Assembly (NCBI GenBank): GCA_904063045.1
Contig: CAJFCJ010000011.1
Location: 1 to 64,000, forward strand
Reading direction: 5' to 3'
Origin: Dimorphilus gyrociliatus
Taxonomy: Eukaryota > Animalia > Annelida
DNA: 64,000 nucleotides
In this document: one piece after another, positions 1 to 64,000 of the stretch
Layout: each line of letters starts with the position of its first letter
How positions within the stretch are numbered: position 1 is the first letter of the stretch
Translations under genes and position numbers: made by a program
The notes under the pieces: model-generated
Database searches by the model: none
The model's input: only the letters and a program-made list of their open reading frames with translations
Told to the model about the DNA's origin: nothing

Positions 1-947
1 TTGTTTGGAGCGCTGACAAATGGTAAACTTGTAAAGGAAGCAATTTCTTTTGCAACATCTTCTGCAAAGCCTTTTCTGGTATTTAATCCAGTCCCAACAG
101 CCGTTCCCCCAACGGCTAATTCATAGACTCTCGGCAAAGTGGACTTTACTCTTAGCAAACCGTTTTTCATTTGTTGTACATATCCACTAAATTCCTGACC
201 CAAGGTTAAAGGAGTAGCATCCTGTGTATGCGTTCGTCCTATTTTAATTATATCCGAAAATTCGTCGCATTTGTTTTGCAAAGCCAATGAAAGTTGTTCC
301 ATTGCTGGTAACAAAAGGGTATTAATTTCAATAGCAACAGCTACATGCATAGCCGTAGGAAAAGTATCATTGGATGATTGGCTCATATTCACATGGTCAT
401 TCGGATGAACGGGATTCTTTGAACCCATTGTTCCCCCTAATAATTCAATACTTCTGTTACTAATTACTTCATTCACGTTCATATTTGTTTGAGTTCCCGA
501 GCCAGTTTGCCAAATAACTAGGGGAAAATTGTCGTGGCACATTTGACCTTCAATGATTTCATCAGCTGCTTTTACAATTGCATCCGCAATTTTGTCTTCT
601 AAACCAAACTTTTTATTGACAGTGGCTGCGCTTCTTTTTAAAATTGCCATTGCTTTAATAATAGGAAGTGGCATTCTTTCAGTTGGTCCACCGATATCAA
701 AATTTTGCAAGGAACGTGCGGTCATTGCGCCATAATATTTGTCCGCAGGGACGCTCATAGGACCAAAACTATCCTTTTCTATTCTTTCCATGCTGCTATA
801 CTAATAATGGAATATCGTTGAACGATTTGTAAGGAGAGAAATGTCGTAAGATGATTAAATACGCACCTTTCGAGTGAATGATAATACCCTAATGGAACTT
901 TTAACACTTCTATAAAGCTTTAGTTTCGATGTAATAATAGACCTCAT
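1..947 (-). CDS. FH: Fumarate hydratase, mitochondrial (3' part runs off the window start)
   Basis: Exon 1 947-867 ([27 protein letters not shown], presequence-like), GT-AG intron 866-801, exon 2 from 800: [30 protein letters not shown]...[21 protein letters not shown]...[21 protein letters not shown]...[22 protein letters not shown]. These are class II fumarase motifs. Confidence 0.97.
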
Positions 948-2054
948 GCAAAACGTGGCAACAGCCGGCCACAAAAATGACCTTTACCTGACAGAAAGCG
1001 AGTAATATGCTCTATAATAATTGGAAGGTTAAATAATAAGCTATCTGTTGGGCGATACGTCACTGGGAACCAGGGAATACTGCATATACTGTATTTTTTA
1101 TATTTTATACGAACGTAACCTTCAGCAACTTCCGGTCATACGATTTTATTTATAATAAATTTAAAATGACGAAATAAGGCGATCCGTGGGGATATATATT
1201 ATGAAAATAAATTACAGAGCCTAATATTCATTCATCACGCCTCTTCGGTTTCTGAGGAATTTGCGAATTTGCCTTAACCGTCTAGTCTAATTGTATACAT
1301 GGACTTCTAGTGAAAATCTTATTTTTATATAATGAAAAATCAGCAAAAACACATTTTAGCTCTTTCTTCTCCTTTGTAGGCCATGCATTTGTTATAAATT
1401 CATTGGGGACATTCGAAAAAATTTCTATTTATAGTACCACTAAGAAAATTACGTGAGAGATGCAATAAATTTCCAAAATTGTCTAGGTTTCTTATAAATA
1501 TTTGTAATAAATTTCTCAGTTGATTGACTGTTAGTTAATAGTTAAAGGAATAATGTCTCTGATTATTTAAGTACTGTTTTATTCCTATAAGGGTACTTCA
1601 ACGTTAGTCTATATTTGGCTGATAGTCGATCCCTGAAATAATTGCCATCAGTTTACTAATTAGTTTTTTTGATGGTGGAAGATTAAACGTTAGTGGAATA
1701 AATATTATTTAGGACCTTTTAAAGGCTTTTAGATGCGTTTCTTCGAAATTAGACAGTACTAAGAATATAGGAAAACGTGCAAAAAAATATTTATTTAAAA
1801 TGAGTAACCAATAAAAAAACATGCATCTAGAAAAAATATCACATTCAAGCACCTGTTAAGCGCATAAGTCCCTGTAATAGCTTGTTATAATGGACAATTT
1901 AAATAAAAATGGCACTGAGTATCAGCCGAGATAGTATTTATAAATACTAATTATATCCTTGTAATATTGATGTTATCCAATGTCAACTCCATTTTACTTA
2001 CCAATTTTCCACTTCAATACCTTTTTCTCTGTCCCAACCGAATGAACAAAAGAA

Positions 2055-5042
2055 TTAACGTTTTGTATTCTTGCGAAAGAGTGCTTTGAAACTAAAAAAA
2101 AAATCGTAAAAGAATATTGTCAGCTTTCTAATTAAAAAAAAATTGCATTTACACTCTGCTTTAAGTTAACTTAGTGTAGAACGACTTTTTTTCGTAATCG
2201 ACAAGACCGGCTATAATTGACAAGTCACATAGATATAAGGCCAATGTACCGTAAGCTTTAAATAATTCTATTGAAAAGGATTTTTTTTCAAAAGAAAGAA
2301 TTTTTCTAATAAATACAATTCATTGAAAAATTTAATGTTTTGTTTTGATTATTTTTTTACAGAAATGTTAATTTGAAATTAAACACTCCAAGTTCCAACA
2401 CATTATCCCATGCCGACAGGTTTTCTAATTCAATTTTTCCATGAACCGGTGGAACCTATATTTTAGAACGGGTAAAAATTAGTAAAGCTTTGCGAAACTA
2501 ATAGGGAACTCATGCAAATAAATGACGATAGAAATTGTGTTTTCAACTGTAAATTCTAATGGAAAGTGAGGGAGAAACAGCTAAATGCAACAAGAAGTAA
2601 AACGACGTGGGTCGATTGACGCTTTACTACACTTTCATAAACATTTATATGACAATTAGTGTTTCATACTTACAGTTTTCGAATACCAGAGTCAAAACGA
2701 TCTGGATGCAATTTGTCGTCAGGCTCTCTATTTATAGGACCTTGAACTGGTAAGACTTCCTCTTCATCACTGTTTATTTATTCGATTAGGAAAATACAGT
2801 CTAGAAATTAATTTGAATAACCTCAATGGTGGGCGATACTGTAGCAATTCTTCTTCCACTTCAATTAATTTTGTCTTTAATTCGTTTCTCTCCTTCAAAA
2901 GATATTGAAAATCAATTAGATACATTTGAAAAGAATACGTAATCACGAATACAAAAATAAAAACAAAAGCAAAACCAATCCATCTTTAAAGGTAAATATG
3001 TTTATAAATAACGTATAGGTAATGTCAAAATTATGATTAAATTATATATTGCATTTCTTTCAAAATATTTCAAAAGAAAACTGTAAAGAATGAAAGAAAG
3101 AGTTAAGGAACTTCTTTGTTACAATAAAGAACTATAGACATTTACATTTGAATGTAAGGGAAAAACTACACAAGTATGATCAAAAATAGGGACATGCCAG
3201 TGGTGATAGCCTCTTCACAACAACAATTTAAACGAACCTGGAGCACATCTCTGAGCTCATTCATAGTAAATCTCGGTCGATTTGGATCCTTCAAGTCAAT
3301 TACCATTTTGCCTTCTAATGTTAATTTTTGATGCCACTGATCTATGTCTTCCAATGTCTGGCATGCAATATTTGAATAGAGCTATAGTTTACAATATAAC
3401 TAGTTAGTTTTTGACGGGTCTAGACAGCAAGCATATCAGATGGAAACACTTTTTTTAAAGGCCCTAATATATCAAGGAAATATATAAAGGGAAAAAAAAG
3501 AATTGTTAGGAGAAAATATATGTATATCAACATATCACACCTCTGTATAGATATAATATGTTAATGAATAAATAATATATGAATTCGGATGATATGTAAA
3601 TAGATTATCTTCACATATGTGTCATACATACTGCATGAGAAAATATAAATCTATACATAAATATATACTGCCTAAATATGTATAAATTTGTAAGAAGCAA
3701 TTAAGCAGAACATATTATATATATATATATATATTATTAATATAATTTAAATCTATAAGGGTTATCCAACAAACACTAGAGAGTCGATTAGTAATTATAA
3801 CAAAATTACTTACTGGTGAAGTTGGAGAATCTAGACTTTCCTGTTGAAGTCTATCTCTTATGACCGTTATCTGTTGCTCTTTGTCATGAAGTTGAGCCTA
3901 AACCCCGTTGACATCTTATTATAGAAAAGTTTATTTTAGTATAAACCTACCTACCTGCAAATCTACCTTCTCGGCGATGAGACTTTGAGCGTGTCTTTGA
4001 GTCAAAGAGTTTCTCCTCTTAAAATCCGCATTTAAGCGAGCCAATCTCTCTAACTGACCTTGCAGCTGTACAATAAAGAATGAAGAAACAAGGAAATTTA
4101 TTATATTAGACTAACCAACCGTTTCAACGTAAACATTTTTTTGTTTGACTTCTTTTTGCAAATTGCGTATTTCTTCTCGTTGCTTATCAATTATTTCAGT
4201 CATTTTTCCTAACAGTTGGTCTCCAGCATCTTTTTCATTATCCTTTGTATTTCTATTTTCCCAAGCTGCCTGACTATTTGACAACTGCTGCATTAACTTC
4301 TTATTATCTTTTTGTAATTTTTCTACTGTTGTGACTAACTCTTTGGTTTCAGATCTCCATGATTCTTCGATTGCTTCTAATTCCTGCAATAAAATTAACA
4401 TGAACGTGATACTCTTAAATAAAAGATTGGCTATTGTTACTTAATAGCAGATAAACATGTCAGCTACATTTGTTAGAAAAAATATCCATGTCATGACAGC
4501 TTACGATTTAAAGTGTTTCCTTAAACTCTGGTTGCCACCTTTGAGCGACGTAATTATTCTCGAAGTAACGCAGTTTATTGAGTTCCGATAAGATGTTTAC
4601 CAAACTAGAGTGTAAAGAATCACAATTCTTATTTACCTATAGATAACGCTCCAAAAAATATTTATTTCTAGAAAGGCATTCTAAATATAGACGGTAAACA
4701 TCCTTTATCAGAACTATAGAGAATTTAAATACGACTTAAAAAAAGAACCTTTTCGTATTTAGCTCGTTCTTCAGCTTTAACAGTTTTTTCCATTTGTAAC
4801 TTTTCAACAGCATATCGTAGTTCTGCCATTTGATCCTGTTCCTTTTGGTTTTGAGCAGCTAGATGTTCCAGCTGTTCGAGGACATTAATAACTTTCGGTA
4901 CCAAACCGGAAAGTGGTTCCGCGCCGAACGTCTCAATAAGTCGTTCAAAATCATTTCCAATAGCGGACGCTATATCGTAGACGTCCGTTATTGTGACGCT
5001 CTTTAGTGGCTTTTCCATAGTCGGAGACACAATGCAAGCCAT
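2055..5042 (-). CDS. RILPL1: RILP-like protein (RH1 and RH2 domains); last exon uncertain
   Basis: RH1 (TDVYDIASAIGNDFERLI...LVPKVINVLEQLE) at 4750-5042; coiled-coil exons near 4100-4383, 3950-4060 and 3810-3900; RH2 (DLKDPNRPRFTMNELRDVLQ|ERNELKTKL) near 3240-3357 and 2820-2895; QGPINREPDDKL...SGIRKL to about 2672; best terminal exon 2091-2055 (FKALFRKNTKR*). Confidence 0.88.
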
Positions 5043-5196
5043 TCGTTCGACTTTTCAAGCGTAAATCATCATCATTGATCATTCAGGAAGAGAACGCCCC
5101 ATAGTGCAGTTGCATTTCCGGTAAAGTATGCCATCTGGTGATTTTATTTGAAAAGGACGTGTTGATTGTGCCTAATTTGTGATTTGACATATAGTT
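5043..5196. promoter_or_regulatory. Bidirectional promoter RILPL/BRAT1 (154 bp between ATGs)
   Basis: Head-to-head start codons; ETS-like ATTTCCGGT at 5114-5122. Confidence 0.65.
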
Positions 5197-7305
5197 ATGC
5201 GCGAAGCGGATGAACAATCTCTTCCAATGTCTTCGGTAATTTCAAAAAAATTGAAATCTGTTTGGGAAGCATTTATAGATAAGGATAAGGATGTAAGAGA
5301 CGACACGCTTATTCAGAAATTACTTGACTATTTGAGATATGCAATTACCATTCAGAAAAACTTAGGTTATATTATATAGATCGATATATATAACTTCTAT
5401 ATATGACATCTCTAATGACTTACAGATATTATCACTTCTTTGTGTCAAGATCCAACATTAAAGAAATTTGTAACGGCGAGTGTGGGGAGCAGTTTACGAA
5501 ATCATATAGCCCAAGTGGGCTATAGAATTACTGGATTTTTAATCGACGAATGTTATAAAGATTCAGTGTGGCAAGAAAATCTCAGGCTTCTACTAGAATC
5601 GGGATGGAAATCTGACGATGATTTAATCAAAATAGCTGTGGTATTGACACTTTCAGACGCATCGTCTTCAAAAAATGTTATTGAATACCTGATAAAAAAA
5701 GAAACTATCTATTTAGACGAGTTATTCTCATCGTTTCTATCAACCAATTATCATTTGGCTAATGCAGTGAGAAAATGTATCTTATCAATGATATCTACGT
5801 GTCTCCAAAAACCGACATCAAAATTAAGGCATTCTCTACTCTCAAGTATCATTTCTCGTTTCAAAAATAGTGAATCGATCCTTATTAGTAAAAATTTCTC
5901 TAATCTCCTAAACGATGCTATAAAAGATCCAATTTTAACTGAGACTTTAGCATCTAAAGGAATTTTTTCTCAGCTAATTAAGTTAGCCCCTCAGTTGACA
6001 ACAGATTTCATATGTATATTAGCAGATATTAAGAAGAGCTTAACCGCTGATGACCTAAATTTGCTTATTAATATACCGAAAGATTGCCAAGCAAAGGGAA
6101 ATATATCAGTTTCATTGGCTATACTTGATTTCGTTGTCAAATTCGATAAATGCTCTACTTTAACCGACTATTTAACTGCTGACCTACTTGCCCCAGTTAT
6201 AATATTTGTATCCGGAAAGAAAAATGAGAGCGAATGCTGGATGGATGTCATTAATGATGAGAATAGATCTCAGACCATTATGCTGGAATTGTTAGGCAGA
6301 TTGGAGAATAATATGATCATTGTTTCAGAAAATTGTCAATTATTTCAATTATTTACCGAAAAATTATTCTTTTGCACAGCTAACGATAAAAAGGATTTCT
6401 ATACCAAAGTTTTGTCGGAGAGTGTAAGAGTTCGATCTAGCATTTTACGTCTGTTATTGGCTGTTGCTCAATCAGAAAAGAATTTTTACGAAATTTCCTT
6501 CAGGATTGCCTCAGGTTCAAATTTTTCAGCTCAAGAACAAGAACTATCTTTACGAATTGCTGCCCTTAGTTGCTCGAACACTCGTCAAGCAAGTAAATTG
6601 TTCGACTTAATTGAATCATGCCTTAGTAGAATGCATAGTCAAGTAAGAGATGAAGCTATAAATAGTCTCAATATTCTGGTTAATGAAGACCTGCTTACCG
6701 AAGAACATTATGATAGAGCCATTCAACAAAGCTCAACAAAAGATGCTGATTCATACGTTAGGGCCAGTTTAGTTGGTTGCCTTTTGAATATGCTAGTGAA
6801 ACGAAAGTTAAAAGATAATCAAATGAGAAAGGTATTTGACGACGTGCAGACTTTGATAATAGAGGATGATGAAGCAATACCAAGAAGAGCAGCTGTTAAG
6901 GGTCTCACGGAAGTTATTAAAAACTCAAAGGAGGGAGACGAATGGTATATACGTATGGTTCTAGATTCCGCTAAGCGGTGCCTAAAAGATCAAGACTGGG
7001 AAGTTAGGAAAAATCTAGTTTATCTCTTAAAAGAAGCTTTTCAAGCCGAAACTGTGGCTTCATCTCTTCTAAAAGAAGCAGACGCCCATATAGTTTTAAT
7101 GTCACTCGCAAATGATATTGAAACGACTGTAAGAGGAGCTGCGCTTGATTTATTACAAAGTGTTTATCCAAGTTCTAATGATTTACCAAGCTATGCACAA
7201 CCAGTGAAAGAAGATGTCATCCCCCTCGATGACTTTGTTACAAAACCTGTGTCACTATTGGACGATATCTTAGCAGATATGGAAGTTGATATTGACTGCT
7301 ATTAA
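5197..7305 (+). CDS. BRAT1: BRCA1-associated ATM activator 1 (HEAT-repeat INTS9/INTS11 chaperone)
   Basis: Two exons (phase-1 intron about 5368-5425). The N-terminal DVRDDTLIQKLLDYL resembles human VADDTCLEKLLDWF; C-terminal HEAT repeats include DQDWEVR; the protein ends [16 protein letters not shown], matching the conserved BRAT1 DCY terminus. Confidence 0.88.
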
Positions 7306-8833
7306 TCTACCAGTTCGCCGCAATTGTGTATGATAACTCTTTCGCTAGGAGTCCCACTTTTTGATCCGACACTCTGTAGAAAGGATATATTTATCATTGT
7401 TATATCTTTTTTGTAATAAATTTGATTATAAATAACTCACCTCCATTTTCTTAACTACGCTTAAACCTTGTATAACTTTACCAAAAACAACATGCTTTCC
7501 GTCTAACCAATCAGTTTTTTCAGTGGTCAGAAAAAATTGTGAACTATTTGTATTAGGTCCAGAGTTTGCCATGGAAACGGTTCCTATAATTAAATTGTTA
7601 TATTAGTTTTAGGATATTAAAACTATTTTTTTTTACCTGCGCCAATATGCTTCAATACAAAGTTCTCATCGTCGAATTTTTTGCCTTCAGAAAAACAAAC
7701 GTAAGATGAACTAATAAAATATGCATGTATAATTACCGTATATAGACTTTCCACCCGTCCCATTATTATTTGTTATATCACCTCCTTGACACATCTGATT
7801 ATGACAAAACAAGAAAATAATTGCAAATGTACTTATTCGAGAACAATTATAAATTTTATAGTTGCAGACTTTTAAGAAAAGCACTTACAAAGCCAGGAAT
7901 AATCCTGTGAAAACTGCTACCTTTAAAACCAAAACCTTTCTCGTGAGTACATAAACATCTGAAGTTCTCTGATAGTGAAATATAGTATATTACTAAGTCG
8001 TTTTACTTATAAATTCAATGAAAATTTTATACCTGCTGTCATTGGAACAATATCATCACGTAAAGATATAACTATTCTTCCAGCATGTCTACTTCCTATT
8101 TTTATGTCAAAGAACACCTGAGGATTTACTTTTTTCTTTTTCTTTGCTACACTTTCTTCTTTTTCTATTTCTTCACTAGGCCTTTTATTCGCTAATTTTT
8201 CATCATTGTCTTCTTGAGTTAAAGATGATCCAGCGTGTTCTTGTAGCCATGAATCTTCAGACCATACTGGACGAGTATATCCTTCCTTGATTTTCATAGG
8301 TCTGGCGATGTTTACTTTTATTGTCTTTCCACAAAGCTCCGATTGATCCTAGAATTTTTATATATCAAACATATGCAAAAGAGAACTTTGAGAACTAACC
8401 ATGTTATCTATCGCTGATTTTGAATCGTCCAGCAATTCATATTCGACAAAAGCGAAACCTCGATGTTTTTCTATTTTCAAGCACTTTTTAATAATACAAA
8501 TTAGTACATAGTAAAGTGATACTAACCAGTTTCATAATCAATTGGCATTTGAATGGACACAATATCTCCGAAGGGAATAAAAGCAGCATGTAAAAGCTTT
8601 TCTGTAACTTCATCGGCTAAGCCGCCTAATTGTTAAAAGAGCGATAATGTAATGTTGTGTTAGAATAGTTGAATATTATATTGTATACAAAACAACCTTC
8701 ACTCATAATACTATCAGAATTAAAAATATTTTCCTCTTAACTTGCATTGTTTAAATAGTTAAATAAAAGCGTTTTAAAGGTTATGATTATACTTACCGAC
8801 GTATAAAATTCGCTTATTTGCGGTACCCGCCAT
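7302..8833 (-). CDS. PPIE: Peptidyl-prolyl isomerase E (Cyp33): RRM plus cyclophilin domain
   Basis: Multi-exon: [19 protein letters not shown]...HRGFAFVEY (RRM), then [10 protein letters not shown]...[33 protein letters not shown]...[15 protein letters not shown]...[10 protein letters not shown]; last exon 7373-7302 ends IHNCGELVD*. Confidence 0.97.
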
Positions 8834-9363
8834 CTTAACTGGTAGCTCTTTCGTTGAAGTTCCAAAAATTTATAAGTATTGTTTGACTGTTTATTAAAGA
8901 GTCTTTTAGTTATTATAGTTTCTTAAGTATAGAAAATGAACATTTATTTATTTGTATTTTATATCATTCAAGGAAGATTTTTTAGTTTAAAGTTAATAAT
9001 CTCTCAGATTTTTTTAATTACAGAATTCTAGTCATATTTTACAAAATAGTTTGAAAACTTCTTACGAAGTTTTGTCTGACTAAATTTTCTACTCTAAGAC
9101 ACTAAAATTTGGTAATATTAATAACAAGAACGGAAAGAAAATAAATATTTAAAATCAATTAAATACTAAAGAAGATTTACAATTAATCTTTTTGTAATAT
9201 AGATTTATACAAGCTCCTATATTGTTTTTTAGTGTGCTTTACTTCTCCGATTTATTGCTAAAACACATAAAATTAAGTAAATTAAAAAAGCTTTTAGTTC
9301 TAAAATTGAGAATATTTCTACTTGTCGATAGTGTCCACAGCTAGAAACTAATTTCTCTAAAGC

Positions 9364-11212
9364 ATGGATAACGAAGAGCTCAATCGTCTAAAACGCAATT
9401 TCTCGGAAATAGGACTAAACGATTGGCTAATAAAGCAATGTGACGCAGTTGGAATGAAAAATCCTACATCAATTCAGTTGAATTGTGTACCAAAGATACT
9501 TGAAGGTAATGATCTGGATTATTACTGTGAGCGATAATATACTAAGTAAATTATTGCATCGTACTTTTTTTTCACAGGACGAGATTGTATTGGGTGTGCC
9601 AAAACTGGAAGTGGAAAAACAGCAGCGTTTGCTCTACCAATTTTACAAAAGCTGTCAGAAGATCCTTATGGAGTATTTGCTTTAGTCTTAACTCCGACCA
9701 GGTTTGAATGAAATTTGCTTCGTCGTACCCTTTTATCATTGTAAATATTTCTTATTTTTGCAGAGAACTCGCTTTCCAAATTTCAGAGCAGTTTTCTGTC
9801 TTGGGAAAACCTATAGGCTTGAGAGTATCTGTTGTTACTGGAGGAAGAGGTAATAATTTTCTAGTACTACTAAAGTTTTTGTTATTAAAAGTTTTCTGTT
9901 AGATATGGTGATGCAGGGGTCTTCCCTTTCTGAAAAGCCACATATTCTGGTAAGCACACCGGGAAGATTAGCTGATCATATAGAAACTGGTACAGAAATA
10001 TCTCTCTCAAAAATTCGCTTTCTTGTGCTTGACGAAGCAGATCGATTGCTGGAAGATAATTTTGGTGAACAATTGAAAACAATTTTCAAAATTCTTCCAA
10101 AAAAGAGACAAACTCTTCTATTTAGGTAAATTTGTTATACCTTACATTTCGAAACATATTTTACTATTTTATTTAATTTTAGTGCAACGATGACTGAAAG
10201 TATTCGTACACTACAAGAAACTTCTGAAGAAAAGCCTTTTTATTTCAGCGCAATTAAAGAGTATGTTTTGGAAGATAATATCTATATTGAATTACATTGT
10301 TTTTCCTCATTTTAGCATTGCAACTGTGGAAACCTTGGAACAACAATATGTGCTTATGCCAGCAGATGTTAAAGATGCTTACCTTTTGCATATGGTTAAC
10401 AAATTTCAAGAGGAAAACGAAAAAAGTTTAATTATAGTGTTTACCCATACATGCAAGTATTGCCAATTACTGGGATTAGTCATGAAAGATTTAGGTTTGG
10501 AATGCGTCACCTTGCATTCAATGATACCCCAGAGAGACAGATTAGCTGCACTTGCAAAGTTTAAGTCACATCAAGTTCGAACATTAATAGCTACAGACGT
10601 TGCTAGCAGGTTAGCACTTTTGTTAATAGGCTTTTTCCATGCATTATTAATTAATTTTTACATTTCCGCAGAGGTTTAGACATTCCTGCCGTAGACTTTA
10701 TTATCAATTTTAATGTACCAACGAGAGCAAAAGATTATGTTCATAGAGTTGGAAGAACAGCTAGAGCTGGTAGAGGAGGTTTTGCTGTTACATTGGTTAC
10801 CCAATTTGATATTAAGCTGTTTCAGGCTGTTGAAAGTCATATAAGTAAGAACTCATAACATAAAAAAATTTAAAGTAACTATTAAATATTCCATCCTACT
10901 CCAATTAGAAACAAAATTAACGGAAATGAAAGTAAATGAAAGCGAAGTGGCTAAAATTGCAACTGAGGTTGCTGTCAGCAAACGAAAAGCAGAAATCGTA
11001 AGAATTTGTATAATTTCATTATAATACTTTAAAGACTAATGTCTTTTTTGTTCTTACTTTAGAGATTGGATGAAGTTGATTTTGGAGAAAGTAAGGAAAT
11101 ACATTTAAGAAAGAAATTAATCCTAGAAGGTAAAGATCCTGAAAAATATTTGGAAAAGAAAAGAAAAAGAAAAAATAAGAAGTTTAAAGGAAATAAGAAA
11201 AAAAAAGTTTAA
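9364..11212 (+). CDS. DDX49: DEAD-box RNA helicase DDX49 (Dbp8)
   Basis: Q motif [52 protein letters not shown]; Lys-rich tail ending at TAA 11210-11212. Confidence 0.95.
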
Positions 11213-11368
11213 TAATTTAGGTCTAATAATTATGAAAAATTGTCCCAAGTAAATCAATAATTCAGTTAAAGCATTTCGTGTAAATATCAGAATTGAAAGT
11301 TTGCAATTAATGTAAATAAAGCATCAAAACAGTTTGTAATTTTCAAAGAAGCAATTACACTTTATTAC

Positions 11369-12285
11369 TTAATTTCTAAGCTCTTGAGAAACTACAAGCA
11401 TATCATGCTCCTCCGGAAATAAACCAAATTTCACATCGGTTATATTTGTAGCATTTAATAGTTTATCATCCTTCAAATCAATATTCCAATGTTTTAATTT
11501 ACTGGCTAAGCCGTTTAATTGCTGCTTACTTGTACAAATTAATTGAAGCAAAATATCATTCTCATGTCTTCTTATCTCATAGACAAGAATACCAAGAGTT
11601 TCTTCAAAAAACTTGATAATTTTCAGCCTATAACTCTCTTCCATAAGTGTTTCACTTATTGCACCAGATAAAGACTGAAATAGTTTAATGTCGTTGATCC
11701 TCTTATTCTTATCTCTTTTGAACATCCACGTGAAACAGGAACATTTTACATTTTTATTCATCGTAGTGTCGTGTAAAATGTCAGCTAATCTCAAGCACTT
11801 ACTTTTCGTATTAATCTTTAAAGGTTTCAGTCTGACGTTCAATTGTCCTTTTCGTCGACCATTCTTTATTGCCATTATCTTTTCTTCATTATCCAAGAAA
11901 GATGCCAATTGAAATTGCCCAGAAAATCTTAAGGCATTAATCAGTAATTGCAGGCTTTTATTATCTTCCACCTCCTTCAAAATCATCTCCTTCTTATTTT
12001 CTTTTGCTTTTAAAGCAGCTTTTTTTGAAATTGCAGAATTATCATGAAGATAGTCGACCACTTCTTCAGTTAGAACCAATTTGTCCTTGACTTGGTCATT
12101 ACAAATCTTGTTCGACATACTAAAAATATAAACAATAATCTTTTGAAGTAACTAATTGAATTAAACTGAATAAACAATACTCTATCGATTCTTAATTTAT
12201 TTAAGTTAAATTGACTCTTTAACTCTTTCTAGTCCTACCTGCAAACTCTAGCTACACTGCTAGCTACAGAAGGAAAGCGGAACAT
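11369..12285 (-). CDS. CARD/death-fold-like protein with a C-terminal TRADD-N-like domain (putative)
   Basis: ORF 12118-11369 plus an in-phase upstream exon 12285-12239 (MFRFPSVASSVARVC; donor ag|gtagga, acceptor ttttag at 12120). Helices VKDKLVLTEEVVDYLHDNSAI and LQLLINALRFSGQFQLASFL fit a CARD pattern by eye. Confidence 0.6.
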
Positions 12286-14191
12286 GATTTCTTCTCTCTA
12301 TCAGAATGTTCTTCTGAATGAGAAAACAAATGAAAAGTGCTAATCTCTGTACTCTTTTCATTTATATTACTCTATGATACTACTCAAACGACTTTAACCG
12401 CTTGCCTAGATAGCATAATGAAATTAATCCTAGTATAATTATACCTCTCTAATATAACTTCTTATACGAAAATATCTTCTTTTCCGATAAGTTCCAAATT
12501 AAACTGAACTAGAAAACCTTTATAAATAAAAATGGGGTGGGAAGTGAAGAAAAGAAAACAAATTCCGAAAATGAGGCTTGGAAGGTTATTCATCTAACCA
12601 ACCCGGATGAATAGGCTTTTTTATTTACCTGGTACAGAGTGAGCAAATCCCAAAATATAATCGCATAACACATAAAAATATGAGAAAAGGAAGAAAGATC
12701 TTTACTCTTTTTTTATCTCTTCCAGTTCAATCTTATATCGATCAGAATAGTAAGAGAACAAAGAGAAAACGACAAATTGAATTGGCTACACTGTCTCTTC
12801 GTCTTTTCGTTTCCTTCTATCAGTCTATCTATCTTCTAAAGTTAGGATTGATCCTTTTTACTACGTAACTTACACCATTTCTTTATGTTTCTAGCAAAAT
12901 AATAAAAACGACAAAAAGTGGCAATATAAAGTAAATTTTATCCAGCGACCAGAGGCGTATATGGAAGAAAGAGAATAAATGCCGAGTACAAGCTAAACAC
13001 TTGCCCCTGCAGCCTTATCCAGTGTATTATTTATAGGTTGTAGGGGGATGGGGTTGTTATAGGCCTACATTTTTTCAGCTTTACAGTTGCTCGAGCGATT
13101 TAGTGAAGGGAATAGAGGTGTTTTTTACCTACTTTTTTCCCCTAGACTTCCGGACTTTTGAAATTCATACTACACTATATTTACCTATACTGTTATTATT
13201 TATGTATATATAGGCAGAAAGAGCGAGAGAGTAAAAGATATATATGTATATATATATAGGAAATTACTTAAAAAATAGTGAGAAATTCTAAAAATTGGGA
13301 TATATGCTGTACATATCTTCTATTATCACTATAGACGTTTTTTTAATTAAGATAATAGGAATGGTTTTTTACCTTATATAGCTGTTTGTATCAGCTGGTA
13401 TTTAAATTAATTCCGTATGCTACTATTCTTCTTCCCTAATGTTCCTTCTTTCTTCTGGCAAGCTTCAGAATGTACATAATCGACGTGATTTATTACGTTA
13501 TTGAGTTTACAAGACAGGCCATTGGTACAAAATTATAATAGGATTAGAGTTATTTCCTATTGAAGAACTTTATCAAACTTATGTACATAACAGTTCTTGG
13601 TACAAAAACAGAGGAATTAAATTATTAATAAGTTAAATAAGGAATTACTAATTATTACTATTACAATAAAACTATTAAATAATTATTCTATTTCGTACTA
13701 TAAATCATTGGTTTTGTTCAAACTTCGATATGTTTATCTTCGTATTTTCAATAAAGCTAAGACTTTCTTTTCTTGTTAATTTATTATAAATGTTTAAACT
13801 CTTTAACTTATTCGTTTATTATTAATTAATTGTGTTATCTTTTTTCTTTTATACAAATATTGAATTTCCTCTTGATTTTACCCTTACTAACCCTGTAAAA
13901 CTCCTTTTGTATACTCCTTTAAACCATCTTTTAGCTTATCTGCTCTTGTTTACTCTAAATTAGATCCAAGAGTGCATTCTTCAAACAAATACCATAATTC
14001 TTTCCGATACTAAACAGATCCTTAATTAATTAAACCGGTATATAGTGGCGACATCTCTTAACAATTGTTTTTGTTATCTTTAAATTTATCTTCAGCATTG
14101 CAGTATTGCCTACAAAACTAGAAATATCCTTTTATTATATGACGTCATAGTCATTTAAATACCATGATAAGGTTTTAAGTAAATAAAAAAA

Positions 14192-14881
14192 ATGCCAAAC
14201 AGCGTATCTTCTAGTCTATCTCTTCTTTATCAAAAATTTACGGGAGCCCGTAAATTATTGGACTCGGATTCCCTAGCCGTCCAGCAACAGCCTTTTGATC
14301 CTAATGCACCTAAAGTTGTTATTTTGGCCGTCTCTATAGGTGATGGAAGCGAAAATGCTTTCAATTGGTACTTTGAAAATTTGCATAGGGATGGAAATAG
14401 GTTAGTATTCGTTCACGTTATAGAACTACCAGACTTGAAGAATCAGAGTGCTAGGAATTTACACATGTCCCCTGGAGTTTTGGCAAACATGTGGCAGACG
14501 GAAGAAGATAAAACTAAAGAGTTAGAAATAAGAATGAAAGCGCTATTAAAAGAACGAAAATGTAATGGTATATTAAGAACGGTGGCGGGAAAGCCAGGAG
14601 AAATGATATGTGCAGTCGCAAGAGAAGAAAGAGCCACAATGATTGTAACTAGTTCGAGGTCGCAAGGAAAGTTCAGAAGGGCATTTTTGGGCTCCACTTC
14701 AGATTATCTTGTACATCATGCCCATTGCCCAGTTGTTGTATGTCGACTTGATACCCTTAACTCAGCCCAATCTGCAACCTTATCTTCCTCTCAGCAAGCT
14801 ATGGAAGAGCATATGGGAAAAAGGAGCGCAGGTTCCAAGATGCAACCCCAACTACCTCCCACACAAGATGAAAATGAATAA
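14192..14881 (+). CDS. Universal stress protein (UspA domain), intronless CDS
   Basis: KVVILAVSIGDGSENAFNWY...LVFVHV...GKPGEMICAVAREERATMIVTSSRSQGKFRRAFLGSTSDYLVHHAHCPVVVCR, the canonical USP signature. Confidence 0.92.
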   Translation: MPNSVSSSLSLLYQKFTGARKLLDSDSLAVQQQPFDPNAPKVVILAVSIGDGSENAFNWYFENLHRDGNRLVFVHVIELPDLKNQSARNLHMSPGVLANMWQTEEDKTKELEIRMKALLKERKCNGILRTVAGKPGEMICAVAREERATMIVTSSRSQGKFRRAFLGSTSDYLVHHAHCPVVVCRLDTLNSAQSATLSSSQQAMEEHMGKRSAGSKMQPQLPPTQDENE

Positions 14882-15414
14882 GATTTTCATTTTTTTCTCA
14901 ACTAAGAAAAAACGTGCAAAAGAAGAAAAAGAAGAAAGAACGTTTTTTAACTAAATTGCAAACATATTTATTGATTTATGTTTACTTTTTTTATAAAAAT
15001 CAAATGTCATAAACAAAAAAAAACAACAAATTTCATACGCTAACAATTATTATAGGCCAGAGGAAAATAACGGTTAATTTGGGGTTTTTAGACAAAAAAC
15101 ATATTTTCATTAGGAATTTTCCCACAGTAGAGACAATTTGAAATTAGTTAATAAAATTTGTTAATTAACTAGTTATATCCTGTAATTTTTAAAAATTCCA
15201 GAATTGAGAGATATTTTTTAATAGTTTAGAATTTATATTCTTGTCATTTCGCGTGCATTTTATCGAAGGTTAGTTGAATATTAATTATAATACTTTTGTG
15301 TAACCTATTTATTTATTTGTTTTTCCTTTTTATACAAGTTTTATCCGCTAATTTATTATTATCTAGACATCTGAAATACTGAAAAAGAAATATAAAGTCA
15401 GCTTGGATAATAAA

Positions 15415-17123
15415 ATGAACTCGAAAAGTAAATTTAGAATTAAGAGACCGAATTTTAACAGTTTATCAGCTTTTGGCAAGACTATCAGGAACTTGTCGAT
15501 AAATAGCAGATGGTTTGATAACTACTACTTGGAATACCGAAAAAGTACACTGATCAATTATAAATGTCCTAAAAAGACGGAATTAGACTTAAAAACTGAT
15601 TTGAAACATCTAACTACGGATCCTAACACTTCTATGGAAAATATATCGAAAATACCTAATAATAAGCAAAGTCATTTACTTTCTAGGTCAGATTACACAG
15701 AGACTGTAAGAACGAATAACAACGATTTATCACAAACATGCAATCTACCTATACGACAAGAATTTAGAACGTCACCGTTGAATAATCCAAAAAGTCATTC
15801 TTTCTTCAACAATGCCAACATTTCCTATGAATCTCAGTCTTCTTCAAGTGCCATAAGCAAACACTGTAGCGAAAAAGAGTTTGGCAGAATGTGCACAGAG
15901 TTGCTCAATACATCTCTTAAGGAAACACCAAAAAGTAAAGACCGTAGAACCTTTGTCAAGACTCCTTCTACAGCGACTAGGAATAGTTGGAACAGGAGAG
16001 ACAATACACTTGATTCAGATGAATTACAGCAGGAAATTGAGAATCCAGCATGTCTTTCATCGTCGAAAAGGTACGACGATGATTTTCTAAACACTGATGA
16101 GAGCATTATGGTAGTTGCATCATCGCCAAATGCAATGAAAACAAAATGCGAAACAAAAACCTCTCTGAACAAATTTCCAAGGTCTTTAAATTTCGATTCG
16201 CTAGATGAAACATCCATCAAACATAGACGTTGTGAAGTTCGTTTGGAGAACTTGAATGAGAAACAGTTACAAAAGTATACCGTGAATTACGAAAATTCTC
16301 ATGATGATAGTTTCCAACGCAAGCGAGAATCTCTTAGTTCACCTCTCTTCACTAGTTATCGAGTTCGAGTTCGTATTTCTACAAATAGTTTTGCCTTTGA
16401 ATCATAAAATGTCGTTTATTTTCTTTTTCACAGAAGAATTCGGGTAAACTAAGAAAGAGTTCAGCAGCCATTAAAGGTGTTCATGCCGAGACTATGTACA
16501 GAAAGGTGATTGAAGATGACGCCATGGATACCACCAGCTCTGAGGATGAAAGTTTTAATGATGAGAATGATAAAGATAAAAAAAGACTTACTCGTCGAAG
16601 ACACCGAAAATTTTCCTCTATTTTCAAATGCTGTCCACATAATTGTTACGAAAGTCTAGAACCTTCCGCTCAGAGAAATCAGTTTGATATTTACTACTCC
16701 AAAAGCCCTAGCGAACAGATTCAACACATTCTGAAATACTTAACTCTTGATGAAGATAATGAGCCTATCTTTGAAATTCAAGAAAACTATTTCTGCAATC
16801 CCTTCATTGCAAACTTATTTAAAGTTCCGCTAGATTGGCTGGAAAGAGTTATTGAAAAGAATAATCCGTGTGGAGAGTTTACAGCGAAAACATGGCTGGA
16901 ATCTGACGAGTACGAAGCACTTCAGAACTTTTGCTACATCAAGGGTATAAGAAGCAAGAACTTTCCATATTTAAAGAAAGTTTTTGGAGGTGTATCTGGT
17001 TTATACGCAAGTTACTGCTACTTTTTTCAAAATAATCATAACAGAAAGCCGAAAATTTCTAAACAAGCTTTCTACAAGACATTCCTTCAATATTTATCAG
17101 AAAAGGAAGTCGATATTGTATAA
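15415..17123 (+). CDS. Hypothetical two-exon protein of about 540 aa; Ser-rich N-terminus, Cys/HTH-like C-terminal region
   Basis: ATG 15415; the ORFs 15403-16407 and 16494-17123 are joined in phase 0 by a donor cga|gttcg near 16362-16368 and the acceptor ttttcacag| at 16433. Confidence 0.7.
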
Positions 17124-17337
17124 ATTATTAAAATTCTTTATCATTAATATGCTTTTTTTTTTGTTTATGGTGATGGTCTCAAAATATTTAAATGTTTTGG
17201 CTTTTTCGTTTTTTCTGCATTGAACGCTCATCTTCAATATGTGCCTTTTGTTTGAATAAAAGTTTCTTAACTATTTTTAAATTCTCCGGAAATAGTTTCG
17301 ACGATACTTCCGGAATAAGAATCTAGCAGATGACACC

Positions 17338-17593
17338 ATGAGAAATCTGAGTGCTCTTTCGTTATATAAAAATTTATTAAGATATGGAAAACAATTGGAA
17401 TATACAGATAAAGATTTTTTTTATAAAAGGATAAGGCAAGAATTCGAAAAGTCTAGAGACTTTAACGAAAATCAAATACGGAACGGCCTAAAGGTAACAT
17501 CCCATACTCGAGATTCACTTTAAGACCATTTTTTACTTTTGAATTTTACTTTAGAAAGGAGAAGAGTTCCTGAGAAAGAAACATTTAATCTAA
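17338..17593 (+). CDS. MIURF: LYR-motif mitoribosome assembly microprotein (ortholog of the human MIEF1 uORF protein L0R8F8), 64 aa
   Basis: Exons 17338-17493 and 17555-17593: MRNLSALSLYKNLLRYGKQLEYTDKDFFYKRIRQEFEKSRDFNENQIRNGLKKGEEFLRKKHLI*, which aligns by eye to human [30 protein letters not shown]...LEKGLVFL. Confidence 0.85.
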
Positions 17594-18158
17594 ATGTTGT
17601 ATAAAAGGCTTCTTCTTCAATTGCATACCTCTAAGATGCCCTTTATGGATCAAAGTTGAAAGTTTCAAGGAACATACTTGCAGGAAACCAGAAAAAATGA
17701 TTTATTTATCGATTGTCTAGTCAAAGGCAATTCTTCAAAGACTCTTTTAATCAATTGTTGTATATGTTAATAAGAACAGCAATAATAATTATTTTTTTAG
17801 TATCTCTTGTTACTGATTAGACTATCATTCACTTGTTCATAAATCTCTTTGTTTTTCGAATAATTATGTTGCATATGACTAATTGTAAAATATATCTTAT
17901 TATATAGAAAGTGAGTAATAATGATACAACTTATTACTATTATTAAAACTTTAAGGAAACCGCCAAGAAGGTATAACTGTTTGGTCACGTGACAGTTGAT
18001 TCGAACGGGAATCCTGTCTATTGATTGTGTAAAACATACATTGTTTTCATGTTCAAACTCGTAACCAGAATGTTATTTAGCTGCTTTTTCGTTTACTTTA
18101 TCAAAATAAGTGATATTAAGCTTAAATAATCTTTTAACTTGAAACTTCTAATATCGTT

Positions 18159-21100
18159 ATGATAAAATCACGGAGAATACGTAAAAGTCCTAACGAGATT
18201 GAAAGACTTTTAAATGAAGAACGTCAAAAACGTAGAAAACAGAGATTACTCCAGGTTATTGCCTCTATTAAGTCATACTTCTGGTCTAATTATGTTTTAA
18301 ACCAACAGGTCAGAAATCAGGATAAACAATTTGCAACTAAAATCAGGCAAGCAGTAAAGAATGAGAAAGAAAGACAACTCCAATTATTGGCAAAGAGTGT
18401 GGAAGTAAGTATGCAACCTTTTCATTATTTTAATTTAGCTTAAGATGGTATAAACTAAACGAACAAATCGAAAATGTAGCTTATCATAAAATTAGCTACC
18501 TTTGATATTTGTGGTTATATATGTATTATTAAATCGGCTCCCTGTGAAACCATATAGATTGAATTCACTTTGGAAAAAGCTGAAAAGTTACGCAGGTTAC
18601 AAGAAGAATATGAAGATTCTTTACAGTACGTTGGAGATGCACAAAAGACAGCCTTATACCAAGTAAATATTAATTGCTGTTTATTTGATGTCAAGGTAAA
18701 AGGCTTTTTAAAAATCTTTCAGCCTGATAATAGCTTGAAAAATCAACAAGTAAAGTTAGAGCAAGCTTGGAAAGCTGAAAAAAGATATGTAGCAGCTTTA
18801 GAGAAGTTGAGAACACAAAAAGAGGAGACTGAAGAGGAGAAGACAAGACATATTCAAGCAAGGTAATTATAAGTTTGCTCTCCTAACATAGAATTTTTAT
18901 AAATAATTTGTAAATTTTAGGCAAATGGCTCTAGAAGTGGAAAGAAGTAGAGCAAAAGAAATCGCATCATTACCCCCACCAGTAAATGATAAGGCTCAGG
19001 ACCTTTTCGACAAAAGTTGTACTCTAAACTTGTTTGATTTTCATAATTGTAACCTAATTTCTTTTCTTTAATAGATACTACGAAGCGTGTTCAGTCTACT
19101 GATCGAAACGCCTTTGTTACTACATACTACCATTTAGATGGAAAAGTTTACGCTGATAAAGCGGAAAAGGACGAAGAAGTAAGTGTTTTAAGCAAGTTAA
19201 TTGTTATGGTACTAATTCTAACGTTTAAAGGAGATGAATGCTAGGGAAGCAGCCGAACTAGAAATGGATAGATTAGATCATATTTCCAAGTCTCAAAAAC
19301 GTGAAAAATTTGAGAGGATGGAAAAAGCTGATCTACGCCATAAAGAGGCATTAAAGAAGGAAATAATTAAGAAGGAATATAGTAGTCTGCTTAAAGACTT
19401 ATCTAATCTACAGGTTCATTTATTTCATGTACTTGGAACATTTATCTATTAAATTGTTCTATATTAGAAATTGGACGCAACAAGAAGATCACAAGCTTTA
19501 GAAAAGTTACCAAAAAGGATATTTTTAGCTTCAAAACTTGATGAACAAAACGAGGAAAATCGTCAAAGAAATATAGAAAAAGCTTTAGAAAAAGAATTTA
19601 TGCAGGCAACGGGTAGAGGATTATTAAATAAATACGCTATATTTTTAACTTTTAATATATTTTCAACAATAGATCATCTAGGAGATTTAAGTCTTTTTAG
19701 ACAAAATGAACCTCCATCGTCTCCCACTGAGCAAACTAGTCAATTGTCATACGGTAATCCAGTCTCTGATCATTTAACAACTCCTGAGCCAGCCAAGCCA
19801 ATGTCGAGAATTAACGTTAGGTAATAATAGATAGAAATTTTAACGGAACTATACTTAAATAATGATTTTTTTTTTTAAATTTTTAGAAGTTCCTTATCGG
19901 ACATAACGAATGATGAAGAACAAGCCGCTGAAGCCCATAGACCAGCCGCCTTATCTAAATTATTATCAAGAATTCAATGTCAAAGGCAAAATGTTAGTAC
20001 TACTAGTGAAAGCGAAGTTGAATCTCAAGCTGGTTATATTGGACAAGGTTCGCTTACAGACTCTCTTTAAAGAGAAATAATATAAATTTTTTTGTCAATG
20101 TATGCACAGAGCCCCAATCAATCAATGATTTATCACTCTCTGAATATACACTGAGGAGTCAAGTCATGTCTGATAATGAAATTTCGGACAAAGGTGTAAT
20201 TATACCCGAGCGTGAGGTTGTTTCTATTCCATATGCAAAAGAAGAGGAAGATAACGAATCGGAGAGGAGTGATTCTGTTCAATTATTGGTAAGATCTTTA
20301 ATAATTAGAGTTTACATTCTAAAGATATCATGTTTTATTTAGAAAGGACCACCTCCACCTACAACAGGAAAGACCAGCCTTGAAGAGAATCTTGCTGAAT
20401 TTAATTCGCTGCGAGAACAAAATTTAAGAATCATTGATGACACAAAAGAAAGACAAACCTTACTCGAGTAAGTTACTTGACTGTTTTGAGTGGATATTTT
20501 ATAGTGTCTATAAATGTGAAATTTTTAAATAGTAAGGAACGTTTCGCTTTGGAGAAACAATTGAAGGAGATTCAAGAAAAGAAGCAGGTTTTAGAAAAAA
20601 TGCTGTCATCTAGCGTAAATAGCACATCATCGTCAAAAGGTTCCTCTAGATCGTCATCAAGCATTTCGCTAAAAATTCCTAAAAGAGCAGATACACCTGA
20701 CTCTATTTCATCGAAATCTTCGTCTCTTGTTGAGAAATTGGCTCGAGTTGAGGAACTAAGGCAAAGAGCTGAACTTGAACACTCACGAATACAGAATTCG
20801 AGATCGGCTGGTTTCGAGGAAAATATAAGCAAAATAGATGAGATACTAGCAAAGATTCCAACAGTCGATGATAGAATAGAAAAAGCTGGCAGAACATTGG
20901 GAAAATTTGAAGATTTAACTACAAGTCTTCATAGTTTACAACTCTCTGAGACTGATAATAGAGATAGTATTGCTGCGAGAGAGTCAGACGTTTCAGCCGT
21001 TCTGTTAAGACCTCCAAGAGTAGGCACCAGTATCACTTCAGGAAGCAGTATTTCTATTCCAGAGGCATTTGCCTATGAATCATCAGAAAATAGCTTGAAG

Positions 21101-23489
21101 CTAGGCAAAGATCATGATTTTTTCACAAAACTTCAGAGCAGAGAAAGTTCAAACGTTTCGAGCAATTATGAAAAATTCGTAAAATTAGAGAACCACGATC
21201 CCAGCAAATCGTCTTCGAGAACGGATCTTGAGGCAGGAGGAAACGAAATAGAGGAAAAATATTTTACTGCCTTGAATTTTACCCAAAGAAATAATGGGGA
21301 TAAAACTGAGACTTCTGTAAACGACGTTTGTAATAGGGAAGAAGAAGAGTTTATGCCATTAGAGAATGAATATCAAAGTTTACAAGAGCAAATAGAATCA
21401 AAGAATTCCACTGCTCTCTTTGAGGAAGGAATTAGAAAAAGTTCATCCATTCTATCAAATAAATCTGATGACGTATTAGAAAAATCAGATTCGGGTTCTG
21501 TCAAGTCAGCTAAAAAGCGTCTCTTCGATACTAGTAACCCCTCAAATGAACATCAGCAACCAGTAAGGAGGCAAGACTTTTCGTATAGTTCATCGAAAGA
21601 TGGCGGACAAAATGTGGAAGAACTAGTAGAAACTGTCGTTTCAAGGTATCAAGAAGAAAAAGCATCCGAAAGATCCACAAAAGAGCCTGAAGATAGTGCT
21701 TTAGTTTTAAGTGAATATACAATAGAGTCAACTCAATCAGTTTTGAATACTTTAGACTTTAACGAAACTCAAAGGGATACTATTGAAAGGGCTAAACAAT
21801 TACTTGATCGCGCTGAACAATATCTCGAAAGTAGAAAGCCAAGCGATAATAAAGAAGAAAGTAATTCCAAAAATAATACTAATTGGTCGGAAGAATTGAA
21901 AAATTATAAAATAACTTCCCCAGAGCGGAAAAAGTTTGCTCCGTTTGCATCAACTCCAGCAGCTTTTCAGAAAGGAGACTCAATATTGGAACTGACTGAT
22001 ATGCCATCTACAATTTTCTCTACTGAAAGTTTATCAAAAGCGCTAGAAAATAAAACAGAAAGTGAACACAGCTCAGTTGCATCAATAAGAAGCGACCGAA
22101 AACCTACTGAACACGACAAACGATCGTTCAGTGATACCTCTCCTCCGCCCTCTCCGCCCCCTTCTCCTGCTATACCGCTCGTCAAGGATACAACTAATGA
22201 TGAAGCATCGAATACACAGCAGGAAAAAGTTACTTCTGAAGATAAATTTTATCCGCTGCTATCTTTCGATAGTGATCCAACAGATGATACTGCTTCTATA
22301 AAAAATGATAATCCAAGTGATTCATCTGACTCAACAAGATACAAGGATTTTCCTGAATTATTTCACTTTCCCATTCTAACTGAATTGAAAAATACCCTAA
22401 GTATTGTAGACGACGAAGAAAGGGATAAAAGTATGCCTTTGAGCGATTCGATTCGATCTTTCATTCCGAGTGGTTTTCTAGAAGAGCAACGTTTAAGCGA
22501 TGTGCCAGAAGAGGAAGAAGTATCAGACTATTTTAAATTAACTCAAACTCCACCTTCTCAACTAAAGAATGAAGAAATTAGCAAACGCGGTATGCATTAT
22601 TTTAGTCCTTGTAGCCGTGGCGATTCTACGTTATCGTTTGAGGCCCATGAGAAAAGTATTATAAGTGATAGTTCGAAGTTTAGTAGTTCAATTTTCGGTA
22701 AGTTGAAGGTACCATTACTTATAAAAATATTAAATAAACAAATATTTCAGACTCGCCAGCAAGCCAAAGCCATAAAGATAGTCAACTATCTACGCCATCG
22801 CCTAAACAGAGGTCGTTAAAGCCAGTTGTAGAGGTTGAAGAAGACGATAAGGAAAGTTACGCAGAAAGGAAAAAGAGGCAATTAATGAAAGCTTCAGAAC
22901 AAAGAAGGGCAGAAGCCATGGAACGAGCTAGGCATAAGATGGAGAAAAAATTAAAAGAGGAAAAACAACTACACGACGACATGATGGAACGTTGGAAAGT
23001 AGGTCGGAGCGTTAACGGTAAAAATTTAAATGCCAATTCATCAAATAGTACAAATGGTAAACACTTATTAATAATATCTTATTAATATCATTAATATGTA
23101 TTGATTTATTATTGCAGAAGATAGTAGTAAAAGTGAGGAAAAACCAATTAAATCAAATCCGAAAAGTAATGAAAAGTGTAAGGAAGAACAGATGAAGAAA
23201 AGAACTCAACGGTAATGAGACATCAATAATTAATTTATGATATATTAATATTAATAAATTTGCTTCTTTTTTTGCTATTTAAGCCTTTATAGCCGATTAG
23301 AAGAAGTTAAGAAACAACAGGAAGTGAAAAATCGACAAAGTGAATATGCTCAAAATAGGGAAAGAGCTAAAGCTTATAGCAAAGTAATTCTAGTCTATTT
23401 TTTAAAACAATCTTCAGAAATAATTATTTTAATTTCTTCTATAATTGTAGAAACAACAAGAAATTAGAAAGAAAAGTACAAAGTCGTAA
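18159..23489 (+). CDS. CEP295: Centrosomal protein 295 (KIAA1731/Ana1)
   Basis: N-terminus RKSPNEIERLL...RRKQRLLQVR...KADLRHKEALK...ERSRAKEIASLPPP matches the CEP295 conserved domain; long disordered exon about 20533-22697; C-terminal ALMS motif QMKKRTQRLYSRLEEVKKQQEVKNRQSEYAQNRERAKAYSK; stop ends at 23489. Confidence 0.88.
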
Positions 23490-23751
23490 CCAAGGAAACG
23501 AAAAGAATAATATACATTCTCAATTTTTTACTTAGAAATTTAGATATATAGGATTTTTTTATTTTATTACTGTTACGTAACAAACAACTGTTGTGAAATG
23601 GCTAATAGTAATTTATAACAAATAAATTATGTTCTTAAGACATTAAATAGTTAATTAAGGGCAGTTATTAGTACTTTTTCTATTTGCTGGATAAATATTC
23701 AAATTTTGCGCCGCTCAGTATAAGTTAACCAGTTTATTAAAAGTTTCTAAG

Positions 23752-24745
23752 ATGGCGGCACACGTGGTCGGTCGGAACTCTGTTTTATTTCAAATATCTC
23801 GGCGTATTCTAACGCAATTTTCGCCACAAGTGAATGCCATGTAAGAACTATAGTTATAAAAGTTGATTTGATTATTTAGAATCATCATTTTTCCATAACA
23901 GCCATTATACGGCGAGAAGATGTATGTCTGAGGATAAATCTACTGGAAGTGCAGCCGACGTTGACCTTCCAAAGCCGGGGACACTTGTTGAAGAAATGCG
24001 TAAAGTTGCCAAACAAAAAAATAATTCGGATTCCTCAAGTAGCTCTTCCGATTCATCGTCATCTAGTGACGAGGAATTGGAAAAGGCTGCTTCAAAAGCA
24101 GCCGAACATTTAGGCGGCAATGTTAAAAAAACTGCATCCGATTTATTAGAATCGTTACAAAGAATTAAAGAAAGTGGCAGTCCGCTGGATCTACTATCGA
24201 GTATGAAAGTTGAGAGGACTAGAGCAAAAACAGCACCGTCGCTAGAGTCAAATGTAAATAAGAGGAGATCGGATTTTCAACGAGGAAGCGTTACAGAGCA
24301 GTTTATGAAATTAAAAAAATCCGAAGATTACAAACTTTATGATGGAAAACGATTGGGGATTTTTGAGAAGAAATCTGCCGAAATTGTAGATGACGACTAT
24401 TTTACTCTTTTGGAGAAGGAAAACTTGAAAAGTCTAGAAAATGACAGATTACCAAACAACGCTTGGGAAGAATTAGAAAAATGGACAAAAGAAAAGAAAA
24501 TTTGGAAATACCCTATCGATAATGACCAAGATTGGGAGCAAGAAGCTAATGTTGGTTTTCACGAGCACGTATTTATAGATAGAGAATTAAGGAAAGGATT
24601 TCCCAAAACAGGACCGGTTAAACACTTTATGGATTTGGTCTGTGCAGGTTTATCGAAAAATCATTATATGACTGTTAAAGAGAAACATGATCACATAGAC
24701 TGGTTTCGAAACTATTTCAATGAACGGATGCATACTTTAAGCTAA
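23752..24745 (+). CDS. MRPS31: Mitochondrial ribosomal protein mS31
   Basis: Presequence exon (MAAHVVGRNSVLFQISRRIL) plus exon 2 with WTKEKKIWKYPIDND...FHEHVFI...FPKTGPVKHFMDLVCAGLSKNHYMTVKEKHDHIDWFRNYF. Confidence 0.95.
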
Positions 24746-24772
24746 TTGAAACGATAAAGGAATTTAGTAATA

Positions 24773-24901
24773 CAGTACAGATAACCCATTTTTAAACGTC
24801 CAGCTATTTTCTTAATTAGTTAAAATATTTTTTCTATAACATTAAGTTTACTATCCAATAATTAGACATGGCAATTGTGACTTTGTAATCAACATATTCA
24901 A
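24773..24901 (+). repeat. Left terminal inverted repeat (129 bp)
   Basis: Exact reverse complement of 25951-26079 by manual comparison. Confidence 0.93.
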
Positions 24902-25094
24902 ATAATTAAATATTCATATTTTACTCTTTAAATAACAAAAAAAATTTTATTCTTAAAAAATTATGAAAAGTGCTTGATATCCTATTTTGAACAATAATTC
25001 ATAATTTACGAAAATGACCATATTTTTTTGCTTTCCCACACGAAAATATATTTCAAGAATCGAAATAGGATAAGAATTTAAAAAAAACTTTAAA

Positions 25095-25950
25095 ATGCCA
25101 AAAATTAGCTTGGATGTGAGAAAATTAGTGGTGGAAAAGAGGAAGGAGAAGATGTCAATGGATGAAATCGCAAAACAATTAAAAATTTCAAGGGGATCTG
25201 TCCATTATATAATAAAAAAGTTTGAGAAACATGGAACTATAAACAATTTATCCAAATTATGTACCCCAAAGATTCTAACGGAAAGGGAAGAGAGAAAAAT
25301 TTGCCAGATTTCAAAAAGAAATCCATTTTTAACAGCAAGAAATGTGCTGGAACATTTAGGACTAGGTTCCAAAATTTCACTGTCGACCTGCAAAAAGATT
25401 CTGCAAAAAAATGACCTTAAAGGCTACGTTGCAACAAGTAAGCCAGCACTAAAGCCTTGCCATGCAAGAAATAGAAAAGCTTTTTGTAACGCTATGCTAA
25501 ACAACAGTAAAGAAGATACTAATATAAACAAAATTATATTTTCTGATGAGAGTCAGATTTAGCTGTATCTAAAAAGGAGAATTTGGGTCCATAGGGGCAG
25601 TGATAAACGGTATGACCCAAAATATACAAAAAAGGCCATTCGAACAGCGAATGCTTCAATATCAATATAAAGGCTGATGGGACAAGAGCCATAAAATTAT
25701 ATGATGGATACATGGATAGCAATTTATACAGGGAAATAATCCAGGAGAAGCTCTTTCCAATTTTTGAGTAAGACAACCTGCTTATGCAGGATGGTGCCAA
25801 ATGTTATACATCGGCGTCTACAAGGAGGTTTCTCGAGAGAAACAACATTGAAGTTTTGGAAGACTGGCCTTCCAGAAGCCCAGAATTGAACATAATAGAA
25901 AATTTATGGGCTTACTTAAAAAATAGATTGCAAACCCATGTGTTAATTAG
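25095..25950 (+). pseudogene. Tc1-type transposase pseudogene (D-35-E spacing)
   Basis: Paired HTH domains and IIFSDES, then TAG at 25560-25562; a frameshift near 25665; a second stop; LMQDGAKC...VLEDWPSRSPELNIIENLW; the C-terminus is cut off by the right TIR. Confidence 0.92.
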
Positions 25951-26079
25951 TTGAATATGTTGATTACAAAGTCACAATTGCCATGTCTAATTATTGGATA
26001 GTAAACTTAATGTTATAGAAAAAATATTTTAACTAATTAAGAAAATAGCTGGACGTTTAAAAATGGGTTATCTGTACTG
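25951..26079 (-). repeat. Right terminal inverted repeat (129 bp)
   Basis: Exact reverse complement of 24773-24901 by manual comparison. Confidence 0.93.
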
Positions 26080-26503
26080 TATATATTTCTCTATCGTGCT
26101 TGCTCTACCGTTATATCATTTCATTTATATAATAAAAAAAAGAAATAGTGTACTCATTATTTTTTACATGTGAATGCCATCGATGAAAGAAAAAGAAATG
26201 CATATTTTTATTGCTCATACAAAGTGTATCTTCTTTTCTTTTTACGTTGTATACGTCAAATATATTTATATATATATATAAATATATATAAATATGTTTA
26301 TAGTATTAAAATTCTGCATTCTTAAGGTATGTAAAAAAAAAATCAAACAATTCAACAATATAAATCAATAATTTTAAAAACAGGAAGTATTTGACTATTC
26401 AAAAACATTTGAATAGGAAAAGTTGGTCCCTTTAGCGGTGGATATGTATATATTATATACCATATGTGATAATATATAGTTATAAATACTGCATATATTG
26501 GAA

Positions 26504-26504
<1 letters not shown>

Positions 26505-26540
<36 letters not shown>
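26505..26540. repeat. (TA)n microsatellite in the SLK 3' region
   Basis: About 18 TA units; similar tracts at about 3718-3733 and 29525-29549. Confidence 0.9.
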
Positions 26541-26543
<3 letters not shown>

Positions 26544-26628
26544 TATATATATACGTATACTTCATATATACATTTTACCTTTAAGATGTAATGTATAAGG
26601 ATAATAGTGAACTATACAAATTAATGTG

Positions 26629-33053
<6,425 letters not shown>

Positions 33054-33716
33054 CTTTTCTCATCACAAACGTTTTATAATTTTTTTGTACGAGCACTAAA
33101 CTGTCATCCCTTGTTTTTCGTTAAATCCTCTTCAAATATTTATTTTCTTTGGATATCGTAATAAATTGTCTTCAAAAAGAAGAGTTCTCGATAACTCTTA
33201 ATCAGGGAAGGTAAATCAAGGTAGAAGAAAGTTGCGTCTGCTAATGACGACTTAGTCACTTCTATTGATAAAGGTCACGAAGTGTAAAATAATAGGATGA
33301 TTAATAGAAAATTAAGAAGACTTCGATTCAAATGCTGCAATACAAATTTGGAGAATAATATAGCCGTCTGCAATGATTCGCACGTTAACCACAATAAATA
33401 AAGTTGAAACAATTTTTAAACGCCATTTTAGCATGAAACCACGCCTCGTCTAAAAGGTATCTGCGAGATGAAAAGTACATACTCTAATTTTGCTGCTTCT
33501 TCAAAGGGACTTTATACAATCTAAATTAGAGCTTAAATAAATTACCTTGGATATCCTGAGAAAGTTTGAAATAACATGAGAAAAATGTAATTCTAATTTT
33601 TAATTTGATGAGCATTCATTTCGCGGTTGTGTTTGAGAACGAAATAGCATTAGAGAATCTTGGATTTTCCAAATTTAGTACTAACTGGGTCCTATTTTCG
33701 ACAGCAAAACTAACTT

Positions 33717-34301
33717 ATGAATTCAACACAATCTAATAAATCGGAGTATCTGTCTACTGTCGATAGGCTATATGACTTATCTGAGAAACTGAAAACCCAA
33801 GATTTTGTTATCAACTTATATATCAATCGATTATGGAGAAAGGGCATTCAGGTTCCTGATCAATGTTTAGCAGCATCAAGCGAACATCAGCGCTATGCTA
33901 AAGTGGAGAAACATTTGAGGGAAAAATTAAGAAAGGTAGAAAAAGAGGAAGAATTGTGGAAAAGAAGAGCTAACGAACTGACAACCAAACTATTAGGTTT
34001 AGCTACACTTCAACATCAAAATCCCCCAGGAAATGTTCGTGAAAACCCCATATTTAATCAGCAGTTTCAGACTATGGTAGAAGATTTCAACGAAGAAGAG
34101 AAAGATAAAGTAGAAATAAACAAAAATATATCAAAATTAGAAAAACAAATTGAAAAATCTAAAAAACTGCTATCGAGTGCTGTATCAAGCACTGAACCTC
34201 AAGATGAAAAACTACGCAGGCTAGCAATAGAAAGAAAGGCAGCTGTTGACTCTGCTCCTTCTGGTACACAAGTCTACCAGGACACTCTTGATCAGAAATA
34301 G
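33717..34301 (+). CDS. Hypothetical coiled-coil protein (194 aa; an extra 3' exon is possible)
   Basis: Open frame with an in-frame stop just upstream of the ATG; heptad-rich KVEKHLREKLRKVEKEEELWKRRANEL; divergent from SLK. No family recognised. Confidence 0.6.
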   Translation: MNSTQSNKSEYLSTVDRLYDLSEKLKTQDFVINLYINRLWRKGIQVPDQCLAASSEHQRYAKVEKHLREKLRKVEKEEELWKRRANELTTKLLGLATLQHQNPPGNVRENPIFNQQFQTMVEDFNEEEKDKVEINKNISKLEKQIEKSKKLLSSAVSSTEPQDEKLRRLAIERKAAVDSAPSGTQVYQDTLDQK

Positions 34302-34525
34302 TAAAGTTTAATTAAAATATAATATATATTTCATTTTTCAGGGAGAAGATACATCAAACATTCTACATTTGGTAGAGTGGATAACAGTCAATATAAAAAA
34401 AATAACAAGTTTACATAATTTTAATTTTAAACAAATATTTCAAAGAAGAACATTACATTGCATGGCTTAATATTTACTGCGTGAGTAAGCTTGTTCTCTA
34501 TAAATAAATAAGACGATTTTGTTTT

Positions 34526-35695
34526 TTAAAATTTTGTAGTTTTTTCACTTTCTCTCTGTTTTTCGGCCTCATATTCTCTTTGTTTGAATTCAGAACTTTC
34601 ATTTTCCTTTGAAAACGAATAAATCAGTATTGAAATATTGATTAAATTATGCCTTTATTAGGTAAATACCTCTGCATTTCTTCTATTCACTTCATCAATT
34701 ATATATTGATATTTCGGAGATGTTATTCCAAAAAACCAAGCAAGCTTCTCACCAAGATAATCGGCAGCTGTCAGACAGAATTCAAATAAAACAAACTATT
34801 ATTTATATTTGTCAAAGATATTAGCCATTTTATTCTAACCATTTAAAGTTTTAAGACCAACATGCCGAAAGTAATAGCCTATCCAAGGAGCCCAGGTTAA
34901 GGTTTTCTGAAAGAAAAAACTGTATTTGGAAATTGTATATAACTTTTGTTTAAAAGTTATACGGGATCAACTGGTGGAGGTAATTCAACAGGCTCCTCTT
35001 CGTCTGTCGAGTATTCTTCATAAACACCATCGCTGCAGTACACTCTCCTTCTAGGCTCCTTCTTCTTACCAATAGTAATTGAGGTGTTTTCCTTTTGTAA
35101 ATGTATCTATAATAGAAAAATGGAAAAATGAATAATAAAAGCGTTTTTAAATGATCTTTTTTAAAGAGTACCGATGCAATATAAGTTACATATTTATTTT
35201 GAATTATTCAAAGTTCAATTTATATAATGTGCAGAAATAATTTAAACGTATGTTTACATTTTATGAAAGAAGACTATAGCTTTTTACTACTTTCTAATTA
35301 TTTTTGCAAATATCAAAGTGGAGTATTGTAACTTTCAGGTAAAATATATGGCTTTGTTTACTTGACGAATTGTAAACATCGCTTTGTAAAAAATATTAAA
35401 TCTCGCCATAGCTTACATCGATTATGAGAAGAAGTACATTTTTAAACTAGATTATTTTAACATGATAATAGTTAGATTATTGATTTCTCTTACTTATTTA
35501 AAAATAAGCTTTAAAAGGAGTTCATCTTAAAAATTTAAAGTGAGCAGCTATATTATCGCCCTCTATTTTCGACTTGAATTATTCAGTTTCGCTTTAACAA
35601 AACATTTTCTGAGCTATAATTGTTAATATAAAATAAAATTTTACCTCTGACATAGAAATTGTGGAGGGAGTAGGTGATGATTGTGAGTTTTCCAT
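34526..35695 (-). CDS. FAM177A1: FAM177 family protein
   Basis: MENSQSSPTPSTISMSE|...KKKEPRRRVYCSDGVYEEYSTDEEE...VDP|KTLTWAPWIGYY...ADYLGEKLAWFFGITSPKYQYIIDE. Simplest stop at 34528-34526; the 3' end is uncertain. Confidence 0.9.
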
Positions 35696-35946
35696 TATAA
35701 CAGATCACTCTAACTTCCCAGATCTATTTTCGCAACCGGAAGTATACAGTGAAAAAAAGCGGATGACACCATAATTTACATATTTTACACATGTATCGAG
35801 TTTGACACTTATATACTGGACAGGAGTGAAAATTGTAACTGCATAGCAACTTTTTGTTGTCTAGGCAACATTTTATAAAACGTATGATGCACAAAAGCTA
35901 ACAAAAAAAAACAGAGTACTAGAAACAGGAGATTAAAACAGAAGAA
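35696..35946. promoter_or_regulatory. Bidirectional promoter FAM177A1/NPRL2
   Basis: 251 bp between divergent ATGs; ACCGGAAGT at 35735-35743. Confidence 0.65.
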
Positions 35947-37404
35947 ATGTCATCGAAGTCAGAGGAAAGTGGTTTAAATGAAATAAAATGTATTTTTTTT
36001 AGCGAATTTGATCCTGAAATTGGACCATTAATTCGTTATCAGGTAATCTATTATTTTGAACCATGAAAATTTACTTTTTAATTAATGTCAGTTTGTATAT
36101 TCGAACTGAAAACAATTTTAATATCGCCCACTATAAAAAAATTATCTGTTTTCAGACGCCCCCTGACTATGTGAGCAAAGAACAGTTTGATTGTATCAGA
36201 AACTATGTTATTACTAAACAAGATTTACATAATAGAATAATAAATTTGTAAGTTAAGCACTTTTTTTCGGCTTATAAACAAGTCTCTTTGTTTCAGGAGA
36301 CTACTCGGTTTAAGAGTTGTGGGTTTACCTATGTCAATAGATAATAGAAAATATATAAGAAATGCCTTGATATTTAATTTAGCGTTCGTTTTTGATGAAA
36401 AGTTTGATGGTATAGCTTATGAACCCATCGTTGAGAAGATGGCGTATTATTTAAAAAAATTAGAGTCTGAAGAGGAATTCCTCTACATTAAGGAGAAGAA
36501 GAGTAGATTACCTGATATTTTGAAGGATATGAGGGAAGAACTAAACAAGAACGGATTCTGCGCCGTTCCACTTAGTATGTAAACCACATCAAGTCGTTTA
36601 AAAAAATATTTTCAAGATGAAAATTGGTATATTCCCGACAGCTGAATCTCTAACTGCTCATCTTTCTTTGGGGAGAACGTGGGACGTACCGCCCGAATTC
36701 GAGGAGCATGACGTTCCTATTTTTTATCCCGATTTAGAATACTTAAAATGCTGTGAGAGAGTTGATATAACTACAAGACAAGTTATGTCGTTAATCGATG
36801 GCAGAAGATATGTTACTGCTTTAGCATCCGATTCAAATATCCATAAAGATATTATAAAAGTCTGCTTAAAGAATTTATTGCATTTCAAAGTTATAACAAC
36901 GGTTCCTATGTTTCAAGTTAGTATGATATTTTCATCTTATAAGCCTATCTACAAGTTGCAATTTTATTCATATAGTATTCTAACACCTACGTCGTAACGG
37001 ATCAATTTAATGAAATATTTAAGGAGGATAAGAAATCAGAGTGCCAACGTTATGTTGCACTTATAGATACCTCCTTGCCGTCTATATCTGATATATTTTC
37101 TATTTTACTTGCCATAAAACCGGGTCTTACTGTAAAAGAATTATATAAACGTACACATCCAGAGTCATTGGGTATTGATCTCTTTCGGCTTATACAATGG
37201 GCTGTAATGCGAAAGGTCATACGACGCGTTCATAAATATCCTGTTATGAAAAAGACTTGCACTCTGGGTGAAAGGAAACTAATATACGATTATTGTGACG
37301 GCCATTACTGTAGTGATAAAATTTGTTGCGAAAGGCAAATTGACTATAGCCAGTTGGAGGCTGAAATAGAAGAGGATGAGCTTCTTGTGACAATCTGCAA
37401 ATGA
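35947..37404 (+). CDS. NPRL2: GATOR1 subunit NPRL2
   Basis: IKCIFFSEFDPEIGPLIRYQ|TPPDY...YIRNALIFNLAFVF...PL|TESLTAHL...EHDVPIF...DITTRQVMSLIDG...YCDGHYCSDKICCE; ends ICK*. Confidence 0.95.
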
Positions 37405-38050
37405 ATATTGGTTAAATTCTTTTTTCAATAATTTAATGATTATTGTTTTTTTCTCTTCTAAATACTTTTTAATTCAAATAAAAAAGAACTAAAATTTTTA
37501 GATGACTCATCAAAACCATAGAAAAAAGGAGAAAAACAAGATAATTTATATAGATAGATGTGTATTCCTCTGCTGGTTTTTTTTCCTGTTATCTTTGTTA
37601 TTATATTAAAAAGAAGTTTTCTCTATTGTTTTTCTTTTCCTTTACTTTCTATGTCTAGAAGATCTAAGAATTAAAGTATGATGATAGAAAGAGAAGTAAG
37701 AGAGAAAGATATAAAGAAATTAATATATAAACATATATAGAGGAGTTATCGCTTATGAAATATAAAAAGAGATATTTATAGAGAACGTGTGAGGAGGGAA
37801 GAACAGAAAGGAACTAAAAGATTAAAATTTCTTTTTTTTTTTTAAACAAGTTTTTTCTTTTTTGTAATTAAACTAAAATTTTCATTTTTTTTTAATTCGT
37901 GTATTCTATTTATACATGTTTACTTTTTTTCTTTTTAATAATTATTAATGTTAATCCAAATCTGAAATATTAATAATATAATATGAAGTCATTATTTATA
38001 AATTTTGAAAATTTGAAATAATTATCTGACCTTCACCCTTTTAGAAAAAG

Positions 38051-39052
38051 ATGGCAGTAGAAGAATTAAAAGTTACTAGTTCTATTTCACCAAGGAAACT
38101 ATTTAAGAGAATTCCATTAACAAATCAACATAAAGCTTTTCTTATTGCTCAAGTACTATGTTTTGTATTGTGCATCATTACTGTCTCTCTTTCTGGCGCT
38201 AGTTTATCAATTGTCAGAAGTGATTCTATTATAAAAGTTTTCTCTGTTCTATACAGAGAGGGTAACATAGAAGAAATGTCACCTTTGGCAATATCCCATC
38301 TATTAATACTTATTGGGGGTACTTTTACTATATTATTTACAATAATTGGTTTTATAGCAGCTGTAAAGAATTTAGGCACATTGTTGGAAATTTATATTAT
38401 TGCTGTTAATATTTTATTCTTGATACAAAGTTCATCTATTGTTCTTTCGTCAAATTTCTATGTACAAATCGGTAAAGAATTAGGTGAAAGTATGAAAATT
38501 CATATAAATGATTATTATAAGAACGAAGCTCACTTGATTAATGGTAAATTAAATTTTCTAAATGATCATATTGCAATGGCATGGGATATTGCCCAGTTTC
38601 ACGTTGGTTTATTATTATATTTTCATTCCTTTTCCAGTTTAATTGATATATAATTATTACAGTTCAACTGTTGCGGAGTTAGAAAATCCCATATCGATTT
38701 CTCAACTAGCCCACAATCGTTTAAGTCGGCATTGTGGAATCATAGTTCTATTGATCCAGGTGTTAAGTTTCAAATTAATTTTCCTCCTAGCTGCTGTAAA
38801 TCTTTAAGCGGTACAACATATCCTTTTAATAAAGATTCAACGTCCTTGGGTATGATTGTTGCGGGAAACTGGAAACAATGCCTAGTTGAAGGAGATCCTG
38901 TTTATACCCATACGACATCTTGTTTCGAAAAAATTCGTGATAGAATTCGAAAATACTCCCAATATGCTCTGGGTTCAGCAACTTTTAATTCCGCAGCTCA
39001 TATTATTAGTATTATTACCGGTCTCCGATTAATTAGAATCGTTCCAAACTAG
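38051..39052 (+). CDS. Tetraspanin (divergent)
   Basis: Three N-terminal hydrophobic helices, intron about 38604-38661, large extracellular loop with FNCCG, PPSCC and two further Cys, then a fourth TM helix. Confidence 0.88.
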
Positions 39053-39425
39053 TATTCATATTCACCTTTTGGATTCAAACTTGTCATCATACGTCAGTAG
39101 CGTTAATAATAAAAAACAACAACCAAACGATAGTTAAAAGTACCAGAATGTACAAATTTGTTTGATAAGTAAATACAAACACCTCAGTATTATTCATTTT
39201 AATGATGAATGGTATATTCAAAACAAGATTGAAGCTGCATGGATTCACTTGTTTAACATGTTCAAATATAATTCTAAACAGTTACAATTCCAGTGAGCAA
39301 TCCATAGTTAATCTATTTATATACAACTGTTTATAGATAAAATATTTATTAACAAGTTTTAAACTAGGAAAATCAGTCTTTCTTTTCAGTAGTCAAAAAA
39401 GAATATTTATATTTTTCTTAAAACG

Positions 39426-41016
39426 TTAATGCTGGGACCATTTGATTTCCTTCAAGTCTATTCCTTCTTGAACCATTTCCCATAGAGGGCTAAATATGAA
39501 AAAAAATTACATATTAAAATATTTCATATTCTTTGAAATTAAATCGAGTTACCTCATATCCCTGAGCCTGGATACTGTATCAATACATCTTTGAGCAGTG
39601 TATTCTACCTCTTTATCCGTAGTGAATCTACCAATACCGAATCTAATAGAAGAGTGGGCCAATTCTTCATCAGTACCGATAGCTCTCAGTACATATGACG
39701 GTTCAAGAGATGCCGAAGTGCAAGCACTTCCACTAGACACTGCCACTTCTTTGATTGCCATTAAAATGCTTTCTCCTTCGACGAATGAGAATGAGAAATT
39801 AACACATCCTGGGTAACATTCTTCGCTATCACCATTTCTAACGACATGACTGATACCATTAGTTATTTTGTTTACCAGTTTCTTAGATAATCTTGAAACA
39901 TGTTGATAGTCATATTCCATATCATTTAAAGAGATTTCACAGGCAGCACCTAAGCCCACAACTAGGGGAGTAGGTACTGTTCCACTTCTCATGCCTCTCT
40001 CCTGACCACCTCCGCTCTGTATAGGGTCAAGGCGAACTCTTGGTCTTCTTCTCACGTATAAAGCTCCAACACCCTTTGGTCCGTACATTTTATGGCCGCT
40101 TATTGACATTAAATCAATTTTCATCTCGTTAACATCTATCGGAATTTTACCCACTGCTTGGGCAGCATCGGTATGCAAGAACACTTTTTTAGCCCGACAA
40201 ATTTCTCCAATTTCTTTAATTGGTTGTTTAACACCAATTTCGTTGTTGACAAACATAATTGAAACTAAACTAGTATTGTCTTTTATTGCCTTCTCCAAAT
40301 CCTCCACACGTATAATTCCATTTTCTTGAACTGGAAGATAAGTAACTTCAAATCCTTCGGTTTCTAAAACTCGACAGCTATCCAATACACATTTATGTTC
40401 CTATTAAAAAGTCATTGAGTATTAGAACAAAACGTTTATATTTTCCTTCAAGATCTTACGATTTGCGTAGTGATGATATGGTTCTTACGATTCTTATAAA
40501 ATCTTCCAACACCTTTAACAGCTATATTATTTGACTCTGTAGCTCCACTTGTAAAGACAATTTCTCTTGGATCGGCACCGATAAGTTTTGCCACTTGCTC
40601 TCTGGCTTTTTCAACTGCAGCTTCACTTTCCCATCCATAAGCATGCGTTCTAGAGTGAGGATTTCCAAACTGTGCAACATTAAACGGTAGCATCGCATCT
40701 AATACTCTTGGATCCTAGTTAATAAAAAAAAACGTGGTTGTAAAAGCATACTCACTATTCGTTGATTTTAAGAGAAACTTACCAAAGGACATGTTGCCTG
40801 CACATCCAAATAAACAGGTTTAAATTCGGGAATTTCCTTATCTATTATTAAATAGGATAAACATTATTGTAAATCTATTAATCTTTTTCAAATTTTACCA
40901 CTTGAGGGTTGCAGATTTGAACTAGCTGAAAATCCTCGATTAAATCCATTTATTCCAATAAATTGCTTAGGATTAAGATTTCTAACAATTCTCGACAATG
41001 TGCCAAATTTTAACAT
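39426..41016 (-). CDS. NFS1: Cysteine desulfurase, mitochondrial
   Basis: [88 protein letters not shown]; ends IKWSQH*. Confidence 0.98.
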
Positions 41017-41360
41017 GGCAATGGCTGAAATAGTACTTAAATTTCAAAATAAAGGCTGATATTCGAAGTTACTGATGCAAGTTATAAGTCAACCGGAAGC
41101 CAAGAAGATTGAGCGATATTAGGATATTTGTGGCTTTTTACTAGGACTGATATTCCTTCAACCAAAAGTGTGGTTACAAATCACTCATCAAACAATTTTT
41201 CTGATTGGATCTCTTACGAAAATTTATGTAAAATGAAAAACAAGTCTTTTTAGAATTTTAAAAATGGCTTACTTGTCATTTAGTCAGAGGCCATGAGTAT
41301 TTTTTTACAACAGCCTACCTCAACTCTAGCTGTTGTCTTGGTAGCATTTGTAAACAAAAC
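41017..41360. promoter_or_regulatory. Bidirectional promoter NFS1/SPAG16 with ETS and X-box-like sites
   Basis: ACCGGAAGC at 41092-41100; imperfect RFX X-box GTTGTCTTGGTAGC at 41332-41345, just before the ciliary SPAG16 ATG. Confidence 0.55.
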
Positions 41361-44204
41361 ATGGCTGCGCTGGAAGCCGAACCTCCAGAACGATTCTATT
41401 TGGAACGTATCCTTTGATAATACTTTTTTTGATGGTCTAGAAATGCATTAATTATTAAATGATCATTTGAGATCAAAAATAATTTCTTAAATTATATCTT
41501 TCTAAACTTAATTTAGTTTTCTTGAAGTCCGCTTTAGACTTCATAAAGTTCATCCAGCTTCTATTACCATAGTGATAATAATTAGAAGTAACCTATCTGA
41601 CTCTTTTTTTTATACTTAATGTACAAAATATACTATTTCAGACAAACTAACACAATTCATTTGAAATTATCGTGTTTTTCAAAATTAAGTAGAAATTATG
41701 TTAAAACACTGTTTATTGTCAGTCATCCTTAACTTATCTTGAAATTAGGAAGGGAAATTTTTGAGGATACAGATACCGACTTTCCTTATGAAGAAATACC
41801 TGTTGACGATGAATTTAAAACCTCTGGTAAGAATATTTTAGTTCTATTTTTCTTTTGAAGACCATGGATAGTCTAACTGTGTGTCTTAGTAGAAATCGAT
41901 GAGGATCTCGAAACAGCAGTTAGAACAATCAGGGAAGCTGAGGAGGATTGTAAAGCTAAGGTTTAACATTTCACACACAACTCTTTTTTAATATAAACAA
42001 AATTCTATCTTAACTAATCTTAGGAGCAAAGAGATGCTGAGAGAGCATCAGCAACGCTAGTAGAAACTGCAGAAGTAACAGATGATTTTGTCCGTAATTT
42101 CCTAGTTAAGATGAAAATGGAAAAAACCTTAGATTGCTTTCAAACGGAATGGTATGAAAATTTACAGAAAGGTCGACTCAATATGGAAGATGTTGGATTA
42201 GTTCCAGATGTTTATTTAAAAAACCAGAAATTAGATCATGATTTGAAGCATTATAGGTCTCAAATGGAAAAATATAAGGAAGCAGCTCTGTAAATATTAT
42301 TTTAATTCTTTTTTTTCTTTTTACTATCAACAAAATATTTATGTTTATTTTAGGCAAGCAAAAGAAACTTATATCAAACTGAGAAAAGAGAGAGATTATC
42401 ATAGGATGCATCATAAAAGAGTTGTACAAGAGAAGAATAAATTAATTCAGGATATTAAAAAGTATTGAATATTGTTTTTATGTTATTATCTATTAAAATG
42501 AAGAATTTTCTTACGAAATCATTTAGATTGAAGCATCATTACGCGTCTTATGAACCAACTTTGAAACAACTCAAAAGTAAATATGAATCTGCGATGAAAG
42601 AGAAAATGTTAACTAGATTAGAAAGAGATAGAGCAGTTGGACAAGTTTGTTTTATACTTTCGTCAATAATATATAGATGATTTATTAAATATGTTCTTTT
42701 ATTGTTATTATTATTACAGATTCAGGGATTACAATCCACTATTCGGACAATGGAAACCTGCAGAACTGGAAGTTCTAGAGATCAAGAAAGTGAAGGATTA
42801 AGACCTGTACAGAGAGGTAGTGCTGTGCTAATGGTTGATGAAAAGGGTCGTGGACCTACTCAAAGAAGTTTGCTGAAGGAAAGAAGCAGCGCCAATAATG
42901 ATGGTGAAACAACTCAATTGAGACCAGATATTAATCAGAGATCCCAATTCCCAATCGACACAAGAGTCAATCCACTTTTGAACGAAGTTCGACAATCGGC
43001 CCACACTAAGAGAGCAGGTGGTTTAAGACTATCTCATAGTTTCCAAGGACATTCTCACGCTATTAGCGGGTAAGACCTATCTAGTTTTTACATGTTCCAG
43101 ACTCATCAATATCATCATTGAAACTTTTACCGCAGGGTCAAAATGCATCCAAAGAAACAAATCCTAGCAACTGCTAGTGACGATTCCACATGGAAATTAT
43201 TTACAGTACCAGGAGGAGAACTAATTATGACGGGAGAAGGGCATCAAGATTGGGTTTCTGACTGCGATTTTCATCCTGAGTAAGAGAAAAATCGGAATGT
43301 AAATTCTTTAATTCTTATTGAATTCTTTTTATCTTGCAGTGGCACGAAATTAGTAACGGGAAGTGGAGATACAACAGTAAAAATATGGGATTTTACGAAG
43401 GGTAGTTGTATGCATACTTTTATGGAGCACAAGCACGCAGTTTGGGGAACAACTTGGCATTCCTGCGGAGATTTTATTGCAACATGTTCTATGGATAATA
43501 CATCAAAAATTTGGGATATTAACTCTCTAGAATGTAGACATACTTTACGAGGACACGCTGATTCTGTTAATAGCATAGAGTTTTTAGCCTACTCTAATAC
43601 TTTGTTAACGGCTTCAGCTGACAAGACAATTTCTCTATGGGATGCTAGAACGGTAAATATAGATGATAAATTCATAATTGTAATTATACTTTCTTGTCTC
43701 CAATAGGCAATATGTGCACAAACATTCTACGGTCATATGCACTCTGTTAACAGTGCTTGTTTCAACTTAAAGGTTAGTTTTAAATCATCCATGCCCAATT
43801 AGATAAATAACGATTATTTTCGCTCAAAATAGGGAGATACTGTGGCATCTTGCGACAGCTATGGAGTTGTTAAACTTTGGGACGTAAGAGCTGTTGCACC
43901 AATGCTTACTATTGATGTAGGCCCGCATCCAAGTAATAAAGTCCAGTTCGATCCTTCCTCTTCCGTTCTTGCTATTGCTTGCAACGATTCAATCGTTAGG
44001 ATTTACGAAGTCGCAACAGGAAAGGTATGCATCAGTTTCTTATTTCTTATAATATGCTTGACAGATCGATTGATATTCTCTTATATAATATAGATATCTG
44101 AATTAATTGGCCATACTGATGCCGTCCAGTGCTTGACATTCGACAGAGCAGGAGAGTTCTTAGTGACTGGAGGAAGCGACTTGAACGTTCGAATTTGGAC
44201 CTAA
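41361..44204 (+). CDS. SPAG16: Sperm-associated antigen 16 (PF20, central-apparatus WD40 protein)
   Basis: FYLE...YEEIPVDD, DDFVRNFLVKMKMEKTLDCFQTEWYE, KERDYHRMHHKRVVQEKNKL, HYASYEPT, WD40 repeats; TAA at 44202-44204. Confidence 0.95.
41407..41748 (+). other. U12-type (minor spliceosome) GT-AG intron, SPAG16 intron 1
   Basis: 5' splice site GTATCCTTT at 41407; branch point TCCTTAAC at 41726-41733; AG at 41747-41748; the phase-1 join keeps the frame (FYLE-R-REIFED). Confidence 0.9.
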
Positions 44205-44634
44205 AACAATAAGAATCATAATAAAAAAAATAGGACTCGTCTTTCTATCTTATTTAATTGTTTTTAAAAGATTTTATCCCAATGAACAAATTTATGTTAA
44301 TTATACGATAAAAAACAACAAAAAGTGCAACTATTTGTCTTATCTTTTCTCGATTATTTCGTAAAAATAAATTTTTTAAAAAAGTTCATCTTACACACTA
44401 GATAGCGCTATTTGTTTGTGTATATACCTTATTATTAGAGAGAAGTTTGCACTATCTTTCTACATAGTAATCTCCTTCTATAAAAGAGTGTTACTTTTTT
44501 AATCTAAGAAGTCTAAGAATAAGTTCTCTTATACATCAAATAGTTTAAATTTTGTTGTCTATTTACCAAGATCAACATTCTAAGAACCTATTTTCGAAAT
44601 TGTACTTTATTATCAACGAGTTCGTTAATTACGT

Positions 44635-46679
44635 ATGGATAACTCATTCGAAAATTTCTTTTCAAGTCACATAAATCCTTATTACTTTAATACTCATGAA
44701 ATCGAAAGAAGGGAAATATTAGTTGAAAAATTGAATAACTATCTAAAATCATTTATGGAATCAAAAGTTAGCTTAGAAACAGATATTTTATATAAAGGGA
44801 GGAAATAATCGATTAAAATCTATATTTATAGGGTTACGGAATTGAAGATTTATTTCCAGTAAGATTGGAATGCTTTGGATCATTTGCCCTTAAAATATGT
44901 ACAAAAGGTTATATATTTTTAGAATGACTAGAAACTGAAAATAACCTTTAATGTTTGTTAATAGATACTGATGTTGATCTGGCAGCTATAGTACCACAAG
45001 GTCTCGACAAACTAAATGATGATAATTTTTTTGATGAATTTGCTGATTATCTTAAAATACACGAAACTCTATTATTAGATGATTTTCGGGTTTGTTTAAT
45101 GTTACATTTATATATAAAGAATGTGTAGAAAAAATAGAGCAAATATTTTTCAGGTCGTTAAGAAGGCAAGAGTTCCAATCATCAAACTGTGGATAGAGGG
45201 AATAGAAGTAACTATAAATAGTTTATAATAACAACTCATTTGCCAATTTTAGAATCATTTTACAAAGAAAATTAACATTTTATAGATTGACATTACTCTT
45301 GTTCGACCGTCCAATGACGTTCTTTATAAAGACTTGGGCTCTCGTAAGTATATTACTGGAATGAATGAAACTTCGATTAAAAGTATTTCCGGTAGGCTAT
45401 TGTCATATGCCTCTGCATTTTTTTAACTACACAGTTTAATTAATTCTTGCAAAGGTCTTCGAGATTTAAATTGTATAATGAAATTCTTGGAAGCTAACGA
45501 TATTAATAAGAAAATGTTTATAAACTTTAACGCTACCATTAAATTTTGGGCTATAAGTTTATTATATTTTCTTTATTTAGGCCTAAAATTACTAATATAG
45601 AATTTGTTTTTTTTTTGTTTTAGAAAAGGGCGTTTATAGTACAGTTCTAGGATTTTTCTCTGGGGCGTCACTAATCCTAATGGTTCTCTTTGTACTTAAA
45701 GAGAATAACACTGTTACCGATTTGAAAACTTATATACAATTATTCTTTTCCACCTTTGCGAAATGGTTATATTTAAATGAGAATTTTAAATAGTTATGAT
45801 CATTATTCTATCTTCTTAAAGGAATTGGAAGATTCCACTAACTTTGGAGAATCCTTATAATGATCCGCCTGATTTTATAAAAAATTTTTCTGAAATGATT
45901 ATTCATACTTTGTCTAGTCCGAGGAAGAATTCAATTAATTCTAGCAAATCATCTTCGGCCGCAATTAGGAAAGTTTTGTCAGAAAGTCATCAAACTTCCG
46001 AGATCGATGAAGGATTATTCGAAAAGAAAAATTGGATTGATGAATACAAGTTATAAGAACAATTTTTCTGTCATTTTCAATTCATTTATCTTCATTTTCA
46101 GTCATTTTATAACCATAACTGCAATCTTTGAGACGAAACATCCGGATGACAAAACCACCAAGCATTTAGATGATTGGTAAAGTATAGGATCTTGTCGTTT
46201 GTTTTAATCTTAACTACTTTTATTAATAGGGCAGGATTTATTAGGTCAAGAATATTAAGATTTTCAATTGAACTTGAAAATATGAAATATGATGATAAAG
46301 AGATTTTTAGCATTGTTCAGCCAATACTTAACAACGATAGGGAGATGTTTATTACGTATGTTTTTATTAAGACCAGCCTATAAAATTTAGTTGTTGATTT
46401 TTGTAGGTCTGACAGCCGTGTTTGGCTATTAGGTCTGGAATTTACTTGTAATTTTCAAATGAATCATTTGAATTTATCCCAGCCTACAAGAGCCTTTACT
46501 TGCGAATGTAAGCGATTCTTATTTTTTTTATGCTAAATTTAATTAAACCTATAATTTATACTTTTTTAATTGTAGTAAAACAATTAGCTACTGAAAGAGA
46601 AATATATAAATCTGGAATGAAAGTTAAAGTAGGATACTCGAATCGAAATAAATTGAACAGCCTAGGAATCTTTGAATAA
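44635..46679 (+). CDS. Divergent canonical-type poly(A) polymerase (PAPOLA/Pap1 family), 12 exons, 456 aa
   Basis: Exons 44635-44766, 44832-44907, 44965-45089, 45154-45207, 45286-45391, 45455-45556, 45624-45765, 45822-46049, 46102-46176, 46230-46355, 46407-46507, 46576-46679 (1371 nt, all GT-AG, open frame). Motifs: FGSFALKICTKDTDVDL, ARVPIIKLWIEGIEIDI, TIKFWAIKKGVYSTVLGFFSG, KWNWKIP, WAGFIRSRI, VWLLGLEF. Confidence 0.9.
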
Positions 46680-46752
46680 CAACAAAAATTTAAATAGAAT
46701 GTTTTTCTATTTTACACAAACATTTCTATCATCAATTAGAGAATGAATATTG

Positions 46753-47061
46753 TTAAATTTTAGCTGGGAAAGAACCGTTATCTCTTTGTTCATCCCACTT
46801 GGCTGTCCATTCATTAGGGCAGAGTGATTGATAAACTCTCTTGAAATATTCACATGGTTCATAGTCTTCGCCCTTGATTTTGTGACAACGATGGTAGTCC
46901 ACGTAATTTTGCCAGCAATTCCTTGTTAGAAAAATAGTTCATTTGAATAAAAGAGAAACTTTTTTACAATAATTTTCATATCCTTACTTAGTTTGGTTCT
47001 GGTTGGGGAATCGGGCGTCAAATGGAGCTGTCTTTATTTCAATAGCCTCGGAGTCCGACAT
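46753..47061 (-). CDS. COX6B1: Cytochrome c oxidase subunit 6B
   Basis: [80 protein letters not shown]; one CDS intron; probable 5'UTR intron up to about 47438. Confidence 0.97.
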
Positions 47062-48728
47062 CTGATAATATATAAGTATATAGTATGGTTGTCAAGTAAT
47101 TAATTTTCTACCAATGTGCATTTGTAGGTCGTTGGCTTTGCCCATCAAAAATGCCGATAAAACAATGTCAAAACATTTACTCGTAGCCCTTAGATACTAG
47201 TTTACATTTTGGATTTCCTAAAATAATTGCTTATATCAAGAGCCCAAAATGAAAATTGTAATTTTTGAAGCAACAACCTTTTGTCAGAAACAAAAATGCT
47301 TTAAAGGTATTATCGCTCACGGTCAATGATATTCCTATTAGTTCTCTTTAAAATCACCCTATCTCTTTAAACATTATACCTCTCATAAAAGATAAGGCAA
47401 TTATTGATTAGATTAATGAAACCCAACGGGAAACTTACCCTTAAAAATAGATAAATTTCGTTCTAATTTTTCTCCGCAAAACCAAGTATGAAGGTGAACG
47501 ATAGGTGGCGCTCTACACTTCGTAGTTAAAAGATAAAACGCAGAGCAAAAAAAAAAATAGTACGAAAACTCTTTCGAATTTTCTAAATTTTCAAAAGAAG
47601 TTCGATATTTACAGCTTAGTTTGATTTAGAAAGTTAATTAAAAGTATTAAAATAATATACTATTGGTTTTATATATGCGATGAATAAATGTTTATATTAA
47701 TTCTTGTCTATTATATACAAAACCAGGGTGTTCCTTAGCTTGAAAAATGCTCATTTAATCTTAACAATATACAACAGAATCATATTAAAGTATCATTCAT
47801 CTTATAATTTTCCGCTATTCCCCTCTCTCTATCTTCTCTCTGTCTTCTTTCTTCCTCCTATTTTTTTTCGCTTAGAAATTCATATAGAGAGATGTATTTA
47901 TCCCTCTTTCCCGTTATGCTCTTATCATATTCGCAACTAGACTATATTATATAACGTAATTTACGTATTATTTAATTTAATTAACATATTTTTGCTTTTT
48001 TTCCGATAATTTTAACTATTATAGTATCTTACTTTCTATTTTAGACGCTTTCGACGTTTACAAGAACCTATTAATAACCTGATAAGACACACGGTATATA
48101 TCGCAGTAAATTTACGTCGTAGTTTGGACAAAGTTAAACTTTTGTCTTCAAACTATGTTAAAGGCTATGATGACAAACTGTCAAGCTAATATTTGTCTAA
48201 AATTTTATGATATTACTCAGATGAATAACTTCAATCCGTGATTTATAGTCTTAGAATTTCGCAATGTTTATGGAAATTTCCATTTTAAATATTATTATTT
48301 CTATTTGATCTCTTACTAATTAAAACTTAAAATAATGATAAAAAGTTTATGGTAAACGATAAATTGACAAAAGAGGAAACAATTCTATCTATAACAAATT
48401 CACCCGTTAGTCTGCATTTAATTAATTCTTAATTTACCACATAAGTTGAAGATTGACATTGTACATATTGCAAGAAGCTGATAAGCCTATACACTTTTTT
48501 ATTATGATTATTATACATTTCAAACCATTTAAGGAAATTAAAGATGTTGCTATATAAAAACGGATATTGAATTTTGTCTTGTGAACATTACAGAATAAGA
48601 TAAATGCATCTAAATACCTTTAACAAGATATATTTTAATTAAGTTAATCATTTATGGGAAGATTGATCAGCTCCCTCTAGTCTAGTTCGAGACTTCAAAC
48701 TTTTCCGACTTTGGAGAAAGAGTGAAAC

Positions 48729-51700
48729 ATGGAAATGAACGGCTTAATACTCATCTTGTTTATCTATACAGCATTATCATTAACTACTAGCAGATTTATT
48801 AAAGAAGCTGGTAAGAGATCATTTATATTACAATTAAAACAAATTACGTAGTTTTATATGTAAGAAAACCTTTATAAATTAGTTACTATTTTACATTGTT
48901 TTATTACTTCCGCCCTTCTATTCGTGTATTTTTTTATACATATATATATATATAATAATAATTATGTCGATATAAAAAAATTACAATTATTCATTAAATG
49001 CGCGTGTATTCACTTATAACGATTTTATCGAGCTAATGACGTACTTTCTCCGATAATCCGTATGTTAAGAAAGGCAATACAGTGTTAAGTAAAAGGTTAT
49101 TTTTATTTCATCATTTCTCTCAATATCTCTTATGTATTATGTTTAATAATATGAAAAAAATTAGCTATCTCTTTGTTCTTTAATTATAAAATCGAATTGA
49201 CTTATACGACTTAATAGCTCTCTCTATTTTTAACTCTTCGCTTCGTCAAGAACTTCTATTTCATTTCCGTTAAATTGTTATTCTTCCGCGAAGAATCGAC
49301 TTATTTTTCTTCTTTTGGTGGCAATCTTTCCCTTTTTAGATTATGTTGTTTTTTTTTTTTACTTCGATTTCTTAATAAAAAACCGATATGGTTCTTCGAG
49401 AGATGGCACCACTTTGGAAAGAGCGTTTCGAGTCAGGCAGAAGTTATTTAACTAGAAAGCGCCTGCATTGAAAAGAGGCTTATTTTTAGCGCTTAGCACA
49501 GACTAGTATAGCTATACAGTAAAGAATAAAATGGCTCAAAAAAAGAGCGCTTCGTTTATGGAAAAACTGCAAAAATTCACAAGACCAAGTCAAAGTTCCA
49601 AGAAAAAGCAACCTCAAACAGCACCTCCTAAGAGTAAAGAACCCGTTAAGGTCATTAATAGAATTCTTCAAACGCCTGTCAGGAAGAAAGAAGAAGAAAG
49701 ACCGAAGTTTGGTGTTGAAACGCCCAAAGTTCGGCCAAATGAGAAAACTAACATTTTTACGATGCCTGCTTCTGCTGCCAATACTCGTCATCCTCCCCCT
49801 CCTCCCCCTCTGCACCCACCACCATCATTTCAAAGGTTAGAAACTCCAAAACAACACGAGATAGATGAGGATGAGTTTAGATTGAAAGCTTTAATTGCCG
49901 AAAGTATTTTACACGGAAAGCATGATGGTCTCTCAGAAGAACAAATAAAGGAGTACCAAGGTAAAGAAAAATATTCCGTAGTCCTATATAGAATAGCAGG
50001 TATTACCTACACACTTATGAACAGAAGCGTTTGCTGTATTCGATAAGGACCAAGATGGGATAATAACGAAAGAAGAATTAGGTCACGTACTGTTTGCAAT
50101 AGGTCAGAGACCAACTATGAAGCAAATAGAACACGTACTGCAAAGGGTTAGTGGAGGTGCACCCGGTGTAACTTTTGATCAATTTGTAGCCCTAATGAAC
50201 CAAGGCTCAGATGATTATGATGGAGAGCTAAGGCAAGTTTTTAGTGTTTTCGATTTAAATTCGGATGGAGTATTAAGCACAGACGAGGTTTATCACGTAA
50301 TGGCCCAATTAAGTGATAAAATTAAATATGAAGAAGTTAAAGAAATGGTTCAAGAAGCTGACAGTAACGGTGATGGATATGTCGATTTTAGCGAATTCAA
50401 AACCATACTTCAAGCTAAATAAAAACATTTTTTTCCACACTAGTCGAATTATATAGCCACAGTAAGAAAAAAATAAGAATAATAAACAATAAATGAGAGA
50501 ATACTCTAGTTTAAAATAAGAAAAAAACCTTCCTTCCGGTTCCTGTTTTTAGAACTGGGGAAAAAAAAACGTTGTAATAAAAACAAAACGACAATTTCCT
50601 TTTTTGGAGATAATTGTAATATATTTATTGTTAAATATAATAACGTTCTAAAGGAATATCATGATCATTTATTAACTTATTCTCAAGATGTTAAATTTTC
50701 ATTCTTTTATCATTCCTAATCAAGTTCAATCCTTATTCAACTAATCTTTGATATCCCCGTAATATCTCCAACTATAAAATAGGTATTCAGCTATTTTAGC
50801 TATAGTAATAAATAATTTGTATATAAAAGTGGAATTTAACCAAAACAAAATTAGTCCTATATACTTAACGTTCTTGCTCGACTTGTTATACTTTAGGCCT
50901 AATATGAGTCATATTTAGGTAGCACATAGCAAACTTTTTGAAGCATTTTTGGGTTTTCAAAGTCACATGACGACCCTTATGTTATAGTTAGCCGTACGAC
51001 ACTATATAAAGCCGGTAAAACTACAAACTGCTTATTAAGAGACACTAGAGTATCTTTGCAAAAAATTACCACTTTGGCATCCGAAAAAATAAGTAAATAA
51101 CTAACAAAACATGGACCGCAAAGATGGTAGTAATCATAAGGAGACAAGTGAAATCTGGAAACAAAATGAAAAACAGACTGATCAGGAGAAATCGACTGCA
51201 TTCGGTAATATGCTTGAGAGAAGCCTAAATGCAACTTATTTATCAATGGGTCTTACTCTCGGTGGTGAATTAGGCCTATTTGATAGAATTTTAGAGCAAG
51301 ATAGTTTAACTTGCCAAGAACTTGCAGAGAAGAGTCAAACTAAGCAGTGTTTTGTAAATGAGTGGCTAGGTTTGATGGTATCATCGGGAATTATTGACTG
51401 TATTCCAGATTCTGACCCAGAGAGATATTTCATTGCCGATTATAAGAAATCATCACTTCAAGGACAGTATAGCTGGTTGGCCTGGGCAAAAGAATTGTCA
51501 GGTTACTTTAAGACATATGACACTGTTTCCCAGTGTTTCAAATTGAGCGGACCTAGAGGAGTTGATAGAAATCAATTGGATGCATTCTATGATTTTTACG
51601 AAAATATGGACAAGGAATCGGCCGACAAATGGTCGGAAATGAAATCAACTTTTGCCCAAATTCCAGGTAATAGTCCGAAAATGACTTAATTAACATTTTA

Positions 51701-53561
51701 ATTAATAAATAACCGATATTTGTTTATTTACCTGCTTTTTTTCTTTAGGTCTAATTCAAAATTTTGAAAACGGTATTGAAGCTTTGGACGTTGGTTGTGG
51801 CGGAGGCAATATTTTTATATCTTTGGCTTTACAATTCCCAAAATCTACTTTTTACGGAGTTGAAATATCTGAAAAAGCTCTTCAAGTAGCTAGAAAGAAT
51901 GCAGAGAATTGCGGTGTAAAAAATATTAAATTTATAGTTGCCGACGCCACTAATTTACCAAAGGAATGGACAGGAAAATTTAAATATGTTCACACATCTC
52001 ACGTTCATCACGATTCGTCTAGACCGAGAAAAGTGACATCAGAAATCTTTCGGGTATTAGCTAGTAAAGGGTCTTTGAGTATATTTGAAAATGGTACAAA
52101 TGGTAGACACGGAGATAAATCTTCTGATCCCAATTACCTTATGGGTTACTTTATATCAACTTTCGCTTGCGTACCAAATGCAACATACGATGAAAAAGCT
52201 GAGGAACCTCTAGGTGTTTACGTTTCGAAGAGAACTATCATAAAAATGATGGAAGATTGCGGCTTTTCAGCAAGTGTCGTCGGAGGAGAGGATAAGTCAA
52301 TTGAATCTCCAGTACATAATCACGGATCAACTATTTTACACTATCATGGATTGAAGAATTAATAGTTTTTGTCCTATTGAAGAGCTATAATTGTCTTTCT
52401 TAACATATATTTGTTTGTCACATACTTAGGGTTAATAATACAGCATTCCAAAACATTTCTTAGGTGTACTCCAAAACTTTAAGTCAAAAACATTAACTTT
52501 ACCTTCTTATAATATTGCTATTTCTCTTAGTGAAAAGTTCGCTACACATGAATATTCCATGCCACTTGTTTGGAAGAAAGAATCAAACAATAGTATGGAA
52601 GGAGTTTGAGAATAATGAATATACAGATATTGTCAATATGGAAAGGTTGGAATTCCTTTCGAATAATAAAACATTAAGGATATATGACGTTAATCTAATG
52701 GACCATAATCGGTGTTTCTTCTGTTCGTACAAAGATTCGCCATCTGCTCATGAATGTTCTAAATGCATCTACGTTGGTCTTTTTGGTCCTATGACTTGGA
52801 TAAGAAAATACAAGGAAACTTTATTGGTGAAAGATATAGGATCCAATTTCAGATTAAAGTGTCCCACGATCGATATTAAAGATAAGCGCAAAGTTTGTGT
52901 ATCGTGGTATTTTAATGACAAACTATTAAAGGCAAATCGAAAGGGTATCGTCAAACAATTTAAAGGTAGAGTAAGAATTAGGCGAAATGGTTTATTCTTT
53001 AAAAGAATCTCAGAGGAAATAAATGGTCAATTTAAATGTAAAGCTGTGGATAAAATTGAAAGAGTAAGATCCGTTAATGTATTTAATATAATAGTTCCAG
53101 AGAGACTTGATAAGAAACCATTTTTTGATTATGTTAGTAATAATGTAACAGTTTCTGTTGGTGAAACTGTTAATTTGGAAATCAGTGTCGAATCAACATT
53201 ACATCCACTAATATTATGGTTTCACAATCCCAAATCGAATAAATATTCAATCGAAAACGCTTTCAAAATGAACAACATGGAAGAGAGACATCCTCAACAA
53301 CATATCATTGAGAATGTTACTCAAAAAGATGCCGGTGTTTATGTTATTACTGCTTCAAATTATTTTGGTACATCAGTGGCAAAAATATTTGTTGACGTCA
53401 TTGATGTTGGAAAAAACGTTGGTCAATACAGTGCTCGAAAAAGTGAAGGTTGCCAAATCAAGTCAATCTCAATATTGCTGTTAAGTCTCCTATCGACTAT
53501 TTCTATTAACTTGAATATTCGTCCATATATAATAACAATTGCCGAAAAAGTTGTTCAATAA
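48729..53561 (+). CDS. FGFRL1/nou-darake-like three-Ig membrane protein (signal-peptide exon 48729-48810 plus exon 52531-53561)
   Basis: Exon 1 MEMNGLILILFIYTALSLTTSRFIKEA with phase-1 donor g|gtaaga; exon 2 acceptor tttctcttag| is phase 1. Three Ig domains, the third resembling FGFRL1 D3 (ERLDKKPFF...NVTVSVGETVNL...PLILW...DAGVYVITASNYFG), then a hydrophobic C-terminal stretch and no kinase domain. The Ig exon is well supported; the exon linkage is inferred. Confidence 0.7.
49531..50422 (+). CDS. Calmodulin-like EF-hand protein with a long basic/Pro-rich N-terminal extension
   Basis: Exons 49531-49960 and 50025-50422; [55 protein letters not shown]; EF-hand 2 is degenerate. Confidence 0.9.
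51111..52362 (+). CDS. SAM-dependent methyltransferase, Rv2258c-like (wHTH plus class I MTase)
   Basis: Exons 51111-51666 and 51749-52362; LSMGLTLGGELGLFD...ELAEKS...VNEWLGLMVSSGII, LDVGCGGG, FYGVEIS, FIVADA, HVHHD. Confidence 0.88.
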
Positions 53562-53849
53562 TACATTTACATTGAATTTAAATATTTTATAAAAACTTAA
53601 ATATTCAAGAAAATAATCTAAAAATAGGCAAAAATTGTTTTTTCAAAGAAAAAACAAATAATTTTGTTTCTTTTTTCGAGTTAGACGTTGGTTACATAAC
53701 ATATTTTTTCTTTTTCATTTTAATATTTATAGTACATTTTTCTAGATAATTTTTTATGGTTATAAATATATAAATAGTAAATTGTAGTATTCGCACGGAT
53801 TTTGAAGGAGGAAAATTTGGGAAAAACATAAACACCCTTTCAGTTTTAA

Positions 53850-56681
<2,832 letters not shown>

Positions 56682-58518
56682 ATGGCTCCAACTGTTCAAT
56701 CGGCTCAGAGGGATGATCCTCGGAGGCGTACAGGAGAGAAAAGGTAAGCTGCACTCTGTGCATTTATTAAGTGTGAGCGATATTGGAGAAAAATATAGAT
56801 ATATCATTTTTTTGACAACGTTTTTCACTCTTTTTTATCAATTTATTGAACACTATATGTTCATTTTTCAGATCGGATCTTGTTTGTCGTATCAAATACA
56901 ATAATAAAGCACCCGATATACCTTTTGATCCAAAATTCTTGGTATATCCGATTGATAGGAATCACTTTGTCCATTACAAACCAACTTCTTTGGAGAGGAC
57001 GCACAAAAGCGAACTCTTGACAGAACCAGATCTTGGAATGAACATAGATTTGATAAATCCGGATGCCTACAATCCACCACTGACAGGTTAGGTGCTCTTC
57101 TTTGTTTAATTATCACTGTCAATTTATCATTCATAGGAGGTATCTTGGATCCTGAGGATGAACAGCTTTTGGAGGAAGAATTAATAACCGCTCAAGACGC
57201 AAAACGTTCCCAAAGACATAATAGAAATGTATCTTGGCTTAGGAAAACGGAATATATTTCTACAGAATATAACAGGTTTGTTCAAAAGAGTGGGCATGAA
57301 GCTAGAGTAGGACATAATGTCAAGCAATATCTGGCTGAAGAAAACTTATACAAGGATAAAGAGGAACAAATTAAGGCAATTGAAAAAACTTTCAATGCTG
57401 CTCAGGCTCCAGTTAGTTTCCTTTATACTTTTCTTATGAAGAAAAGAAATAACTGGTTAAAAAACATTTTTAGATTACCGAACACTATAGTAAGAAGGGT
57501 GTCCATCCAGTTAGCATTCTGCCGGTCTATCCAGATTTCGATGTAAGATACGCAACAAATTTCAAAAAATATTTTTTAAATTTACATATTTAATTATTAT
57601 ATAGATGTGGAAATATCCATGCGCCCAAGTTATATTTGACACTGATCCTGCTATTAAACAAGCGGGAACCAGTAATCAACTTGAAAGTGATGAAATGTCG
57701 AACGCTATGATTAGGTTTGTTATTAAATACAACTAAGGAGAAATTTGATTAAAGTTGATTAATTAAAAAACAGAGGTATGGTAGATGCTGAAACAGGAGA
57801 ACATTTTGTTGCCTACTTTTTACCTACGGAAGAAACTTGTCGAAAGAGAAAGATAGACAATGAAAATGGTGTTGATTATGATCCAGAAGAAGAGTAAGAT
57901 TATCACCATGATGGTTTACAAAAAAGCTAATAATTGATTATTGTTTCGTAGATATGATTATGGACTGATAAGGGAGTATAATTGGACTGTAAAGAATAAG
58001 ATGACTAAAGGATACGAAGAAACGTACTTTTTCGTTATGAGAGAAGATGGAGTATATTATAACGAATTAGAAACTAGGTAATTTACGAAAAAGTGTTACT
58101 ATTGTTTTTAATTCAAGAGTTTTTCTCTAGAGTACGCTTGAGTAAGAGACGTAAGATTGGACCAAGTGCACAACAGACGTGCAAGTCAAGATTAATTGTC
58201 AAACACCGTCCACCAAATGACAACGAAATCGAGGCTCAGGATAATCGTCTTCAAATGCTTGAGCCGCCTGTTGAAGAAGAAGAAGAAGCAGAAGAACCAA
58301 ACGATGAAGATGCAGAACCGGAGGAAGAAGAAGAAAGAGAAATTGAAGGTGATAACGATGCCGAAAATGACCGCATTTCTCAAAGATCTCCCAATTCTCC
58401 ACAATCTGAAAGTTCGGAGAAATCAGGTCCAAAATCCCCTGCTTCTTCTTCCCAGTCAGGAAGTGGAAGCGAAAGTGGAAGCGAAAGCGATAGTAGCAGT
58501 AGCGAGGACAATGATTAA
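56682..58518 (+). CDS. PAF1: RNA polymerase II-associated factor 1
   Basis: MAPTVQ...[22 protein letters not shown]...PTSLER...[54 protein letters not shown]; acidic Ser-rich tail. Confidence 0.97.
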
Positions 58519-58704
58519 GCCTTACCTTATAAAATTAACGATGTACATATTTATAGCTTTTTTTTTTTTTAAATTTTATGTTACTTGTTTGCATTTGACG
58601 AATATTATATACATATATATGTATATATAGTTTTACAATTAAGACTCTAAGAGCATTTGAAAGTTTTTTTTCTAACTATGGTATTGCGATTAGAAGTTTT
58701 ATCT

Positions 58705-59207
58705 CTAACCAAACGATAAAGCATGTTTTTTATTTTTTTCCAGTTCCAACTGTCTTCTTAAGCAAAGGTTCTTGGATTCTGCAATTATCCTTTTACTTTT
58801 TTCTGTAGTCTAAAATTAAATGTACTACAATTTAAAAATCTTGATATTGAAATTAAGAAACACAACCAATTTTCCTTTTATTTTTGATAATTCTTCGTCC
58901 TGTCTTCTTAACTTATACTTCAGCTTTAAAATGACATTTTCCAAGCTAGAATCGTCCTTATAATAATTTAAATAGAGCTTTTTAACGTATCCTCTATACC
59001 AAGAAACTTCTTGTCGACATTGTGGACATATTCTTTTAGTCGAAAACCTAGTTTGTAAATGTTTTAATGGAGGCATTTTTAATAATTTTTTCTAACAAAC
59101 CACTCTTCTAGACATGATTTATGAAATACGTGTCCACAATACGTCACAGACAATTCTGAGCAATCCTTAAAAATGTCTAAACAAATTGTACAAGCGGCGT
59201 TTTTCAT
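58705..59207 (-). CDS. Short TRAIP-like RING-H2 plus coiled-coil protein (130 aa)
   Basis: Exons 59207-59101, 59047-58867, 58809-58705: MKNAACTICLDIFKDCSELSVTYCGHVFHKSCLEEWFSTKRICPQCRQEV...VKKLYLN, similar to the TRAIP N-terminus (ALCTICSDFF...CGHTFHLQCLIQWF...CPQCR...INKLFFD). Confidence 0.8.
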
Positions 59208-59581
59208 TCTTAGAAAATCTTCCTTTTATGAGAATTGCTTTACGCAGTGAGCAAATTAATACTATTTTTTTTTTACTACCGGAAACGGAATATCTATAAT
59301 TGGCGCATATACAATAACTTCAACTAAAACTTGTGTATTACTGTATTTTTTTTACTAAGTATGTTATTCAAATAGAAATAACAAAATACGTTGTTTAATT
59401 TTATTTGAGCAATAGAGTCTTTACAAAAAAAAGAAGACATATAATAGTTCTACAATCGAGACAGATAATTTAAGTCTTGATGGCTATCACAGACGTAACA
59501 AAAGAGTACGAGATATATATATATACGGTAAAAAAAATTACTTTTCATCTATAAAACTACTGACGATTCCTAAAATCGAAA

Positions 59582-64000
<4,419 letters not shown>

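Follow-up and report, generated by a model that had tools for sequence, protein, structure and literature searches.

A transcribed, highly divergent gene of the canonical poly(A) polymerase family is masked by a SPAG16 gene model in Dimorphilus gyrociliatus

Canonical poly(A) polymerases (PAPs) rank among the most conserved mRNA-processing enzymes. A reading of the bare DNA letters of one Dimorphilus gyrociliatus contig (the sequence-only reading) had nonetheless proposed a PAP gene of unusual divergence in this miniature annelid. The locus raises two questions: whether it is a real gene of the canonical PAP family, and what kind of protein a copy so far removed from its relatives would be. 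The stretch examined, called the window throughout, is the first 64 kb of contig CAJFCJ010000011.1 (GCA_904063045.1).

The gene model was rebuilt from the sequence. It lies on the + strand at 44635-46679 and has 12 exons separated by 11 introns, all GT-AG, with successive lengths of 65, 57, 64, 78, 63, 67, 56, 52, 53, 51, and 68 nt. When the exons are joined in silico as a frame check, the spliced coding sequence is 1371 nt long, or 456 codons plus a TAA stop. At 28% GC about 8% of random codons are stops, and an open frame of 456 codons is not expected by chance. The rebuilt model thus reproduces the 12 exons, the 11 GT-AG introns of 51-78 nt and the open 456-codon frame proposed earlier. These intron lengths agree with the median intron of 66 bp reported for the D. 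gyrociliatus genome, which is described as conservative and slow-evolving (PMC7854359). The features of the locus and its immediate surroundings are as follows, with residue numbers given as yeast Pap1 equivalents.

44202-44204, + strand: stop codon TAA of SPAG16, with AATAAA then at 44220 and 44366
44417-44634, + strand: 5' UTR of the PAP gene, running straight into exon 1 on the transcript contig
44635-44766, + strand: exon 1, with the start ATG; aligns to the helix ahead of the catalytic core and has no YGxTxPIS
44832-44907, + strand: exon 2, FGS motif, equivalent to Y87/G88/S89
44965-45089, + strand: exon 3, catalytic Asp residues of the DxD motif, equivalent to D100 and D102
45154-45207, + strand: exon 4, VPIIK strand, V141-K145
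45286-45391, + strand: exon 5, third catalytic Asp, equivalent to D154; ends in SIS(G), with Ser at the N189 position
45455-45556, + strand: exon 6, IKFW, with the K215 equivalent retained
45624-45765, + strand: exon 7, start of the central domain; Y224 retained, N226 is Thr, G232 is Ser, V234 is Ala, and the WAMLVARxCQLYPN helix is replaced
45822-46049, + strand: exon 8, remainder of the central domain; MPIITPAYP degenerate, with M300, T304, and P308 retained
46102-46176, + strand: exon 9, junction of the central and RNA-binding domains
46230-46355, + strand: exon 10, RNA-binding (RRM-like) domain
46407-46507, + strand: exon 11, RNA-binding domain, with the conserved GL (467-468) retained
46576-46679, + strand: exon 12, end of the RNA-binding domain, with the stop TAA at 46677-46679
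46753-46902, - strand: last exon of the convergent gene COX6B (DgyrCDS8288), on the same transcript-assembly contig as the PAP gene

Transcript evidence came from the assembled contigs of one public run (2017), in which a single contig spans the PAP junctions. This contig of 1903 nt is 100% identical to the genome, with 0 mismatches, and omits precisely all 11 predicted introns. Every junction of the earlier model, for which an RNA check had been called for, is therefore borne out. Among 31-letter words sampled from the PAP locus, 49% are present in the same run, which fits a spliced form since exon-internal words make up about half of the total by count. The contig begins at 44417 and includes a 5' UTR of 218 nt that is unspliced and has no upstream ATG. 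An in-frame TAA is found at 44626-44628, 9 nt ahead of the PAP ATG. At its other end the contig merges the PAP gene with COX6B, so its depth is uninformative on expression level. The stop codons of COX6B and the PAP gene are 73 nt apart, and since one contig runs through both genes, their 3' ends probably overlap. An AATAAA (46647-46652) also falls inside the PAP coding sequence, in its final 11 codons.

To place the protein, we assembled a reference set of 23 canonical PAPs with full-length open reading frames, taken from 115 metagenome stretches that match a degenerate DNA pattern for WAMLVARxCQLYPN. Six of the 23 were scanned with Pfam, and in all six PAP_NTPase, PAP_central, and PAP_RNA-bind are present (E = 1e-85 to 1e-9). 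The gene model was scored against the 23-PAP profile exon by exon and not at full length. Eleven of the 12 exons match, and the matched profile positions rise with exon order (48 concordant versus 7 discordant pairs). The summed positive exon score is 25.1 bits, compared with a mean of 0.16 and a maximum of 8.9 in 200 residue shuffles. Collinearity with canonical PAPs, claimed by eye in the sequence-only reading, is thus borne out by the order of the profile matches and by a score well above that of any shuffle. In a fragment alignment the exons span the whole PAP core, from the pre-catalytic helix through to where the RNA-binding domain ends, with exons 7-12 covering the canonical central and RNA-binding parts.

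Searches with single exons returned little. In an exon-by-exon Pfam scan of these short, divergent exons none passed a curated threshold, the sole PAP match being a weak one of exon 7 to PAP_central (E = 0.062; 13.5 bits with a cut-off of 27.1). A PDB sequence search with exons 5 and 7 matched no PAP chain. With exon 8 as query, a search of the ESM Atlas gave no usable match and a word search confined to proteins of 41-131 aa found nothing. An exhaustive search of 50%-identity representatives with exon 7 returned an unrelated repeat protein only and is uninformative on relatives. This last search also missed the 1027-aa product annotated at the locus; if that product includes exon 7, a 50%-identity representative set can hide the second halves of fused models. 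Together, the transcript contig and the profile alignment support the locus as a real, transcribed, and spliced canonical-family PAP gene.

Is the encoded protein still an enzyme? Residues were numbered after yeast Pap1 through one reference open reading frame (L104) that aligns 1:1 to yeast Pap1 PDB chains, and after bovine PAP through another (L102) aligned to structure 1Q78. In the alignment to canonical PAPs, the D. gyrociliatus protein has F at the position of Y87 and retains G88, S89, D100, D102, D154, K215, Y224, and T304 (yeast numbering). CFGSF, DTDVD, and EIDI align to the FGS turn and to D100, D102, and D154, while IKFW and VYS align to K215 and Y224 (bovine K228 and Y237), which are nucleotide contacts. 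The motifs quoted in the sequence-only reading (FGSF, DTDVD, EIDI, TIKFW, GVYS, SISG, YST, and FSG) are all found in the translation.

Other positions of the active site are changed. N189 is replaced by Ser (bovine N202), N226 by Thr (bovine N239), G232 by Ser, and V234 by Ala, so that the GG at yeast 232-233 reads SG. For N189, N226, and G232 alike, at least 22 of the 23 references have the canonical residue, and N189 and N226 are implicated in domain closure and ATP recognition in yeast Pap1. The substitutions of N189 by Ser and N226 by Thr and the change of LGG to FSG had first been mapped by eye. Alignment to real canonical PAPs with PDB-anchored numbering gives the same assignments, and conserved Asn at the N189 and N226 equivalents, which would have spoken against the earlier reading, was not what we found. 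The segments RVTDEIL, WAMLVARxCQLYPN, and most of MPIITPAYP are degenerate. Exon residues cover 97 near-invariant PAP columns, of which about 44 are retained. Identity to the references is 20-28% over some 340 aligned columns, animal-like PAPs being nearest. The references themselves are fungal, animal-like, and protist-like PAPs with pairwise identities of at least 36% (median 46%). By this measure the D. gyrociliatus protein is more divergent than the entire spread of canonical PAPs sampled.

The reading that we favor, and consider probable, is that the locus encodes a separate, transcribed, spliced, and extremely divergent PAP paralogue of 456 residues that is probably active and probably non-nuclear. 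Its three predicted domains are the nucleotidyltransferase, central, and RRM-like RNA-binding domains. The protein most likely remains a nucleotidyltransferase that acts on RNA 3' ends, as the catalytic and triphosphate-contact residues persist even though over half of the positions that are otherwise invariant have been replaced. The retained residues are those predicted to bind metal and to contact the triphosphate and ribose, and the surrounding scaffold has drifted, a distribution that may be read as selection for catalysis. With the loss of N189, N226, and G232 among others, activity would not be assured.

For the same reason a pseudo-enzyme remains a serious rival, although we judge it unlikely. 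Such a protein would retain the fold of a PAP together with its Asp triad, would have lost polymerization, and would serve as a non-catalytic binder of RNA or protein. The replacement of more than half of the near-invariant positions, including V234, RVTDEIL, and the WAMLVARxCQLYPN helix as well as the three residues just named, speaks for this rival. Against it, the three metal-binding Asp residues, the FGS turn, K215, Y224, and T304 have all been retained amid diverged surroundings, which is the pattern expected from selection on catalysis.

The two ends of the protein bear on where an active paralogue would work. The N-terminal YG(I/V)TxPIS motif is absent, the protein beginning at about yeast residue 24 in the fragment alignment. 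The in-frame stop upstream of the ATG and the lack of a further 5' exon in the transcript contig indicate that the motif is truly missing from this gene. At the other end, the last residue corresponds roughly to bovine residue 500, which is the end of the RNA-binding domain and lies ahead of the KKKK of the bovine nuclear localization signal (NLS) region. Alignment to bovine PAP reveals neither an NLS nor a Ser/Thr-rich regulatory tail in the 456-aa protein, and the earlier claim that both are lacking holds, with the stop coinciding with the end of the RNA-binding domain. In metazoan PAPs the tail and NLS bring the enzyme into the nucleus and under regulation. Since both are missing here, the favored paralogue, like plant PAPS3 and mammalian TPAP to which it is analogous, would most likely act outside CPSF-coupled nuclear polyadenylation. 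A cytoplasmic or germline role and a relaxed nucleotide specificity, as had been suggested, are speculation.

A bolder version of this idea, which we regard as rather improbable, is that in D. gyrociliatus the canonical PAP fold has radiated into a small family that includes a conventional enzyme. The divergent copy would then be a cytoplasmic RNA-tailing enzyme in which the changes of the pocket (N226T, N189S, G232S, and V234A) alter the choice of nucleotide or the range of substrates. If true, it would be a counterpart, derived from canonical PAPs, of the non-canonical TENT enzymes.

The favored reading places the protein as a specialized paralogue alongside a conventional PAP. We consider it very improbable that the protein is instead the sole functional canonical PAP of D. 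gyrociliatus, a housekeeping enzyme that happens to evolve unusually fast. No other D. gyrociliatus PAP was retrieved, by searches that were incapable of showing one. The genome is slow-evolving (PMC7854359), and the neighboring gene SEC23 (DgyrCDS8291, matched by the window's exon at 100% identity) is 72-76% identical to its counterparts in other annelids and molluscs, whereas the identity of the PAP protein to any PAP does not exceed 28%. The conservation of SEC23 among spiralians is in line with the strongly conserved neighbors noted before. A sole housekeeping enzyme would also have to do without the NLS, the tail, and the conserved N-terminal motif. Taken together, the slow-evolving genome, the conserved neighbors, and the absence of every feature that links metazoan PAPs to the nucleus favor a paralogue.

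Several further observations concern the neighborhood. D. gyrociliatus has a second SEC23 gene, DgyrCDS2702, whose product shows 75% identity to the exon of SEC23 in the window. Two Logan contigs, L117 (1-13162, SRR23372228) and L118 (1-4311, SRR23372216), encode a SEC23 with 87% identity and have the gene order EML-PAF1-SEC23-Ig, as in the window; they presumably come from a related dinophilid. Both contigs end before the PAP locus, the syntenic one stopping about 3 kb past SEC23, and a search with COX6B found no fragment from the SRR23372228/SRR23372216 dinophilid. Within the window, the open reading frames at 20477-22819 (780 aa), 15403-16407 (334 aa), and 28277-29128 (283 aa) match no Pfam family at E ≤ 0.001.

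The PAP gene is not missing from the public annotation; it is masked there in a chimeric model. NCBI annotates one gene at 41361-46679, with a 1027-aa product assigned to WD40 families, that spans both the flagellar gene SPAG16 and the PAP locus. The identity of the upstream part as SPAG16, as had been claimed, is confirmed, since it matches the SPAG16 PDB chain 9ijj_Q (E = 7e-54) and Chlamydomonas Pf20 (E = 3e-42) in a single stretch each. That the annotation is correct, and SPAG16 and PAP form a single gene for a 1027-aa WD40-PAP fusion protein as NCBI calls it, is hardly credible: SPAG16 is closed by a TAA of its own (44202-44204), with AATAAA signals beyond it, and so ends before the PAP gene begins, another TAA stands in frame just ahead of the PAP ATG, and the transcript contig starts in an unspliced 5' UTR with no junction into SPAG16 exons, 44300-44386 being covered by no contig at all. 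We regard the fusion model as almost certainly artefactual. What is new here is the recognition that the public annotation fuses the PAP gene to SPAG16. The chimera should be split, as it currently conceals the PAP gene from orthology and expression analyses.

With the two genes separated, the favored paralogue can be set beside other polymerases. A transcribed copy at no more than 28% identity that keeps the catalytic and triphosphate-contact residues would show, as an experiment of nature, what the active site of a PAP can do without. The protein is, in addition, a candidate for a novel, specialized tailing activity in an animal whose genome evolves slowly.

Like the canonical nuclear PAPs (yeast Pap1, bovine and human PAPOLA, and PAPOLG; PF20750, PF04928, and PF04926), the D. 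gyrociliatus protein has the three domains in the same order. The equivalents of the FGS turn, D100/D102/D154, K215, Y224, and T304 are common to both, and the protein ends where the crystallized canonical core ends (bovine residue ~500). It differs from the nuclear enzymes in its identity of at most 28%, in N189S, N226T, G232S, and V234A, and in the degenerate WAMLVARxCQLYPN and MPIITPAYP segments. It is also without the YGxTxPIS motif, the NLS, and the Ser/Thr-rich tail of those enzymes.

With the non-canonical PAPs, or TENTs (GLD-2, MTPAP, and TUT1), the protein shares a nucleotidyltransferase core of the Pol-beta type, and TENTs act outside CPSF. GLD-2, MTPAP, and TUT1 carry a PAP-associated domain and are without PAP_central or RRM-like C-terminal domains. 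In the D. gyrociliatus gene, by contrast, exons 7-12 match the central and RNA-binding domains of canonical PAPs.

PAPS3 and TPAP/PAPOLB are paralogues of the canonical family that, like the D. gyrociliatus protein, are without the C-terminal regulatory and NLS extension. TPAP stays close in sequence to PAPOLA. It is an intron-less copy (PMC2778134), unlike the D. gyrociliatus gene, whose 11 introns and much greater divergence set it apart. Plant PAPS3 is short, tail-less, cytoplasmic, and expressed in pollen, and resembles mouse TPAP (PMC2778134). The tail-less likeness to PAPS3 and TPAP suggests that the D. gyrociliatus protein may work outside the nucleus, and by this analogy PAPS3 would be its nearest precedent. 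Tail-less paralogues of canonical PAPs are already known, and the D. gyrociliatus protein would be an unusually divergent one.

Follow-up and report, generated by a model that had tools for sequence, protein, structure and literature searches.

A putative nested arrangement in Dimorphilus gyrociliatus: two complete same-strand genes in the probable first intron of a gene for a kinase-less paralogue of the FGFR ectodomain

The DNA analyzed here is a 64,000-nucleotide stretch of the annelid Dimorphilus gyrociliatus (assembly GCA_904063045.1, contig CAJFCJ010000011.1, positions 1 to 64,000), called the window below. The locus under study, at positions 48729 to 53561, carries the following features:

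48729..48810, plus strand: candidate first coding exon of the Ig gene (ORF, start context, phase-1 donor, signal-exon scan)
48811..52530, plus strand: putative first intron of the Ig gene; two complete genes on the same strand lie inside (coordinates, splice signals)
49531..50422, plus strand: nested gene 1, encoding an EF-hand (calmodulin/CaBP-like) protein; exons 49531-49960 and 50025-50422 (EF-hand_1, E 1.8e-25)
50481..50493, plus strand: two AATAAA poly(A) signals, at 50481 and 50488, about 60 nt past the EF-hand stop
51111..52362, plus strand: nested gene 2, encoding a class I SAM methyltransferase; exons 51111-51666 and 51749-52362 (Methyltransf_31, E 3.8e-25)
52363..52530, plus strand: 168-bp spacer ending in the acceptor CTATTTCTCTTAG (motif scan)
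52531..53561, plus strand: large single exon for a protein of three Ig domains with a hydrophobic anchor at its C-terminus (ORF, Pfam, BLASTP, AlphaFold model)

Both inner genes are complete, with an intact ORF bearing start and stop codons, canonical short phase-1 introns and full Pfam domains. The EF-hand gene has a 64-nt phase-1 intron and encodes a protein with a 143-residue low-complexity N-terminal extension. The intron of the methyltransferase gene is 82 nt long, also in phase 1, and the N-terminal domain of its product is of the Rv2258c-like winged-helix type (HTH_65, E 1.5e-9); a word search with exon 2 of this gene gave no match. TATA-like boxes, located by position only, occur at 51003 and elsewhere. 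An initial annotation made from the sequence alone had placed these two genes, complete and on the same strand, inside the gap together with an AATAAA at 50481; all of this was recovered, with the second AATAAA at 50488 in addition. The two other phase-1 acceptors that it had reported in the gap (50024 and 51748) lead into in-frame open continuations at 50025 and 51749. All four introns of the locus are in phase 1.

The Ig exon begins at 52531, directly after CTATTTCTCTTAG, with an acceptor in phase 1, and its frame is not extendable upstream because of an in-frame TAA at 52494. There is no ATG in the 168-bp spacer (52363-52530); the sole ATG between 52363 and 52551 lies at 52548 and is not followed by any hydrophobic stretch. 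The good acceptor at 52530 and the lack of both an ATG and a signal peptide in the 168 bp after the methyltransferase stop, as described earlier, were thus found again. Neither AATAAA nor ATTAAA occurs from the methyltransferase stop to 52665, inside the Ig exon. A fair non-coding donor-like site (AGG/GTTAAT, 33rd percentile of a rough local set) is present at 52430, at a distance that would give a 100-nt intron to the 52530 acceptor. According to the AlphaFold model, the A strands of D2 and D3 begin about 14-16 residues ahead of the B strand and the exon-encoded D1 just 5 residues ahead of it; the FGFR paralogue has 16 additional residues at the start of D1 relative to the Ig exon. Since its first domain is devoid of an A strand, the Ig exon needs an upstream signal-peptide exon, and the conclusion that it is 5′-incomplete is supported. 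At the other end, the hydrophobic segment (residues 309-329 of the exon translation) is followed by just 13 residues up to the end of the ORF at 53561. The public model of the Ig gene (P0001) has a single exon, starts within the Ig exon at the Met of codon 52638 and includes no signal.

The candidate signal-peptide exon, 48729-48810, lies outside this public model. It comprises 27 codons plus one base, from an ATG with favourable flanking bases (A at -3, G at +4) to a phase-1 donor (CTG/GTAAGA), GTAAGA being directly 3′ of the exon. Its product would be a signal-peptide-like stretch followed by about six residues: a 14-residue uncharged hydrophobic core and then T-T-S before R, which on a rule-of-thumb reading qualifies as a signal peptide. 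The donor at 48810 scores 8.0 (61st percentile) in an unsupervised splice model based on a rough local intron set; the donor scores of this model are usable, but it put the certain EF-hand acceptor at the 0th percentile, so that its acceptor scores are unreliable and were left unused. The orphan signal-like exon and its strong phase-1 donor (G/GTAAGA) therefore stand as initially annotated. Joining 48810 to 52531 gives an in-frame GTG (Val) junction codon.

A scan of the 64 kb on both strands and in three phases, with thresholds fixed after the candidate had been seen, revealed three ATG-start signal-like exons with a GTRAG donor, all in phase 1: the 48729 exon (from either of two start ATGs), another at 12680 that is weaker, and a third on the minus strand. 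Second-order Markov simulations yielded 1.03 GTAAG-donor matches per 64-kb strand with all phases pooled, and the by-chance expectation for phase 1 within 3.8 kb is about 0.02 such exons. When the same scan was applied to L002, the sole match was the signal exon of the FGFR paralogue. Within 44000-52530, the 48729 exon is the sole strong signal-like start exon with a phase-1 GTAAG donor, and a search of the D. gyrociliatus genome for signal-exon paralogues and for a haplotig copy found none. Overall, these results support the 48729 exon as the sole credible upstream same-strand signal exon for the Ig exon.

As judged by sequence comparison, the protein encoded by the Ig exon is a kinase-less three-Ig paralogue of the D. 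gyrociliatus FGFR ectodomain. BLASTP aligns it colinearly with the ectodomain of the FGFR encoded on C14 (28% identity over 301 residues, E 6e-40), a receptor whose own PDB matches are FGFR1-4, with full-length FGFR1 among them. Ranked by target coverage, FGFR D2-D3 structures belong to the best fold matches of the Ig protein. No kinase Pfam match was found in the Ig gene, whose ORF stops at 53561 after the hydrophobic segment. An intact orthologue from a relative (P0002) is 59% identical to the Ig protein, so the gene is under constraint. The cysteine pairs of D1 and D2 and four N-x-T glycosylation sites are conserved between the two proteins, and two of these four sites are also present in the D. 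gyrociliatus FGFR. Colinearity with the FGFR ectodomain, together with the conserved cysteine pairs and N-x-T sites, indicates that the protein is built for the secretory pathway. A big representative search matched just the Ig gene itself, generic multi-Ig giants and the FGFR of the worm; a metagenome scan with alignment A1 retrieved no relative of the Ig protein, and the first 100 residues encoded by the Ig exon, used in a word search for transcript-derived protein fragments, gave no match. Since the worm's own FGFR is by far its best relative, the Ig gene looks like a lineage-specific duplicate of this receptor gene.

The best available reading of the locus, which we consider reasonably probable, is that 48729-48810 is spliced to 52531-53561 across the two same-strand genes. 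It is preferred because the Ig exon is 5′-incomplete, a single credible signal exon lies upstream, the build of the FGFR gene matches and the literature rules out both trans-splicing and operons in this animal. The Ig gene would thus consist of two exons, an unannotated signal-peptide exon (48729-48810) and a body (52531-53561), and the 48810-to-52531 splice would remove a 3720-nt phase-1 intron with the complete EF-hand and methyltransferase genes inside. RNA polymerase would read through the 3′ ends of the inner genes, which would use their own promoters, possibly with the TATA-like boxes at 51003 and elsewhere. The expected product is a three-Ig protein, secreted or anchored in the membrane, that derives from the FGFR ectodomain of the worm and has no kinase. 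The single-exon public annotation is no argument against this nested arrangement, because the public models of the Ig and FGFR genes both start at an internal Met without a signal; that of the FGFR (P0027 = CAD5121457.1) omits a signal exon that is plainly present.

Several points count against the nested arrangement or qualify it. The gap between 48810 and 52531 is indeed 3720 nt long, a size initially put at about 60 times the local norm; it is about 56 times the published median intron of D. gyrociliatus (66 bp), and published work describes splicing in this species as adapted to short introns. The host transcript must also pass both AATAAA signals (50481 and 50488) and the 3′ end of the methyltransferase gene. 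Furthermore, the predicted cleavage leaves about 16 residues before the D1 cysteine, compared to 28 in the FGFR (about 11 shorter), which leaves room for an additional small exon or another 5′ exon.

Other explanations of the locus can be weighed against this splice. It is rather unlikely that the Ig exon starts proximally, in or just upstream of the 168-bp spacer, the 48729 exon being a chance ORF or belonging elsewhere. One form of such a start would be a short non-coding first exon with a splice from 52430 to 52531, for which the donor-like AGG/GTTAAT (33rd percentile, 100-nt intron) speaks; in another, the Ig exon would form the tail of methyltransferase transcripts, which may run into it because no AATAAA or ATTAAA lies between the methyltransferase stop and 52665. 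The public single-exon model points the same way. Translation would begin at Met 52548 or 52638 and yield a product lacking a signal peptide, or no such protein would be made from these RNAs. However, without a signal the disulfide-type Ig domains and the four conserved glycosylation sites would end up in the cytosol, and the A strand of D1 would be missing. The gene is also under constraint, with an intact 59%-identical orthologue, and the public FGFR model is truncated likewise despite its plain signal exon. An operon of the methyltransferase and Ig genes, with a spliced leader trans-spliced to the 52530 acceptor, is scarcely credible. On one strand, 168 bp separate the two genes, with a good acceptor and no canonical poly(A) signal between them, but published k-mer analysis of 5′ UTRs and profiles from ATAC and CAGE revealed neither a spliced leader nor operons in D. 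gyrociliatus or other annelids (PMC7854359), which excludes both for this species. Moreover, a leader would supply no signal peptide, and no match to an Rfam spliced-leader RNA family was found within the window.

The 48729 exon could also be real and serve another transcript, which we regard as improbable: it would then be an alternative 5′ exon of the EF-hand gene, use the 50024 or 51748 acceptor, or encode a short secreted peptide ending within 48811-49530. The EF-hand route has an AG at 49518-49519, 11 nt ahead of the EF-hand ATG and in frame, and open continuations exist in frame at exon starts 49520, 50025 and 51749, all four introns of the locus being in phase 1. Nevertheless, the pyrimidine tract of the acceptor at 49519 is poor, and EF-hand and SAM methyltransferase domains of these types belong to the cytosol. 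Continuing within 48811-49530 yields low-complexity sequence encoded by poly-T and AT runs. This alternative would still leave the Ig gene without a signal.

The initial annotation went further and proposed chimeric isoforms. The frame of the phase-1 donor of the 48729 exon fits the phase-1 acceptors of the EF-hand, methyltransferase and Ig exons. It is nonetheless very improbable that this exon is a shared module from which acceptor choice makes either the Ig protein or secreted forms of the EF-hand protein and of a methyltransferase fragment, or that the genes are expressed in a mutually exclusive manner through transcriptional interference. Of that earlier reading, the incomplete Ig exon and the signal exon hold, whereas the secreted EF-hand and methyltransferase chimeras, which have the shared intron phase as their sole basis, are speculation.

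If the nested arrangement is true and confirmed by RNA, two public gene models of D. gyrociliatus (the Ig gene and the FGFR), both devoid of their signal exons, would be corrected. It would add a case of two intron-containing same-strand genes in a first intron, in a compact genome tuned to 66-bp introns, and would offer a test case for the read-through of internal poly(A) sites and the avoidance of mis-splicing. D. gyrociliatus and its family have been reported to lack an FGF ligand (PMC7854359), which prompts the question of what a conserved kinase-less paralogue of the FGFR ectodomain binds there. Neither the gene-layout point nor the FGF-ligand point amounts to a new mechanism.

One of the closest known systems is the FGFR of the worm itself (C14), whose gene has the build proposed for the Ig gene: a signal exon ending in TCG/GTAAGA in phase 1, a 1090-nt intron and then one large exon. 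Both proteins have three colinear Ig domains, shared N-x-T sites and a D3 without the canonical cysteine pair. Unlike the FGFR, the Ig protein lacks the transmembrane-plus-kinase part and ends with a hydrophobic anchor and 13 residues, and its putative 3720-nt first intron would hold two genes compared to none in the 1090-nt intron of the FGFR. A methyltransferase paralogue lies 18 kb upstream of the FGFR gene on C14; descent of the two loci from an old duplicated block was considered and rejected, as this paralogue is single-exon and opposite-strand genes lie between.

The Ig protein resembles FGFRL1 of vertebrates and other animals in its FGFR-related three-Ig ectodomain without a kinase. 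FGFRL1 continues beyond its transmembrane helix into a non-kinase intracellular tail of some 100 residues; the Ig protein has only 13 residues at this position and no acid box. One FGFRL1 cluster is among the structural neighbours of the Ig protein, with weak similarity (TM 0.41), and no FGFRL1 sequence was among the matches of the sequence searches. The earlier description as FGFRL1-like is therefore apt for the architecture (three Ig domains, no kinase) but not for the acid box, the long tail or the closest relative, which is the worm's FGFR. The GPI-anchored IgLON proteins (LSAMP, neurotrimin, NEGR1), which are its top language-model neighbours and also occur among the Foldseek matches, share three Ig domains followed by a C-terminal hydrophobic tail. 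However, there is no specific sequence relationship with them, the FGFR paralogy is far stronger, and the GPI signal of the Ig protein is putative.

As for the gene layout, complete genes within one host intron are found in the host/nested pairs of Drosophila melanogaster (PMC3814207) and mammals (PMC11694760), where the host must transcribe and splice across the inner genes; the same would apply here. In Drosophila, 71% of nested genes lie on the strand opposite to their host and 73% of the same-strand ones are single-exon (PMC3814207), whereas two intron-containing genes would here lie on the host's strand, the host splice being putative. A further difference lies in the D. gyrociliatus genome, which is highly compact (median intron 66 bp). 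The nested layout itself is an already known kind of gene arrangement.

On balance, we favour a nested structure for the Ig gene, in which a signal exon (48729-48810) would be joined by a 3720-nt phase-1 intron, holding two other genes, to one large Ig exon. The intron length deduced in the initial annotation was reproduced, as was the in-frame join of 48810 to 52531, with GTG (Val) as junction codon. The gap does contain two same-strand genes, each fully matched in Pfam and interrupted by a single short phase-1 intron, and AATAAA at positions 50481 and 50488. The region is composed of:

46753-47063, minus strand, cytochrome oxidase 6B-like gene
48729-48810, plus strand, orphan exon (candidate signal exon)
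49531-49960 and 50025-50422, plus strand, EF-hand gene (Pfam)
51111-51666 and 51749-52362, plus strand, SAM methyltransferase gene whose N-domain is an Rv2258c-like winged helix (Pfam)
52531-53561, plus strand, Ig exon

The Ig exon encodes three Ig domains, D1 to D3 (I-set E 3e-21, Pfam), and its product ends 13 residues after a C-terminal hydrophobic segment. Its nearest relative anywhere lies in the same assembly: the ectodomain, also with three Ig domains, of a receptor tyrosine kinase encoded on contig C14 (28% identity across 301 residues, E 6e-40). The PDB match list of this receptor consists throughout of FGFR1-4, including full-length FGFR1 spanning D3 to the kinase. D3 lacks the canonical B-F cysteine pair in both the Ig gene (53140-53400) and this worm FGFR (locus L002). 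Furthermore, both share the D3 motif H-P-L-x-x-W-F-H-N-P-K with P0002, an intact orthologue (59% identity) from a Logan assembly that retains the cysteines of D1 and D2 together with all four N-x-T sites and starts at the same Met-Asn-Ile position. Since the C14 receptor is the nearest relative, the D3 traits are shared and the orthologue is intact, the Ig gene is, judging from sequence, a conserved, kinase-less and lineage-specific duplicate of the FGFR ectodomain. Beyond the gene itself and the worm FGFR, a search of 1.8 billion representatives retrieved only generic multi-Ig giants; among the language-model and fold neighbours are IgLON-type proteins with three Ig domains as well as FGFR and FGFRL1. 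The term "FGFRL1-like" holds for the architecture but no further, as the acid box and long tail of FGFRL1 are both missing.

The expected acceptor, CTATTTCTCTTAG, directly precedes 52531, and an in-frame TAA at 52494 stops the Ig frame from reaching further upstream. The spacer between the methyltransferase stop and the Ig exon is indeed devoid of ATG, and the earliest in-frame ATG of the exon (52548) is followed by hydrophilic sequence that is not signal-like. Because its Ig domains are of the disulfide type and its glycosylation sites are conserved, the protein must enter the ER; therefore, as the exon encodes no signal, an upstream exon is required. AlphaFold models the exon product with modest confidence (mean pLDDT 64, about 80 for D2 and D3); in this model, the A and A' strands of D2 and D3 begin ~14-16 residues ahead of the B strand, and the exon-encoded portion of D1 begins five residues ahead of it. 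In the alignment, FGFR has 16 extra residues at the start of D1.

The orphan exon is present as initially described. It starts with an ATG at 48729 (A at -3, G at +4) and encodes 27 residues, among them a hydrophobic core of 14 uncharged residues and, ahead of the likely cleavage site, small residues. A phase-1 donor at 48810 (CTG/GTAAGA) terminates the ORF and passes one base to the next exon. The window, part of a 77.9-Mb assembly, is AT-rich (GC ~30-34%), and AT-rich DNA encodes many hydrophobic residues. Therefore, we scanned for combined signal-exon properties (ATG start, 16-60 codons, hydrophobic 10-residue window in the first 30 residues, GTRAG donor). Three exons were found in the 64 kb (both strands, all three phases), all in phase 1, the typical phase for signal exons, and the one at 48729 has the cleanest profile. 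The scan revealed no second credible signal exon in 44000-52530. The next candidate (49739-49835), very hydrophobic and signal-like, lies in an alternative frame over the proline-rich stretch of the EF-hand gene, ends at a weaker phase-1 donor-like site (AAG/GTTAGA) and is probably incidental to coding sequence rich in CCN/CTN. Second-order Markov simulations produced 1.03 GTAAG-donor matches per 64-kb strand in all phases, corresponding to ~0.02 phase-1 matches in the 3.8 kb that precede the Ig exon, a figure that is indicative only since the thresholds were set after the candidate had been seen. Very few matches were found in another 40 kb, and the signal exon of the FGFR paralogue, a positive control, was the sole match in its locus. 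Between the orphan exon and the cytochrome oxidase 6B-like gene, ~1.5 kb (47200-48728) carry no convincing ORF on either strand, which is long for so compact a genome; this stretch could serve to regulate the Ig gene.

The FGFR paralogue, whose product is identical to NCBI protein CAD5121457.1 of D. gyrociliatus, has exons at G000:C14 ~1363167-1366663 (G000, the genome assembly):

L002:269-344, FGFR signal exon, ending in TCG/GTAAGA, phase 1
L002:1436-3765, single large FGFR exon, acceptor at L002:1435

Its build matches that proposed for the Ig gene, whereas its first intron (1090 nt) differs in length and content. An internal Met is the start of the public FGFR model (CAD5121457.1, 712 aa), which leaves out the signal exon as well as part of D1, and the ORF reaches 63 residues N-terminal of this start; P0001, the public model of the Ig gene (307 aa; NCBI, UniRef), also has an internal Met start. 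Annotation of D. gyrociliatus relied on AUGUSTUS, Exonerate, PASA and EVM (PMC7854359). This pipeline evidently misses signal exons behind long introns, so the public Ig model is no evidence against nesting. In the nested model, only ~16 residues would precede the D1 cysteine versus 28 in FGFR, and an additional small exon may exist.

A start of the Ig gene close to the Ig exon, or co-transcription, appears rather unlikely. A fair donor in the spacer (AGG/GTTAAT, 52430) could form a 100-nt intron to the 52530 acceptor from a first exon, which would be non-coding. AATAAA and ATTAAA are absent from the methyltransferase stop (52362) to 52665, inside the Ig coding exon; therefore, methyltransferase transcripts may continue into this exon, and their 3' end may rely on a variant signal or overlap it. 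The median intron of D. gyrociliatus is 66 bp, its splicing is described as adapted to short introns, and spliced leaders and operons are reported to be absent (PMC7854359); trans-splicing is very improbable. Word searches with the Ig and methyltransferase sequences, which could have revealed transcript-derived proteins, retrieved none, and a metagenome scan gave no match.

We consider it quite doubtful that the orphan exon is spliced to another partner. All donors (48810, 49960, 51666) and acceptors (exon starts 50025, 51749, 52531) of the three-gene cluster are in phase 1, so every pairing is in frame, including that of the 48810 donor with acceptors 50024 and 51748; this donor is also in frame with an acceptor at 49519. 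Such chimeras would attach a signal to domains of cytosolic type and have no support. Rv2258c-like SAM methyltransferases are an established small family in this worm, with at least four paralogues (28-39% identity), the C14 one being a single exon of 403 codons:

C10:1367734-1368267, methyltransferase paralogue
C14:1346580-1346948, methyltransferase paralogue
C6:3533260-3533745, methyltransferase paralogue
C12:803715-804215, methyltransferase paralogue

The main practical value of the nested model would be the correction of two public gene models (Ig gene and FGFR). The analysis also draws attention to an FGFR paralogue without a kinase in a species reported to lack the FGF ligand and to retain its receptors (PMC7854359). 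Intron-nested genes are a well-known layout: in Drosophila, 71% are on the opposite strand and same-strand ones are mostly single-exon, interpreted as selection against mis-splicing (PMC3814207). Because of this, the proposed nesting of two same-strand genes, both intron-bearing, in one first intron would stand at the uncommon end of this layout.
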